The translations under genes and the position numbers were made by a program. Under the pieces are notes generated by a model. That model searched no databases. It was not told the origin of the DNA and worked only from the letters and a program-made list of their open reading frames with translations. From Nostoc sp. (GTDB taxonomy: Bacteria; Cyanobacteriota; Cyanobacteriia; Cyanobacteriales; Nostocaceae), in the NCBI RefSeq assembly GCF_036917655.1, contig NZ_JBALCY010000076.1:105464-169463 (forward strand): a stretch of DNA of 64,000 nt. Reading direction: 5' to 3'. Below are positions 1-64,000 of the stretch, in pieces. Within the stretch, counting starts at the first letter, position 1, and the number at the start of each line of letters is the position of its first letter.

Positions 1-117
1 AGAGAATGCTGACTGTTGCTGTGATCGCTTTGCTCGCAGCAAGCATCGCAAATTACCACTAAATTACTAGGTCATAAACAGAGAAATGCCCAAGTTGAGA
101 AGGCGAACAATCGCTAA

Positions 118-885
118 TTAGTCTTGTCGGTCAATCGGCAGTAAGGCTGGCTTCTTCTGCTTAAGGCTTAAGTAAATAACCAGGCTTACGATTATAGAGA
201 GAAAAAGCATACTGGTTCCGACCGTACCAAAACCGAAGCCTCCATTTATAGGAGATTGAGATAGTAAATCACCCATAGATGCTCCAAGCGGACGAGTCAA
301 GATGTAAGCTAACCAGAATGCCAAAACTGCATTCATGCGGAAGTAATAATAAGCGATCGCTATAATTGCAATTGAAGCGCCAAATATTAGTGCAGATTGT
401 GCATAACCCAGTCCCAAAGACTCTGCTAATAGGTCTCCTGTTGCAGTGCCCAAGGCAAACGTAAACAAAACAGCCACCCAATAAAAAAGCTCTCTTTTAG
501 CTGTATTTATGGAGTGCATGGCTAATGTCTTTTCGTTGGAATACCAGAGCGCAAAAACTACCAGCAAGGAAATACTAAAAATTACAGTAGTTGTCACCAA
601 ACTAACTCCAAGTTCGTCTACCAATCTATCAGTGATCAGTGTGCCAACGATACTTATCAAAACGACTACAAACCAAAAACTTGCTGGAACATAGTGTTTA
701 AGCTTAAATTGATTCAACAGCGCAATCAGTAACACGCCGCTCATAATGTAGGATGTAACGCCTAAACCAAGGTGCAGGGTTGCTGATAAAAAATCTGCTG
801 CGGTTTCACCTACCGTAGTTGCCAGAACCTTAATAATCCAGAAGTAAATTGTAACCTCTGGAACCCTGTTTAACATCTTATTCAT
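118..885 (-). CDS. Polytopic membrane protein, COG4705-like uncharacterised membrane-anchored family
   Basis: 255-aa ORF. The N-terminal motif VPEVTIYFWIIKVLATTVGETAADFL is typical of this family, and there are multiple hydrophobic helices. Overlapping ORFs are short and look spurious. Confidence 0.6.
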   Translation of the reverse strand: MNKMLNRVPEVTIYFWIIKVLATTVGETAADFLSATLHLGLGVTSYIMSGVLLIALLNQFKLKHYVPASFWFVVVLISIVGTLITDRLVDELGVSLVTTTVIFSISLLVVFALWYSNEKTLAMHSINTAKRELFYWVAVLFTFALGTATGDLLAESLGLGYAQSALIFGASIAIIAIAYYYFRMNAVLAFWLAYILTRPLGASMGDLLSQSPINGGFGFGTVGTSMLFLSIIVSLVIYLSLKQKKPALLPIDRQD

Positions 886-1050
886 AATCTTTCTCCTTCT
901 TGATTTTTCTGTAGAAGTGAGATTACATCACATCTTAAAGTTAGCTGCGTTGTCAGAAATTACTGAGTGATTGTACTTTACACAGCAAAAGTCAAGAAAT
1001 AGTCAAGATTTGATTTAAAACGGAATTTTCTCAGAATATAGGCACTAAAA

Positions 1051-1160
1051 ATATAGCGGTTCTCAGTTGAGTGAAGTACAAGAACCCCACCCCCAACCCC
1101 CTCCCCGCAAGCGAGGGAGAGGGCTATGATGTACTTCATGTCATTAGGAAATGCTATAGC
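1051..1160. mobile_element. MITE-like element, family A, copy 1 (imperfect terminal inverted repeats atatagcggttctc / gaaatgctatag; core ccccacccccaaccccctccccgc)
   Basis: About 110 bp, highly similar to 10368..10477. Intergenic, with an internal G/C-run hairpin. Confidence 0.6.
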
Positions 1161-1293
1161 TGAAATATCTACTTAAAAGTTAATTTCACCATTTGATATT
1201 TAATTTATTGAACTCAAACTAATCTTGACTATTTCTTGACTTTTATTACCTACCATGAAAATACAAACTCAGACTTGAAGGGATTTTACAAGT

Positions 1294-1788
1294 ATGAAAA
1301 CTTCAACAAAAATCATTTTTGCAGCAGCTTTTGTTGGTACTTTGGGATTTGCTGGATTGTCGAGGGTTGTGTCTGCAAAACAACCACAATCTTTCGTAGG
1401 AATTGCGCGTCAGGATCATAGCGCTACCCAAGTTGCTGAAGCTAGTGATGGTGACGGTGAAACCGAAGGCGATGCACAAGAACAGCAAGAAGCAGCAAAA
1501 CTGCAACCGCTAGCTAAAATTACAGCAAAACAAGCACAGCAAGCAGCTGAAACATCTGTGGGAGGTAAAGCCAAAAGTATCAAACTCGAAAACGAAGATG
1601 GCAACTTAATTTATGCTGTAGAAATTGGTCAGCAAGAAGTTACAGTAGATGGTGGTAATGGCAAAGTTCTCTATGTTGAAAATGCCAATCAACAAGATGA
1701 GAAGGATGAAGCCACTCACCCCAAGAGTAGTATTCAAGTTAAAGAAAGTAGTGATGGCGATCGCGAAACCAATGATGATGGCAAATAA
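1294..1788 (+). CDS. Secreted PepSY-domain protein
   Basis: Signal peptide MKTSTKIIFAAAFVGTLGFAGLSRVVSA. The C-terminal segment GGKAKSIKLENEDGNLIYAVEIGQQEVTVDGGNGKVLYVE is PepSY-like. It lies next to a two-component system. Confidence 0.7.
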   Translation: MKTSTKIIFAAAFVGTLGFAGLSRVVSAKQPQSFVGIARQDHSATQVAEASDGDGETEGDAQEQQEAAKLQPLAKITAKQAQQAAETSVGGKAKSIKLENEDGNLIYAVEIGQQEVTVDGGNGKVLYVENANQQDEKDEATHPKSSIQVKESSDGDRETNDDGK

Positions 1789-1811
1789 CCAGGAAACTTA
1801 AAATCACATTG

Positions 1812-3044
1812 TCAAGAAGTTGATAAACGCACAGTAAAACAACTACCAACTCCTAATTGACTTGTAATACTAATTAATCCACCATGATTTTGAGCAATGG
1901 CTTGAGCGATCGCTAGCCCTAAACCAGAACCACCTGACCAATAAGAACGAGACTGATCTGCTCGCCAAAAACGCTCAAAAACCTTGTCGATATACTCTGG
2001 TGCAATTCCCACGCCCGTATCTTGCACACTTACATAGACATGGGAACCGACACGACTAGTTTTAATTTCAACTACGCCTCCTGATGGTGTATAGTAAAGT
2101 GCATTTTCAACTAAATTAGTAAACAGTCGGGTTAATTGAACTGAATCACCTATTAGCTGAAGATTTGCAATTAATTGAAATTTTAAGTTAATTTGCTTGG
2201 CTTCAGCTTGAGGTTTATACAGTTGTATTAGGTTCTCTAATATTGACGTTAAATTGAGACTATCCTTATTCTGAGTCGGAACTTTATCGGTACGTGCCAA
2301 GAACAGTAAGTCTTCTGTGAGGCGAGTCATTTGGTTAGTAGCGCTAGCGATCGCCTGAAACTTTTCTGCATCTTTTGGCCCGATTTCTTCTGGATATTCT
2401 AACGGCAACTCAGCATTAATTTTGATTGCCATTAACGGACTGCGTAGTTCGTGGGAAGCATCAGCAGTAAACTGTTTGAGCCTTTCAAAACTCTCTTCAA
2501 TGGGTTGCATTGCTTGACGAGTTAGTAAAATTCCGCCAATACTACTAAGAACCAAAGTTATAATAATCCCGCCGCCTAATCCCCAGTCCAGTTTTTGGAG
2601 GGTTTCATCAAATTCTTCTAAAGATTGACTCACCCTCACATAGCCAACTAGCTTACCATTATCGCTCTTGATAATTGGTACAGTCACTGCTCGAATAGGA
2701 ATTTTGCCAATCTGAACTTGTACTATTTTGTTTGGTAACAAGGGTAAAGTTAAAACAGTTTGTCCTTGTTGGCTAATCAAATTTCCCTGAGTATCAAACC
2801 ACTGTAATGCTTGATGATAAGCAATTAAGTCTTGTGGACGAAAGTCACTTTCAATCGTCAGGCGACCTTTTTCAAACTCTACATTTGCAGCCGCACCTTT
2901 CCCTATGGCTGTGAGTTTATCTGTGATTTGTTCAGTCAGACTGCGAGTGAAAGCAAATCGGACTGCGATCGCAAATATTCCCAGCAGTGATGCAAACACC
3001 ACTAAGTAAGACAACAATAAACGATATCTGATTCTTTGAAACAC
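1812..3044 (-). CDS. Sensor histidine kinase (two TM helices, HAMP, HisKA, HATPase_c)
   Basis: H-box FTADASHELRSPL, a G-box-like GGSGLGLAIAQAIAQNHGG, and N-terminal and mid-protein TM segments. Confidence 0.9.
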   Translation of the reverse strand: MFQRIRYRLLLSYLVVFASLLGIFAIAVRFAFTRSLTEQITDKLTAIGKGAAANVEFEKGRLTIESDFRPQDLIAYHQALQWFDTQGNLISQQGQTVLTLPLLPNKIVQVQIGKIPIRAVTVPIIKSDNGKLVGYVRVSQSLEEFDETLQKLDWGLGGGIIITLVLSSIGGILLTRQAMQPIEESFERLKQFTADASHELRSPLMAIKINAELPLEYPEEIGPKDAEKFQAIASATNQMTRLTEDLLFLARTDKVPTQNKDSLNLTSILENLIQLYKPQAEAKQINLKFQLIANLQLIGDSVQLTRLFTNLVENALYYTPSGGVVEIKTSRVGSHVYVSVQDTGVGIAPEYIDKVFERFWRADQSRSYWSGGSGLGLAIAQAIAQNHGGLISITSQLGVGSCFTVRLSTS

Positions 3045-3097
3045 ATTATTTTCTACTATTAAATTGTTAATTATTAAATTAAAAATTGACTAACATT

Positions 3098-3231
3098 CAA
3101 TACGCTTGGGTTAAGGCTAATTGTAGGTTGGGTTGAGGGACGAAACCCAACAAAGTACCGAAAATGTTGGGTTTCGTCCCTCAACCCAACCTACGCAGGT
3201 TTTGGTTTTTGACTTTAACCCAAGCGTATTG
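3098..3231. repeat. Long nested inverted repeat (MITE-like hairpin element)
   Basis: The outer arm caatacgcttgggttaa pairs with ttaacccaagcgtattg. The inner arm aggttgggttgagggacgaaacccaac pairs with gttgggtttcgtccctcaacccaacct. A related half-site occurs at about 32866..32892. Confidence 0.7.
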
Positions 3232-3297
3232 AGTTTTATGGCTCTTTCTAAATACCCGTTACAAAACTGAGTTACAAATTACGAATTACGAATTATT

Positions 3298-3972
3298 CTA
3301 CTTGTGTCCTAAACGATAACCAATGCCATAGATATTTTCAATTAATTCCTCTGAACTTCCAGATGCTCTAAGTTTATTCCGCAAATTTGTAATATGAGTT
3401 TTAATACTTCCTTCTCCCGAAGATTTATCAAAGTCCCACAGTTTATTAAGAATTACAGAACGAGTCACAACTTGATTTGGGTTTATCAAAAAATATTCTA
3501 ATATCAGATATTCTTTAGGAGTTAATGATATTATATTTCCTTTATAAGTAACTTCTTGAGTTGCTGGGTCTAGTTGCAAATCACCGTGGATTAAAATCTG
3601 GGGACGAATATCTGGAGTTCTTCGAGCTAAAGCCCTGATGCGTGCTGCTAACTCTTTTAAGTCAAATGGCTTAACCAAGTAATCATCAGCACCAGCATCG
3701 AGTCCGATAATTTTATCGCCTGTTGTATCTCGTGCCGTCAGCATTAAAATCAGAAGATTAGATGAAGCATCGCGTAAACGCTTACATAGAGTAATTCCAT
3801 CTAATTTAGGAAGCATTAAATCTAATAAAATTAGCTCATATAATCCTGATTGCGACCATTGCCAAGCTTCTAACCCATCGGTTGTTATATCCACAATATG
3901 GTGTTGTCGTCTTAAAAACTCGGCTAATGGCTTCGCAATGCGATCATCATCTTCAACTATCAAAATTCTCAT
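3298..3972 (-). CDS. OmpR-family response regulator (receiver plus winged-helix DNA-binding domain)
   Basis: MRILIVEDDD..., phospho-acceptor context LILLDLMLPKLDG, KPF motif, and C-terminal trans_reg_C-like YGIGYRL. It sits directly upstream of the kinase on the same strand. Confidence 0.9.
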   Translation of the reverse strand: MRILIVEDDDRIAKPLAEFLRRQHHIVDITTDGLEAWQWSQSGLYELILLDLMLPKLDGITLCKRLRDASSNLLILMLTARDTTGDKIIGLDAGADDYLVKPFDLKELAARIRALARRTPDIRPQILIHGDLQLDPATQEVTYKGNIISLTPKEYLILEYFLINPNQVVTRSVILNKLWDFDKSSGEGSIKTHITNLRNKLRASGSSEELIENIYGIGYRLGHK

Positions 3973-4060
3973 AATGCTCCACCTCTAAATTATCCACAGA
4001 GTAAAGAGATTAAAGAGGAATTTTTCACCAAAATTTTTACCCACCTTGAAAGCGCTACTC

Positions 4061-5203
4061 TTAAATCCTAACTTTTTGATAAAGAGTATCCCGTTGTTGG
4101 TAAGGTCTTTCTAAAGAAGCGATCGCAGCTTGCAAAGTTTCCACTTCCATACACGTACCACCCAAAGCACCTGCCATTGTGGTAATATGTTCTTCCATTA
4201 ATGTGCCACCGATATCGTTGCAACCCCAAACTAAGGCTTCCGTTGCACCAGCAAGCCCCAGTTTTACCCAACTCTGCTGATGGTTGGGAATCCAATTACC
4301 TAAGTAAATCCGCGCCACAGCCCCTAGCAGCAGTGCATCGTTTAAAATTGGTTGATCGCGTCCGACACGACGACGTAAGGATTTGGGCGCTTCTTGTCCA
4401 ACGAATGGTAATAAAATAAACTCTGTGATCTTTGCTGGGTATCCCTGATTGATGGCGGTTTTTTGGAGCGATCGCAATTTTTCTAAATGTCCAATTTGCT
4501 GCTCGTGGGTTTCAATATGCCCAGATAACATCGTGCTAGTGGTATGCAAGCCTAATTTGTGAGCGGTGCTGACAATTTCTAGCCAAGTCGCTGTGTCAAT
4601 CTTCTCTGGACACAATATCCGCCTAACTTCATCGTCTAACACTTCAGCTGCTGTTCCCGGCATTGAGCCAACACCAGCATCGCGCAAAGCAATAATTACA
4701 TCAGCATATTCAAGTCCGTCAAGTCTGGCGATAAATTCCACTTCCTGGGGAGAGAAAGCATGTAAATGTATCTGAGGAAATTCCTGTTTGATGGTTTCCA
4801 CTACCTTGAGATAGTAGGGCAAAGATTTGCCATTTATCTGCGCTTGTGGATTTAATCCCCCCTGCATACAAATTTCCGTCGCACCCCGTTGCACCGCATC
4901 TGTCGCTTTTTCCAAAATTTGCGCCGAATCTAACCAGTATGCACCGACATCACCATTATCTCGACGGAAAGCACAAAAACTACAGTGCTGCTCACAAATA
5001 TTAGTAAAGTTGATATTACGATTAATTACATAAGTAACCGTATCCCCGGCTTGAGTGTGGCGGAGTGTGTCGGATGTAACACGTATTGCTGCGATCGCCT
5101 CTGGCTCAGTTTGTTGTAACAATACCACTCCCTCTTCGGGAGATAAGTCATATCCCATCAAGGCACGGTCAAGAATTTTTTCAACAGCAATTTTTGTCAG
5201 CAT
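4061..5203 (-). CDS. cofH: Radical-SAM enzyme, most likely FO (7,8-didemethyl-8-hydroxy-5-deazariboflavin) synthase subunit CofH
   Basis: CxxxCxxC cluster motif in [19 protein letters not shown]. The 380-aa size and overall layout match the CofH/MqnC-type family. Cyanobacteria use the men pathway rather than the mqn pathway, which favours CofH. Confidence 0.65.
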
Positions 5204-5259
5204 TACTTTCTTAATTTCTCAGTAAATTTTAATTTTATGATCTTGGAAATTATAAAATT

Positions 5260-7206
5260 CTACTTAATAAATACACCAAGTTCTGGAGAATCCCATGAGC
5301 GAACATAAATTTTACCTTGAAAATTAATCTCTTGAGATTTTTTTTGTTTACTTTTTTTAGTTTCCATTGAAATAATCCCACAAGGCTGAAAATCTTTATA
5401 GGAATCCTCTTTTTCTAAAATCGCCGAAATATTAGTCACATTAATATGTTGAATTTTAACTATTTTTTGATTATTTTGCTGCAAAAGTACCCACAATGGG
5501 TATTCCCAAGGATCATTTCCCATTGATAGACCAATATTCGAGCATTTTTTTGAATTTAAAAACTCAACTGCTCCTGTATAAGTAGTTTTTAGGTATGGTC
5601 TATTACTGAAATACTGCTCGATTCTACTGGCTTGGAATATATTGTTGCTATCAATAATAGGTCTATACCTGTTAAAAAATACCCAAGGTAATGATGAAAC
5701 AAGCAAAAGCATGACTATAATAATTGCAATTTTTCGCTTTTTAAGCTTAGATAACACAACACCTACAAATGGAGAAATTAGTACAAAAAAAGGCAAATGC
5801 AGACGACTATTCCAAGCTTGCCATTTTACCAAGTAGCAAAATATCAAAAATGTAGAGACGGTAGTAATCAAATAATCAAAAATATAACTTTTTTTCCGAA
5901 TAGATTTTCGAGTTATAAAAATAGTAATGCATATCATTATAAGTGCTAGATGTACTAAATTACCCGCACTATTTTCATTACCAGGTATCCCGATTGTTGA
6001 CCAACCTCCTGGGACAAAGAATGTTTTTGAGAAAGTTATCCGAGGGTCATTTACATCCACACCAATAAATATATGGATAATTTTAATTAATTTATTTGCT
6101 ATTCCATTCCATAAACCAATCGGTGTGCCTATATGCAAAGCAATATTTCTCAGAATATTAGAAACAAGTATATTAATACCGAATACTTCATTGCTATACC
6201 CAGATGGCTCTCCTAGTGGCGAAGCGAATAAATTATAATTGCGTAAATAGTGACCAGCATTAATCAATAAAGATATACTTCCTACTATCAAAGCTGGCTT
6301 CCATGCTTGCCAGCGTAAACGTTTAATCTGGGATAAAGCAAACCAAATTAAAAAGGGAAATACATAAAAATAAGCACTTCCCTTGCTCAAAATAGCTAGT
6401 CCTGTGCTACTACCAATATTAAATGAATTCGTCAAAATCTCGCTTTTTTCTGCTTGTAACGTTGATAGCAAGTAGTAAGCAAGACAAACTACCCAAAATG
6501 CAATTACATAATCATTTTGAGTGCTTGATGCTTGCAAGATTCCCATAGGAATTGTTGCAGTGACAACAGCAGAGAAAACCTGACCTCGTAAATCTGCTCC
6601 GAGTTGTTTGGCAATTAATGATACTCCAATAATGCAGCCAATCATACTCAACCATTGAACTAAGTTAGCGAAGTAGTCACCACCACTCAAAATTTGAAAA
6701 TGCAAAATCACGAACTCTGACCAAGGGTTTTGATATAGTTGTGGAGTATAACTTGTGGGATAATGGGCAACGCTATGATTTTGTATCCAATAAGCAACAC
6801 GACTCATGTGATAGTCCATAGAATCCCAGTTATTGGGTGGTGCGATGATGGCAATTAATCCAACTGTCGCTACAACGAAACCTACGCCACATAACAATAA
6901 ATTTATGGAGGATATGATTTTAAAATTTTTATTTACTTGAGAAGAGTGATTTTGCTCTAAAGTCTTAGTTTTTTGGGAATTTAGCCGAAAGTATATATAA
7001 ATTAATATGATCCATGTCAATCCCCAAGTTCCTAATATCCAGCCAAAAGTAATTAGTTTGAAAAGACTCAAAAATTCGGTGATTCCAGTCAGTAAAATTC
7101 CCCAGTAAGTAGATGCTAATATCAGCGATTCACGCCAATCGGTACGATTTTTATTAATTAACAAAAAAATAGCAATTAAAGAAATGAGAGGCAAAATTAT
7201 AAACAT
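5260..7206 (-). CDS. Large polytopic membrane protein, ArnT/PMT (GT39/GT83)-like glycosyltransferase
   Basis: 648 aa with more than 10 hydrophobic helices in the N-terminal 500 aa, plus a soluble C-terminal domain. This architecture is typical of undecaprenyl/dolichyl-phosphate-sugar transferases. No catalytic motif was verified. Confidence 0.5.
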   Translation of the reverse strand: MFIILPLISLIAIFLLINKNRTDWRESLILASTYWGILLTGITEFLSLFKLITFGWILGTWGLTWIILIYIYFRLNSQKTKTLEQNHSSQVNKNFKIISSINLLLCGVGFVVATVGLIAIIAPPNNWDSMDYHMSRVAYWIQNHSVAHYPTSYTPQLYQNPWSEFVILHFQILSGGDYFANLVQWLSMIGCIIGVSLIAKQLGADLRGQVFSAVVTATIPMGILQASSTQNDYVIAFWVVCLAYYLLSTLQAEKSEILTNSFNIGSSTGLAILSKGSAYFYVFPFLIWFALSQIKRLRWQAWKPALIVGSISLLINAGHYLRNYNLFASPLGEPSGYSNEVFGINILVSNILRNIALHIGTPIGLWNGIANKLIKIIHIFIGVDVNDPRITFSKTFFVPGGWSTIGIPGNENSAGNLVHLALIMICITIFITRKSIRKKSYIFDYLITTVSTFLIFCYLVKWQAWNSRLHLPFFVLISPFVGVVLSKLKKRKIAIIIVMLLLVSSLPWVFFNRYRPIIDSNNIFQASRIEQYFSNRPYLKTTYTGAVEFLNSKKCSNIGLSMGNDPWEYPLWVLLQQNNQKIVKIQHINVTNISAILEKEDSYKDFQPCGIISMETKKSKQKKSQEINFQGKIYVRSWDSPELGVFIK

Positions 7207-7305
7207 AATACTAGTTGTTATTCTGGATATTTAAAAACTAGAATCATCAAAATCACTAAACCATAGTGTACTACAAGCGCACGGCGTACTGCCAAATTGA
7301 TGAAA

Positions 7306-7467
7306 CTAAGTAAGTAAATCGGCGCTAATATTTCAAGCTATGTTAAGGAATTTAAATGCAGGGTGTGTTGTCGCCAATTCAAGGTGCGTTAGCCTACGGC
7401 ATAACACACCCTACGGACAATTTATATTTCTTCATATACATTGAATTTTTCTCGCCGATTTACTTAG
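7306..7467. mobile_element. MITE-like element with 19-bp terminal inverted repeats (ctaagtaagtaaatcggcg / cgccgatttacttag)
   Basis: The terminal repeats are inverted copies of each other. An internal hairpin pairs gggtgtgtt with aacacaccc. The element is intergenic. Confidence 0.5.
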
Positions 7468-7830
7468 CTCTTGACGAAGTACTTATTTTTGACCTCGCAT
7501 AATTAATTTCAGTAGACCGAAAAGTTCTGCGTTAGCGTACCTCTACGGGGAAGCAAGCTACGCATAGCGTCTCGTAGAGAAGGTATCGCTCTGTGATGGA
7601 TAGCTGTAAACCCAATTATTGTCCACAAAACCGTATTCTAAAATACATTTTTTAGAGAGATTATTGAGAAATTTAAGATAAGTAAAACTAATAAATTAGT
7701 CAAAAAGGTAAGGGTAACTCTCGCACCATCCGTGAGTAGCAAGTGACAGAACTAGTCACACTTACAACATAAGATTGCAATGCCTCTGTCATTTAGATAG
7801 GTTTTACTAAACCTTACGTCAATGTTAATA

Positions 7831-7958
7831 TAGGTAATATTCATGAATGAAAACGAAACAGCTGGCTCAGTATGCTAGTACGGCTCATACAGAGTCTTAT
7901 TCATCTGTTTTCAGTGATTTACTGTTCACTGCTAACTATAGAAGTCAGAATGCCTACC
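7831..7958 (+). promoter_or_regulatory. Candidate cobalamin (B12) riboswitch upstream of the cbtB-like gene (tentative)
   Basis: The B12-box-like gaagtcagaatgcctacc lies 40 nt before the ATG. It is preceded by gttcactgc (compare GCCACTG) and acggctcatacagag. The rest is AT-rich and fits the consensus poorly. Confidence 0.3.
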
Positions 7959-7997
7959 GAATCAATCATTAATATCGTTTTATCTGCGAGGTACAAA

Positions 7998-8189
7998 ATG
8001 ACAGTTCAATCTTCTAGTTCGATTCAGCAACAAGTCACCCGTCAAGTGCTATCAGTACCTGTACAATCAGCGCTCTATATTGCACTATGTTCTTTGACTC
8101 TGTGGACAATTTATTTCACTACATACCCCGCTATCCATGATACGACTCATACTCTGCGTCACCACACACTGATGGTGAGTTGCCATTAG
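7998..8189 (+). CDS. cbtB: CbtB-like small membrane protein (putative cobalt transporter subunit)
   Basis: 63 aa counted from the internal ATG. One TM helix is followed by a His/Cys tail, IHDTTHTLRHHTLMVSCH, which fits the CbtB pattern HD..H..RH......CH. Confidence 0.55.
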   Translation: MTVQSSSSIQQQVTRQVLSVPVQSALYIALCSLTLWTIYFTTYPAIHDTTHTLRHHTLMVSCH

Positions 8190-8227
8190 TTGATTGAGTC
8201 AATGATTAGCAGGAGTGAAGAAATCAA

Positions 8228-9445
8228 ATGACAAAACTGAAGTGGTCTAAGCTGATCGGTGCGATTTGCATGATCGGAATTATCCTATATGGTTGGATCG
8301 GACTTGCCCAATCTCCTCAACCATCGGTGCGGCTAACAACTAATCCACCGATTAATCAGGTTCGACCCCTTGAGGCTGAAGCCACCACAGTGTTGGGATC
8401 GGGACACTACAATCCGCCAGTGCAGCTGATGCTACAAGCGGTAGATGCTCAAGGGCAATCTTTAAAGGATGCCAAAATCCACTTGCAATTGTTCACCCGT
8501 CCTAAAAACCCCTGGTTCACAACAGATTTTCCGATCGTCGAGGGAACAAAGTTGCTGGACATTGAGGGCAATGCACCAACAGGTCAGTTACAAGTTCAAC
8601 AAACCCTGCCGATCCGGGGAACGTATCAACTCCTGGTAACAGTTACTCCGCTCGTTGCCAATGCATTTGAGCCGATTCAGCAAAAGCTGACGCTGACGCT
8701 GCCGGAAAATCCCTTAAAGTTCCGCTACTTTGGCATCCTGGTTGTGATTTTGCTGGCAGTTGGGCTACTAGGAGGTTGGGTGATTGGGGGTAGACAACCG
8801 ATTCAACCGGGAGAAATTGCCCCGCAACAGGTGCGATTATTGTTGAGTGGATTGATTGTACTAGCGATCGCTGCACTCCTGTTCGTCAACATCAGCGCTG
8901 AACTTGCCGAATCGCATATGTCAATGTCGATGCCAGGTATGGGAGAAGAAGTTCCGCCCTCTAGTAAGCCCGCTAAATTGCAGTCTCAAGGACTTTATAT
9001 GCAACTATCGGGTGATCAGAGTGCAACGGTGGGTCAACCTGCCAAGTTGCAGGTTAGCGTCAGTGATCCCAAAACTAGCCAACCCGTGACAGATGTAGTG
9101 TTGAAGGTAACAACCACCCAACTCGAAAATAATTGGGTGGCGTTTGCTTATGAGGGGACTCCAGACAGCAACGGAAAATTGACGTGGGAGCAGGAATTCT
9201 TTGACGGTGCCCCCCATAGCGTTGTTGTCGAAGTTGCGCCGCTTGCAAACGCAAAAGAGCGATTTCAACCATTCCAAGTTGCAGAGAATATTCCAGTCAA
9301 AGGTGTCGCTCCGCCGATGTCTGTCCGATTGATTTCGCTGACTTACTTTACGGGAATTGTGGTAATTGGTTTGCTGCTGGGACTGTGGCTACGACAGAGG
9401 CAGACTCCGCGTACTGACTTGACTTGGAAGCGTAGTGTTTCGTAA
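8228..9445 (+). CDS. Membrane protein with two beta-rich extracytoplasmic domains, each followed by a TM helix, and a Met-rich linker (function unknown, possibly metal-related)
   Basis: 405 aa with an N-terminal signal/anchor, TM helices at about 165-190, 205-225 and 375-395, and the motif HMSMSMPGMGEE. It sits between the cbtB-like and DUF1636-like genes. It does not look like canonical CbtA. Confidence 0.55.
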   Translation: MTKLKWSKLIGAICMIGIILYGWIGLAQSPQPSVRLTTNPPINQVRPLEAEATTVLGSGHYNPPVQLMLQAVDAQGQSLKDAKIHLQLFTRPKNPWFTTDFPIVEGTKLLDIEGNAPTGQLQVQQTLPIRGTYQLLVTVTPLVANAFEPIQQKLTLTLPENPLKFRYFGILVVILLAVGLLGGWVIGGRQPIQPGEIAPQQVRLLLSGLIVLAIAALLFVNISAELAESHMSMSMPGMGEEVPPSSKPAKLQSQGLYMQLSGDQSATVGQPAKLQVSVSDPKTSQPVTDVVLKVTTTQLENNWVAFAYEGTPDSNGKLTWEQEFFDGAPHSVVVEVAPLANAKERFQPFQVAENIPVKGVAPPMSVRLISLTYFTGIVVIGLLLGLWLRQRQTPRTDLTWKRSVS

Positions 9446-9620
9446 GTCAATGTCAACCAGCCCTATTGCTGTGTCACTCAGTTGTAAATTCATTTGCCCT
9501 TAGTTTGTTCGCCCAATGACCAGACAGGCTGATTGCCTAAAATCCATGTCGGATACCATTGAGTATTCGACATGGATTTTTATAGACACAGCATCAGAAA
9601 TTGAACCCTGCAATTTATCT

Positions 9621-10022
9621 ATGAATCATCAACACATTATATTCGTCTGCACAATCTGTGGAAGTAATCATCAGACAAAACAGTATGTAGCTAAAAGCGA
9701 CGGTGAACTGCTGCTAGAGAAATTACAAACCCTATATCATGACTGGGTGTTGCAAGACGAGTTCTCGATTCAACCGGTTAAATGCATGGGTGTTTGTGAT
9801 CTAGCTTGTGCAATTGCTTTCGTCTGTTCTAACAAACACACCTACTTATTTGGCGATCTGCCTGCTGATGCTGAACGTGTAGAGAAGACAGCAACTGCCG
9901 TACTTGAGTGTGCTAGTCAGTATCACGCCAAGCCGGATGGTTTGCTCCCCTATGCCGAGCGCCCGGAACTGCTCAGAGCCGGAGCGATCGCCCGGATTCC
10001 ACCTCTGCCGCCGTGTGAATAG
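9621..10022 (+). CDS. DUF1636-like predicted metal-binding protein (thioredoxin-like ferredoxin fold)
   Basis: The Cys pattern FVCTICG ... VKCMGVCDLACAIAF is typical of DUF1636 proteins, which are found in cobalamin/cobalt clusters. The internal ATG at 9621 is preferred over the ORF-track start at 9516. Confidence 0.55.
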   Translation: MNHQHIIFVCTICGSNHQTKQYVAKSDGELLLEKLQTLYHDWVLQDEFSIQPVKCMGVCDLACAIAFVCSNKHTYLFGDLPADAERVEKTATAVLECASQYHAKPDGLLPYAERPELLRAGAIARIPPLPPCE

Positions 10023-10367
10023 ACATTTTAATAAGTTCCCTAAACACTTATGTAAGTACTTGTTGCTTTCATAAGTAATGGCGTTCATTACCATTTAGAA
10101 AAATATGAGGACTTGAATTCTTTGGAGTTAGATATAAATAAAGGACTTCAAAACCGATTGCCAGATGGCATCAGACAAAGACAACACAAAATTGCTATAG
10201 ACTTTAACTTAATTCCTGATGAACAAAATTAATTAAAAATTCAAAATACTCATTTTGCTAAGTATCGAAAATTTATTGAAATGCGATGTATTTTTATCTC
10301 TAAGCTAATTAAATATCTTACACCTTACCAATAGTTTATTGCTGGTATTTAGTTCCTAAATACTATG

Positions 10368-10477
10368 ATATAGCGGTTCTCGGCCCTTGTGAGGTACAAG
10401 AACCCCACCCCCAACCCCCTCCCCGCTCTTCGATAGGGGGCTATGATGTACCTCATCTGATTTGGAAACGCTATATG
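10368..10477. mobile_element. MITE-like element, family A, copy 2
   Basis: Matches 1051..1160 (atatagcggttctc ... gtacaagaaccccacccccaaccccctccccgc ... ggctatgatgtac ... gaaacgctatat). Confidence 0.6.
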
Positions 10478-10837
10478 CATTGTTTGTAATCCTATTACTG
10501 TTAAAGCATTAGTCAGATCAGGAATAGATACAAAAAACTATTTTATTTTTAATTTATTTATACTTTTTATTTAAGTAAAAATACCAATTAAATGAGAAAA
10601 TTGCCTAGAGTTTTGCAAGACAGATAATCACGGTAAAATCCTACAACCAAGAACGAAAAAGAAATACCCTACTCCCTATTTTCAAGACAGATTCTAGCTA
10701 GACCTGAATCTAATAATTTTAGTAGCAGTTTTGAAGCACTTCAAAATTATTGACAATAATTATTAATTCCTCTAATATTTAAAAGCAATTGCAAATCTTT
10801 TGCAATTCTCTTTTGGCGCTAACCGTAACTAAATCTC

Positions 10838-11863
10838 ATGCCCAACAACTTCGCTCTAGGTAACGAAAAACTGTGGAGCCGCCGTCAATTACTGAAGCTG
10901 GGCCTAGCAGGTGCTGGAGTGATTGGTGCAGCTGGACTTTGGCAGATGTTAAATCTACAAAGTAAGTCAATCGTCAAAGTGCCACCACTCGACATGGAAG
11001 TACCAGACGATGGTACTAACCCGATGAAGATGTTAAGGGATTTTGATTATGGGACGGTGAAGCAAGAAAATGGGCGGACTATCCGGGAATTTCAGTTAAC
11101 TGCGGGTACTTCCATAATAAAACTCAATAGTGCTGTTTCTTACAACATCTGGGATTTAAACGGTCGCATACCAGGGCCAACGCTACGGGCCAAACAGGGC
11201 GATCGCATCCGGGTACTATTTCTCAACAACGCCGGACATTCTCACTCTTTGCATTTTCATGGCGTTCATCCCGCAGAAATGGATGGTGTTCGCCCAATCA
11301 GCAATGGCAAAGCCACAATTTATGAATTTGATGCTGAACCCTATGGCGTTCACTTATACCACTGCCATATTCAACCCGTCACCCGTCACATCGCTAAGGG
11401 GCTGTACGGAATGTTTATCATCGATCCACCTACTCCCCGTCCCCTGGCTGATGAGATTGTATTAGTGATGGGTGGGTATGACGTAAATGATGATGGCCAT
11501 AATGATTATTATGCCTTCAACGGTTCGCCCCATCATTACATGCATCATCCCATTCCTATTTATCAAAATCAGTTGATTCGGCTGTATGTTCTCAACATTA
11601 TTGAATACGATCCGGCAGTAACGTTTCATCTCCACGCCAACTTCTTTGATGTCTATCGCTACGGCATGAGTATGACTCCTAGCGAGAAAAGTGATGTGAT
11701 TACGATGGGTGTAGCAGAAAGGCACATCTTAGAATTTGCTTTTCGCTATCCAGGTAAGTATATGTTCCATCCCCATCAGGATGCGATCGCAGAAAACGGT
11801 TGCATGGGTCAATTTGAAGTAGTTACCGAGAGCAAATCTCAAAATCCTGTTAAAAATTCTTGA
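10838..11863 (+). CDS. Tat-exported two-domain multicopper oxidase
   Basis: Twin-arginine signal SRRQLLKLGLAGAGVIGAAG. Copper-ligand motifs HSHSLHFHGVH, HCHIQP, HLH and HPHQD...C. Confidence 0.8.
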   Translation: MPNNFALGNEKLWSRRQLLKLGLAGAGVIGAAGLWQMLNLQSKSIVKVPPLDMEVPDDGTNPMKMLRDFDYGTVKQENGRTIREFQLTAGTSIIKLNSAVSYNIWDLNGRIPGPTLRAKQGDRIRVLFLNNAGHSHSLHFHGVHPAEMDGVRPISNGKATIYEFDAEPYGVHLYHCHIQPVTRHIAKGLYGMFIIDPPTPRPLADEIVLVMGGYDVNDDGHNDYYAFNGSPHHYMHHPIPIYQNQLIRLYVLNIIEYDPAVTFHLHANFFDVYRYGMSMTPSEKSDVITMGVAERHILEFAFRYPGKYMFHPHQDAIAENGCMGQFEVVTESKSQNPVKNS

Positions 11864-12035
11864 CAATATTATTAGTAATTCGTAATTAATTCCTTAAAGT
11901 TTTAGGTAAATAGTTGATAAAAAATCTCATTATATGCGACAGTACAATCTATGACAATGTGTCAAACAAATTACCTGATAGTAATAGTTTGAAATGTTTC
12001 AATTAATACCTTTTTTAGTTGTGCGAGGAGCAAAG

Positions 12036-13073
12036 ATGAGAAAACTTCGTTATATCTGTTTAACAGCAGCAGCAGCCTTAATAGTTACCTTGAGTTCATG
12101 TAGCAGTACACCAACCGCAGAAAATCCATCAGCACCAATTACTAGCCCTCAAGCTACAGAGGCAGTAAGTGAAAACAGTCATAGTAGTCACGGTGGCAAA
12201 GAAAAAATTAACATTAACACTGCTATATTGTCAGAATTGGATAAGTTGGAAGCCAAACTAGGTGTTCCGGCTTTATCGAACAAAATCCAGGCAAATCGTC
12301 CCTATGGCAGCCCAGAAGATTTAGTTACTAAAAAAGTAATTACTCAAGAGCAGTTCAACCAAATTAAAGACCAGGTTGGTGTTCAGGAAGTGGTACTCAC
12401 AGGTGAAGCAAAAGATGTTGACTATATGTCTAAATTAGGTTTAATGAAAGGGCATCTTTTGGTAGCACAAGAACTCCTGGATCAAAATCAGCCGAAACAG
12501 GCAGAACCTCATATAGGACATCCAGTTGAGGAGATTTACGTTGACGTAGAAGAACAATTGAATGAGCGCAAAGTCAAAGAATTTAAGACAACTTTGGTGA
12601 GTTTGCAAGATTTAGTGAAATCTAATCCTAAGAATAGCAAAGTTAAAACTAATTTTACTTCTTCGGTACAAGCCGTTGACGGAGCGATCGCAGCTTTGCC
12701 AGCAGATCAACGCTCAAAACCAGGATTTGTGCTACAGGTAATTAACGAATTGCTAGATTCAGCTAACTCCGAATATGGCGCTGCGATCGCAGATGGTAAA
12801 GTAACCGCGCCAATTGAGTATCAAGACTCTCGTGGTTTTGTGGTTTACGCCAATGATTTATACAAAGGAATTTCTAGTCAAGTAGCGCAAGCAGATCCCG
12901 AAGCACATAAAGCGATCGATGCTAGTTTCGCTGAACTAATAAAAGTTTGGCCCGCCGCCATCCCACCAGCAAAAGCAGTCAAAACTCCTAATGATGTTAC
13001 CAAACTGGTGAAAACCATTGAGGAAAACTCTCAAAAAGTGGTTGACAAATCCAATACCCAAGCACAGCTATAA
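12036..13073 (+). CDS. Lipoprotein with an N-terminal helix-hairpin-helix (ComEA-like) segment and a helical C-terminal domain carrying a possible HxxE motif
   Basis: Lipobox LTAAAALIVTLSSC counted from the internal ATG at 12036. HhH-like NINTAILSELDKLEAKLGVPALSNKIQANRPYGSPEDL. GHPVEE resembles the HxxE of the EfeO/imelysin-type M75 domain, but this is unverified. Confidence 0.6.
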   Translation: MRKLRYICLTAAAALIVTLSSCSSTPTAENPSAPITSPQATEAVSENSHSSHGGKEKININTAILSELDKLEAKLGVPALSNKIQANRPYGSPEDLVTKKVITQEQFNQIKDQVGVQEVVLTGEAKDVDYMSKLGLMKGHLLVAQELLDQNQPKQAEPHIGHPVEEIYVDVEEQLNERKVKEFKTTLVSLQDLVKSNPKNSKVKTNFTSSVQAVDGAIAALPADQRSKPGFVLQVINELLDSANSEYGAAIADGKVTAPIEYQDSRGFVVYANDLYKGISSQVAQADPEAHKAIDASFAELIKVWPAAIPPAKAVKTPNDVTKLVKTIEENSQKVVDKSNTQAQL

Positions 13074-13125
13074 CACTTTGATTTAATGGGAAGCATAGGG
13101 TAAGGAGTTTAAAATAATGAAATCG

Positions 13126-13255
13126 TTAGGAGGTAAGAGTTAGGAGTTATGAGTCGGGAGTTATGAATTAAGAGTTCTGAGTTAAGAATCCCGATCTGCT
13201 CCCTTGCCTATTTTTCAACTCCTCACTTCTAACTCCTAACTCCTAACTTCTTCCT
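13126..13255. repeat. Heptamer (GTTAGGA-type) STRR-like array forming a large imperfect hairpin
   Basis: gttaggaggtaagagttaggagttatgag ... ctcctcacttctaactcctaactcctaac. The left and right halves are complementary. It lies between two + strand genes. Confidence 0.6.
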
Positions 13256-13290
13256 AATTACACCCCATTCGTTACTTGAACTAACAACTG

Positions 13291-13725
13291 ATGCAAGAAC
13301 TTGACCACAAAAAAACCATTGACTTGCTGAACTCCATCATGGAATTTGAACTAGCAGGGGTAGTGCGCTATACACATTATTCTTTGATGGTGACTGGCCC
13401 TAACCGTATTCCAATTGTGGCTTTTTTCAAAGGACAGGCAAGTGAGTCTTTACTTCATGCCGAACAAGTGGGAGAAATTCTTACCGGTTTAGATGGGCAT
13501 CCCTCCCTGAAAATAGCCCCAATGGAAGAAACCTACCAGCATAAAGTCAAGGATATCTTGGCAGAAAGCTTATCCCATGAAAAAAAGGCGTTGGAACTGT
13601 ATAAAAATCTGCTCGAAACCGTCACCAATGCCAGCATTTATCTTGAAGAATTCGCTCGCGGCATGATTGGGCAAGAAGAGATGCATAATCTCGAACTGAA
13701 AAAGATGCTACGCGATTTTGGTTAA
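13291..13725 (+). CDS. Ferritin-like (Dps/bacterioferritin-type) four-helix-bundle protein
   Basis: 144 aa. ELAGVVRYTHYSLMV ... LLHAEQVGE ... ferroxidase-type E/H spacing, with EEMH near the C-terminus. Confidence 0.7.
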   Translation: MQELDHKKTIDLLNSIMEFELAGVVRYTHYSLMVTGPNRIPIVAFFKGQASESLLHAEQVGEILTGLDGHPSLKIAPMEETYQHKVKDILAESLSHEKKALELYKNLLETVTNASIYLEEFARGMIGQEEMHNLELKKMLRDFG

Positions 13726-13881
13726 TAGTTATTAGTCATTAATTATTGGCTAGGGACTAATGACAAAGATAGAAGTCTGAACGGAGCTAAAAACCGGAGT
13801 GGAGGAAACCTCCGCTCTGGATTTTTCAATATTTGGCTTCTGACCATAATAACTTTGGGGACAAAAGACAAAGGACAAAAG

Positions 13882-14850
13882 ATGAATTTTAGTACTGCTC
13901 TACCTACTTTTGTAATAACACTCCGAGAAGGAGTGGAAGCTGCCCTTGTTGTTGGCATTGTGCTAGCTTTGCTAAAAAAAGCTAAACAATCCCGACTCAA
14001 CTCTTGGGTATATGCTGGTGTCGGCGTTGGCATTGTCGTCAGTGCCTTAATAGGAGTGCTATTCAGTTGGGTAATTCAAGTACTGGGAGCGGCGAATCCT
14101 CAATACACCACCGTAGTTGAGCCAGCGCTAGAAGGTGTGTTTAGTGTGTTAGCGATCGCCATGCTCAGTTGGATGCTAATCTGGATGACTAAACAAGCCA
14201 GATTCATGAAAGCTACAGTTGAAGGAGCGGTAACAGAAGCGCTGACACAAAACTCAAATGCTGGTTGGGGCGTTTTTACCTTAATTTTAATTGCCGTTGT
14301 CCGCGAGGGCTTTGAAACTGTTTTGTTTGTTGCTGCTAATTTTCAACAAGGATTAATGCCAGCGTTGGGTGCTATTGGTGGTTTGGTAGGGGCATTTGCC
14401 ATTGGGGTGCTGCTATTTAAATGGGGTGTCAACATTAACATCCGCCAGTTTTTCCAGGTAATGGGCGTTTTATTAGTGTTGATTGTGGCTGGATTGGTGG
14501 TTTCAGCCTTGAAACATTTTGACGAGGCTGTGGCTAACCTTGCCCTTAGCAGTCGTGCCACAGAAAACCTTTGTTTCTATTACGAACGCTTTACTAAAGT
14601 CCACTCCTGTATTTTGGGGCCAATGGTTGCAAATACTTCTACAATCTTGCCTGACGAACAGTTTCCTGGCATTATCCTCAAATCTTTATTTGGTTACAGA
14701 GACAATCTCTATCTTGTCCAAGCAGTGGGATATGTGACCTTTTTACTCACCATTGGCGGACTGTATTTCCGCAGCCTTGGAGGTGCTTCTCCTGAAGGTA
14801 AAAAAAATATCCCCTTTGCTCAAAAACCAATTAGTTCTGCAAAGGATTAA
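13882..14850 (+). CDS. FTR1/EfeU-family high-affinity iron permease
   Basis: Two REGxE motifs (REGVEAALV and REGFETVLF) within a roughly 7-TM protein. The internal ATG at 13882 is preferred. Confidence 0.85.
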   Translation: MNFSTALPTFVITLREGVEAALVVGIVLALLKKAKQSRLNSWVYAGVGVGIVVSALIGVLFSWVIQVLGAANPQYTTVVEPALEGVFSVLAIAMLSWMLIWMTKQARFMKATVEGAVTEALTQNSNAGWGVFTLILIAVVREGFETVLFVAANFQQGLMPALGAIGGLVGAFAIGVLLFKWGVNINIRQFFQVMGVLLVLIVAGLVVSALKHFDEAVANLALSSRATENLCFYYERFTKVHSCILGPMVANTSTILPDEQFPGIILKSLFGYRDNLYLVQAVGYVTFLLTIGGLYFRSLGGASPEGKKNIPFAQKPISSAKD

Positions 14851-14920
14851 AAGCACAGTCATCGAAGAGGAAAAGGGGCAGGGGGAGAACCCTATACATA
14901 CACGTACAGATTATTGTAAC

Positions 14921-15140
14921 GGCACAACATTGTTCATAGGTGTCAACTTAACGTAAAAACCTGCCTATAACCAGCTTTTAGATTGTCTCGTTCCCAGTCT
15001 CCGACTGGGAATGCCGTTCAAGAGGCGGAGCCTCTTGAAAAGCGGCAGAGCCGCCAGGAGGCGCATTTCCAGCCAGAGGCTGGAAACGAGGTTTTAAAAG
15101 GGTTTGCGCTTAAGTTGACACGTATGAACAATGTTGTGCC
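14921..15140. mobile_element. MITE-like element, family B, copy 1 (~220 bp)
   Basis: Terminal inverted repeats ggcacaacattgttcata(ggtgtcaactta) / (taagttgacac)gtatgaacaatgttgtgcc, with internal stem-loops. It is closely similar to 24463..24679. Confidence 0.7.
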
Positions 15141-15475
15141 CCTCATTTACCTGAAAAAAACCTGTAAATGTATTGGCTTAAATGGTTAAGATCTGGGAGG
15201 CTCCCACTCAAGAACAGCTTGCCTAAACAGATAACTTTCCTTAACCAAAAAGTATTAATCTCAACCCCAGCAAGCATTTCCATCAGCAGCGATAAAAGTC
15301 CGAAAATTCTCAGCATCCTCTCAGGCAACTTCTAATATTTTTTTAATCTTGCTTTCAGAAATGAATCCTATAGTGATGACAACATTAGTAAAGAATCACC
15401 GATGAAACTCCACAAAATTATTCGGAGTTAGTAGTGTCGGTTTGCTATTCAATAAACGCAGGGCTTTAAAGTCTT

Positions 15476-16156
15476 ATGTCAATTCGCAGTTTTACTCTCT
15501 CCCGATACTTATTACTCTGCTTGTGCATCATTTCGCTGACATCTGTTGTAATAATGCGTAGTGCGTCCTATGCAATACTTTTTAATCCCGCTACTGATAT
15601 CTCAACTTCTACAGCTAAGGGAAAACAGACGGCAGTTCTCGCAGGAGGATGCTTTTGGGGAATGGAAGCGGTTTTTGAGCATCTCAAAGGTGTTTCTGAT
15701 GTTGTTTCTGGCTTTTCTGGTGGCAGTGCAGCAACCGCAAACTACGAACTTGTCAGTTCTGGATTGACTGGTCATGCTGAGTCAGTAAAAATCACCTATG
15801 ATCCATCACAAATCTCATATGAGCAGCTTTTGAAAATTTACTTTCTGGTGGCACATGACCCAACACAGTTGAATCGACAAGGCCCCGACTCAGGAAAGCA
15901 ATATCGTTCAGTGATTTATTTTGCTAATGACGAGCAGAAGCGGGTCGCCCTTGATTATATCAATCAACTAAACAAAGCACACATCTTTCACAAGCAGATA
16001 GTGACTCAACTACTTCCCTTAAAGAGTTTTTATCAAGCCGAAGAGTACCATCAAAACTTTATTGACCGCAATCCGAATTACCCTTACGTGGTGGTAAATG
16101 ACTTGCCGAAGTTGGCTCAACTGCAATCACAGTTCCCCAATATATATAAGAAGTAA
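15476..16156 (+). CDS. msrA: Peptide-methionine (S)-S-oxide reductase MsrA with an N-terminal signal/anchor
   Basis: Active-site motif GGCFWGMEAVF and a conserved ...GHAESVKITYDP... segment. Confidence 0.9.
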   Translation: MSIRSFTLSRYLLLCLCIISLTSVVIMRSASYAILFNPATDISTSTAKGKQTAVLAGGCFWGMEAVFEHLKGVSDVVSGFSGGSAATANYELVSSGLTGHAESVKITYDPSQISYEQLLKIYFLVAHDPTQLNRQGPDSGKQYRSVIYFANDEQKRVALDYINQLNKAHIFHKQIVTQLLPLKSFYQAEEYHQNFIDRNPNYPYVVVNDLPKLAQLQSQFPNIYKK

Positions 16157-16230
16157 GCTTTAATTATTCACGTCCACTTACTTAGAAGGTGAAAACAAGA
16201 TTTTAAATTATATTTATTGAGCTAAGTCCC

Positions 16231-17157
16231 TTATGGTGCAAACAACACTTGCTTAAGCTGCTGACAAGCCTTTTGAATTGCATCTATACTACCTGGATTC
16301 ACCAGACCAAAATAATCAAACACATAAACTCGGTTATTTTTAGTTGCTTGCAGTTGCTGCCAAAAAGCTTCCTTTTTCAGCGAATCTAAAAGCGCCGCTT
16401 CCGAATTTCCTTGTGGAGGATTAACTAAGATTATCACCTCTGGATTTGCTTCTAAAACTTTCTCAGCCGAAAGCGTCACATAGCCACCAATTGGACTTTT
16501 TCCTTGTAAATCTGCTGCTATATTTTTCGCCTGGAATTTCGCCAGCAAATCCCCTGCCCAACTATTTTTATTCGGCGCTAAAATTGGTTGACGACTAACC
16601 AGCGCTAGAGTAGAAAAACCCTGAGTTGGCTTTTCTGGCAAGAAAGTTTTGTAACGATTTAACAAAGGCTGAGGATCAGCGTCAATTGATTTAGCAAGTG
16701 TTTTAGTAAGTTCTTCTAGAGATTCCCAGTTATTTACCTTAGTGAGAAAGGTCGGAATTCCTAGCTGCTGAAGTTTTTGAATTGGGATGTTAGAAAAACC
16801 TTCTGCACCAATAACTAAATCTGGTTTGAGTGCTACCACTTTTTCTAAATTTGGCGGACTTTGACCTTCACTAACACGGGGAATATCCTGGAATCTGGAG
16901 TCATTCTTAAATAATCTGCTACCAGTGATTCCGACAATTTTTGTTTGATCAAGTCGAGAGATAATGTCAGCAGCAAGAGAAGAAAGAGCAACAACTCTTT
17001 TTGCTGAAGCTTTTGGTAATTGTTGAGAATTTGTGTTTATCGTCTCAGTAGGGTTTGTGACTTTTGTTTGTGGCTGCTGAGTGGTTGCAGTAGTGCAAGC
17101 AGCTAAAACTATACTCATCAAAAGTGCTAAAGCAGATAAGAGCCAACGACGATGCAT
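16231..17157 (-). CDS. ABC-transporter periplasmic substrate-binding lipoprotein (FecB/BtuF-type, iron-siderophore or cobalamin)
   Basis: Lipobox LAAC. KRVVALSSLAADII ... LKPDLVIG ... VILV motifs typical of class III binding proteins. Confidence 0.75.
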   Translation of the reverse strand: MHRRWLLSALALLMSIVLAACTTATTQQPQTKVTNPTETINTNSQQLPKASAKRVVALSSLAADIISRLDQTKIVGITGSRLFKNDSRFQDIPRVSEGQSPPNLEKVVALKPDLVIGAEGFSNIPIQKLQQLGIPTFLTKVNNWESLEELTKTLAKSIDADPQPLLNRYKTFLPEKPTQGFSTLALVSRQPILAPNKNSWAGDLLAKFQAKNIAADLQGKSPIGGYVTLSAEKVLEANPEVIILVNPPQGNSEAALLDSLKKEAFWQQLQATKNNRVYVFDYFGLVNPGSIDAIQKACQQLKQVLFAP

Positions 17158-17601
17158 ATTAAAGTTCCTTCTGGGGTAATAATGGCATAAGAAGCATACT
17201 CAGCACCATATTCAAAAATCGCAAATGTAGCTTTTAGCAGCTATAAATTACCAAGCGGGATCAACGAAGCCAGAGATTGAAAAGATGTGGCTAATGACAA
17301 CAGCTAAAAGTTAGGGTATCCTTGGTTCAAAAATCATACTGGTTTTGGTAGATTTTCATTAACTAAGGTAAAGACGGAATCTACCCAATAGTAGACTAAA
17401 CTTGCTTTGTATTCAGATGTTTTATCCTGCCCTGTATGCGTTTATGTATTCATAAAAAAATGCGGCAACACAAATAGGGCTTTGGCGGTCTTGAAAAAAT
17501 AGGTTTTAAAACCCTTACTACTTAACTATATAATTCGATACACGTTGCCTACAATTATCTGAATTGGGGTCGATGATTATTGTGTCCATCTACTGGTAGG
17601 T

Positions 17602-19101
17602 ATGTCTAACCATCCTTTGAACATTGCAAGATCAACATTATTTTGGCGGCGTCTATTCGCTGTTATTTTCACTACTAGTTCGTTGCTCCCCAACTTTGTC
17701 AGCGAACCAGCAAGGGCGCAAGTAACCCAGTATTGTCAGTTACCATCAGCGGCGGCGCAAGAAAAAGAAAACTTACGTTTATCAGCCCTCAAAGGTAAGC
17801 AAGATGCTCAAACGCGCTACCAAAACATTCTACAAAAACAGGCACAAGAATTACGGGAGTGCCGCACTCGAACTTGGCCACAAATCCAAGCCATTTGGTT
17901 GCGCTTGTATCCCTGTGACATTCAGCCAGGAACAATTGATCAGGTTATGGATCGGATTGTCAACCGTGGCTATAACCAAGTTTATTTAGAAGTATTTTAC
18001 GACGGGCAGGTATTATTGCCAGTAAAAGCTAACCCGACGGTTTGGCCTTCTGTGATTCGCACTCCAGGGGCAGAAAACGCTGACTTACTCGCCACAGCAA
18101 TTAAAAAAGGTCGGCAACGCGGTTTGAAGGTCTACGCCTGGATGTTTACCACAAATTTCGGCTATACTTACGCCCAGCGCCGAGATAGAGAAAGTGCGAT
18201 CGCTCGTAATGGCAAAGGTCAAACGAGCCTATATGTTGTTGATAACGGCTCTCAACTATTTATCGACCCCTACAACCTGCAAGCAAAACGCGACTACTAC
18301 CAATTAGTACAACAAATTTTGCGCCGTCGCCCAGATGGCTTGCTATTAGACTACGTGCGCTATCCGCGCCAAATGGGAAGTGATTCCATCGCCACCAAAG
18401 TTTCAGATTTATGGCTATTTACTCCCGCAACCCAAGAAGCTTTATTTAAACGGGCACAGAATTACAAAGGGCTAGACTTAATTCGCCGCTTTTTGAGTAA
18501 GGGATACGTCACTGCGGGAGATATAGCGGAAGTTGATAAACTTTATCCCCAAGAAGGGGAACCCCTCTGGCAAGGACGCACTCTCCCATCAGCGCAAAAG
18601 TCAATCCTGGCTGCAACCGACAGACAACCACTTTTACAGTGGGAGTTGTGGCAGCTTGCCGTTGCCCACGCCATGCAAGGAATTCTGGATTTTGTCACCA
18701 TCGCTAGTTACCCAGCAAAGCAGCAAGGTATTGCCACAGGAGTGGTGTTTTTTCCTGATGGCAACCAAACTGTCGGACAAGGATATGATTCCCGTTTACA
18801 ACCTTGGGATCGGTTCCCCACAACATTAGAGTGGCATCCCATGTCTTATGGGAATTGCGGTAATGTTAGTTGTATTGTCGCGCAAGTGCAGCGGGTTTTG
18901 AGTATGGCAAAACCGGGTACTCAAATAATCCCAGCTTTAGCTGGTCAGTGGGGAAAATCCGTCAGTAATCGTCCATCCCTAGAAGTACAAATGCAGGCAC
19001 TTCACCAATTTGCTCCCCAACTGAAGGGAGTTAGCCATTTTGCCTATTCTTGGCAATATCCTGAGAGTGATAACGATCGCAAATTCTGTCGGGTTAAGTA
19101 G
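17602..19101 (+). CDS. Glycoside-hydrolase-like GHL10 (DUF187/YngK-type) family protein
   Basis: 499 aa with a signal-like N-terminus. NRGYNQVYLEVFYDGQVL ... LKVYAWM ... LDYVRYP pattern of a TIM-barrel GHL10 protein. Confidence 0.6.
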   Translation: MSNHPLNIARSTLFWRRLFAVIFTTSSLLPNFVSEPARAQVTQYCQLPSAAAQEKENLRLSALKGKQDAQTRYQNILQKQAQELRECRTRTWPQIQAIWLRLYPCDIQPGTIDQVMDRIVNRGYNQVYLEVFYDGQVLLPVKANPTVWPSVIRTPGAENADLLATAIKKGRQRGLKVYAWMFTTNFGYTYAQRRDRESAIARNGKGQTSLYVVDNGSQLFIDPYNLQAKRDYYQLVQQILRRRPDGLLLDYVRYPRQMGSDSIATKVSDLWLFTPATQEALFKRAQNYKGLDLIRRFLSKGYVTAGDIAEVDKLYPQEGEPLWQGRTLPSAQKSILAATDRQPLLQWELWQLAVAHAMQGILDFVTIASYPAKQQGIATGVVFFPDGNQTVGQGYDSRLQPWDRFPTTLEWHPMSYGNCGNVSCIVAQVQRVLSMAKPGTQIIPALAGQWGKSVSNRPSLEVQMQALHQFAPQLKGVSHFAYSWQYPESDNDRKFCRVK

Positions 19102-19207
19102 ACTTTTTGCAGAAGTAGTGAAAGGGATTGAATTTCCCTTTCAACTTATAGAATCACACACTTTACAAATTCATACCAAATATACTAAACACAGTCATAA
19201 CTACAGC

Positions 19208-19840
19208 TTAAGTATAGTGGGCAGTGAGTCGTTGGAATGCCGACGGTGCTGGACTATCTGCGAGGTGCTGGCGGATCACCTCGGCACACGCACCTGGGCT
19301 TAATAACGAGGTATCAACTTCAAGGTCATAGATGCCAGGGATATGGACTTCAAGTTGCCATAACTGAACCGGACGTGGCATCGGGGAGTCGGCTGCACTT
19401 CCCACGTTCCACCCCGTATTTTGTCGTCGTTCCATAATGATCTCGATGGGGCAGCTAACGCCTACGAACAAGACCGGCAATCCGTTCAAACGCCGGGCAC
19501 TATCGGCCAGAATGCCCCGCTCCATTGCGTAGGCGTCATGGTGTCCGACATCAACCACGACATTTAGACCCAAGCGGCTGTGGGCGGCGATGGACTCATA
19601 CATGGCGCTGTACAGAATGGGAACGAGGGGTTCGATGTCCTGGCGTTCTCCCCCTGGCCGCAGACCGATCCCAGGCAGGTATCGTGCGGGAGTCATTTGC
19701 ATAAACCTATCGACACCCAAGTTCATCCACACGCCATCAAATGTCTCCTGGATGACTGCGACAATGCTCGACTTCCCCGCTCGCGGGACACCATTCAGGA
19801 TGATAATCTGTCCTAGCTCCTGTATCTGCCCCATGATCAC
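19208..19840 (-). CDS. Chloramphenicol-phosphotransferase-like (CPT family) P-loop kinase
   Basis: P-loop IILNGVPRAGKSSI followed by F..VWMNLGVDRF, as in the CPT family. The gene is visibly GC-richer than its flanks. Confidence 0.7.
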   Translation of the reverse strand: MIMGQIQELGQIIILNGVPRAGKSSIVAVIQETFDGVWMNLGVDRFMQMTPARYLPGIGLRPGGERQDIEPLVPILYSAMYESIAAHSRLGLNVVVDVGHHDAYAMERGILADSARRLNGLPVLFVGVSCPIEIIMERRQNTGWNVGSAADSPMPRPVQLWQLEVHIPGIYDLEVDTSLLSPGACAEVIRQHLADSPAPSAFQRLTAHYT

Positions 19841-19873
19841 TCCTTGCGTGCCTAATATATTTTATACTCGGAA

Positions 19874-20476
19874 TTAACTTAAAGCCAAGTCGTCTGGTGT
19901 ATTACAGTTAAACAGCATTTCTGGTTCTGATAAGGGCAAAACTTCTACAGGATATTGCCGAAGCCACTGCTGAAACGATCGCCCCCCTTGGTTGATAAAC
20001 TCTAGGAGTTGTGGCAAACAGCGACGGCGATAGAAACCACATAGAGGTTCCCAACCTTTAGGATGATCAGCTAAAGCTGCGATCGCATTATCCCCCACGC
20101 TATCAAGTTTAGTTACCCAATCTTGCAACACCTCAACCCGCAACCTCGGCAAATCGCAAGCTAGCAGCAGCACCCAACCTGTCTGTACTTCGGCTAGCCC
20201 TTGGGCAAACCCAACTAGAGGCCCGTGGGCTACAGATTCTCCAGACAAAGGTACTTCCCGGATAAACCGACAACTAGGCAAAAGCAAGTCTTGATAGCGT
20301 TCTGGCCAGGGAGTGACTATATAAACAGCATCAGCACAGCTTTGAGCAACACCACAAACTCGCTGTAACAACAGCACCCCTTGAATTGGAATCAAGGCTT
20401 TATCTCGACCCATGCGAGAACTCTTACCGCCTGCTAAGACTATGGCAGTTAATTCGCTACGGGTCGTCATTGTCAC
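19874..20476 (-). CDS. mobA: Molybdenum cofactor guanylyltransferase MobA
   Basis: AIVLAGGKSSRMGRDKALI N-terminal signature, LLACDLP motif, 200 aa. Confidence 0.85.
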   Translation of the reverse strand: MTMTTRSELTAIVLAGGKSSRMGRDKALIPIQGVLLLQRVCGVAQSCADAVYIVTPWPERYQDLLLPSCRFIREVPLSGESVAHGPLVGFAQGLAEVQTGWVLLLACDLPRLRVEVLQDWVTKLDSVGDNAIAALADHPKGWEPLCGFYRRRCLPQLLEFINQGGRSFQQWLRQYPVEVLPLSEPEMLFNCNTPDDLALS

Positions 20477-20515
20477 TTCACCTAATTCACGGTTATGCGT
20501 CTGATGTTGCCAAAA

Positions 20516-22582
20516 TTATCCTCTATTTTGACTTTGCTGCACTTGCTGTAATAAATGCTCTACATTTTCTGCTGGTGCAAGACACTTCAAACCTTGGCAA
20601 ACTAACCCAACGCTTCCCTCTGGTAAATCAGATGTTACGGCAAACACAGCTGCTGGCAGAAACTTGGGGATCAAAGCGTTTATTTGCTCACTTGTGCTGC
20701 GAATCAAGGTAGAGTTACGATACCAATCTAAAGCTGTAAATAAACTGGGACAAGCTTGGGGAGCGCTATGCATGACACTCCTAAAAGCTTTCAAACCAAG
20801 TTCCGCTAAATCCAAATAATCTAGATTATCGGTGAGTAGGGCCAGACGGACAAGGTTAGCGATCGCAATTCCATTAGCTGATGGTGTAGCATTATCCGCG
20901 TAACTGCGCTCTCTGACAATTAAATCTTGACTAGAATCACTAGATGTGTTATAATAACCACCTAACTCGACACTCCAGAGAAATTCGTTGAATTCATCTT
21001 GGATAGCGATCGCTTTTTCTAACCATTGCTTCTGCTCAGGGTTGGAACCTTGTAAATCCAAGAGAGCTTTAATAAAAAAAGCGTAATCTTCAGACTGCGC
21101 TAAAACGGTCGGTTCTCCTTGATAGTTGAGTCGGTGGAAACGCCCATCCACAAACTGATTTTCCCAGATAAAATTCGCCGCTCGTGCTGCTAATTCCCGA
21201 TATAACGGTTCTTGGAAAACCCCAGCAGCCCTAGCCAGCCCAGAAATCATCAAGCTATTCCAAGCGACAATCATCTTCGTATCTGTCACCGAGGGAATGC
21301 GACCTGGCCAGTTAGCGGTTTTTGCTTCCTGGTTGTTACGAGCCGGGGGAAAAGTTTCCTCTTCTTCAGAACTAACGCCATAGCGAGCGGTAAACAGCTT
21401 GCTCAGTGCCGTTTCCAGCGTTGCACCCAGTTGCGCTGAATGGCGTCTTTGCAAGACATTACGTCCTTCAAAGTTGCCGTTAGGTGTCACCGTAAACTGT
21501 TCTAATTCCCTTAGTTCTTCAGGTGTTAACAGTTGTTGTAATTCGCTGTAACTCCAGACATAAAAGGCTCCTTCTTCTGGTTCTACTGCCGTGGGTTCAG
21601 TGAAGCTGTCGGCATCTTGAGCCGCATAGAAGTAACCTTCCGGCGCGGTCATTTCCCGCTTGAGCCATTGTACAGTACCAGTAATTGCCCTCTCAAACGC
21701 TGCTTCTTGTATTCCTGTACTCCACAAAGAAGCCAGAAACTCCACAATCTGTCCATTGTCGTAGAGCATCTTTTCAAAGTGCGGTACTGTCCAAGTAGGG
21801 TCAACAGTATAGCGATGAAAACCACCACCCACATGGTCATAAATGCCTCCCAGCGCTAAATCTAGTCCCCGCTGAGTAGAAACTTGGTTGCCATCATACC
21901 GAGATTCAAAATTAAATCGAGTTCCCCGTAATGCTAATTCTGTATAGGGAATCATCGGAAAGCTATTGCCAGATTGCCTAGTAGTAATTACACCTGTGCT
22001 GGTTTCCCAACCTTGGCGGAGTAATTCATGGTCTTCAAGCTCGGTTGTTGTACCGGATTGCAACACCGCAGACGTGAGCAGAGACTCAATAATTAAGGCT
22101 TTGCGTTGCTGTAAGTCTTCTTTTTCTGTATCGTAATAACGGCGAAGCGTTTGCAACACCTGCAAAAATCCCGGACGACCATAGCGCGGGTCTACAGGGA
22201 AATAAGTCCCAGCGTAAAACGGCACTAAATCTTCTGGGGAAAGAAAGATATTCAAAGGCCAACCCCCTTGACCGCTCATCATCTGCAAAGCCTGCATATA
22301 GATGCTATCGAGGTCAGGTCTTTCTTCCCTGTCTACTTTAATGGGAAGATAATTGGCATTCATGTAGTCAGCGATCGCAATATCAGAAAAAGCCTCGCCT
22401 TCCATGACAGTACACCAGTGGCAACTAGAATAGCCAATGGAGAGAAAAATCGGTTTATTTTGCGTCCTTGCAGTTGCAAGTGCTTCGTCACACCAAGGCC
22501 ACCAATCAATCGGGTTTTCGGCGTGTTTGCGGAGATAGAGGCTCTTAGCTTCAGCAAGGCGATTAGTCATGATCAAATGCAA
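20516..22582 (-). CDS. Thioredoxin-domain protein of the DUF255/YyaL (SPATA20-like) family
   Basis: [13 protein letters not shown]...[24 protein letters not shown]-terminal thioredoxin-like domain plus a large alpha/alpha-toroid-like C-terminus. Confidence 0.85.
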
Positions 22583-23374
22583 ATAGTTGCCTTCTTTGCT
22601 CAGTCTACCCTGTTCCCAGGAGTGTTAGCCTAGACGGCTATGTATATGCAAGAAACCCTCCGAGCGAATTACTTTTTGGGTAGGAGGTAGTAGTGCATGT
22701 CTTTGATATCGCCGACACCTGTACAATTTGTGAAATATTTTTACTGAAAAGATTGCAATAGTAAGCTAACCATATTTGGTGGCGTTTCTCGCACAGGGGA
22801 TGCTGTCTTTGTCTGAATTAAAGTATTTGGGCTAAGTCCTGCTATCAGGTAGAGCAAGAAGGTGATGATGGCGGCTTGTATAAGTTTTTCCAGCATGGCA
22901 CGTCTCTCTCTGAATGGATAGCATTTCAACTACGACTAGTTATTCTAAATACACCTCGTACTCCCGATTTACCGAATCTAACAAAAATAACTTGATGAAT
23001 GCTGAAGGAAATCCTAAAAAAATTTTTAAAATGTTACTGGAAGTTAACATAATTCCCTAAGCAAGTCGGATTTCGGTTATCGGTCTAATCAATACATCGC
23101 CAAGGTTGTGCAGCAAAGTCCGAGATGTAAGATTGGCGACAATTGAAGTTTTTTGATTTATTCTTCCCTAAATCGGGATATTCTCTGAGACAGCTTTTGT
23201 TGCTAAAAAGTGCCCTTGGAGGTTGAATCTATTGCAAAATCACACTTTGCTCCTTTGTTGAATAAGACAGAATAGCCAAGATTGACTTATATCCACCTGG
23301 GAACAGTAGAGATAAACCCCAGTTTCGTGCTGTCACCGATAAAATGTATTTAAAGTAGCCACAAACACGCTTCC

Positions 23375-23983
23375 ATGATTCCTATCGTTATTGAACAATC
23401 GGGTCGAGGTGAACGCGCCTTTGACATCTACTCACGGCTGTTGCGTGAGCGCATCATCTTTTTGGGACAACAAGTTGACAACAACATTGCTAACTTGATT
23501 GTTGCCCAACTGCTGTATTTGGATGCTGAAGACCCGGAGAAGGACATTTATATGTACATCAATTCTCCCGGTGGTTCGGTGACGGCTGGTATGGGCATTT
23601 TTGATACTATGAAACACATTCGCCCTGATGTCTGTACAATTTGTACCGGATTGGCGGCGAGTATGGGCGCTTTTCTCCTCAGTGCTGGTGCTAAGGGTAA
23701 GCGGATGAGTCTACCCCATTCTCGGATTATGATTCATCAACCTCTAGGTGGCGCTCAAGGACAGGCGACTGATATTGAAATTCAGGCGCGGGAAATTTTG
23801 TACCATAAGAAGCGGCTAAATGACTATTTAGCTGACCATACAGGTCAACCAATTGAGCGCATTGCTGAAGATACTGAACGTGACTTCTTTATGTCACCAG
23901 AGGAAGCCAGGGACTACGGTTTGATTGACCAAGTGATTGACCGCCATGCTGCTGGTAGCCGCCCAGCAGTTGCTGTTGTTTAG
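23375..23983 (+). CDS. clpP: ATP-dependent Clp protease proteolytic subunit
   Basis: [19 protein letters not shown], catalytic Ser context [11 protein letters not shown], and His in IMIHQPLGG. Confidence 0.95.
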
Positions 23984-24038
23984 TCATTAGTCATTAGTCA
24001 TTAGTCATTAGTCATTAGCAAAAGACTAATGACTAATC
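23981..24038. repeat. TAGTCAT heptamer array with an inverted partner (hairpin between convergent genes)
   Basis: tagtcattagtcattagtcattagtcattagc aaaag actaatgactaatc. Confidence 0.75.
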
Positions 24039-24405
24039 AAAATCCCGCTAACGGGTCTGGCTGAGATTGGAGGTATTGGAGGAATTCGTGTAATTCCTCA
24101 TCGGTCAGCAAAGTACGCGATCGCTTACCATAAGTTTTAATCAGATGATCCCGTCCCTGCTCTGATGTCCAACCTAAGCGCTGCATTTCGACATCAGTTT
24201 TAGTCAGTACTTCAGATATGTCTGAGTATGTAGAAAAATCTTGTAACTCTTCATATTCCGCGTAAAGCTCAGAGTTGTCTTCTGGTATAGGGCGAGATCC
24301 AAGTATCTGAGGAAATCCAGTAATTCTTCCTGGGTAAGCAAAGTGCGAACAGGCTTGGTATAAGTTGTTATGAAATACTGTTCTTCGGCCATTTTTGTCC
24401 ACCAT
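24037..24405 (-). pseudogene. Remnant or chimeric ORF carrying two copies of the C-terminal module of the 24782..25666 protein
   Basis: The C-terminus TDVEMQRLGWTSEQGRDHLIKTYGKRSRTLLTDEELHEFLQYLQSQPDPLAGF is nearly identical to the end of the 294-aa neighbour. A further diverged copy (VEIERLWWTKMAEEQYFITTYTKPVRTLLTQEELLDFLRYL) is encoded in another frame at about 24290..24420. Confidence 0.4.
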
Positions 24406-24462
24406 AACCGTTCGATTTCAACATTACAGCTATTTTCAGGTAATATAGACCACGCGGTAAGG

Positions 24463-24679
24463 GCACAGCATTGCTCATTGGTGTCAACTTAGCGTAAAAA
24501 CCTGCCTAGAACCAGCTTTTAGATTATCTCGTTCCCAGTCGGAGACTGGGAATGCTATTCTAGAGGCTCCGCCTCCCTTGCTGGCGGCAGAGCCGCCAGG
24601 AGGAGCATTTCCAGCCAGAGGCTGGAAACGAGGTTTTAAAAGGGTTTGCGCTTAAGTTGACACCTATGGCAAGATGCCC
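24463..24679. mobile_element. MITE-like element, family B, copy 2
   Basis: Aligns along nearly its whole length with 14921..15140 (ggtgtcaacttagcgtaaaaacctgcct...ggaaacgaggttttaaaagggtttgcgcttaagttgacac). Confidence 0.7.
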
Positions 24680-24781
24680 ACCCCACAAGAATTAGTTGAG
24701 TATTTTTTTATTTGGAAGTCCCTTATTAGTCATTAGTCCTCACAAATGACTAATGACCAATGACTAATGACTAATGACAAA

Positions 24782-25666
24782 TCAAAATCCCGCTATTGGG
24801 TCTGGCTGCGATTGAAGGTATTTGAGGAATCCGTGTAATTGTTCTTCAGTCAGCAAAGTACGCCCCCTTTTACCGTAGGTTTCAATCAGATGCTCCCGTC
24901 CCTGTTCTGGTGTCCAGCCTAAACGCTGAAGTTCGACATCTGTTTTAGCAATGACATCCGATAAATCCACTGGTTCAGCTTTCTTCTTTCTCTTCCCTGT
25001 CACTGACGGGGTGGCGACATCCTCTTGAGGGCTGTAACTCCGAGGTGTAAATGGTGTGACATTATTGGCAGAAATTGCTGGAAAGGTTTGATTTTCCATC
25101 TGGTCACTAGACGTTATTTCCAAGTTTTCAACTGGAGGATCAAATTCTAGCTCCCGGTTAGCAGTCCCAGAAAAGTTTTGACCTAAATCCTGGCTATAGG
25201 TATCGCTTTCTAGAGGCGTAGCATTGCTGTACTCGTACTGTTCATTACTGCTTATTACTACTTCTGGTTTGATATTGCGGACTCTGGAAGGCGGCATAGA
25301 TATTTCTTTGTCACTGACCGGTGGCCATTGACTACCAACAAAATCCTCATCTTTTACAGACGAATAGGCAGATTCATTTAATCCACCTTTGGTATTTAAG
25401 GAAGGGTTTAGCTGCGCGGGGGAAATTGGATTTGAGGTAAATGCCACTGATTCGGGTGGGGCATTTGTAATACCCAAAACTATCAGCGCCCTAGTTCTGG
25501 CTTGGTCTTCTGCTGCTTCTACTGTTTCTGCTGCTGCCATACCCGTAGCACGGGTTACGCCTTCAATTTGCACGCTTGCCCGGACAATATATTTTCCTTG
25601 ATAAATTTGCACTAATTCAGAAATCAGACTGCCCTTGGGATACAAGCTCTGGAATTGAGCCAACAT
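24782..25666 (-). CDS. Conserved hypothetical protein (structured N-terminal domain, Pro/Ser-rich disordered linker, ~50-aa C-terminal module)
   Basis: 294-aa ORF. The antisense ORF is short. Its C-terminal module recurs twice downstream. Confidence 0.65.
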   Translation of the reverse strand: MLAQFQSLYPKGSLISELVQIYQGKYIVRASVQIEGVTRATGMAAAETVEAAEDQARTRALIVLGITNAPPESVAFTSNPISPAQLNPSLNTKGGLNESAYSSVKDEDFVGSQWPPVSDKEISMPPSRVRNIKPEVVISSNEQYEYSNATPLESDTYSQDLGQNFSGTANRELEFDPPVENLEITSSDQMENQTFPAISANNVTPFTPRSYSPQEDVATPSVTGKRKKKAEPVDLSDVIAKTDVELQRLGWTPEQGREHLIETYGKRGRTLLTEEQLHGFLKYLQSQPDPIAGF

Positions 25667-26069
25667 AATACTGCTACCAATCTAAATCTTTTTAATAACG
25701 GGGTCGATACTGCCTGTATGCTCAAGCGAGGTAAACTGCCCTTACTTTAATTTACATCCACTCGATACCCAGGATGCCTATCAATATTGCATTTCTTTAT
25801 TTTTAATTGCTTACCGAAACAGTGCTGAGTCCTAAGTGAGATTCCCCACTTAGGACTCAGCACTGATGGAGCAAGAAAAAGATTTGTGTCTTTGATTGCT
25901 TGCAACGAAACACAAATCTGACTTTTCATGGGATGTGGAAAAGAAAAATAGTTCGCGGCTGTAATTAGCGAACCAACTGTTATGACGTTACGTTGGAAAA
26001 ATATCTCACCATAGAGCCAAAAGGGTCTGAGAGCAACTAAATTTATTTATGGGGATTCCTCCTGCCTGC

Positions 26070-26945
26070 TTAAGGCTGTCTAGCTGGACGATCCACCAGG
26101 CTTTTCAGAACTGTCTCCAGTTCGACTTCGCCCTTGATGGAGCCGGACTCGCCACTCTCGAACTCGATCCAGCCCTCGTTGAAACCATCAAGCATCTGAA
26201 TGCGCGGCTGCGGGTCGGCTGTACCCTGAGACTTAAACAGCGCCTCCCAGGTTTCGCGAGGAACCGCCTCTGCATGGACTGGGTGGCCCAGGAGCTTGGA
26301 AAAGCTATTGGCAATGTGATTCGGCGTCACACGTTGCGGGCCCTCGATCTCGACGATCTGCCGTCCACTCCATGTTTGTTGAAGCAACTCGGATGCGACG
26401 CGACCGATATCCGCCGTAGCAATCATGGGCACCGGTTTGTCCAGAGGTTGCAAGAAGCTTGGGATGATTCCACTCTCCCTAGCTGGTGCTACATCCCAGG
26501 AGCCGTTCTCCATGAACCAGGCGGGACGGAGAAAGGCGATCGGCATCGGCAGATCCCCCAGTACCTGCTCCATGATCTGAAGTTGAGTGAGCAGGTTCGG
26601 CTGGGTTGCCTGCGCCCCAATTGTGGATAGGCAAACGACCTTGCCCGGACGTGCCGCAGCAAGTGCGGTATGCAGGGCGGCGACGATCGCCCGTGTTTCG
26701 GGGAAACCCCGCGATGGCGCGAAGTTCGGCGGCAGCACCACGAAGACACCCTCGGCACCTGCAAAAGCCGCTTTGAGCGCGTCGGCGTCGTTCATGTCCG
26801 CCAGGGCGACTGCACAGCCCTGTTCTGCCCAAGCGGTTCCTTTATTGAAATCGCGCACCACAGCGCGTACAGACTGGTTTTCGGTCAGCAATTTGCGGGC
26901 GACTGCACTGCCGACCTGACCCGTAATTCCCGTAATAGCGTACAT
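26070..26945 (-). CDS. NmrA-family NAD(P)-binding (atypical SDR) protein
   Basis: Rossmann motif MYAITGITGQVGSAVARKLL, 291 aa. The gene is strongly GC-rich compared with its surroundings. Confidence 0.8.
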   Translation of the reverse strand: MYAITGITGQVGSAVARKLLTENQSVRAVVRDFNKGTAWAEQGCAVALADMNDADALKAAFAGAEGVFVVLPPNFAPSRGFPETRAIVAALHTALAAARPGKVVCLSTIGAQATQPNLLTQLQIMEQVLGDLPMPIAFLRPAWFMENGSWDVAPARESGIIPSFLQPLDKPVPMIATADIGRVASELLQQTWSGRQIVEIEGPQRVTPNHIANSFSKLLGHPVHAEAVPRETWEALFKSQGTADPQPRIQMLDGFNEGWIEFESGESGSIKGEVELETVLKSLVDRPARQP

Positions 26946-27884
26946 TTCAATTTCCCTATGAATCGCAAACTACAGATATTCTTTGTACAGCTTTGCATTA
27001 ATAGGAGCGCGAATTTATCGATCATCTGTGCCACTGTAATATCGCGTGCGAGAGGATTGGAAGCAAAATGTCCGCTAACGACTGATTGCTGCGATCGCGA
27101 TAAAATTTCTACCTTCTTCAATGCCTGATTCTGAGCGAAAATTCAGGCTTTGAGGGAGGGATCAAGGTGATATTTTTGCTTTGTGCCGTGTCCCAATTGT
27201 AGCAGTAGCTCTTTTTTGAGGAAATTTTTGGCTAGTGCTAACTTACCTGGGTAGTCTTGCCTACAATGCTATACTAATTACCCAACTCGATATCTAGAAC
27301 TATTTTCTGGAAGTGCGCTCTAAATCTACAATAATGAAGATAAGGTTCGCCCTCACTGCTTATAAAGCTGCTCACCTAATTGTTACCGATTCTACATGTG
27401 GGAAAATTGGGTTCATCGGCAGTTCCTCCTAGTTAAAAATCAGAGTCTAATGGCGTAAAATTACCTTCACTCTAGACAATCAAACACCTGTAGTTTCCCC
27501 TGCATAGCGCTTTTGGGCAGCATGGATTCTCTAAACCAGCTTCTCAAAAACCCGTCGCGTAACTACCTAGCGGGGCTAAATTTTAATCAGGCGTGCAATC
27601 TGAAGTTTGGTTAGGTGAAGAGACTTGAACGCAGGCGAACTCTGAGAGCATCGTGGAGTGAGAAGTTCGTAGACGCCCAGAGTTGTCCGTGGGTCGGCTT
27701 CCTTTGCTCGGAACTGCGGGAGTAGTTTCCCGCTCTTGCTGGGTCGGGCTTCCTTTCCTTAGAACTTAGGAAGTCTTGATTCAGGGCAATTCGTTTCCAG
27801 CTTGTTTCTGTAAGCCGTGAGGGTATACAGGAATGAACCAGATTAAACAAAAAATGATGTTTTGACCAAAGGTCGGTTCACTGC

Positions 27885-30239
27885 ATGGAATTTTCAATCG
27901 CTACACTCCTTGCCAATTTCACCGATGATAAATTGGTAGCTCGGAAAGTTTTAGAAAAGAAACTTGGCTGTGAAGATGAAAAAAGTTTACAAAAACTTCA
28001 CATTGCCTTAGATGTTCTCGAAAAAATCGGTATTTTAGTGAAAGAACGGGGTAAATATCGCCGTGTTTCAGAAGAGGGAATAATCGAGGCAAAACTCCGT
28101 TGTTCAAGTAAAGGCTTTTGCTTTGCTATTCAAGATGTGGAAGGAGCTGAGGATATTTACATCCGCGAAAGTCATTTGAGTAATGCTTGGAATGGCGATC
28201 GCGTTTTGGTCAGAGTTCTCAAAGAAGGCAGTCGCCGTCGCTCTCCCGAAGGAGAGGTGAAGCTGATTCTAGAACGTTCCAACCACACGTTACTGGCACG
28301 AATTAAGCAGGTGGAAAGCGGTTTCCGGGCTGTGCCTTTAGATGATCGATTGCTGTTTGAACTCAAAATCCAACCTAACGGGGCGAAATTGGAACAAGCG
28401 ATCGATCACTTGGTTCATGTGGAAGTCTTACGTTACCCGTTGGCACAATATCCTCCCCTTGGTCGAGTAGTGCAAATCCTCGGCAGCGATGCCGAAGCTG
28501 CTGCTGATATAGATTTAGTTACATGCAAGCACGACCTTTCCCGGACTTTTCCAGATCATGTGCTAGAAGCAGCCGTCAAGTTGCCCAAAAAGCTACTCAA
28601 AGCAGACCTGAAAAATCGCTTAGATTTACGTAATTTGTTTACTCTCACCATTGAAGGGGTAAATGGCGATACCAAAGTTATAGAAAACGCTTTTAGTTTA
28701 GAAAAAAACTTAGCCGGAAACTGGCTTTTGGGCGTTCATATCACTGATGTTTCTCACTATGTCCAACCTGACGAACCCCTAGATAGAGAAGCACTTAAAC
28801 GGGGCAAATCAGTGTATCTGGGAGAATTAGTGCTGCCAATGTTGCCAGCAATTGTGGCAGAACGCTGTTCTTTAGTACCTGGGAGCGATCGCTTAACTAT
28901 CTCTTTTTTAATTACAATCGATCCCCAATCTGGACAAGTGCTGGAGTGGGAAATTCAACCCAGTGTAATCAACGTAGAGGCTGCACTAAGTACCGAACTT
29001 GCCCAAGCAATTCTCACAGGTGAAGCTCAAGATCAATCTCCACAGGTTTCCCAGATCCTCCAAGACCTCCAAGCCTTGCAAACAGCTGTGAAACAGGTAC
29101 GGTTAACTCGTGGTAGCCTCCAGTTGAATCTGCCACCAAGTCAAAACGCCTACTATGATGAGGGAATTCTAGGGGCTGTGGTGGTGAATGATTTACCAGT
29201 GCGATCGCTACTCACGGAATTGGTGCTGCTAGTTAATCAACTGGTAGCAACTCACTTAAATGCCCTTGGTGTTCCCGCCATTTGGCGAGTCCAAGGCACA
29301 CCCGATGTTGAAGATGTGCAGGAAATGCTGAAATTGGCAATCAATTTAGGCGTTGACCTCACACTAGATCCCGAAGTGGATATCCAACCCTTAGATTATC
29401 AGCATTTGACCACAGCTTTTGCCGAATCACCCTCTGAGCAAGTTCTTACCTATTTATTACAAGATACACTTAAGCCGTCTGCGTACAGCACCACCAAAGG
29501 ATCTCACTTTGGTCTGGCACTACCGCAATATATCCACTTTAGTGCCCCCTTGCGACGTTACCCAGATTTGCTCATGCAGAGAGTGTATTACACGCTACTC
29601 GAAAACGGACGCGATCGCCGCAATACCCGTGTCAGAGAGCGCGTTAACCTGCGCCACTCCTCCAGCCATGAGGAAATTAACTGGAACGTTTTACCCCCAG
29701 AATTGCAACAAGAACTCCAAAGCGATTTGACTAGGATAATTGTCCAAATCAACGACCGAGAAAAAGAAGTCCAAGAAGCTGAAGCCGATTTAGCCGGACT
29801 GCAAAAAGCCCAACTGATGAAGCAGCGCATCGGTCAGGTATTTCAAGGTGTGATTACTGGTGTTCAATCCTACGGTTTCTTTGTGGAAATTGAAGTACCA
29901 GCAGCTGAGGTGGAGTCCAGCAGTAATCCTGGTGTGCCTTTAAGAGTGGAAGGATTGGTACACGTCAGTTCTCTCAAAGATGATTGGTACGAATATCGCG
30001 CCAGACAGCAAGCACTGTTTGGTCGCAAAAATCGCGCTTCTTATAGACTAGGCGATCGCGTCGCCGTGCAAGTTAAAAGTGTCGATTACTACCGTCAGCA
30101 AATTGATTTGGTAACAGTCGGCAGCGATGGTGTAGCCAAAGGTTTAACTGGCAGTGCTTCCAATGAGGAGCTTTCAGACCTCTACTTACCAAATGACATT
30201 GATTCTGATGACCTAGACCCTTACTCTGAGGATGAGTAA
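27885..30239 (+). CDS. rnr: Ribonuclease R (RNB family 3'-5' exoribonuclease with C-terminal S1 domain)
   Basis: 784 aa. RNB catalytic-region motifs (HITDVSHYV, YLGELVLPMLP, HFGLALPQYIHFSAPLRRYPDL) and S1-like GQVFQGVITGVQSYGFFVEI. Confidence 0.9.
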   Translation: MEFSIATLLANFTDDKLVARKVLEKKLGCEDEKSLQKLHIALDVLEKIGILVKERGKYRRVSEEGIIEAKLRCSSKGFCFAIQDVEGAEDIYIRESHLSNAWNGDRVLVRVLKEGSRRRSPEGEVKLILERSNHTLLARIKQVESGFRAVPLDDRLLFELKIQPNGAKLEQAIDHLVHVEVLRYPLAQYPPLGRVVQILGSDAEAAADIDLVTCKHDLSRTFPDHVLEAAVKLPKKLLKADLKNRLDLRNLFTLTIEGVNGDTKVIENAFSLEKNLAGNWLLGVHITDVSHYVQPDEPLDREALKRGKSVYLGELVLPMLPAIVAERCSLVPGSDRLTISFLITIDPQSGQVLEWEIQPSVINVEAALSTELAQAILTGEAQDQSPQVSQILQDLQALQTAVKQVRLTRGSLQLNLPPSQNAYYDEGILGAVVVNDLPVRSLLTELVLLVNQLVATHLNALGVPAIWRVQGTPDVEDVQEMLKLAINLGVDLTLDPEVDIQPLDYQHLTTAFAESPSEQVLTYLLQDTLKPSAYSTTKGSHFGLALPQYIHFSAPLRRYPDLLMQRVYYTLLENGRDRRNTRVRERVNLRHSSSHEEINWNVLPPELQQELQSDLTRIIVQINDREKEVQEAEADLAGLQKAQLMKQRIGQVFQGVITGVQSYGFFVEIEVPAAEVESSSNPGVPLRVEGLVHVSSLKDDWYEYRARQQALFGRKNRASYRLGDRVAVQVKSVDYYRQQIDLVTVGSDGVAKGLTGSASNEELSDLYLPNDIDSDDLDPYSEDE

Positions 30240-30256
30240 AATACACTCAAACTTAC

Positions 30257-30877
30257 GTGTCAAATAACACTAAGCCTTTAATCTTAGGCGTATCGGGCGC
30301 ATCTGGTCTGATTTACGCTGTTCGCGCGATCAAATTTTTGCTAGAAGCGGAGTATAGTATTGAATTGGTTGCCTCTAAATCAACTTACATGGTTTGGCAG
30401 TCAGAACAGGAAATTCGGATGCCACCAGAACCAACCGGGCAAGAACAATTCTGGCGAGAGCAGGCTGGAGTTGCACTTTCCGGGAAACTCCGCTGTCATC
30501 CTTGGAGTGATGTTGGAGCCGGGATTGCCAGTGGTTCCTTTGCCACTCTGGGGATGATGATCATTCCATGCAGCATGAGCACAGTGGCAAAGCTAGCGGT
30601 TGGCTTAAGTTCCGATTTACTAGAACGCGCAGCGGATGTCCAACTCAAAGAAGGGCGAAAGCTGGTCATCGTCCCACGTGAAACACCTTTTAGCCTCATC
30701 CACCTCCGTAACTTAACCTCATTAGCAGAAGTTGGAGTTAGAATTGTCCCCGCTATTCCCGCCTGGTATCACAATCCCCAAACTATCGAGGATTTAGTTG
30801 ATTTTGTAGTTGCCCGTGCTTTAGATCAACTAGATATTGACTGCATCCCAATTCAGAGGTGGCAAGGTCGTCGCTAA
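30257..30877 (+). CDS. ubiX: Flavin prenyltransferase UbiX
   Basis: GTG start. LILGVSGASGLIYAVRAIKFLL ... IIPCSMSTVAKLA ... VIVPRETP motifs. Confidence 0.85.
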   Translation: MSNNTKPLILGVSGASGLIYAVRAIKFLLEAEYSIELVASKSTYMVWQSEQEIRMPPEPTGQEQFWREQAGVALSGKLRCHPWSDVGAGIASGSFATLGMMIIPCSMSTVAKLAVGLSSDLLERAADVQLKEGRKLVIVPRETPFSLIHLRNLTSLAEVGVRIVPAIPAWYHNPQTIEDLVDFVVARALDQLDIDCIPIQRWQGRR

Positions 30878-30993
30878 TGCCCTTAGCGGATTTATCGTAA
30901 ATTTCACAATAGTCCTAAAAGGGTAATGATAGAGATGGCTGATAGTGTCAGTAGTCAGTGAACAGTAATTAGTGAAGAGTAATCAGACTGACC

Positions 30994-31036
30994 ACTGACA
31001 ACTGACAACTGACAACTGACAACTGACAACTGACAA
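30994..31036. repeat. CTGACAA heptamer tandem array (about 6 copies)
   Basis: cactgacaactgacaactgacaactgacaactgacaactgacaa. Confidence 0.8.
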
Positions 31037-31043
31037 AATTGCT

Positions 31044-31748
31044 ATGGCTGTAATTCGCTTAATTCTATTGGTGGCGGTACTGGGAGGACTAACGCTGTTG
31101 TTAGCCCAAAATTGGTCACCTGCCCTATCGCTAGTATTTTTGGGCGTGCGAACTCAACCATTACCACTAGCGATATGGATTTTGTTCAGTACTGCCACTG
31201 GTGCTTTCACATCTATATTGATTGCTACCTTGTTTAACTTATCCAATTATTTTGTGGCAGGACAACGCCAAACTCCTAACCGCCGAAGCGCAACTTCGCC
31301 TCGTGCGAAGGCAACCCAAAGAGAAGAACCTACATCTCGTCCTGCCAGTTCTCCACCGCCAGCTAGTAAAAAAGAACAGCCTAGCAGTGATGTATTTGAT
31401 GATTGGGAGACAAATGGCAGTAGAGATGATGATTGGAACTTTGATGAAAAGTCAGACGAAGCGCCTACCCCTAATCCTCAAGCTCAACAGTCTAGAGACT
31501 CAACAACTTACGAACGTCAATCAGAAGCCAAAAGTAGTTCTAAATCTGGTTCAGTTTACTCCTACAGCTACCGTGAGCCAAAAAATACGGCTGCGGGAAA
31601 AACTGAATCAATTTACGATGCTGATTACCGGGTAATCATCCCCCCTTATCAGCAGCCGCCGACTACCAATCAAGCGGATGATGATGATTGGGAATTTTTT
31701 GATGATGAGGATGATTTTGAGGATGATGATAAACGCTCCCGTCGGTGA
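31044..31748 (+). CDS. Membrane protein with a LapA/DUF1049-like two-TM N-terminus and a disordered, highly acidic C-terminal tail
   Basis: MAVIRLILLVAVLGGLTLLLAQNW ... a second TM helix, then a P/S/D/E-rich tail ending DDDWEFFDDEDDFEDDD. Confidence 0.6.
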   Translation: MAVIRLILLVAVLGGLTLLLAQNWSPALSLVFLGVRTQPLPLAIWILFSTATGAFTSILIATLFNLSNYFVAGQRQTPNRRSATSPRAKATQREEPTSRPASSPPPASKKEQPSSDVFDDWETNGSRDDDWNFDEKSDEAPTPNPQAQQSRDSTTYERQSEAKSSSKSGSVYSYSYREPKNTAAGKTESIYDADYRVIIPPYQQPPTTNQADDDDWEFFDDEDDFEDDDKRSRR

Positions 31749-31767
31749 GATATAGAAGGTTAGGTCT

Positions 31768-31995
31768 CTACTTGATGCCACACCGCTCTCTAGACTCCTG
31801 CTTGACCTTACCAGTCATGGCAGCTTCCTGCAAAGTCATGAAAGCATTAAAATCTTCCAGGTCATACCGGGTAGCCAACAGTTGTCGTAGTTGATTTTCA
31901 GCTTCCACTGTCAAATAGCCAGTTGCTAAAGCTTTTTGTACAACGTCACGAATTCGAGTCATAGTTGACACCTCATTCATACTATATTTATTCAT
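31768..31995 (-). CDS. Small conserved hypothetical protein
   Basis: 75-aa ORF with helical, non-repetitive composition (IRDVVQKALATGYLTVEAENQLRQLLATRYDLEDFNAFMTLQEAA). The start is uncertain (several Met codons). Confidence 0.45.
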   Translation of the reverse strand: MNKYSMNEVSTMTRIRDVVQKALATGYLTVEAENQLRQLLATRYDLEDFNAFMTLQEAAMTGKVKQESRERCGIK

Positions 31996-32896
31996 TCAGG
32001 CTTATTGGGGTGAAATATGCAGTAGTCTTTGTGCCGAAACTTCAACTTTGCAAGGTTTTTTTGGGCAATCGCGGTAAATAAGTCATCATTTACACCTTTA
32101 TCAGAAAGATTTAATTGAGCGAGGCTTGTTATAACTGAACTTTTAGAATAAATATGTTGTGCTGTTGGTAACACAGTATTGTGTATACTTAAAATTACCC
32201 ACCAGAGTAAAAATCCTGATTATTTAAATAGACAGAAATTGTGTGGATAAAGTTTCAAACAAGCTATGTTAATTTTTTCGTTAACCATAGCGATCGCTAT
32301 GCAGCAATTACCAAGTTACTTCAGGAAAATTGCTACATTCCTTAGAAATTTATCGCTGATTATTTATGGTAATTTCACGGAATAATCCTTCATCTATTGC
32401 ATAAGTTACTTTAAATACATTAATAACGGCAGTTAATTCAACTCAAATAGAAGATGAATTTGTAGAAATTAAAACCAATTGGGAGTTAGGAAATTTATAC
32501 GTAAATTTGATGTCCGTAAAGGCAAAAGCCTTGAAAAACATTGAAAATAGATTTATCAGAGGTTTACTTTGTAGTTGTATTCCTGCGGAAATTACTAATG
32601 TCGGTTATCAAAGTCGTAGTAGCAGTACTGTTAGAGTTTATCTTTCTAATTGATTATATAAATACATAGAAGAAATGCTGAGTAACCAAACTAGATACTC
32701 AGTCAAGGTGAAAAACTGGAGTCGCGTGACTCACTTATTATCAAAAGCTAGGTATAAAAAAGTTTGATTACAAGGCCAGCCAGAAATCACCGGACAAAAA
32801 ACTAACAGAGGACAAGAGATTGTTTGCGCGTTTGATGTGTTTTGGTTGGATAGCAGTCATATAATGTTGGTTGAGGAACGAAACCCAACCTCCGAG

Positions 32897-33421
32897 CTAA
32901 AACTCTCCGAAAAAAGGGCCGCTTTTGATAGTGCCATCAGGCATAGTAGTATCGTAAACAAAATTTCCATAACTCCAAATAATGTTTGGAGCGATGTAAG
33001 CATTTCGGAAGTTAGTTTTAATCAGAATAGCGAACTCGAAACTACTGATGTTTGCTCCACAAAAGAAAGCGCTAGTAGCATTCATCTGAGCCAAGTTCGT
33101 TCCTCGCAAATCAGCTTCATGCAAACTACACCAATGCAAGTTGGCAGAATACAAATTAGCATCCCTGACAATAGCGCGTTTCAACCAAGCGCTTTCCAAA
33201 GAAACACCAAACAAATCGGCTCCAGTCAAATCAGCTTCACTCAAATCGGCTTGTCTCAAATAGGCTCCGCGCAAGTTGATATCTCGCAAAATAGCTTTTT
33301 GGAGGTCGATCATGTTATCTTGAGGTTCCTCAGCAGATTGGATCAACTCAATCCCTCGAAAATCTCGCTCTCCATCAGCATACCGAGCCAACAACTCCTC
33401 AGCAGTAATTTCCCAAGGCAT
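32897..33421 (-). CDS. Pentapeptide-repeat protein
   Basis: Runs of A(D/N)LxG-type pentapeptides (LRGAYLRQADLSEADLTGADLFGVSLESAWL...). Confidence 0.85.
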   Translation of the reverse strand: MPWEITAEELLARYADGERDFRGIELIQSAEEPQDNMIDLQKAILRDINLRGAYLRQADLSEADLTGADLFGVSLESAWLKRAIVRDANLYSANLHWCSLHEADLRGTNLAQMNATSAFFCGANISSFEFAILIKTNFRNAYIAPNIIWSYGNFVYDTTMPDGTIKSGPFFGEF

Positions 33422-33598
33422 GATTTAATACCAATTCTTTAAAATCCGGCAACAGATAGAACATCAAGTATATGCCTGCACCCAACAATTGATGCAATCA
33501 AAGTGGGAGCATCCCAAACTTAAACTAAGACATTTAAAGTAGAGTAAAAAGTTAGGATTTAAAAGTTAAGAAAATTCATAATTGGAGCGAAGCGACTG

Positions 33599-34144
33599 GT
33601 GGGCAGTTTATTACAAGGAGTCAATCTGTACTTAATTGGGATCATGGGCGTTGGTAAGACGACAGTAGGGCGCTTACTGGCAAAGGAATTGGCTTATGGG
33701 TTTGTGGATACCGATAATGTCATTGCCCAAGCAACAGGTAAATCTATCAATCAGTTATTTGCAGAAGTTGGTGAAGCCCGGTTTCGCCAGTTAGAAAGCG
33801 ACGTGCTTTCACAAGTTTGTGCTTTTACAAAGTTGACTATAGCAACCGGTGGAGGCATTGTAATGCGGCGAGAAAATTGGGGTTACTTGCACCACGGTTT
33901 GATAGTGTGGCTAGATGCGCCAGTGGAGATAATTTACAGCCGTTTAGCTGAGGATACCACAAGACCACTCTTGCAAGATGTTGATTCTAAAGGTAAATTG
34001 CGATCGCTCCTCGAACAACGAACACCACTTTATTCTCAAGCCGATTTGCACATCATTGAGCGAGAGGGAGATACACCTGAAGACGTTGCCAAGCGAGTAC
34101 TTGAGGCAATTCCTAGCGTTCTCAAAACACAAGTTTCTCATTAG
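33599..34144 (+). CDS. aroK: Shikimate kinase
   Basis: GTG start, P-loop IGIMGVGKTTVGRLLAKEL, D(T)D, and GGG in TGGGIVMR. Confidence 0.9.
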   Translation: MGSLLQGVNLYLIGIMGVGKTTVGRLLAKELAYGFVDTDNVIAQATGKSINQLFAEVGEARFRQLESDVLSQVCAFTKLTIATGGGIVMRRENWGYLHHGLIVWLDAPVEIIYSRLAEDTTRPLLQDVDSKGKLRSLLEQRTPLYSQADLHIIEREGDTPEDVAKRVLEAIPSVLKTQVSH

Positions 34145-34155
34145 GAAGACTCAAG

Positions 34156-34764
34156 TTACCAAATTTTGGCCATCCGTAGGATAAACCCTGGTAATTCTGG
34201 ATTACCACTAACTGCTTCGGGATTTTCCAAAACTTCAAGTTGCCGATTCGGACGGTAAATGCAGACTTTTCGATTCTGCCGATCAATTAACCAGCCTAGT
34301 GATGCACCGTTATCGATATACTCCTGCATTTTGTCTTGTAATTTTATCAGCCGGTCGCTAGAGGAGCGTAACTCAATCACAAAGCTGGGACAAATTGGTG
34401 CAAATGAGGCTTTTTGTGCATCTGTTAAGGCGTTCCAACGCTCCAGTTCAATCCAAGAAGCATCAGGGGAACGCATTGCTCCATTAGGTAGCGTAAAACC
34501 TGTACTGGAGTCAAAGCCTATGCCAGTGCCATCTTCTTCAGTCCAATTCCCAAGCTGTGCAGCAATGTTAAAGTTACGGTTGCCCGTATCTGAAAAAGCT
34601 GGTGGCATGATGATGACTTCCCCATTGGCAGTACGCTCAATTCGTAAATCTCCATTGGCTTGGCAGAATTCATAGAACTGCTCAGTTGTCATCTGCACAA
34701 GTGAGGGGAAATTTACCGTTAAGGGTGTGCTTTCAGTTTGAATTAGCAGCGTGGTCATTTTCAT
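34156..34764 (-). CDS. Uma2-family (DUF820) PD-(D/E)xK putative endonuclease
   Basis: RIERTANGEVIIMPP ... PDASWI ... PSFVIELRSSSD pattern characteristic of Uma2 proteins, which are abundant in cyanobacteria. Confidence 0.8.
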   Translation of the reverse strand: MKMTTLLIQTESTPLTVNFPSLVQMTTEQFYEFCQANGDLRIERTANGEVIIMPPAFSDTGNRNFNIAAQLGNWTEEDGTGIGFDSSTGFTLPNGAMRSPDASWIELERWNALTDAQKASFAPICPSFVIELRSSSDRLIKLQDKMQEYIDNGASLGWLIDRQNRKVCIYRPNRQLEVLENPEAVSGNPELPGFILRMAKIW

Positions 34765-34940
34765 TCCCTAGCTTCAGCCGAATGATTTCAATTTTAGAGG
34801 CTTGAAGGTGCGATCGCCTAATATCTGTTATGTTTGCAACGCGAGGTTTGAGTCGATAATAAAGGTATTGAATCGGCGAACTGGTTGCCGACAGTTTTCC
34901 TAAAATAGCACTGTGACTCCACACAGAAACGGAGAATTGT

Positions 34941-35420
34941 TTACCCTTCAACCCAATCTGGGCCAACAAAAATCCTACCACTGGGCATAATAGTATTGTG
35001 GTAGAAAGCCCCATGAGCGTGACCAAAGGAACCAATAGTTCCTCGAAGATTGGCATTTTCCAAGTTAGCACCAACTACGGAAGCTTCAGCAACATTAGCA
35101 CCCTCTAGATTGGCACCACTCAAGTTAGCTCCATCTAAGAAGGCGTAACTCAGATTAGCGCCCTCCAGATTAGCACCACTTAGGTTAACCCCCAACAATT
35201 TAGCACCAGTCAAGTTAGCTCCAGCCAAGTTGATTCCGCTCAAATTAGGATCATCTAAGGAAATATCAACAAACTCTTTTTCTCCAGCAGCAATGCGTTT
35301 GAGCAATTCTTCAGTACTTGTATTGGGTGTGAAGAATCTATTGAGAAATTCAATATCTCCAGTATCAAAACGTCGGTTTAGTTCTCTTCTTTCTTCCGCT
35401 CTTCTTGTGTCTTCATCCAT
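34941..35420 (-). CDS. Pentapeptide-repeat protein
   Basis: NLSGINLAGANLTGAKLLGVNLSGANLEGANLSYAFLDGANLSGANLEGANV. Confidence 0.85.
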   Translation of the reverse strand: MDEDTRRAEERRELNRRFDTGDIEFLNRFFTPNTSTEELLKRIAAGEKEFVDISLDDPNLSGINLAGANLTGAKLLGVNLSGANLEGANLSYAFLDGANLSGANLEGANVAEASVVGANLENANLRGTIGSFGHAHGAFYHNTIMPSGRIFVGPDWVEG

Positions 35421-35489
35421 CGCTCAGAAATTGTATTCATTCAATACCAGTACAAATATACTCAACTTTGGTATCAGAGATTGTGACGA

Positions 35490-35599
35490 GTTACAAAGTC
35501 TTCTACACTGACTGGAATAGGTTTTAACTCTCTCTGTTAGGCTGCTCATGACGGTCAACGATTCTGAATACATCAGGCAAGCTGAAGCTACTTGTGTAC
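35490..35599 (+). repeat. Direct repeat copy A: pseudo-copy of the argB promoter-proximal region plus the first ~17 codons
   Basis: 103 of 110 positions are identical to 36482..36591, including the ATG (35548) and MT(V/D)NDSEYIRQ(A/T)EAT. The downstream sequence diverges and runs antisense into vapC. Confidence 0.85.
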
Positions 35600-35608
35600 A
35601 AGACGTAT

Positions 35609-35998
35609 TCACCAAGCTACTGTTTGTAGGTTTTCAACCTCTTGAAAATGAGTATCTCGCGTAACAAGAATTAAATTATACTGAATTGCAACAGATGCAA
35701 TCCAAATATCATTTTCGGGTAATGGACGACCTTTGAGGCGCAATTTATTCTTAACTTCACCATATTTACGGGCAGTTTCTACATCACATCCAATGACCGT
35801 ATTTATGGCAATAAATTCCTCAATACGTTCTAAATTTCCTTGCGATCGCCCTGATTTTCTTGCACCGTAAAATAATTCACCAATAGCAACACTGGGAATA
35901 AAAATTTCTTCTGCATTTCCCATCTGATTATTTACTGCTCTATCATTTGCAAATAAAGCAATAATAATATTAGTGTCAAGCAGGTATCTACCACTCAT
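35609..35998 (-). CDS. vapC: Type II toxin VapC (PIN-domain ribonuclease)
   Basis: YLLDTNIIIALF N-terminal acidic motif, a later TRD..F motif, 129 aa. It overlaps the upstream antitoxin gene by 11 nt. Confidence 0.85.
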   Translation of the reverse strand: MSGRYLLDTNIIIALFANDRAVNNQMGNAEEIFIPSVAIGELFYGARKSGRSQGNLERIEEFIAINTVIGCDVETARKYGEVKNKLRLKGRPLPENDIWIASVAIQYNLILVTRDTHFQEVENLQTVAW

Positions 35999-36215
35999 CT
36001 ATATCTACCTGTTCGCAATCTTGTTCAATTGCTTCGCGCATCAACTGAATATCATTTGGCGATATTGTTCCGGTAAAATGTAATAATCGTCTACCTGGAA
36101 CACCATGAATTTGCGAACCTACTAAAGTTCTGGCAAACTCCAATACTCGATATTGCAAGTCTTCAGGCATAACTTTTAATTCTTCAATTAGCCGATCGAG
36201 AATCGATGTATCCAT
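35988..36215 (-). CDS. Type II antitoxin partner of VapC
   Basis: 75-aa ORF translationally coupled to vapC. The family was not identified by eye. Confidence 0.6.
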   Translation of the reverse strand: MDTSILDRLIEELKVMPEDLQYRVLEFARTLVGSQIHGVPGRRLLHFTGTISPNDIQLMREAIEQDCEQVDIDEW

Positions 36216-36481
36216 ATTTCTCCTAATAATTTTCGATTCGGGTTGCTAGTCCTTATTTTAGGATAGTAGAATCGCAATTCATGGACTTTAAAAGTACTGA
36301 AGGAAGAAGAAGACGATCTAAAAACCATTTTACAATTCAGAACTACAGGATAAATTCCAGGAAAATCAGGGAACCTTACAAAAAAATAATTGTCTTCTTC
36401 AGACCATGAATCAGCTTTGAAATCGCCAAAATATTAACTAAACTTACTTCTTTCCTCTCGCCTCTGGCCTTATTGTTACAG

Positions 36482-36591
36482 GTTACAAAATCTTCTACAC
36501 TGACTGAAATAGGTTTTAACTCTCTCTGTTAGGCTCCTCATGACGGACAACGATTCTGAATACATCAGGCAAACTGAAGCCACTCGTGTAC
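36482..36591 (+). repeat. Direct repeat copy B (authentic argB 5' region)
   Basis: See 35490..35599. Confidence 0.85.
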
Positions 36592-37436
36592 GTGTACTAA
36601 GCGAAGCACTACCTTATATTCAACAATTCGCCGGTCGCACTGTTGTTGTCAAATATGGTGGCGCAGCGATGAAAGATAGCACACTTAAAGACAAAGTTAT
36701 CCGCGATATTGTATTCTTATCCTGTGTGGGCTTGCGTCCAATTGTAGTCCACGGCGGTGGCCCAGAAATTAATAGTTGGTTAGATAAGCTGGGCATCGAA
36801 CCACAATTTAAGAATGGTCTGCGAGTCACTGATGCCGCCACAATGGATGTGGTGGAAATGGTTTTAGTTGGTCGAGTTAACAAAGAAATTGTCGCCCTAA
36901 TTAACCAAGCTGGTGGATTGGCTGTAGGACTTTGCGGTAAAGACGGTAATCTATTTACAGCCCGTCCCCAAGGTCAAGAAGGCATCGGTTTTGTGGGGGA
37001 AGTCAGCAATGTGAATATCAAGATTTTGGACACCCTCGCTAGCAATGGCTATATTCCGGTAGTGTCCAGCGTCGCCGCAGACGAAACAGGGCAAGCTTAT
37101 AACATTAACGCCGATACTGTAGCTGGAGAAATCGCTGCTGCACTAGGAGCAGAAAAGTTAATTTTACTGACCGACACCAGTGGAATTTTAAAAGATTACA
37201 AAGACCCATCTACTTTGATTCCGAAAGTAGATATCCGCGAAGCCCGCGAGTTGATTGCTGATGGTATAGTTAGCGGTGGGATGATTCCCAAAGTAAGTTG
37301 TTGTGTGCGATCGCTTGCTCAAGGAGTCCGTGCAGCACATATCATCGATGGTCGCATTCCCCACGCCCTGTTACTAGAAATCTTTACTGATGTTGGGATT
37401 GGGACGATGATTCTCGGTTCGCAGTTTACTTCATAG
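36540..37436 (+). CDS. argB: Acetylglutamate kinase
   Basis: [18 protein letters not shown] and NINADT motifs, 298 aa. Confidence 0.95.
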
Positions 37437-37517
37437 GAGTGAGGAGTACAGACGCGATTAATCGCGTCTCCTGTACAGGAGTTAGGAGTTTTCCTTCTCT
37501 GCTCCACACTCCCTACT

Positions 37518-38015
37518 CTAGCGGGGATAGGTAATAATTACCCGCGATCGCCCACCGCTAAATGGTGTACGACGCCATGAATTATTGATAATCACCGGAT
37601 TAACTACGGTTGAGTCTCGAATTGTCGGATTAATCAAAGTTGGATTAATCAGGGTGGAATTTCTCACGTTCTCCCTTACCTGGGGATAATAAGAATCGGG
37701 CTGCCTTACCTGGGGATAGTAAGAATCGGGCTGCCTTACCTGGGGATAGTAAGAATCGGGGTAATAATTGCGTTGTGGCATTAGTCCCGTTGCTGGGTCT
37801 ACAGGCATAGGTGTGGGAATCGGACTACCATAAATAAAGGAACCGACAGCAGGCGATGTCTGACGACAAGCTGCTCCGCAGCTACGCCTGACTCCATAAC
37901 CACCATCAATCACGATCACAGGCTGGGCCCAAGCTGGAGCAATGCTTACACCCATAACTGCTAAAGTCATACCTGCTAGGAGCCAATTTAGTTGCGAATG
38001 CTTGATTTTCAACAT
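37518..38015 (-). CDS. Secreted protein with tandem DSYYPQVRQP decapeptide repeats
   Basis: Signal peptide ...APAWAQP and three consecutive YYPQVRQPDS units. The DNA shows the matching 30-bp repeats at about 37675..37765. Confidence 0.55.
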   Translation of the reverse strand: MLKIKHSQLNWLLAGMTLAVMGVSIAPAWAQPVIVIDGGYGVRRSCGAACRQTSPAVGSFIYGSPIPTPMPVDPATGLMPQRNYYPDSYYPQVRQPDSYYPQVRQPDSYYPQVRENVRNSTLINPTLINPTIRDSTVVNPVIINNSWRRTPFSGGRSRVIITYPR

Positions 38016-38183
38016 ATTTTGCTCACCTGCATTTGATACCGGAATTTTTAATCAGAAAATAGTCGCAGCTACCTATTAAAATTTTAGAAGTTTATCAACT
38101 CTCAGATTGCCAGCCTTTGAAAAGATTCCAAAAAGATTGCTGGCATTGGCAAAATTAAAACAGTGCTGATTTGTATATAAGAC

Positions 38184-38726
38184 GTGAGTGCAGAAAGTTT
38201 AGAAATTGCTAAAACCCGCTACCAGACTGGCAAAGTTGCCTTTGAAAATGGGCAATACCGCGAAGCCGTAGAAAATTTAGAAAAGGCCAGCGCCCTGTTA
38301 GCTCGTAATTCTCGCCTTGGGGGCGAAGTAGAAATTCATCTAGTGACAGCTTATGAAGCAGCTGGACGCACGGATGATGCGATCGCTCTTTGCGAAAGAC
38401 TCAAACGCCATCCCCATTTTGAAACCAGCAAACAAGCGCGACAGATGCTTTACATCTTAAAAGCACCAAAGCTGAAAAGACCCAGCGAATGGATGACCCA
38501 AATCCCCGATTTGGGTACACTACCTGATAATGAACTCAAAATTTCTGTAGCTGCTAAACCTACTAAATCTTCTGTGCAGCAGAAGCCTAAACCTACAGAG
38601 CCAGAATTAGTTGACCTCAGTCAGGTCAATACCAGAGATAATCGCTTTATCTGGGTGGCGCTAATTGCCATTGGTTTAACCATCTCGTACTTGGTTTGGT
38701 TGAGTTTTTCAGGAACCCCTGGCTGA
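38184..38726 (+). CDS. Hypothetical protein with an N-terminal TPR-like helical domain and a C-terminal TM helix
   Basis: GTG start, 180 aa. YREAVENLEKASAL ... TAYEAAGRTDDAIALCERL, then FIWVALIAIGLTISYLVWL. Confidence 0.5.
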   Translation: MSAESLEIAKTRYQTGKVAFENGQYREAVENLEKASALLARNSRLGGEVEIHLVTAYEAAGRTDDAIALCERLKRHPHFETSKQARQMLYILKAPKLKRPSEWMTQIPDLGTLPDNELKISVAAKPTKSSVQQKPKPTEPELVDLSQVNTRDNRFIWVALIAIGLTISYLVWLSFSGTPG

Positions 38727-39045
38727 TAACAATTTTGGATTTTGGATTTTAGATTTTAGATTAAAGAATCTTTTGGTTCATGTCGGACTAACGTCCCGCT
38801 ACGGGCTTTCACCCTTGTGGCTGACACAAATCCTCTCATCCAAAATTTAAAATCTTCGAGCTTCATCCGTTTATTGGTGGGGTTAATCCAAAATCCAAAA
38901 TTTAAAATCCAAAATATGTTGACTTTTGGGGAGATTTATGGTTTCAAATTCTTTAACTTTAGGAAAGATTTTCTTGTGGTTAATCAGAGCATTTAGTTTT
39001 GTGTTGAGGCTGAATGGTCGAAATCGAATCAACCGCGTCTTTCCC

Positions 39046-39825
39046 ATGCGAAATCCTATTCTGTGGCTAATGCTGTTAACATCCCTGCTACTGACTGGCT
39101 GTGTTAAGTACGATGTGGGGCTTAACTTTGACAACTCAAATAGTGGCGAACTAGTACAGCATATTAAATTGGGAGAGCGGCTAACTAGTTTTAGTGGCGA
39201 TTATGTTTACGAATGGTTGAACAGCATAGAGCGCCGCGCCCGTCAACTAGAAGGAAAAACACAGCGAGTTTCCCAAGAAGAAATCATCGTCACAATTCCT
39301 TTTAGTAGTGGTAGGGAATTGCAAGAGAAGTTCAACGAATTTTTTAACTCCCGTATTAATCAACCCTCTGAGTCTATGCAGAGCGAATCTGACTCAGAAC
39401 TGCCGAAAATTGAATCAAATGTCCTCTTGGAGCAGAATTATTTTTTACTTTTAGTCCGAAATCGGTTGATTTATGATTTGGATTTGCGATCGCTGTCTCT
39501 AATTGCCAGCAAAGGTAATGTCCTGGCTAATGCTGGTGCAATTCTCGATTTGGAATTTAGCTTGAAGACTCCTTGGGGAGCCAAAAACATTCAACTAACT
39601 GAAACTGCGATTGCGCCTGAAAAAAATGGCAATCAACTACTGTGGAAACTCCAGCCTGGTGAGCTAAACCATATAGAAGCTATATTCTGGCTTCCCAGTC
39701 CCCTTGGTATTGGTGCGTTGTTAATTATCCTGTTTGTCTGGGGAGGATTGTACTTGAGATACAATTTCATGCCAGATCCCAGAATTCAGTTTCCTGCCAA
39801 AGTAGCAGCGATTCAGGAACAGTAG
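39046..39825 (+). CDS. Conserved cyanobacterial lipoprotein with a C-terminal TM anchor (possibly DUF3153)
   Basis: Lipobox LLLTGC counted from the internal ATG at 39046, and a C-terminal hydrophobic helix LGIGALLIILFVWGGL. Confidence 0.55.
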   Translation: MRNPILWLMLLTSLLLTGCVKYDVGLNFDNSNSGELVQHIKLGERLTSFSGDYVYEWLNSIERRARQLEGKTQRVSQEEIIVTIPFSSGRELQEKFNEFFNSRINQPSESMQSESDSELPKIESNVLLEQNYFLLLVRNRLIYDLDLRSLSLIASKGNVLANAGAILDLEFSLKTPWGAKNIQLTETAIAPEKNGNQLLWKLQPGELNHIEAIFWLPSPLGIGALLIILFVWGGLYLRYNFMPDPRIQFPAKVAAIQEQ

Positions 39826-39853
39826 ACTATTCATCTATTCAATATTGTCAGCG

Positions 39854-39882
39854 AAGCCGATGCAGAATGTATCGGCTTTTTT
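39854..39882 (+). terminator. Rho-independent terminator
   Basis: aagccgat-gcagaatgt-atcggctt followed by a T run, 29 nt after the stop codon. Confidence 0.55.
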
Positions 39883-39918
39883 ACATTTCCCCCAGCTTTT
39901 TGCAAAAATACGCCTTCT

Positions 39919-40326
39919 ATGCAGGAACAACACATCAAGAAGATCAATGAGATTCTACTTGGCTACTTCTGTGGTGGTACATTACTCGACATTAACCCGA
40001 CCAAGGATAACATTCCTCTGGTTGCTGCTAACGTCCAAAAATCGACGCATTCTTTTTCGGAAGGTCAATTGCTGTACATCTATAATGGATTCTGGGGTAT
40101 GAACAAACACGCTCAAGTTGTTGGTCGCCATCGCCGCAAGCATCGACTGATCCTCGGTGTCTGCCCGATTGCGTCATTGATCAATTTCCGACCAAAACTA
40201 GTCTATGAACCAGCTGTCATCCGCAAACTGCACGGGAGATATATTCATGCCGGTATCTTTATGAGATTCTTCGATCTACCTGGTGAGTTTATTTATATTA
40301 AAGATTACATTCAAGCAATCAGTTAA
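39919..40326 (+). CDS. Hypothetical protein
   Basis: 135-aa ORF with ordinary composition. No recognisable motif, and coding status is uncertain. Confidence 0.35.
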   Translation: MQEQHIKKINEILLGYFCGGTLLDINPTKDNIPLVAANVQKSTHSFSEGQLLYIYNGFWGMNKHAQVVGRHRRKHRLILGVCPIASLINFRPKLVYEPAVIRKLHGRYIHAGIFMRFFDLPGEFIYIKDYIQAIS

Positions 40327-40691
40327 ACATTAGTGTTGCTATGTTCTCGTTGTTCGCTGCCATACCAGCGTTCAGCTAGTGCATTGAGTTTATGAAGCAC
40401 ATCAATTAATTCTTGACCACGTTCTGTAAGCCCGTAAGTTACTTGGGGTGGCACAGTTGGTTCATATTGACGATAAATAATCTTTGCTGCCTCAAGCATC
40501 CTCAGTCTTTCGGTCAGAACTTTGGTGGAGATGCCCTCGACTAAGTGCTTCAATGCACCAAAGCGAGTAGGCCCACTATTACACAACACCCACAGTATAT
40601 ACATTGTCCAGGGCCCTGATAGTAAGGACATCAGAATATTGACAGGGCAAGCATCAGGATTTTTAGAGACAGACATCGATGAGTTAGCCAA
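40323..40691 (-). CDS. HxlR-family winged-helix transcriptional regulator
   Basis: CPVNILMSLLSGPWTMYILWVL ... RFGALK ... ISTKVLTERLRMLE. It is divergent from azoR. Confidence 0.85.
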   Translation of the reverse strand: MANSSMSVSKNPDACPVNILMSLLSGPWTMYILWVLCNSGPTRFGALKHLVEGISTKVLTERLRMLEAAKIIYRQYEPTVPPQVTYGLTERGQELIDVLHKLNALAERWYGSEQREHSNTNV

Positions 40692-40825
40692 AATTGTCCA
40701 ACAGTTACTTTATGGTAACTACTTTACTTTAGTAACTAGTTACTTTTAGTATCTGATGTGATGCTTTAAAATTTAGACTCAAAAAAAGTCAAGGCAGTAA
40801 ATCCTAGCTAATCAGGAGATATCTG

Positions 40826-41449
40826 GTGGTAAACATTCTACATATTGATTCCAGCCCCCGTGGTGAACGATCGCAGTCAAGAGAACTATCCAAAGAATTC
40901 GTCAGTGGTTGGAGGGCAGCGCATTCTGAAGATGCGATCGCCTATCGAGATTTAGGGCATCACCCAGTTCCTCACGTTAATGAACCTTGGATTGCGGCGG
41001 CATTTTCACCACCAGAAACCCATACCCCAGAATTAACTGAGGCAATTAGGATTTCTGACGAACTGGTTGATGAGTTTTTGGCAGCCGATCGCTACGTCTT
41101 TGGAGTACCAATGTATAACTTTAATATACCTTCCACTTTCAAGGCTTACATCGACCAAATCGTTCGCCCTAACCGGACTTTTGCTATAGATGCTCAAGGC
41201 GGTTATAGAGGTTTAGTTGAGGGTAAAAAGGCAGTTGTTATTACAGCTCGCGGTGGTGACTTTAGCGCGACATCTCCTGCTGCTGCTTATGACTTCCAAG
41301 AACCATACCTGCGGGCGATTTTTGGCTTTATTGGGCTTACAGACATTCAATTTATCAACGCTAATAGTATGAATGAAGGTGATGCTGCCCGTACCCAATC
41401 TTTATCAGAAGCACAGGCAGCAATTCAAGGTGCGATCGCCCAGTGGTAA
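40826..41449 (+). CDS. azoR: FMN-dependent NADH-azoreductase
   Basis: ILHIDSSPRGERSQSR N-terminus and FGVPMYNFNIPSTFKAYIDQI motif. GTG start. Confidence 0.85.
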   Translation: MVNILHIDSSPRGERSQSRELSKEFVSGWRAAHSEDAIAYRDLGHHPVPHVNEPWIAAAFSPPETHTPELTEAIRISDELVDEFLAADRYVFGVPMYNFNIPSTFKAYIDQIVRPNRTFAIDAQGGYRGLVEGKKAVVITARGGDFSATSPAAAYDFQEPYLRAIFGFIGLTDIQFINANSMNEGDAARTQSLSEAQAAIQGAIAQW

Positions 41450-41465
41450 ACTAATCGGCATTTAA

Positions 41466-41561
41466 CATTGGGCAATTCAATTTTGGATTTGGGATTTTAA
41501 ATTTTGGATTAAATTTCAATCTAAAATCTAAAATCTAAAATCTAAAATTCTTGCTCCCCCT
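41466..41561. repeat. Left copy of a ~95-bp inverted repeat (TTTTGGA/TTTTAGA heptamer-based hairpin element)
   Basis: Its reverse complement equals 43453..43548 apart from one extra heptamer in the right copy. Confidence 0.9.
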
Positions 41562-41578
41562 GCTCCTGTGCCTCTTCT

Positions 41579-42223
41579 TCAGGGTGATAATCGCTCAATT
41601 TTCCAAGTGCCATTATCTAAACGGCTATAGAGCAAGCGATCGTGCAGACGGCTAGAGCGTCCTTGCCAAAACTCAATTTGTGTGGGGATCACTCGTAAGC
41701 CTCCCCAATGAGGCGGTCGAGGAATCTCCTCATTTTCATATTTGCTGTGGAATTCCTGCAAGCGTCGCTCCAGAACTTCTCGGCTTTCTATCACCTCGCT
41801 TTGATTAGATACCCACGCACCCAGGCGACTATTGGCAGGGCGAGTGTGAAAATACTGATCGGACTCAGTTTCGGAAACTTTTTCCACATACCCACTAATT
41901 CGGACTTGACGCTCCAGTTCTGCCCACCAGAAGACTAAAGCCGCCAGAGGATTTTCTGCCAGTTCTTGTCCTTTGCGGCTGTTGTAGTTGGTGAAGAAAG
42001 CAAAGCCCCGTTCATCGAAATCTTTCAGCAGCACCATTCTGGCTGAAGGCTTAGCGTCTGGTGTAACGGTAGCAATGGTCATAGCATTGGGTTCGGGGAG
42101 TTCCCCTGCTAGAGCCTGATCGAACCATTTTTTAAATTGGATAAAAGGATTGAGGTCTACTTCGAGTTCGCTCAAACCTTCCAAGGTGTAGTCTTTACGA
42201 AGGTCAGCTACGGTTTTGTCCAT
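41579..42223 (-). CDS. pdxH: Pyridoxamine 5'-phosphate oxidase
   Basis: 214 aa. ARMVLLK...GF.FFTNY.S.KG ... [14 protein letters not shown]-terminal signature. Confidence 0.9.
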
Positions 42224-42360
42224 TTTGATTTACTTCCTTGCTATCAGATACGCTTATGCTTTTCTATATATATCTTTGTTAAAAAAATCTATGATGATAA
42301 TCACTGCCATCAAGAATTTTACAAATTCTCTCAAGGTATATCTAAAATAGGTTGCATAAA

Positions 42361-43446
42361 ATGCGCCGTTCGGCCTCCCTTCAACGCCTCTTAATTTATG
42401 GTCTGAGCGGTCCTATTATCGCTCTTAATGTCTGGTTGCTGTCTGTGCTTTTTCGCTATTTCCAGCATCCCATTACCGTCTTGAGCATTGCGGCGATTCT
42501 GGCTTTTCTCCTAAATTACCTAGTTAAGTTCTTTGAACGGGCTCGGATCACCCACACTCAGGCGGTGATCATAGTTTTACTTGCAACATTAACCCTGCTT
42601 GGGATTCTGGGTGTCACCCTAGTGCCGTTGATTATTGACCAAACAATCCAACTGTTAAATAAGATCCCTGATTGGTTAGGCGCCAGTCAAGCAAACCTAG
42701 AGCAGTTTGAGATGCTGGCAAAACAACGACGTTTGCCAATTGATCTCAGGGTTGTGAGCAGTCAAATCAATGCCAACATTCAGAATGTAGTGCAACAGCT
42801 AGCTTCTGGTGCAGTGGGATTTGCTGGAACACTGCTGTCAGGATTACTTGACGTAGTGTTAGTGATTGTGCTTGCATTTTATATGCTTTTATATGGCGAT
42901 CGCGTCTGGTATGGTCTAATCAATCTTTTGCCCTCTAATATTGGAGATCCCCTTACCGCATCCTTGCGCCTAAATTTCCAGAACTTCTTCCTCAGCCAGT
43001 TGTTGCTAGGACTGTTCATGGTGCTAACCCTGACGCCAATTTTCTTAGTGATGAAGGTGCCCTTTGCCCTGTTGTTTGCCATATTAATTGGTATCTCAGA
43101 ACTCATTCCCTTTATCGGGGCGTCTCTAGGCATTGCTCTGGTGACGATTTTAGTACTACTGCAAAATTGGTGGTTAGCAGTTCAAGTTGCCATAGCGGCA
43201 ATTCTCATGCAGCAGGTTAAAGATAACCTGTTAGCGCCCAGGTTACTCGGCAACTTTATTGGACTGAATCCTATCTGGATTTTTGTCTCTATTTTGATGG
43301 GATTTGAAATTGCTGGGTTGTTGGGGACGCTTGTTGCTGTTCCCATTGCTGGTACTATTAAAGGCACTTTCGATGCTATCAAGAGCGGCAAGCCGAGTGA
43401 CTTTGTATCAACTGTCACTATTGCCCATGACCCGCCCCTAGATTGA
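42361..43446 (+). CDS. AI-2E family (PerM/YdiK-like) transporter
   Basis: About 8 TM helices and a conserved SELIPFIGA segment. Confidence 0.8.
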   Translation: MRRSASLQRLLIYGLSGPIIALNVWLLSVLFRYFQHPITVLSIAAILAFLLNYLVKFFERARITHTQAVIIVLLATLTLLGILGVTLVPLIIDQTIQLLNKIPDWLGASQANLEQFEMLAKQRRLPIDLRVVSSQINANIQNVVQQLASGAVGFAGTLLSGLLDVVLVIVLAFYMLLYGDRVWYGLINLLPSNIGDPLTASLRLNFQNFFLSQLLLGLFMVLTLTPIFLVMKVPFALLFAILIGISELIPFIGASLGIALVTILVLLQNWWLAVQVAIAAILMQQVKDNLLAPRLLGNFIGLNPIWIFVSILMGFEIAGLLGTLVAVPIAGTIKGTFDAIKSGKPSDFVSTVTIAHDPPLD

Positions 43447-43452
43447 GCGGGT

Positions 43453-43548
43453 AGGGGGAGCAAGAATTTTAGATTTTAGATTTTGGATTTTAGATTGAAA
43501 TTTAATCCAAAATTTAAAATCCCAAATCCAAAATTGAATTGCCCAATG
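43453..43548. repeat. Right copy of the ~95-bp inverted repeat
   Basis: agggggagcaagaattttagattttagattttggattttagattgaaatttaatccaaaatttaaaatcccaaatccaaaattgaattgcccaatg. Confidence 0.9.
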
Positions 43549-43750
43549 TCCAAAGTCAAAAGTTGCACAATCTGATCTCACAATTCACAATGGTGATTGA
43601 TTACAAATTTCGGGAGATACTGCCAGCAGGCAATTCCTGAATAAAACAAGCGCAAGGGAATTCATAAAGTACACGCTTTGTCAATAGTCAATGAGTTTAG
43701 TGTTGAATTTACGGTCTTTTGATTCTCATTAATTAACTTAGAACCCGTTG

Positions 43751-44581
43751 ATGGAAGCTTCCGAGCTATTAGAAACAATCACACTCCTGATTTCCCAAGC
43801 TGAACAGGGAGAAATTGACCCTTGGGATGTCCAAGTGATTGAGGTGATTGACCGTTACTTAGAACTGATGGCACCGGAGTCAATAGGAAGAGGCTATGAA
43901 GCAGATTTATCTCAATCTGGACAGGCATTTTTGTCAGCATCAATGCTGGTATTATTCAAAGCTAATACGTTGACGCAGTTGTCAACAGTAGTAGCTCTAG
44001 AAGATGGTGTATTAGATGATGCTCTATTAGAAGATGAAGACGGTGTATCACATCAGGGTCATCGTTTACCATTAGAACGGCAATTGCGTCGTCGTCCATC
44101 GGCAATGCCGCCACCAAAGCGCCGGGTGACTTTGCAAGAGTTAATCAAGCAATTGCAGATTATGGCGAACCAACTGAAACTGGTAGAAAAAGTCAGCAAA
44201 CCTATCCGTCCTAGACGTTTGCCTAGCGTCCAAAGTATGCGGGAGGCGCTGGAGTTAGCTCACCAGGAAAATCTGACAGAAGTCGCCAGGGAACTAGAGC
44301 AGGTGTTGAATTTGTCAGCAAGAGAACTAAGTTTAGAACAAAATTGGTTGAATTTAGAACAACTTGTAGAGTTGTGGACTCAAACAAAGCTTCCCAACCA
44401 AAATGGCTCTGGACATGAGTCTAAACGCAGTCAACTAGTTAGCGTTTTCTGGGCCCTACTACTACTCTCGGCTCAATCGAAAGTAGAGCTATTTCAAGAG
44501 GAATTTTACCATGAGATAAAAATTCGCTTACTTAGAGATTCAGCTAACACCTGCAAACCGTTTGAGTACCCGATGAACTAA
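43751..44581 (+). CDS. scpA: Segregation and condensation protein A
   Basis: The N-terminus ...GEIDPWDVQVIEVIDRYLE is typical of ScpA. About 276 aa. Confidence 0.75.
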   Translation: MEASELLETITLLISQAEQGEIDPWDVQVIEVIDRYLELMAPESIGRGYEADLSQSGQAFLSASMLVLFKANTLTQLSTVVALEDGVLDDALLEDEDGVSHQGHRLPLERQLRRRPSAMPPPKRRVTLQELIKQLQIMANQLKLVEKVSKPIRPRRLPSVQSMREALELAHQENLTEVARELEQVLNLSARELSLEQNWLNLEQLVELWTQTKLPNQNGSGHESKRSQLVSVFWALLLLSAQSKVELFQEEFYHEIKIRLLRDSANTCKPFEYPMN

Positions 44582-44813
44582 GAAAACCAAAAGTAGCCCT
44601 ACAGATAATTTATAGATTTGTGCTTCAGCCCCAAAATCCGAGTAAATTGAAAAGATAAACGATCGCTTGTCATCTAAGTATACCTATGGTTGCAATAACC
44701 ACTAAATTCCTGTTATCCCTGTTTTGAGAGATAACTTAGAGCAGAAATAAAACTGATGATTAGCTTATCACTTGATAAAAGTAAACTGGCTTGTGGTTGA
44801 GGAATAAATTTTT

Positions 44814-45983
44814 ATGAAAGCGATGATTCTCGCGGCTGGTAAAGGTACTCGCGTGCGTCCAATTACCTATACAATTCCCAAACCAATGATTCCCATCCTG
44901 CAAAAGCCAGTGATGGAGTTCTTGCTGGAACTGTTACGCAAACATGGATTTGACCAAATCATGGTCAACGTTAGTCATTTGGCTGAAGAAATAGAAAACT
45001 ATTTCCGTGATGGTCAACGGTTTGGGGTACAGATTGCCTATTCCTTTGAAGGTAAAATTGATGACGAGGGGAAACTGGAGGGGGAAGCAATAGGTTCAGC
45101 TGGCGGGATGCGCCGCATCCAAGACTTCTCACCGTTTTTTGATGATACCTTTGTGGTTTTGTGCGGTGATGCTTTGATTGACTTGGATTTAACTGCGGCG
45201 GTTAAATGGCATAAAGCTAAAGGGGCGATCGCTACTATTATTACAAAATCTGTCCCCAAAGAAGAAGTTTCTAGCTACGGTGTAGTTGTGACTGACGAAG
45301 ATGGTCGTGTCAAAGCTTTCCAAGAAAAACCTTCAACTGAAGAAGCTCTCAGCACCAACATCAACACAGGTATTTACATCTTTGAGCCAGAGGTGTTTAA
45401 CTATATTCCCTCTGCTGTCGAATATGACATTGGTAGCCAATTGTTTCCCAAATTGGTGGAAATCAAAGCCCCCTTCTACGCCATTCCTATGGACTTTGAA
45501 TGGGTAGATATTGGTAAAGTACCAGACTATTGGCGGGCGATTCGCGGTGTGCTGCTGGGTGAAATCAAAAATGTGCAAATCCCTGGTCATGAAGTTGCCC
45601 CTGGCATCTACACTGGCTTAAATGTTGCCGTAAATTGGGACAAAGTGGATATCACAGGCCCAGTTTACATTGGTGGGATGACCAGAATCGAAGACGGAGC
45701 TAAAATTGTCGGCCCAGCGATGATTGGCCCCAATTGTTGGATATGTAGTGGTGCAACAGTAGATAACAGTGTGATTTTTGAATGGTCGCGCCTGGGCCCC
45801 GGAGTCCGGTTAGTCGATAAGCTGGTATTTGGACGTTATTGCGTGGATAAAACTGGCGCTGCGATCGATGTTCAAGCGGCTGCTTTAGATTGGCTGATTA
45901 CCGATGCCCGTCAGACAGTGCCATCACATACCCCTGTTGAGCGACAAGCAATAGAGGAATTGCTGGGGACAAATGTAAATTAG
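44814..45983 (+). CDS. NDP-sugar pyrophosphorylase (mannose-1-phosphate guanylyltransferase/GCD1-type) with a C-terminal left-handed beta-helix
   Basis: [18 protein letters not shown] signature, LCGDAL, and a hexapeptide-repeat C-terminus. Confidence 0.85.
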
Positions 45984-45984
45984 G

Positions 45985-46172
45985 GAGTGGGGAATGGGGC
46001 ATGGGGAATGGGGAATGGGGAATGGGGAATGGGGAATGGGGAATGGGGAATGGGGAATAGGGAGTGGGGAGTTGGGAAGAGTTTTCCAATGCCCAATGCC
46101 CAATGCCCAATGCCCAATGCCCAATGCCCAATGCCCAATGCCCAATGCCCAATGCCCAATGCCCCATTCCCA
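45985..46172. repeat. Two adjacent heptamer arrays: (GGGGAAT)n then (CCCAATG)n
   Basis: About 10 units of ggggaat at 45990..46066 and about 11 units of cccaatg at 46087..46165, between convergent genes. Confidence 0.9.
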
Positions 46173-46175
46173 ATC

Positions 46176-48191
46176 CTAACTATTTAGATACGTATATCTT
46201 CTAAGACTCTGCTCGTAGGTTTGCAGTAGTCGCTGAGATTCCGCTAGGGTGATGCGCTTTTCTTCTAATGCTTTTTCGCAACGCTGGCGGATGTTTTCTA
46301 CCATATCTTCGGAGTCATACTGGACGTAGCTCACCACTTCGCTCATGGTGTCACCTTTGACAACGTGTTCAATTTGGTAGCCTTTGGGCGTTAATTGGAT
46401 GTGAACGGCGTTGGTGTCGCCAAATAGGTTGTGCAAATTGCCCATGATTTCTTGGTAAGCTCCATTCAAGAACATCCCCAAATAATAGGGTTCTCCGGGC
46501 TTGTAGGTGTGCAACTCTAAAACCGATTTGACATCGCGCAGGTCAATAAAGCGGTCGATTTTACCATCACTGTCGCAGGTTAGGTCTGCTAAAATTCCTC
46601 GCCGCGTTGGTTCTTCATCTAAGCGGTGGATGGGCATAATTGGGAATAGCTGATCGATCGCCCAGCAATCTGGTGCTGATTGAAACACTGACATATTCAC
46701 GTAGTAGATGGAAGCCATAATTTTTTCTAGGTCTTCCAGTTCATCGGGTACGTATTCTTGCTGTCTAGTGATGTTGAGAATTTTCTGACAACAAGCCCAG
46801 TAGAGGCGTTCGGCTTTGGCTCGTTCTCTAAGGCGTAAAATTCCTAAGTTGAAGCGGCTGATGGCCTCTTCTTTGAATTGTGCAGCGTCGTGGTACAACT
46901 CTTGGTAATTCTCTTGGTTGATCGATTGGTAGCTTTCCCAAAGATAATTAATAATTGGGGATTCTCCTTCTTGCGGAGGTTCTGGCGCGTCGAGGGGGAC
47001 ATCGCTAGTACTCAGAACATCAAAAATCAGCAGCGACTGATGGGAAGCGAGCGCTCGTCCACTTTCACTAATCAGTGTTGGTACGGGAATCTGCCGTTCA
47101 GCACAGGTATCTTTTAACTCTGCCACGATGTCGTTGGCATAGTTCTGCATGTTGTAATTTTTCGATGCATAGAAGTTGGTTTGGGAGCCATCGTAATCTA
47201 CACCCAAGCCACCACCAACATCAAGGTATTTCATATCTGCCCCCAGCATCGACAATTCCACATAAATGCGGCTGGCTTCTTGGATGGCATCTTTAATCAC
47301 ATTGATGGCAGAGATTTGGGAGCCGATGTGGAAGTGCATCAACTGCAAAGAATCGAGGAGGTTAGCTTCCCGTAACTTGTCAACAGCCTCGATTACTTCA
47401 GGCATTGTCAAACCAAATTTAGCGCGATCACCACTAGAGGCTCCCCAACGTCCCATGCCTTGGGTACTGAGTTTAGCACGAACACCTAATATCGGCTTAA
47501 TACCTAACTGGCGATTGGCATCAATCACCAAATCAACCTCTTCAATCTGTTCTAAGACGATGACTGGTGTTTGCCCTAGTCTTTGGGCTAACATTGCCGT
47601 TTCGATGTATTCTCGGTCTTTGTAGCCGTTGCAAATTAACAATGCTCCTGGTGTATCCAAGACAGCTAAAGCAATCATTAATTCTGGCTTGGAACCAGCT
47701 TCTAAACCAAATTGATGGGGCTTGCCAAATCTCACTAAATCTTCAATCAAATGCCGCTCTTGATTGCACTTGACGGGAAACACGCCACGGTAGACACCAG
47801 GGTAGTTGTAGCGGGCGATCGCTTTATTAAAACAAGCGTTCAAGCGCTCAATCCGGTCTTCCAAAATATCGGAAAAGCGAATCAACATGGGAAGCCCCAA
47901 GTTGCGATCTTTCATGGCGTTGACCAATTCAAACAAGTCAAGAGATCCCCCGCGATCGCCCTTGGGTGCAACGGTGACGTGACCAGCAGCGCTAATGGAA
48001 AAATAAGGTTGTCCCCAACCTTCAATCCTGTATAACGCTTCGCTATCCTCAATTTTCCAGGAGCGAGGTAAATCTCCTGTGGTAGTACTAGGTGGTAAGA
48101 GTTTTTTTTGCTTATGATTTTTCACTTCAGATTTTTGTCCATTGGACGGTAGTACCACCTCGTCAGATGTAGCAGTTGAATCAACACCCAT
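46176..48191 (-). CDS. speA: Biosynthetic arginine decarboxylase
   Basis: About 670 aa. PLP-dependent Orn/Lys/Arg decarboxylase class-II motifs ([24 protein letters not shown]). The ATG at 48191 is preferred to the upstream TTG. Confidence 0.9.
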
Positions 48192-48290
48192 TTCTTCCTG
48201 ACCTCTGTTTTTCACCCACAAATTAACAATTTAGCGCATTCATCTGGGAACGTATATGCACCCAAAGATAATTTCTGAGATAAACTCTGA

Positions 48291-48330
48291 TTGGTCATTA
48301 GTCATTAGTCATTAGTCATTGGTCATTAGT
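48291..48330. repeat. GTCATTA heptamer array
   Basis: ttggtcattagtcattagtcattagtcattggtcattagt. Confidence 0.8.
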
Positions 48331-48394
48331 GCAAAACCTCTGGACAAAGGACAAATGACTAGATAAAAACTTTATTAAGCTTTGGGAAACAGCA

Positions 48395-48844
48395 ATGGAA
48401 CGTACATTCTTAGCAATTAAGCCTGACGGAGTACAACGGGGATTGGTGGGGGAAATTATCCGTCGCTTTGAAACTAAAGGTTTTACCCTAGTTGGTTTAA
48501 AGTTCCTGAAAGTCAGTCGGGAATTGGCTGAACAACATTATGATGTTCACCGAGAACGTCCCTTTTTTGGTGGTTTAGTGGAATTTATCACTTCTAGCCC
48601 AGTGGTGGCGATGGTATGGGAAGGTGATGGCGTCATTGCATCTGCGAGAAAGATTATTGGTGCGACGAACCCCTTAACAGCAGAGCCGGGAACGATTCGC
48701 GGCGATTTTGGCCTGAATATTGGTCGCAATTTGATCCACGGTTCTGATGCTCCAGAAACCGCGCAACAGGAAATAGCCCTGTGGTTTAAGGATGAAGAAT
48801 TGGTAAGTTGGCAACCACACTTAACCCCTTGGTTGCACGAGTAA
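48395..48844 (+). CDS. ndk: Nucleoside-diphosphate kinase
   Basis: [22 protein letters not shown] and active-site NLIHGSD. Confidence 0.95.
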
Positions 48845-49069
48845 AACATTAGGGAGTGGGGAGTGGGGTCCCCTCTGGGGATAAGGGGTAATGGGGAGAG
48901 CAAATGAACAATTATTATTCTTCCTCATCTCCCTCATCTTCCTCTTCTTAGGAACGTGGATTAAATAAAATGCAAAACTTCATCCTGTCTCACGATCCCT
49001 CTCCTTTATAAGGAGAGGGATTGAGGGTGAGGTAAGATGGGGACATAAATTGTATGTTATTTAATTCTT

Positions 49070-49210
49070 AATATCATGTCCGCCAGATTACCCATAATAA
49101 AAGAACCCCACCCCCAGCCCCTCCCCGCTCTTCGGGAGGGGAGACAAAGCATAGCTTTGGCGGGGTGGGGAACTCCTGAGTTTAATAAGTAATCAAGCGG
49201 ACATGATATT
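49070..49210. mobile_element. MITE-like element, family C, copy 1 (terminal inverted repeats aatatcatgtccgc / gcggacatgatatt)
   Basis: The 14-bp terminal repeats are an exact inverted pair. The core is ccccacccccagcccctccccgctcttcgggaggggag. Confidence 0.75.
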
Positions 49211-49215
49211 ATTCC

Positions 49216-49938
49216 TTACTTCGAGACTTCGCTCTTTTCCGGTTCTACTTGGGGTAATTCAGTGCCAATACGCTTGGAAAATCCCCAGCCTAAAATTAGG
49301 AAGATCGCAGGAATCATGATCCATTCTGGTGGAACTAAATCATCGTTCACCACTTTTAACAATAGGCGCAAGCCCACTAAGGCTACAGTTACATAGCCTG
49401 CATCCTCTAGGTTTTCAAATTCGTCTAGCCAACGGATAAACAATCCCGCCATAAATCGCAGCGTAATAATACCAACTGTTGCACCCGTCAGCACCAGCCA
49501 TTTTTCTTGAGAAACTGCGATCGCAGTTGTCACGCTATCCAAAGAAAATGCCAAATCTGTAAATGCAATCACGGGTATTGCTTGCAACAACGAACTAAAA
49601 CGCGGTTCGTGATTCTGCTCGTCTTCACTTTGTTGAGAGGTAAAGTGTTGAAATACCAACCACAGCAGGTAAGCAGCGCCCAATAATTCAAATTGCCAGA
49701 ATTGTTGCACCCAGGTGGCGGTAAGAATCAGGGTGATTCGCAGTATATATGCAACGACTAAACCAAAGTTGAGGGCTTTACGCTCAAGTTCTTTGTCTTC
49801 CAGCCCTTGAGCGATCGCAGCCAGGGCGATCGCATTGTCGGCAGATAACACCGCCTCTAAAAATATCAGGATCAGCAGAACTATTGGGGCTTCAAGGCTG
49901 ACATGAAAGTTGAGGTAATCAAAAATTTGGTCTAGCAT
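49216..49938 (-). CDS. TerC-family integral membrane protein
   Basis: LSADNAIALAAIA and FSLDSV motifs, with about 7 TM helices. Confidence 0.85.
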   Translation of the reverse strand: MLDQIFDYLNFHVSLEAPIVLLILIFLEAVLSADNAIALAAIAQGLEDKELERKALNFGLVVAYILRITLILTATWVQQFWQFELLGAAYLLWLVFQHFTSQQSEDEQNHEPRFSSLLQAIPVIAFTDLAFSLDSVTTAIAVSQEKWLVLTGATVGIITLRFMAGLFIRWLDEFENLEDAGYVTVALVGLRLLLKVVNDDLVPPEWIMIPAIFLILGWGFSKRIGTELPQVEPEKSEVSK

Positions 49939-50210
49939 TCCAGGTTTCTCAAGCAGAAAAAATTAAAATTTGGCAGTCACAGAGATTTTCATGTTAAAAA
50001 GCGCAATAAATTGCTACTCTAATCCAGCTTAACGTGGTTGTGGTGCATTTTGAAGGGGGTTGAATGGATGCGATCGCCGTACAACTTGGGTATATTGTGT
50101 GTTATTCAATACGCCAAAGGTTTTAGTATCTAGCTCAATGCGATCGCAATGGACTGCTGTCAGTTCGCATCTAGAATTAGAATATGAGAACAAAAATATG
50201 GTAATAATTC

Positions 50211-50480
50211 ATGAATATTTCCTTAACAACCCAGCTTGAGCAGTTTATTCAAAGTCAGGTTGCAAGTGGGAAGTACACCTCATCAGAAGAAGTGATTCTT
50301 GCAGGTATTAGGCTGTTGGAAGAACGGGAACGTATTTATAAAGGTCGGTTTGAGGAACTGCAAAGGGAAATTATGATTGGGGTTGAGCAACTTGATAGCG
50401 GAGAACGACTCGACGGTAGAGAAGTAATCGAGCAACTGCGTCAAAAGAACCAAGCTTTGAGAAAGGCTCAGGCGCAATAA
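50211..50480 (+). CDS. parD: Type II antitoxin, ParD/CopG-like
   Basis: MNISLTTQLEQFIQSQVASGKYTSSEEVILAGIRLLEERE is the typical ParD N-terminus. Its stop overlaps the toxin start (TAATG). Confidence 0.8.
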   Translation: MNISLTTQLEQFIQSQVASGKYTSSEEVILAGIRLLEERERIYKGRFEELQREIMIGVEQLDSGERLDGREVIEQLRQKNQALRKAQAQ

Positions 50481-50785
50481 TGAGTTTATATTTTCTATCG
50501 CCCCAAGCTGCCCAAGACTTACAAGAAATTAACGATTACCTATTTGCTGGTAATCCAGATGTTGCAGATAGATTGCTCACACTCATCACTCAAAAGTTGG
50601 ATACTTTAGCACAGTTTCCCAGTATGGGACGTAGACGGGATGAACTTTTACCTGCGCTGCGTAGCTTTCCAGTTGATGATTATTTGATATTTTATCGGTC
50701 AATTGCAGAGGGGATTGAAGTTGTGCGGGTAGTGAGTGGCTATCGTGATTTAGAGACGCTGTTTTTAGATGATGATTCAAGGTAA
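50480..50785 (+). CDS. parE: Type II toxin, ParE/RelE family
   Basis: 101 aa, ...YLIFYRSIAEGIEVVRVVSGYRD, a typical ParE C-terminus. Confidence 0.8.
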   Translation: MSLYFLSPQAAQDLQEINDYLFAGNPDVADRLLTLITQKLDTLAQFPSMGRRRDELLPALRSFPVDDYLIFYRSIAEGIEVVRVVSGYRDLETLFLDDDSR

Positions 50786-50791
50786 TAATTT

Positions 50792-52201
50792 TCAGTCTAT
50801 TAAAAAACAAATCTTGTTACAGTAGACTTTAGCTTCCCGTTCTAGACGTTCAATTTCTCTTTTCCACGGCTCAAGCCTGTTTTCTCGCTTTCGTAATTGA
50901 TCTGGTGTAGGGTTTCTGGAAGGCTGGGTATTTGGATTAGGCAGAATTCCATGATTTTTAAGCCAAGTGGGGGAAAATTCCTGCCAAAGAAATAGATGAT
51001 CGTGCTTATCGCCACCCAGACAACGAATCCGCTTGACTGAAAGAGTGGATTCACCAAAAAGGATTTGCTCATTTCTGGAATTTTTTGGAAACAGGCGTGT
51101 CTCACTACCTCTTCCACGAAAGAATTCGACTACAAACCACTCACCAAAATCAAATATACAGACTTCTGTTGGGTCGCTACCATCATCCTCTAGTAGATCA
51201 ACATCATCTTGAATTTGATACCCGATGGCAATTTGTGATGTTTTAGGTAACAAGATGCGAAGCCGTTCAAAGCGGTTACTGTAATTAGCCCAAAAGTCTC
51301 TGCGTCTACGTAGCTGATTTGACTCGAAGTCTTGTAAATCCAGCCTATTCAATATGAGATTTACTAACTTTTGGAAGTCACCATAATTGATACCTCCAAT
51401 CCACTCTCTAAGTTTTTGCCTTGCTGGATCTAAAAGTTTATACCACTTTTCACCATTTCTATAGTTATTTCGCAACCAATCAACCAGTAAAGAATGATTG
51501 GTTGCTATATTATTGGAAACATTAGTGAGTAAATAACTAACAGCTTTTATTTGCTGAGTATCTGACATTTCATCTAAACATATTAACAGCCATTGTACCT
51601 GCTGATGATTTGGAGAAGTAATTGTAGAGAAATCGGGAGTTATATCTTCTATAAATTGGCTAAACAATGGAATATAAGCAGGTAAAATGTCTCGGATGTT
51701 GTTTAGCAATCCAGTTCGATTAACACGCTTTTCGCAAGCAATTTTCGCTAATTCTCTACCTGCTTGTGTACTGCGAAGCGCCCGAATAATTTGAACTGGT
51801 AGCAGATGACTAACTAAGCCAGAATTAGCAAAAATATCAAAAGATTCAGCTAGAGACTGTGCTAAAACCTGTTCTTCCTGACCACTAGAATAAAGAGCTA
51901 AACGCCACAATAGCTGATGTTGCAACCATAAGTTAGAAATTGCTACCTTCCAAATAGCTGCTGATGTTTTCCTGCATCGGTCAATATTTTGCTGATCCCA
52001 CTGCGCTTTAGCATGGATGCAGTAAATCCAGTCCAACGGACTTACTTGATCAGCTTTACCCTGTTCAATAGCTTCCAATATTTTATCAACACTTGGTATT
52101 GATATTGTTGCATCTGGTAACTTACTTGCAAGCTGAATAAGTTGATTAGGACTACACTGGGGAGTTTCAGGTAGGGAAGGAATGGAAAACTGAAAATTCA
52201 A
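50792..52201 (-). CDS. Hypothetical protein, last gene of the Zorya-like operon. Possibly ZorC-like (EH-signature-type C-terminal domain).
   Basis: 469-aa ORF starting 13 nt after the zorB-like stop. The C-terminus has CIFDFGEWFVVEFFRGRGSE followed about 40 aa later by GGDKHDHLFLWQEF (a conserved-looking Glu...His pair). The family assignment is inferred only. Confidence 0.45.
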   Translation of the reverse strand: MNFQFSIPSLPETPQCSPNQLIQLASKLPDATISIPSVDKILEAIEQGKADQVSPLDWIYCIHAKAQWDQQNIDRCRKTSAAIWKVAISNLWLQHQLLWRLALYSSGQEEQVLAQSLAESFDIFANSGLVSHLLPVQIIRALRSTQAGRELAKIACEKRVNRTGLLNNIRDILPAYIPLFSQFIEDITPDFSTITSPNHQQVQWLLICLDEMSDTQQIKAVSYLLTNVSNNIATNHSLLVDWLRNNYRNGEKWYKLLDPARQKLREWIGGINYGDFQKLVNLILNRLDLQDFESNQLRRRRDFWANYSNRFERLRILLPKTSQIAIGYQIQDDVDLLEDDGSDPTEVCIFDFGEWFVVEFFRGRGSETRLFPKNSRNEQILFGESTLSVKRIRCLGGDKHDHLFLWQEFSPTWLKNHGILPNPNTQPSRNPTPDQLRKRENRLEPWKREIERLEREAKVYCNKICFLID

Positions 52202-52214
52202 AATTGTTTCTCCT

Positions 52215-52954
52215 TTAAAGAGAGCTTTTGGTGATATCTTTCTTTAACTCATCACTGCGAAACTGAAAACGGAAAACTACCTTGCGATCGCCTGGATTAT
52301 CACGTTTCTTATCAGATTCAATCTCTCCACGACCAGCAGCTAATATTTTCTGGCTTAAAGATGCTTTGGTAGGGAAATTCATGTCATAAAAAATGTATGT
52401 ATAAACTGATGATGCTCGCAACAAGCTTAGTTGTAGATTGGTTTTGTCATCTCCTTCTGAGCTAGTATGACCTTCTATAACTACACGGCTAATTTCCTGA
52501 TCAAATTCTGGTTTAGAGAAAATCACACCACTGTAAACAGGAATAAAGCGGCGTAGGAAAGCTTTACCTTCTGGTTTAAGTTCTGTACTTCCCTTGGCAA
52601 AAAGAATTGATTCTTGGATACTGACATCCCCATTATCTGGGTTGACTTTGACGTTGATAAGCTGTCGCGTATATAACTTGCACTTTTCATGGTCTGGAAC
52701 CCTTGTTGCAAGGAGAACACTCTGGAAAATTAAAGACGCGACAGCTTATTATTGCTTTTCATCTGTCCCACAACATTACCAATTACTACCCGTTTTGGTA
52801 CATCCTTTTGAGCAAGCTGGAGTAGGGCAGTGATAAATAGCAAAGCAAAAAACATTAGTAAACTAGACATTAAATCGGCAATAGACAGATAGATACTAGA
52901 GTCATCATCCTCTATAATCTCTGTGTTGATTTCACCTCTGATCAAATCATCCAT
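52215..52954 (-). pseudogene. MotB/ZorB-like stator subunit (N-terminal TM helix with Asp, C-terminal OmpA-like peptidoglycan-binding domain), interrupted by one frameshift
   Basis: The N-terminal frame gives MDDLIRGE...SIYLSIADLMSSLLMFFALLFITAL and stops at 52730. The -1 frame is open from 52745 and continues ...VKVNPDNGDVSIQESILFAKGSTELKPEGKAFL...VVIEGHTSSEGDDKTNLQLSLLRASSV. The ATG at 52954 overlaps the zorA-like stop (ATGGATGA). Confidence 0.7.
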
Positions 52955-55352
52955 GATTGCTTCCACCAGTACCAAATTGGCGGTTATCATGTGCAGCAAC
53001 TAGAACTTTTGCTGTCTCTAGTAAACCTCCGCAAACTCTAGCCATAGAAGTATCTGCTTGTTGGAAAAAGCTTACCTGTGAGTCAACATTCCTTTGCATA
53101 GAAACTTCAAGATGACTCTGCAAAGACTGAAGGCTATTGTCAAATTTTCGATTCAAATTCCTGTACGAATCGTCCACTCTTTGCACTTCCTGACCAATAC
53201 CACGAGCCAGATTTTCTAGTTGTATTAGTCGTTGTGCATCATTTAATCCAGCCGCACTAACTAATCTGTTAATTTGTTCGACAGACTCCTGAATTTTAGT
53301 CATACTTTTGTCTACTTCTTGAGTCAATTTACTACGTCTTTCAAATTCCTCACGGAAGACTTGATCAAGATTTTTCACAACCCCAGATAATCCTTCCTGT
53401 TGTTTGCCTAGTGTCCCCTCAAGTAAGTTGTTTTGTTCTTGAAAAAACATCTGTAAATTCGCTTGATATTCTTGCCGGAATTTTGTCAAATCTTTCTCTA
53501 CTGTTTGGCGGGTGGCTGTGAGTGTTGTGTCAATATTTCCTAAAGTGGCCAGAAGATTATCCTTTGCATCATTCATCAAGCCAGAGGCTTGATCACCCAC
53601 TGTTTTTAGAGTATTAGTTTGCTCATGAAAGGTTGTATTTGCTTGGGTAAGAATTTGGATAATTCCAGTCCGAGTAGCTTGAAGCATCAGCTGTTCTACT
53701 GCTGCGCGTTCTTGTAGCGCTGTTTGCAGTTCCTCTCGAATTCCTTTGAAGGTAGCAGCCGCTTTTTCTGCACTGGCTTCAAAAGCACTTCGTTGGGCTG
53801 TCATTCCTTCGATACTCTGAACTACACCTCGATTAATTTCGTGGGCTGTTTGTTGTAGAACTCCCGTAGTTTCAGTTTGGAATTGACTCAAAGTTTGCCC
53901 CATATTGTTAGCAAATCCTTGAAGCATATTCTGTTCTATTACTGCGCGTTCTTGTAGCGCTATTTGCAGTTCTTCTCGAATTCCTCGGAAGGTAGCAGCA
54001 GCTTGCACTGCGCTGGCTTCAAAAGCACTTCGCTGGGCTGTCATTCCTTGGATACTTTGATCTACAGCTCGATTAATTTCCTGTGCTGTTTGTTGTAAAA
54101 CACCTTTTGTATCTGTTTGAAATTGATTGAGAGTGTATCCCAGATGGTTCGCGAATACTTTGAGTTCTACCAAAGTTTCTTTTTGAAAGTTCTGAATTGT
54201 CAAGATGGAACTTGCCAAATTTTGAGATATACCACCCAATTCTCTATGCAGTGTTAGCACCGCGGTGGAAGCTTGCTGTGTTAACTCTGCACTTCTATCT
54301 AATCTATCTGCAATGGGTTCAAGTACCTGAACTCGCAGATCCTTGATGAGTTCTTCTAAAACTTTCTGTCCCTGATTTTCTTGGAGTTCTCGGAGTTGTT
54401 TCTGCTCTTTGAAAATTGCTTCTAAAGCTGGAAATATCTGCTGACGCACCGCTAGGGCAATAGCTTGGGCTGATAACTGATTTAAACCTGCAAACTGTTC
54501 TGCAATACTCCTACCTACAGCTTGACCAATGCCTTCTGCACTTAACTGCTTTAGCCCGGTCAAGTTTTTTGCTACAAGACTAAGTGCTTCAGCTACTTCA
54601 CGGTTGGCATTTTGTTCTGCAATACTCCTACCTACAGCTTGACCAATGGCTTCTGCACTGGGTTGGTTTAACCCTGACAATTTATTTCCTACACGGATAA
54701 ATGCCTCAACTAGATCGCTATTGCTATTATCTGCCGTTTTTAAAGTTGCGATCGCTTTCAATTTCTGACGCAAACTATCACGCCGTTTCTGCCGTAGTGA
54801 ATCACACCCAAACAAAACTAGAAGAAACAAGCTACCAGAACCAAGCCCCATCATGGAAGTGGAAAAAGCTGTTTTCATTCCCACCAGTAACTCTTTACTG
54901 GCAGTCATCAATTCTTTGGGATTATCTGTAGATAAATTAATTCCTTGGAGTCCCTGTTGTATACCATAAAAGGTTCCTAAAAGACCAATAGCAGTACACA
55001 AGGTTGTCACGAAACGCAGGGAACTTCGAGGTATTGGGCGGGCTAAGACAGATGGATACTTTATCAGTACGAACTTGCCATCCTTTTGCGCTTGTTGAAT
55101 TATACTTAGATCATCGGTTCCTAAATGCTTTTTTAACCAGTTGCGAACTTCGTTTGAAAGGTTTACATTTTTACCCTTTTTCATCAAAATTTTAATAGAG
55201 GCTCCAGTCGCGCCACACTCTGAGCGCCAATACTGCCATAATGTGTAAAATTCAATAAAAATTGCGGCTACTAACACAAAAGCAACTGTCCAATGAAAAG
55301 GTTCGTTATGCCAAATAATGCCCCAAACTTTTGCTATATCCATGCTGTACAC
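52947..55352 (-). CDS. ZorA-like protein: MotA/ExbB/TolQ-type proton-channel domain plus a ~600-aa repetitive coiled-coil tail
   Basis: There are three TM helices. Channel motifs are TAIGLLGTFYGIQQGL and GMKTAFSTSMMGLGSGSLF. The remaining ~600 aa are helical, Q/A/E-rich, and carry internal 39-aa and ~80-aa duplications. Confidence 0.75.
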   Translation of the reverse strand: MYSMDIAKVWGIIWHNEPFHWTVAFVLVAAIFIEFYTLWQYWRSECGATGASIKILMKKGKNVNLSNEVRNWLKKHLGTDDLSIIQQAQKDGKFVLIKYPSVLARPIPRSSLRFVTTLCTAIGLLGTFYGIQQGLQGINLSTDNPKELMTASKELLVGMKTAFSTSMMGLGSGSLFLLVLFGCDSLRQKRRDSLRQKLKAIATLKTADNSNSDLVEAFIRVGNKLSGLNQPSAEAIGQAVGRSIAEQNANREVAEALSLVAKNLTGLKQLSAEGIGQAVGRSIAEQFAGLNQLSAQAIALAVRQQIFPALEAIFKEQKQLRELQENQGQKVLEELIKDLRVQVLEPIADRLDRSAELTQQASTAVLTLHRELGGISQNLASSILTIQNFQKETLVELKVFANHLGYTLNQFQTDTKGVLQQTAQEINRAVDQSIQGMTAQRSAFEASAVQAAATFRGIREELQIALQERAVIEQNMLQGFANNMGQTLSQFQTETTGVLQQTAHEINRGVVQSIEGMTAQRSAFEASAEKAAATFKGIREELQTALQERAAVEQLMLQATRTGIIQILTQANTTFHEQTNTLKTVGDQASGLMNDAKDNLLATLGNIDTTLTATRQTVEKDLTKFRQEYQANLQMFFQEQNNLLEGTLGKQQEGLSGVVKNLDQVFREEFERRSKLTQEVDKSMTKIQESVEQINRLVSAAGLNDAQRLIQLENLARGIGQEVQRVDDSYRNLNRKFDNSLQSLQSHLEVSMQRNVDSQVSFFQQADTSMARVCGGLLETAKVLVAAHDNRQFGTGGSNHG

Positions 55353-55368
55353 CTCTTGTTTATCTTGG

Positions 55369-55716
55369 TTATATCTTTTTGAATTGCTTTAATTCTTTAT
55401 CCGCAAGAACTTCTTCAGCTATCCGCATTGGGAGATGTTCTGCATACAGGCGGTTTCCTATAGGTTCCCGGAGACGTAAGCTATAAACTGGCTCACCTTC
55501 TGCCTTTTTGTCCTCAATTAGATAAACCTGTTCTGGTGCATAGCTTCGCAATAAACGCACCTGCAAACAGGTTTTTAAATCCCGTGAAGAAGTAGATAGG
55601 GGTGAATCATGCCCAAATAATTCACAAGCGACTTTCCAAGCGTGGTTAACCGCCACAATTTCTTCAACCAATTTCTCCACAGAAGGGTATAATAGTTTCG
55701 CAGTTTCATCAATCAA
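55369..55716 (-). CDS. Hypothetical protein, first gene of the Zorya-like operon
   Basis: 115-aa ORF ending 17 nt before the zorA-like start, with non-repetitive composition. No recognisable motif. Confidence 0.5.
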   Translation of the reverse strand: MIDETAKLLYPSVEKLVEEIVAVNHAWKVACELFGHDSPLSTSSRDLKTCLQVRLLRSYAPEQVYLIEDKKAEGEPVYSLRLREPIGNRLYAEHLPMRIAEEVLADKELKQFKKI

Positions 55717-55902
55717 TGCTTTTGACCTACTTGTCTGAGCTTCAATAGGTCTATAATTCCCAAAATGAAAATTTATTTAACTTTTCTTGATAAAGCTATA
55801 TTGATAAAAGTAATTTCTGATGCCAAGCCCCTCTTTGGGTGTTAAAAAGTTGGGAGTATCACCAAATGTATTCGCACATTCTCTATTTTCCTTGTTATGC
55901 CT

Positions 55903-55942
55903 GAGAAAAAGAAAACAAAGTCTGCTTACGCAGGCTTTGTTT
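55903..55942 (-). terminator. Rho-independent terminator (minus strand) separating the upstream cassette from the Zorya-like operon
   Basis: Minus-strand stem aaacaaagcctgc-gtaa-gcagactttgttt followed by tctttttctc. It lies 60 nt after the stop of the 56002..56502 ORF. Confidence 0.6.
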
Positions 55943-56001
55943 CTAAAGCAGTAAATTATAGTTTAATGGCAATTTAATCTACCACTACTCAATTAAAAAT
56001 C

Positions 56002-56502
56002 TCACAAAATCTCTGCCAACTTTACCACCAGAGTATTTGCTAAATCCACTAACCTAATATCATCTGTATCAAAACTATTTTCTTCACCAGCTAAAAGATT
56101 TTTTACCGCAGATAACCTGTCATTGGTTTCAGAAATTCTCCAAGATTCTTCTAAGTTTACTGCAAAATCAAACAGCGATCGCTCTCCTAAATGCTGTCTT
56201 ACCCTAACAGCTACACTATCATTACTTACCAAAAATTCCTTGATAGCATCTAATCGAGAATTACCTAATATTTCGTCATTTCCCCACGTTTCCAGCCAGT
56301 CTCCATCTACATCTTCAACGTAAAAATTGACAAAATTAACCCCGTAAGTTAGCCAGTTTTGCTGCATTTGTCGGGCTGTTGCTAAAGCTTCCGCAAATGT
56401 ATCTACTTGATTGTTGCAGCTGTGAGTTTCTCTTTTATTAGCCATAAAAGCTGTAATTGGCACGTAAGTATATAAGGCTATAACACAAATCTGGAATATC
56501 AA
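56002..56502 (-). CDS. Hypothetical protein (start possibly at the internal Met, 56445)
   Basis: 166-aa ORF, 12 nt downstream of the preceding ORF, with acidic and ordinary composition. No motif recognised. Confidence 0.5.
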   Translation of the reverse strand: MIFQICVIALYTYVPITAFMANKRETHSCNNQVDTFAEALATARQMQQNWLTYGVNFVNFYVEDVDGDWLETWGNDEILGNSRLDAIKEFLVSNDSVAVRVRQHLGERSLFDFAVNLEESWRISETNDRLSAVKNLLAGEENSFDTDDIRLVDLANTLVVKLAEIL

Positions 56503-56514
56503 ATTCCAGAAAAT

Positions 56515-57204
56515 TCACGAAAATTTTAAATATTTGCCACCAGAAAGATAATCACTGTTATACAGGGCCACGTTGACTAACTGGTTGACAAAATTAGCAT
56601 CCTTGGGATTGTAACTTAAGAACAATCCTCTCTCTATTTCCCACGATCGCAGTGTATTTTGCCAAGCTTGGTACTTTTGGTGATTAAGTTCTTCAGAAAC
56701 ACTAGTTACTTGAATACACAGTGGTTGATTGTTACGACTAACAATTAAATCTGTTGCCATCGAAAGGTCGGCGATATAACGCTGCCAAAAACTACCTTCT
56801 CGCTGAACAATATCTTGAGCTATTGATTTAATGATATCATGATCAACCTGATTAAATTCGCCTGCCATCAATTTTTGCTTCCAAATATAAAACTTGGAGT
56901 CACTTGCATTAATCCATCTAGGAAAGAGATAAGCATACCAATATCTCTCGATCGGCGTCATTTGCTCAAACTTTGCTTTTTGTTCTTCTTCTGAAGGTAA
57001 GGATTTGATTATCAGCCAAATGGTAGAATCCGTAATCACCTCTAAGAGAAATGCAATGACAAATGGTTTTGCAGTCAGGGAACCTGGCTTGATATTCTTT
57101 ACCCAACGATTGATTTCATCTAATTTTCTCGCTAAATTATGATCTATCGAGGAGGCTTGCTCGATAAGGGACTTTAGCTTATCCTTAATTTCTTTTGCTT
57201 GCAA
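56515..57204 (-). CDS. Hypothetical protein
   Basis: 229-aa ORF with a helical N-terminus and one hydrophobic segment (PFVIAFLLEVITDSTIWLII). No motif recognised. Confidence 0.55.
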   Translation of the reverse strand: MQAKEIKDKLKSLIEQASSIDHNLARKLDEINRWVKNIKPGSLTAKPFVIAFLLEVITDSTIWLIIKSLPSEEEQKAKFEQMTPIERYWYAYLFPRWINASDSKFYIWKQKLMAGEFNQVDHDIIKSIAQDIVQREGSFWQRYIADLSMATDLIVSRNNQPLCIQVTSVSEELNHQKYQAWQNTLRSWEIERGLFLSYNPKDANFVNQLVNVALYNSDYLSGGKYLKFS

Positions 57205-57296
57205 ACGATGCCCTACTTTCAGAAGATAATGCTTTTTTTACACACTAATAAGTAAATCTTAACTTGAAAATGTACTTAATTAATTTCCTGATGTCA

Positions 57297-58046
57297 TTAA
57301 ATATTCTCTAGGTCGATGCCCTGTATACGTAAAACCTCCCGCAGTCGAGCAATTTCTTGGTCTGCCTGTTGGGCGCGTTCTTCTGCTTGTTGGGCGCGTT
57401 CTTCTGCCTGTTGGGCACGTAAACTTTCTTGTTCAGCCAATTCTTCTGATGATAGTATTAATTGGTTTTCCGTAGTGAAGAATCTTAATTTACCTTCATA
57501 AACTCCCAAATAAAGTTCTAACTGCTGACTCCACAAACGTCCATCAGTGGTGGGTTGAATTTCTTGATACTTACCATCAACTAAATGAAATCCCTGAAAC
57601 TCCATTGTTACAGGGTCAAACCAGAAATAATCTGGTGTACGGAAGGTATCCTGATAAACTTGTTTTTTTAAACCTTTATCAACTGCTGCCGTTGAACTTG
57701 ACAAAATTTCCACAATCAGATTTGGATATTTGCCGTCTTCTTGCCAAACTACCCAACTCTTACGGTCTTTTTTCTGAGTTCCCAAAACTACAAAAAAGTC
57801 TGGGCCACGGAAATGTTCTGATTTTCTTTGGTTGGGACTATAGTAAATCGTCAAATTGCCAGATGCATAGAAATCTTGCCGCTCTCGCCACCATAATTTA
57901 AGTATGCGAATCAGCAAATCGATTTGGTCACGATGCAGATCACTTTCCAAGGGTGGTTCGTCACTAAGTAGATCGCCAAGAGGAAAAATAACTTCGTCCT
58001 CTGAAATCCCATCAGAGATGAATTCTAGGGTAGCAGGTTCAGACAT
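57297..58046 (-). CDS. Uma2-family (DUF820) PD-(D/E)xK putative endonuclease with a C-terminal AQQAEER coiled-coil repeat
   Basis: GPDFFVVLG ... PNLIVEILSSST motif pattern of Uma2. Tail SLRAQQAEERAQQAEERAQQAD. Confidence 0.8.
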   Translation of the reverse strand: MSEPATLEFISDGISEDEVIFPLGDLLSDEPPLESDLHRDQIDLLIRILKLWWRERQDFYASGNLTIYYSPNQRKSEHFRGPDFFVVLGTQKKDRKSWVVWQEDGKYPNLIVEILSSSTAAVDKGLKKQVYQDTFRTPDYFWFDPVTMEFQGFHLVDGKYQEIQPTTDGRLWSQQLELYLGVYEGKLRFFTTENQLILSSEELAEQESLRAQQAEERAQQAEERAQQADQEIARLREVLRIQGIDLENI

Positions 58047-58068
58047 CAGCGATCGCTCCGCAATTTAT

Positions 58069-58713
58069 TTACTGAAAATTCGCTAATTTGCAGATGGCTT
58101 TGAAAACTTGTAATAACTCTATTGCATCTGGAGATTCGTTTAAACTTAATAATGGCATTAACTGATAAGTTGACTGCTCGTCACGTGTTAAATGAACAAA
58201 TTGATAACGCAGTCCGTTAGTTGCTAGTCCCCAAATTGATGTTTGTTGCTCTAGACTCTTAAAAGCATAAGTGAGTAATTGAGGTAAACCCTCACCAACT
58301 TCGATTGCACTATTTTTAGTTTCAATCACTACAACCCAAAATGGCGGCGTAATCTTACTTTGAAAACTGTTGATTGCTAAAATATCCATCCGTCCGGTAA
58401 TTCTTCTGTCTTCATCTTCGACTGCGATCGCAATGCTATCTTCCATTGTCAAGCGAATCGGTACATCGTAAAATCCTGCTAACCGCATTAGTGGCGCGAT
58501 TGTTAAAAATTTAACTAACCCCTCAGAAATTTTACCCAGCATTAAATAACGTTCAAAGTCGCTTCTGATTCGCAATAAATCCTGCTGTTCAAACTCTGTT
58601 AATGGTTCTAAATTTAAGAAATCTGTAAATGAACCATTTGAAAGCTTGTCTAGTTTAAGAAAGCGATGAACATCGTTGAGAGATAGGCTGCTAGCTTCGA
58701 CGGTAAGTGTCAT
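58069..58713 (-). CDS. PD-(D/E)xK nuclease-fold protein resembling the HsdR N-terminal (HSDR_N_2-type) domain
   Basis: GRMDILAI ... FWVVVIETKNS ... GLPQLLTY gives a D...E.K catalytic-core pattern. 214 aa. Confidence 0.55.
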   Translation of the reverse strand: MTLTVEASSLSLNDVHRFLKLDKLSNGSFTDFLNLEPLTEFEQQDLLRIRSDFERYLMLGKISEGLVKFLTIAPLMRLAGFYDVPIRLTMEDSIAIAVEDEDRRITGRMDILAINSFQSKITPPFWVVVIETKNSAIEVGEGLPQLLTYAFKSLEQQTSIWGLATNGLRYQFVHLTRDEQSTYQLMPLLSLNESPDAIELLQVFKAICKLANFQ

Positions 58714-58945
58714 AGTTTGAGGCGTTGTTTGTCAAGACTACTTATATTTTGCAACATTCGCGGTAGATAGACTGCAATGTAACGTCTTTACATTTCTTGA
58801 TCACTTGCTTTTAATAGATGAAAATGAATGTAAACTAAATAACTCAGCAATTTCCACCTAGCTTAACGAAAATCTAAACACTGTCTAGCACAACTGGGCT
58901 AAGAATAGTTTTTAGTAACAATAGCGATCGCACTCATAACTAACC

Positions 58946-60919
58946 ATGTCTCAACCAACTATAGAATCAATCCTACAAGAGAACCGCCTCTTTCATCCTC
59001 CTAGTGAATTTTCACAGAACGCCCATATCAAAAGCCTGGATGACTATCAGCGTCTCTATGATCAAGCCAAAGCTGATCCGCAACAATTTTGGGCAGACTT
59101 GGCGACAACAGAATTAGAATGGTTCCAAAAATGGGATACAGTATTAGACTGGCAACCGCCTTTTGCTAAGTGGTTCGTTGGCGGTAAGATTAATATTTCT
59201 TACAACTGCCTTGACAGACATCTCACTACCTGGCGCAAAAATAAAGCAGCATTGATTTGGGAAGGAGAACCAGGTGATTCGCGTACCCTCACCTATGCCC
59301 AATTGCACCGAGAAGTTTGCCAGTTCGCTAATGTGTTGAAGCAACTGGGTGTACAAAAAGGCGATCGCGTTGGTATTTATCTGCCGATGATTCCCGAAGC
59401 AGCGATCGCGATGTTAGCTTGTGCGAGAATTGGCGCACCCCATAGTGTGGTATTTGGTGGTTTTAGTGCCGAAGCTTTGCGCGATCGCTTGATTGATGTT
59501 AAAGCTAAACTGGTAATTACCGCTGATGGTGGTTGGCGCAAAGATGCGATCGTTCCTCTCAAGGAACAGGTAGACAAAGCCTTAGCTGATGGTGCTGTTC
59601 CCAGTATAGAAAATGTCCTGGTTGTCAAGCGCACCGGACAGGAAACTTATATGCAGTTGGGCGGACGCGATCATTGGTGGCATGATTTGCAAAAAGGAGT
59701 ATCAGCAGATTGTCCCGCCGAACCAATGGACAGTGAAGATATGCTGTTTGTCCTCTACACTTCAGGTAGCACAGGTAAACCGAAGGGCGTAGTGCATACA
59801 ACTGCGGGTTATAATTTGTATACCCACATGACTACCAAGTGGATATTCGACCTGCAAGACACAGATGTGTATTGGTGTACCGCAGATGTAGGTTGGATTA
59901 CGGGACACAGCTATATTGTCTACGGCCCCCTTTCCAACGGTGCAACGACGCTGATGTATGAAGGTGCGCCCCGTACTTCTAATCCTGGCTGTTTCTGGGA
60001 TGTAATTGAAAAATACGGCGTTAATATTTTTTATACTGCACCTACGGCAATTCGGGCATTTATTAAGATGGGAGAACAACATCCTAAGGCGCGAAACCTG
60101 TCTTCGTTGCGTTTGCTGGGAACCGTGGGCGAACCGATTAACCCAGAAGCTTGGATGTGGTATCACAAAGTAATTGGTGGCGAACGTTGTCCAATTGTTG
60201 ATACCTGGTGGCAAACGGAGACAGGCGGTATTATGATTACACCGCTACCAGGAGCAATTCCTACCAAACCGGGTTCAGCAACTTTTCCCTTCCCAGGAAT
60301 TATTGCAGATGTCGTGGATTTAGAAGGAAACACCGTACCCAATAACGAAGGCGGTTATCTGGCAGTGCTACATCCGTGGCCAGGAATGATGCGAACAGTC
60401 TACGGCGATCCAGAACGCTTCCGCCGCACCTACTGGGAACATATCCCGCCCAAAGATGGTAACTATACTTACTTTGCTGGTGATGGTGCAAGACAAGATG
60501 AAGACGGCTACTTTTGGGTAATGGGTCGTGTGGATGACGTATTGAATGTATCAGGACATCGGCTTGGTACAATGGAAGTAGAATCAGCCTTAGTTTCTCA
60601 TCCAGCGGTTGCAGAAGCAGCGGTAGTGGGTAAACCGGATGAACTTAAGGGTGAAGAAGTAGTTGCTTTTGTGACTCTAGAAGGCACTTATCAGGCAAGT
60701 GAGGAACTGAGTAAAGAACTTAAGCAGCACGTTGTCAAAGAAATTGGTGCGATCGCCCGTCCGGGAGAAATTCGCTTTACGGATGCTTTACCCAAAACGC
60801 GATCGGGTAAGATTATGCGCCGATTGCTGCGGAATCTAGCTGCGGGTGAAGAGGTATCTGGGGATACTTCGACATTGGAAGATAGAAGCGTGTTGGATAA
60901 ATTACGAGAAGGCACGTAA
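58946..60919 (+). CDS. acs: Acetyl-CoA synthetase
   Basis: 657 aa. AMP-binding motif [20 protein letters not shown], and C-terminal [12 protein letters not shown]. Confidence 0.95.
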
Positions 60920-60943
60920 ATAATTCCAAATGAGCCTAGTAGG

Positions 60944-60965
60944 GGCGCATATATATGCGCCTTTA
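60944..60965 (+). terminator. Possible terminator hairpin after acs
   Basis: The palindrome ggcgcatatatatgcgcc is followed by only a weak T tract (ttta). Confidence 0.4.
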
Positions 60966-61046
60966 CCGTCTGTCTTGTAATTTCTTACGCGCTAACGCAC
61001 CTCAATTTATCATAAAGATTAGAACATTATTGAGGCATTCAGGGCG

Positions 61047-61727
61047 ATGAAGTTGAAGCACAAACCTAAATCAGCATTTGTTCAATCTTTTAGCGGCATG
61101 ACGCTGAGTATCATCACTGTAATGGGGATATCACCATTAGTGTTAGCGGTTCCTGCAAAACTTTCTTTGGATTCGTCTGAACAGTATGCACAGAGACAAC
61201 CACAAAAACTAGCACAGTCTTCAGATACAGGGACACCAGAGCGATCGCAGATGATGCAACAAGCCAATGCTTTATTTAATCAGGGAGACTTAACAGGTGC
61301 AGAGGAAAATTTACGCAAGTTAATTAAAAAATTCCCAGACGATGCCTTTGGACGCTTTCAACTGGGAAATGTGCTTTTTCGGCAAAAGAAATCAGAAGAA
61401 GCAATTAGCTCTTATCGAGAAGCCATTCGCATCCAGCCAAAATATGCTCTAGCCTACAATGCGATCGGTATTGTTTATGCTAGCCAAAGTCGCTGGGAAG
61501 AAGCCATTACTGAATATAAAAAAGCTCTAGAAATTAATCCTAATTATGGCGAGGGGCTAACTAATTTTGCACTGGCATTGTGGCAAACAAATAAAAAAGA
61601 TGAGGCACTATCTTCTCTACAAAAAGCTTTAAATATTTTTAAAGCACAGAATAGAGGTGAAAAAGTTAACCAAGTCGAACGAATCTTGAAAGAGATTAAA
61701 ACTGGTGATGAGCCTAGTGTTTCATGA
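61047..61727 (+). CDS. Secreted TPR-repeat protein
   Basis: Signal-like N-terminus and repeated TPR motifs (AISSYREAIRIQPKYALAYNAIGIVY, AITEYKKALEINPNY). Confidence 0.85.
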   Translation: MKLKHKPKSAFVQSFSGMTLSIITVMGISPLVLAVPAKLSLDSSEQYAQRQPQKLAQSSDTGTPERSQMMQQANALFNQGDLTGAEENLRKLIKKFPDDAFGRFQLGNVLFRQKKSEEAISSYREAIRIQPKYALAYNAIGIVYASQSRWEEAITEYKKALEINPNYGEGLTNFALALWQTNKKDEALSSLQKALNIFKAQNRGEKVNQVERILKEIKTGDEPSVS

Positions 61728-61994
61728 AAATCATATTATTCAGTGCGTAAAAGTTAAGAAGAGTTGCTGACGATTAGCTTTAAGGATGTTTAGATAACTC
61801 CACAATTGAATCGGCTCCTGTATTATATCAAGTCCGGTTAATCACTTATGATTACCGGATCTGTGCAAAAATCCCAAAAGCCTCTTTTCCCCCCCTGCGG
61901 TCTAAATGATAAGTCATTGACCGGACATGATATTACCCGCGATCGCATCCAACAAATCCATACAGGCATCGCTACATGATTCAAAACAGTTGTG

Positions 61995-62342
61995 ATATCA
62001 TGTCCGCATAATTCGTTGTGATTCCCATAGTCATTGCACCCCACACGCCAGATGCTCCACTTGGGGAGACCCCAGACGCTCTCTACGAGACGCTGCGCGA
62101 ACGCGGACTCGCTACCGCTTCGCTATCGCTTTTAGCGTCTCCCCTTCTCACATTGGGAGAGGCTAGCGCCCGCCGTAGGATGCCCGTTCGCAAGAGCGTC
62201 TCCTTTAGGAGAAGGGCTGTAGGGAGAAGACCGCACTGGCTCCCCTTAATCCCCTCCCCGCTCTTCGGGAGGGGAGACAAAGCATAGCTTTGGCTCTTTG
62301 GGGAACTCCTGAGTTTAATAAGCAATCAAGCGGACATGATAT
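61995..62342. mobile_element. MITE-like element, family C, copy 2, carrying a ~200-bp nested insertion of another dispersed repeat
   Basis: It has the same termini (atatcatgtccgc ... gcggacatgatat) and the same right-hand core as 49070..49210. The interior at 62030..62250 has ctacgagacgctgcgcgaacgc-type repeat sequence similar to 7530..7590. A solo terminus (ccggacatgatatt) lies at about 61921..61934. Confidence 0.65.
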
Positions 62343-62497
62343 GAAGTATTTGTCTAAAATCCTGGAATTGCACAAGGAAATTGATTATGATTAAATTTAG
62401 GCATAGCCATCAGTATCTTCTTCAAGACAATTTGTAGTTAATATTACTATGTGTTGGAGAAGATATTGATGGCTATCCTTTTTTCTGCCCGTGCTAA

Positions 62498-64000
62498 TCA
62501 CCGATGGTTCGAGACTGTGAATGCGTAAAACTTATTATTAGACTTAAACCCGCCTGGGATGCGGCTGTAGCCAGAACCCCAGTACACTGTACCATCAACC
62601 ACTGCTGCACCTGCAACTACTGATCCCCCACTGTTAAAATTCCACAGAATGTTACCAGTCTTTGCATCTAATGCATACATATTATTCTTATCGGCTCCAA
62701 ATGCCATCGAGCCACCATACACCACTCCATTCGCTACTGTGATTGGAGCCATATCCCTTTCACCTGTTGGATCTGCTGTCTGCCAGATAATTTTGCCAGT
62801 CGCTGCATCAAGCGCACTCCATGACCCACCCTTAATAGTCTTACGTGATGGCTCTAATGTGTACTGCTCAAATCCGTAGTTTGAAATCGCAACATAAATT
62901 TGTTGACAATCCGTAGCTGAACCCCACATTATTCCACCAATAGGACCACCAGGACCAACAATTCGGCTCCAGACAACTTTTCCAGTATCCCGGTCAAGCG
63001 CCCAAAAGGCACCACTCTTCTGACCAGCACCAAGTAGATCGCGCGATTTTCCAGCATTTTTAACAGTGAAAAGCATCGGTGCCTGACCGAAATCATAATC
63101 TGGTCCTTTGGGGTCAGGGCAATTGGAGATAACGCCATAGTAGCAGGCAACAGTCCAGGTATCGTATCCCTGTAGTTTATTTGCCCACTTAATCTTGCCA
63201 GTATCGAGATCAAGTGCCATGATCGCGTCAATATAATTATTGGAATCGAGGCATTGCGACTCATCAGGAACTGTCTGTGAAGAGAGTTTTGCAATACAAT
63301 CTCTTACCTTTTGAGGCACATTGTAGTTATTGCCTGTTGCAATATATACCGAATTTCGCTTCGGATCGATTGCTGGTGTGCTACCCCATACTGCTCCACC
63401 TGAGTAGCCATCCGATTGACCATAATTTTCCGGTACGATGTAAGTTTTCCACAGAAGCTTTCCAGTATTCAAATCTACCGCCGTCATGCTTCCACGGAAT
63501 GTGCAGCATGGGTATTTCGGATTGTTAGCCACTGTTTCCTCAGAAGAGGCAACTCCAACATACACACGATTGCCATAAATGGTCGGTGACTGAGTAATAA
63601 TAGCATACGGGTGTTTGTCAAGTTTTGTTTTCCAGATTAGCTTCCCAGTATCTTTGTTAACTGCTATCAGGAAAGCACCTTCCTGGCTACCAATAATCAC
63701 TTTATTCCCTTTAAGTGCTGGACTTGTGCGCGAGACAGCTTTTGGGATACTTGGATCATTAATATAGCTGGCAATGCTATTTGCCCAAATCTGTGTACCC
63801 GTCTGTGCATCAATCTTAAAAAAATTACCGCCCCAGTCAGGCATATATACAGTTTTATCTACAACTGCTGGCGTAGCAGAGAGTTCACCTCCGGCACTGA
63901 AAATCCATTTGGGAGACAAGTTTGTTACATTCTTTGGACTGAGGTATCTCTCACCTGCTTGATAGCGAGTATTGTTTAGGTTCTGACCACCTAACCTCCA
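62498..64000 (-). CDS. PQQ-like beta-propeller repeat protein (quinoprotein-dehydrogenase-like), with its 5' end outside the window
   Basis: Repeated ...G.(L/I)(L/I)W... propeller blades (TGKLIWKT, TGKLLWKT, TGKIKWAN, TGKVVWSR, TGKIIWQT, TGNILWNF). The frame stays open upstream of the TTG at 63919 up to the window edge (WRLGGQNLNNTRYQAGERYLSPKNVTNL). Confidence 0.8.
   Translation of the reverse strand, partial: WRLGGQNLNNTRYQAGERYLSPKNVTNLSPKWIFSAGGELSATPAVVDKTVYMPDWGGNFFKIDAQTGTQIWANSIASYINDPSIPKAVSRTSPALKGNKVIIGSQEGAFLIAVNKDTGKLIWKTKLDKHPYAIITQSPTIYGNRVYVGVASSEETVANNPKYPCCTFRGSMTAVDLNTGKLLWKTYIVPENYGQSDGYSGGAVWGSTPAIDPKRNSVYIATGNNYNVPQKVRDCIAKLSSQTVPDESQCLDSNNYIDAIMALDLDTGKIKWANKLQGYDTWTVACYYGVISNCPDPKGPDYDFGQAPMLFTVKNAGKSRDLLGAGQKSGAFWALDRDTGKVVWSRIVGPGGPIGGIMWGSATDCQQIYVAISNYGFEQYTLEPSRKTIKGGSWSALDAATGKIIWQTADPTGERDMAPITVANGVVYGGSMAFGADKNNMYALDAKTGNILWNFNSGGSVVAGAAVVDGTVYWGSGYSRIPGGFKSNNKFYAFTVSNHR

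Follow-up and report, generated by a model that had tools for sequence, protein, structure and literature searches.

The four-gene locus of this Nostoc contig probably belongs to a cyanobacteria-wide clade of Zorya systems without ZorD, arranged as orf115-zorA-zorB-zorC, in which orf115 would supply an adaptor or effector activity and of which the present copy has most probably been inactivated by a miniature inverted-repeat element (MITE). The clade apparently represents an undescribed variant of type I Zorya that is devoid of ZorD throughout and carries a fourth component. Zorya is among the most widespread anti-phage systems, and in the current model the ZorAB motor recruits a nuclease, either ZorD or ZorE. 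In the literature we found no experimental data for cyanobacterial Zorya members and no published work on Zorya in cyanobacteria and their phages. The type I system EcZorI of E. coli NCTC 9026 is formed by zorABCD (PMC11946911). EcZorC has 560 amino acids, with an essential E400/H443 pair and a C-terminal globular domain needed for DNA binding and defence, and ZorD, a Snf2-family helicase/nuclease of ~1,080 amino acids, is encoded after zorC in type I. In the present study ~90 cyanobacterial loci of diverse contexts were compared, one of them on a mobilizable plasmid, together with one canonical type I locus, the Klebsiella plasmid locus L089.

The window, that is the whole stretch of 64,000 nt analysed, contains the four genes close-packed on the minus strand at 55716-50792 in the ORF listing (Table 1), as had been described in the initial annotation. 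The gap between orf115 and zorA is 25 nt and that between zorB and zorC 13 nt, and the zorB ATG overlaps the zorA stop within 8 nt, ATGGATGA, the junction to which a translational coupling had been ascribed earlier; the motifs quoted at that time, TAIGLLGTFYGIQQGL, GMKTAFSTSMMGLGSGSLF and SIADLMSSLLMFF, are all found in the translations. The ORF lister starts zorA at GTG 55352, giving the previously reported 801 aa. However, ATG 55343 is the likelier start (798 aa), since it gives the beginning MDIAKVW seen in the relatives and is preceded, 8 nt upstream, by a Shine-Dalgarno sequence AAGAGG. The intergenic region upstream of orf115 probably holds the cassette's own promoter. A hairpin with a T-run, read by eye, is localised at ~55945-55905, 3' of orf166, and a scan for consensus promoters and terminators gave no signal above chance.

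Table 1. Coordinates of the cassette and its associated features in the window.
Feature	Position	Strand	Description
orf115	55369..55716	-	cassette gene 1; 115 aa, TTG start, hypothetical protein
zorA	52947..55343	-	MotA-like channel domain (~aa 1-190) and ~600-aa helical tail; 798 aa
zorA 80-aa tail module, 2 tandem copies	53673..54155	-	boundaries approximate; motif QFQT[DE]T..GVLQQTA...GMTAQRSAFEASA
zorA 39-aa tail module, 2 copies	54453..54686	-	boundaries approximate; motif AIGQAVGRSIAEQ
zorB, disrupted	52215..52954	-	MotB-like TM helix with channel Asp (SIADLM) and OmpA-type peptidoglycan-binding domain
MITE-like insertion in zorB, 87 bp	52660..52746	.	TA flanks 52747-52748 and 52658-52659
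zorC	50792..52201	-	469-aa EH-signature protein; TTG start, AAAGGAG ahead of start
intergenic region upstream of orf115, 285 bp	55717..56001	-	putative cassette promoter

The assignment to Zorya is supported by profile, sequence and alignment data. ZorA matches the PADLOC model ZorA1 (PDLC00597) with E=3.5e-303, and hhalign aligns the ZorA profile of the clade with canonical ZorA1 along the channel helices (96.4% probability, E=1.4e-09). Both fragments of the disrupted zorB match PADLOC ZorB1 (PDLC00609), the N-terminal one at 1.4e-12 and the C-terminal one at 4.9e-34, and the type I sub-models far outscore ZorA2 and ZorB2. The reading of zorB as a MotB-like partner with a transmembrane Asp and an OmpA domain is also borne out by a Pfam OmpA match (9.2e-10) and by the alignment of the repaired ZorB with E. 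coli ZorB (8QYD chain F, E=1.1e-07), in which the channel Asp is in register (SIADLM vs SYADLM). The 469-aa protein, noticed earlier for its Glu...His pair, is unambiguously ZorC: it matches Pfam EH_Signature PF15611 with E=5.8e-38 over profile positions 2-421 of 423, a stronger match than that of a canonical ZorC control (1.9e-28), and PADLOC ZorC1 (PDLC00618) with E=5.5e-184. Residues E359 and H402 are both invariant, and their spacing of 43 residues equals that of the EcZorC pair. Scores against the NCBIfam type I Zorya models are far under their cut-offs, the cassette proteins being very divergent. The homology of ZorC is based on its membership of the Pfam and PADLOC families, because a Foldseek search of its model against the PDB gave helical-repeat noise alone and did not retrieve EcZorC (8R68), single-sequence and profile searches against PDB sequences were negative, and hhalign gave no significant alignment with canonical ZorC.

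These data leave hardly any probability that the locus is an energiser of the TolQR/ExbBD type, or a stator of the flagellar type, mistaken for Zorya. Flagellar MotAB and the ExbBD/TolQR 5:2 motors do share with the cassette the channel-subunit superfamily and an Asp in the transmembrane helix of the partner, and the channel region of ZorA weakly resembles MotA_ExbB. The Pfam MotA_ExbB score, proposed in the initial annotation as a check of ZorA, is 21.6 bits, slightly under the cut-off of 22.9; the test is ill-suited, as a PGAP-annotated canonical ZorA1 used as control gives zero match. Against such a misreading, the partner carries an OmpA domain and no ExbD/TolR is present, the ~600-aa cytoplasmic tail has no equivalent in those motors, an EH-signature gene is located within the operon, and ZorA1 and ZorB1 are the best models by huge margins. 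Furthermore, none of the loci inspected is found in a Tol/Ton or motility cluster, a setting regarded at the outset as contrary to a Zorya assignment, and cyanobacteria have no flagella. Thus the earlier view of a ZorA/ZorB/ZorC operon distinct from these energisers and stators was correct.

The cassette therefore has in common with type I Zorya a MotA-like ZorA channel with a long helical tail, a ZorB with transmembrane Asp and OmpA-like domain, an EH-signature ZorC with its E...H pair, and the order zorA-zorB-zorC with tight or overlapping junctions. It differs from type I in four respects: ZorD is not adjacent in the Nostoc cassette or its relatives, orf115 is present upstream of zorA and has no counterpart in L089, ZorC is shorter, and the ZorA tail is composed of 80-aa and 39-aa modules of variable copy number. 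Regarding ZorC, one long helix (433-468) forms the end of the AlphaFold2 model (pLDDT 85.8), and the Nostoc protein, of 469 aa compared to 560 aa in EcZorC, is accordingly modelled without the C-terminal globular domain. Regarding ZorA, motif counting located the 80-aa module at aa 410/490 and 436/516 and the 39-aa module at aa 235 and 274, both of which were missed at DNA level by Tandem Repeats Finder. One, two or three copies of the 80-aa module are found in orthologues, leading to proteins of ~672, ~760 and ~840 aa, and the 39-aa module occurs in 0-2 copies. These modules provide natural length variants of a tail that is essential in E. coli.

The initial annotation had reported that neither ZorD nor ZorE follows the cassette, and this extends to the window and to the relatives. 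No ZorD, ZorE, ZorF or ZorG was detected in the window, where no ORF exceeds 801 aa and the other large ORFs match no Zorya model, and no ZorE/HNH match was obtained for any cassette or neighbouring protein. Across the ~90 cyanobacterial loci there is no dedicated ZorD within 10 kb, and none of the large neighbouring ORFs in the related loci is a ZorD. When 1.59 Mb of sequence was searched by tblastn for canonical ZorD, one core Snf2 and one weak match were obtained. The ZorD-specific half returned 24 plasmid records; their distribution over taxa equals that of the canonical ZorB search, and no Nostoc plasmid is among them. In two loci, L030 and L082, a Snf2 helicase is encoded after zorC; it matches DpdE-02853 and DrmD, with no ZorD1 among the best 25 matches, and is part of a neighbouring DISARM/Dpd-like system, given these model matches and the methylase and DEAD-box helicase that follow.

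Two alternatives had been offered for this absence, a distinct subtype including the small upstream ORF or a decaying type I system, and the former is favoured by synteny, by the lack of a dedicated ZorD and by purifying selection. It is very improbable that the locus is a canonical type I zorABCD from which zorD was deleted in this genome and which is now decaying, as might be suspected from the disrupted zorB, the partial cassettes in many relatives and the ParDE toxin-antitoxin pair that occupies the place expected for zorD downstream of the cassette. In no relative, near or distant, is zorD found after zorC, and this includes the 42 loci in which the whole cassette is intact; zorC is not followed by any large gene on its strand, and the gaps there are too short for remnants. 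In addition, orf115 is an extra conserved gene absent from L089, and the unit without ZorD is itself under purifying selection. Judged from the sequences of these relatives, the missing ZorD is not a result of local decay, and this copy decays through the MITE instead.

An effector acting in trans deserves more weight, even if we consider it unlikely. A Snf2 nuclease, perhaps the core cyanobacterial helicase of that family, or another nuclease would be encoded elsewhere, with orf115 serving only as a regulator or assembly factor. Such helicases are ubiquitous in cyanobacteria, the absence of ZorD is established for the loci and their neighbourhoods only, and in Nostoc sp. WHI (L026) a Snf2 helicase matching PADLOC ZorD1 at 7.8e-82 is encoded in the orientation of the cassette, ~5.5 kb upstream of it. 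However, that score rests only on the generic helicase lobe of the protein, and the PADLOC ZorD1 and DpdE models cross-match. With 70-96% identity across distant orders and at least 7,997 homologues, the L026 helicase shows the pattern of a core gene and was rejected as a cyanobacterial ZorD. Of ~90 loci, only one has a Snf2 helicase of this kind close to the cassette, the cassette changes contexts and reaches a plasmid without it, and canonical systems keep ZorD always adjacent.

The distribution of the four genes argues instead for a ZorD-less unit that is inherited together. With ZorC as query, the four-gene synteny was followed across 75 loci, nearly all of which carry orf115-zorA-zorB-zorC, and with orf115 as query the same arrangement, with orf115 directly upstream of zorA, was found in 4/4 distant loci from cyanobacterial orders other than Nostocales. 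The co-occurrence that the initial annotation proposed to examine is thus seen in nearly all loci, including those of distant orders and the plasmid. All four cassette genes are under purifying selection, with dN/dS values of 0.06-0.47. Of 68 related loci, 26 are decayed, the cassette being partial, lost or pseudogenised.

The genomic surroundings bear on whether the cassette is immune at all. A ZorAB-like, peptidoglycan-anchored and ion-driven motor might have a housekeeping or envelope-stress role, and to this we assign a low probability, below that of an effector in trans. Many Nostoc genomes carry the cassette at one common chromosomal position, with acs...orf229-orf166 on one side and terC-ndk-speA on the other; its neighbours in Phormidium, Crocosphaera and Oculatellaceae are ordinary genes of metabolism; several distant loci are among housekeeping genes, outside defence islands; and no effector nuclease is recognisable. 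These features would suit a non-immune function. On the other hand, the context varies between genera, the cassette is often lost or pseudogenised, the copy on the mobilizable plasmid adjoins a DISARM/Dpd-like block, and several loci adjoin toxin-antitoxin pairs as well as putative restriction-type and NLR-like genes, both of these assigned by domain content. Moreover, the protein families themselves have an experimentally shown anti-phage function.

orf115 is the component that sets the clade apart. It adjoins zorA upstream in nearly all related loci, its dN/dS is 0.15-0.30, and its homologues form 139 clusters, all the named ones being cyanobacterial and hypothetical; a profile search gave 148 clusters at 50% identity. 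The AlphaFold2 model (pLDDT 93) shows an alpha-alpha-beta-beta-beta-alpha-alpha topology. Comparisons with the PDB, BFVD, Pfam, PHROGs, PADLOC and NCBIfam gave no match: Foldseek of the model against PDB and BFVD returned nothing below E=0.098, the profile had 0 matches at E<=10 among PDB sequences, and neither orf115 nor 43 family members matched Pfam or PADLOC. In these comparisons no catalytic or binding fold was recognisable. A relationship to RelE/ParE-like toxins, which have a similar topology, was rejected at the sequence level (hhalign probability 0.13% against the neighbouring ParE-like protein). The possibility that orf115 is a split-off C-terminal domain of ZorC or a ZorD fragment found no support in a non-significant hhalign comparison with canonical ZorC and ZorD, a weak test based on single-sequence templates. 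We infer the role of orf115 from synteny and selection, and our verdict is that it apparently represents a new fourth component of a Zorya variant.

Drawing on homology to type I Zorya of E. coli, we propose that ZorA and ZorB would form a 5:2 proton-driven motor in the inner membrane, anchored to peptidoglycan by the OmpA-like domain of ZorB, with the ~600-residue tail of ZorA reaching deep into the cytoplasm. Phage entry may perturb the envelope, a change that the motor would sense, and the tail would then recruit ZorC, the EH-signature DNA-binding protein. In E. coli, ZorABC without ZorD gives no protection (PMC11946911; PMC11890865 likewise tested this construct), and therefore a system devoid of ZorD needs another effector. 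The orf115 protein may provide this missing activity, alone or with ZorC, because the clade has no ZorD, ZorC has no C-terminal globular domain, and orf115 is co-inherited with the cassette. More tentatively, and with less confidence than in the assignment to the clade, orf115 could be the effector itself, or an adaptor that lets the C-terminally shortened ZorC act without a Snf2 nuclease; orf115-ZorABC might then constitute a fourth Zorya type, restricted to cyanobacteria in the data examined, with a mechanism other than ZorD-mediated DNA degradation.

Zorya systems of other types offer partial parallels. Type III (zorGABF) was shown to defend without a recognisable Snf2/HNH nuclease (PMC8565338), and it resembles the cassette in the ZorAB core, in a small accessory gene directly upstream of zorA and in a different accessory gene downstream; however, orf115, with zero PADLOC/Pfam matches, is unlike ZorG (DUF2894) or ZorF (DUF3348), and the gene downstream in the cassette encodes ZorC, which belongs to type I. 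Type II (zorABE) has a ZorAB core to which just one gene is added, for a small soluble effector; the cassette has no HNH/ZorE. The clade represents a natural test of what ZorC does alone and of what the minimal effector module is, and orf115 points to an uncharacterised fold that probably plays a part in immunity. The clade would also bring cyanobacteria and their phages into Zorya biology.

In the genome analysed here the system is probably dead through the MITE, and decay is frequent in related Nostoc. The initial annotation had read zorB as frameshifted; the gene is rather split by a transposon insertion of 89 bp, composed of the 87-bp MITE and a duplicated TA, and the same site is empty in four relatives (L001, L002, L004 and L006). 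The insertion occurred after codon 69, between the segment with the transmembrane helix and its Asp and the peptidoglycan-binding domain, and excising the MITE and one TA restores an intact reading frame for a 216-aa ZorB. As the E. coli system requires each of its genes and zorB is broken here, this copy of the cassette most probably has no activity. The damage is recent, since the rest of the cassette is intact. Another contig codes for an identical orf115 and breaks off within zorA.

The MITE has perfect terminal inverted repeats of 11 bp (AGCTGTCGCGT / ACGCGACAGCT) and folds as single-stranded DNA with z = -4.3. Neither the window nor 1.5 Mb of related loci contained further copies, and six metagenome contigs with the inverted-repeat pair proved to be unrelated, sharing an 11-13-bp motif alone. 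Related copies are present in unannotated Nostoc plasmid DNA with 90% and 78% identity, and the homology stops exactly at the inverted repeats. Small size, inverted repeats, TA duplication, non-coding sequence, other copies and an empty orthologous site place the element among the MITEs, and it resembles those of cyanobacteria in being hairpin-forming, in its 11-bp inverted repeats and TA duplication, and in having copies in intergenic plasmid DNA.

The four co-directional minus-strand genes proposed in the initial annotation were recovered by an ORF listing at exactly the coordinates claimed, and all the peptide motifs quoted for them were found in the translations. A 25-nt gap separates orf115 from the probable zorA start, zorA and zorB overlap by 8 nt (ATGGATGA), and 13 nt lie between zorB and zorC. 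The choice of zorA start is suggested by its N-terminus, MDIAKVW, which matches that of the relatives, and by a Shine-Dalgarno motif (AAGAGG) 8 nt upstream. Comparison with the PADLOC models bore out the Zorya assignment, matching ZorA to ZorA1 (PDLC00597, E=3.5e-303), both zorB fragments to ZorB1 (PDLC00609, 1.4e-12 and 4.9e-34) and the 469-aa protein to ZorC1 (PDLC00618, 5.5e-184). Pfam identified OmpA (9.2e-10) and a full-length EH_Signature (5.8e-38), the latter scoring more weakly on canonical ZorC (1.9e-28). The MotA_ExbB domain read at the ZorA N-terminus is present as a hit, but a sub-threshold one (21.6 bits, cut-off 22.9); this test is not discriminating, because the PGAP-annotated canonical ZorA1 of a Klebsiella plasmid gives no MotA_ExbB match whatsoever. 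A profile of 21 cyanobacterial ZorAs matched canonical ZorA1 with 96.4% probability (E=1.4e-09) and with the channel helices aligned. The window proteins fall far under the cut-offs of the NCBIfam type I Zorya models and therefore represent a divergent clade, captured by the PADLOC sub-models only.

Features of the cassette (from the ORF listing) and of its surroundings
Feature	Position	Strand	Remarks
ParD-family antitoxin and weakly RelE/ParE-like toxin	50211-50785	plus	antitoxin TIGR02606, 1.4e-16
zorC, 469-aa ORF	52201-50792	minus	
zorB (MotB-like)	between 52999 and 52215	minus	three ORF pieces
MITE in zorB	52660-52746		87 bp; perfect 11-bp terminal inverted repeats AGCTGTCGCGT / ACGCGACAGCT; duplicated TA flanks
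zorA long ORF	55352-52947	minus	probable ATG at 55343
orf115	55716-55369	minus	
orf166 and orf229	56002-57204		conserved orphan genes upstream of the cassette
Uma2 endonuclease	57297-58046		matches PADLOC candidate system PDC-S03
PD-(D/E)xK protein	58069-58713		

The four genes also form a unit in other genomes. Scanning genomes with ZorC yielded 75 loci, most of them in Nostocales, and in nearly all of these tblastn located the full set of orf115, zorA, zorB and zorC, unrelated genomic contexts included. In two distant loci ZorC is just 37-43% identical, yet orf115 retains 51-53% identity. The reverse search from distant orf115 homologues led to four further unrelated contexts, in Phormidium, Crocosphaera, Laspinema and Oculatellaceae, with the identical order orfX, ZorA, OmpA protein and EH_Signature protein and with no Snf2 gene. 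The Laspinema olomoucense locus (L086 10697-13973) has two successive OmpA-domain (ZorB-like) genes and a ZorC split into 186-aa and 379-aa ORFs; the locus may represent a duplication or a copy in decay.

The absence of ZorD or ZorE after the cassette was confirmed in the window, where no ORF exceeds 801 aa and the other large ORFs match no Zorya model. The suggestion that a type I system had decayed locally by losing ZorD did not hold, since the relatives also lack an adjacent ZorD: in none of the 75 loci is zorC directly followed by a large same-strand gene. The only Snf2 helicase near zorC is that of L030 and its plasmid twin L082; it matches the DpdE-02853 and DrmD models, has a DNA methylase and a DEAD-box helicase behind it, and was thus assigned to an adjoining DISARM/Dpd-like system. 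This block of Snf2, large DNA-modification enzyme and DEAD-box helicase occupies 13861-25386 of L082 (Nostoc sp. HK-01 plasmid2) and 11861-15579 of L030, and the plasmid, mobilizable and of 312 kb, carries it beside the cassette.

For comparison, a canonical type I locus was found in a plasmid collection by using a fragment of E. coli ZorB as query. Its PGAP-annotated ZorD (Klebsiella plasmid, L089 9375-12623) cross-hits the PADLOC ZorD1 and DpdE models and scores higher on DpdE PDLC02854 (2,417 bits) than on the best ZorD1 model (1,555 bits); ZorD and DpdE calls by these models are therefore confusable. Searching 1.59 Mb of nearly all cyanobacterial sequence with canonical ZorD by tblastn gave one strong match (L026), one weak match (L070) and nothing else. 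The L026 protein matches PADLOC ZorD1 models (7.8e-82); having at least 7,997 homologues, 70-96% identical even between distant orders, it was rejected as a cyanobacterial ZorD and proved a core cyanobacterial Snf2. Several copies of this core Snf2 (P0393, P0397, P0398, P0401, P0414 and P0451) contain an intein-splicing domain, as does the DnaB gene beside the Phormidium cassette (L084 6810-8624). Between the L026 Snf2 and the cassette, caspase-like peptidase, NB-ARC/TPR (NLR/Avs-like) and SWIM zinc-finger genes are found (L026 1-6102, Nostoc sp. WHI), which may constitute a local defence island. In the plasmid collection, the ZorD-specific N-terminal half retrieved 24 records whose taxa break down just as in the ZorB search; it matched no Nostoc plasmid, the cassette-bearing one included. 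A ZorD-like partner may nevertheless be encoded distantly in the chromosome.

The orf115 protein has homologues in 139 clusters, of which all named ones are cyanobacterial hypothetical proteins. Profile searching against 1.84 billion representatives gave 148 clusters at 50% identity, almost all consisting of standalone 100-130-aa proteins. In its confident AlphaFold2 model (pLDDT 93, pTM 0.84) a three-stranded sheet is accompanied by a helical hairpin and two short helices, and I20, A22, N24, W27, K28, K48, Q52, R54, L56, L66, E75, L82, H94, P96 and R98 are invariant. Neither the fold (PDB, BFVD) nor the sequence (Pfam, PADLOC, NCBIfam, PHROGs, PDB sequences) found a match, and no relationship to ParE, canonical ZorC or ZorD was detectable. 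The ZorC model (pLDDT 85.8) shows a helical N-terminal region, a small beta core and a single long C-terminal helix. The core bears invariant E359 and H402, 43 residues apart and spaced like the essential E400/H443 pair of E. coli ZorC; in contrast to that 560-aa protein, the model predicts no C-terminal globular domain, on which DNA binding and defence depend in E. coli. Among the orthologues (L001-L075) the ZorA tail is built of modules, with one, two or three 80-aa units and zero to two 39-aa units, giving length classes of ~672, 760 and 840 aa among close relatives; the window ZorA has two of each, at 53673-54155 and 54453-54686. With the E. coli tail of roughly 70 nm and roughly 507 residues (PMC11946911) as the scale, every 80-aa module would lengthen the tail by about 11 nm. 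The length classes represent naturally occurring variants of a tail that has to be intact in E. coli.

Three Zorya types are described, I (ZorABCD), II (ZorABE) and III (ZorGABF), and in E. coli deletion of any single gene abolishes defence, ZorC being a DNA binder and ZorD a nuclease. Our analysis files the cassette within the Zorya superfamily, presumably working like Zorya; it is not filed as type I because it lacks ZorD and the ZorC C-terminal domain, and it was assigned to neither type II nor type III. By homology, ZorA5B2 would act as a sensor, driven by protons and anchored to peptidoglycan, with a tail that recruits ZorC, and synteny suggests that orf115 might supply the adaptor or effector role held elsewhere by ZorD and the ZorC C-terminal domain. 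The literature search found no paper on cyanobacterial Zorya, a ZorD-less type or a fourth type. Under the relaxed PADLOC '[system]_other' rule two co-localised defence genes suffice, and we infer that it would list loci of this kind as incomplete Zorya rather than give them a subtype of their own. The main interest lies in the clade-wide architecture and the orphan orf115 protein, and less in the broken copy of the window.

The zorB lesion, initially read as a frameshift, is a MITE insertion. In an alignment with four relatives the window alone carries an 89-bp insertion, and in silico removal of the 87-bp element and one TA restored a 216-aa ZorB near-identical to that of L001, a related locus. 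The repaired protein matches E. coli ZorB (PDB 8QYD chain F, E=1.1e-07) with the channel Asp conserved. The element folds as a DNA hairpin (z = -4.3), and related copies (90% and 78% identity) lie in unannotated intergenic DNA of two conjugative Nostoc plasmids (L090 301-389, L091 301-391), the homology breaking off precisely where the inverted repeats do. The N. edaphicum copy is flanked by TA at either end, the UHCC 0926 copy by TA at one end and AA at the opposite end. The rest of the cassette is undamaged, which makes the lesion a recent one. The window copy is most probably inactive. Arrays of an 11-13-bp motif, AGCTGTCGCGT(CT), in both orientations and ~32 bp apart, occur in three metagenome contigs (L076, L078, L081) and bear no relation to the interior of the MITE.

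The window, after repair of zorB, was compared pairwise with 11 intact relatives. Whatever the level of divergence, dN/dS was 0.15-0.30 for orf115, 0.21-0.32 for zorA, 0.06-0.20 for zorB and 0.23-0.47 for zorC. These low values in all four genes indicate that the ZorD-less unit is kept by purifying selection. Loss is frequent as well: among loci uncut by contig ends, 42/68 have intact four-gene sets and 26/68 at least one gene broken or deleted, counts that depend on length thresholds and MAG assembly quality. Clean deletions of zorA and zorB occur, for example in L041, the nearest locus to the window over the flanking genes. Some distant cassettes are flanked by ordinary metabolic genes, as a housekeeping role would have it; the patchy distribution, the varied contexts, the plasmid with its DISARM/Dpd-like block and the presence of HEPN/MNT, ParDE, an NB-ARC/TPR protein and the like among the neighbours are in better accord with a mobile defence module.

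In the window, the ParD/ParE-like pair is convergent with zorC and ends 6 nt from its stop; found at this site in some relatives only, it is therefore a variable insertion. Beyond it lie what we take, from the translations by eye, to be a 240-aa terC, then a 149-aa ndk and a 681-aa speA. On the other side, orf229 has no family match at a significant E-value and is 91-96% identical across the Nostoc loci having it, a conservation above that of the Zorya genes. The orf166, orf229, Uma2 and PD-(D/E)xK genes travel with the chromosomal site and not with the cassette.
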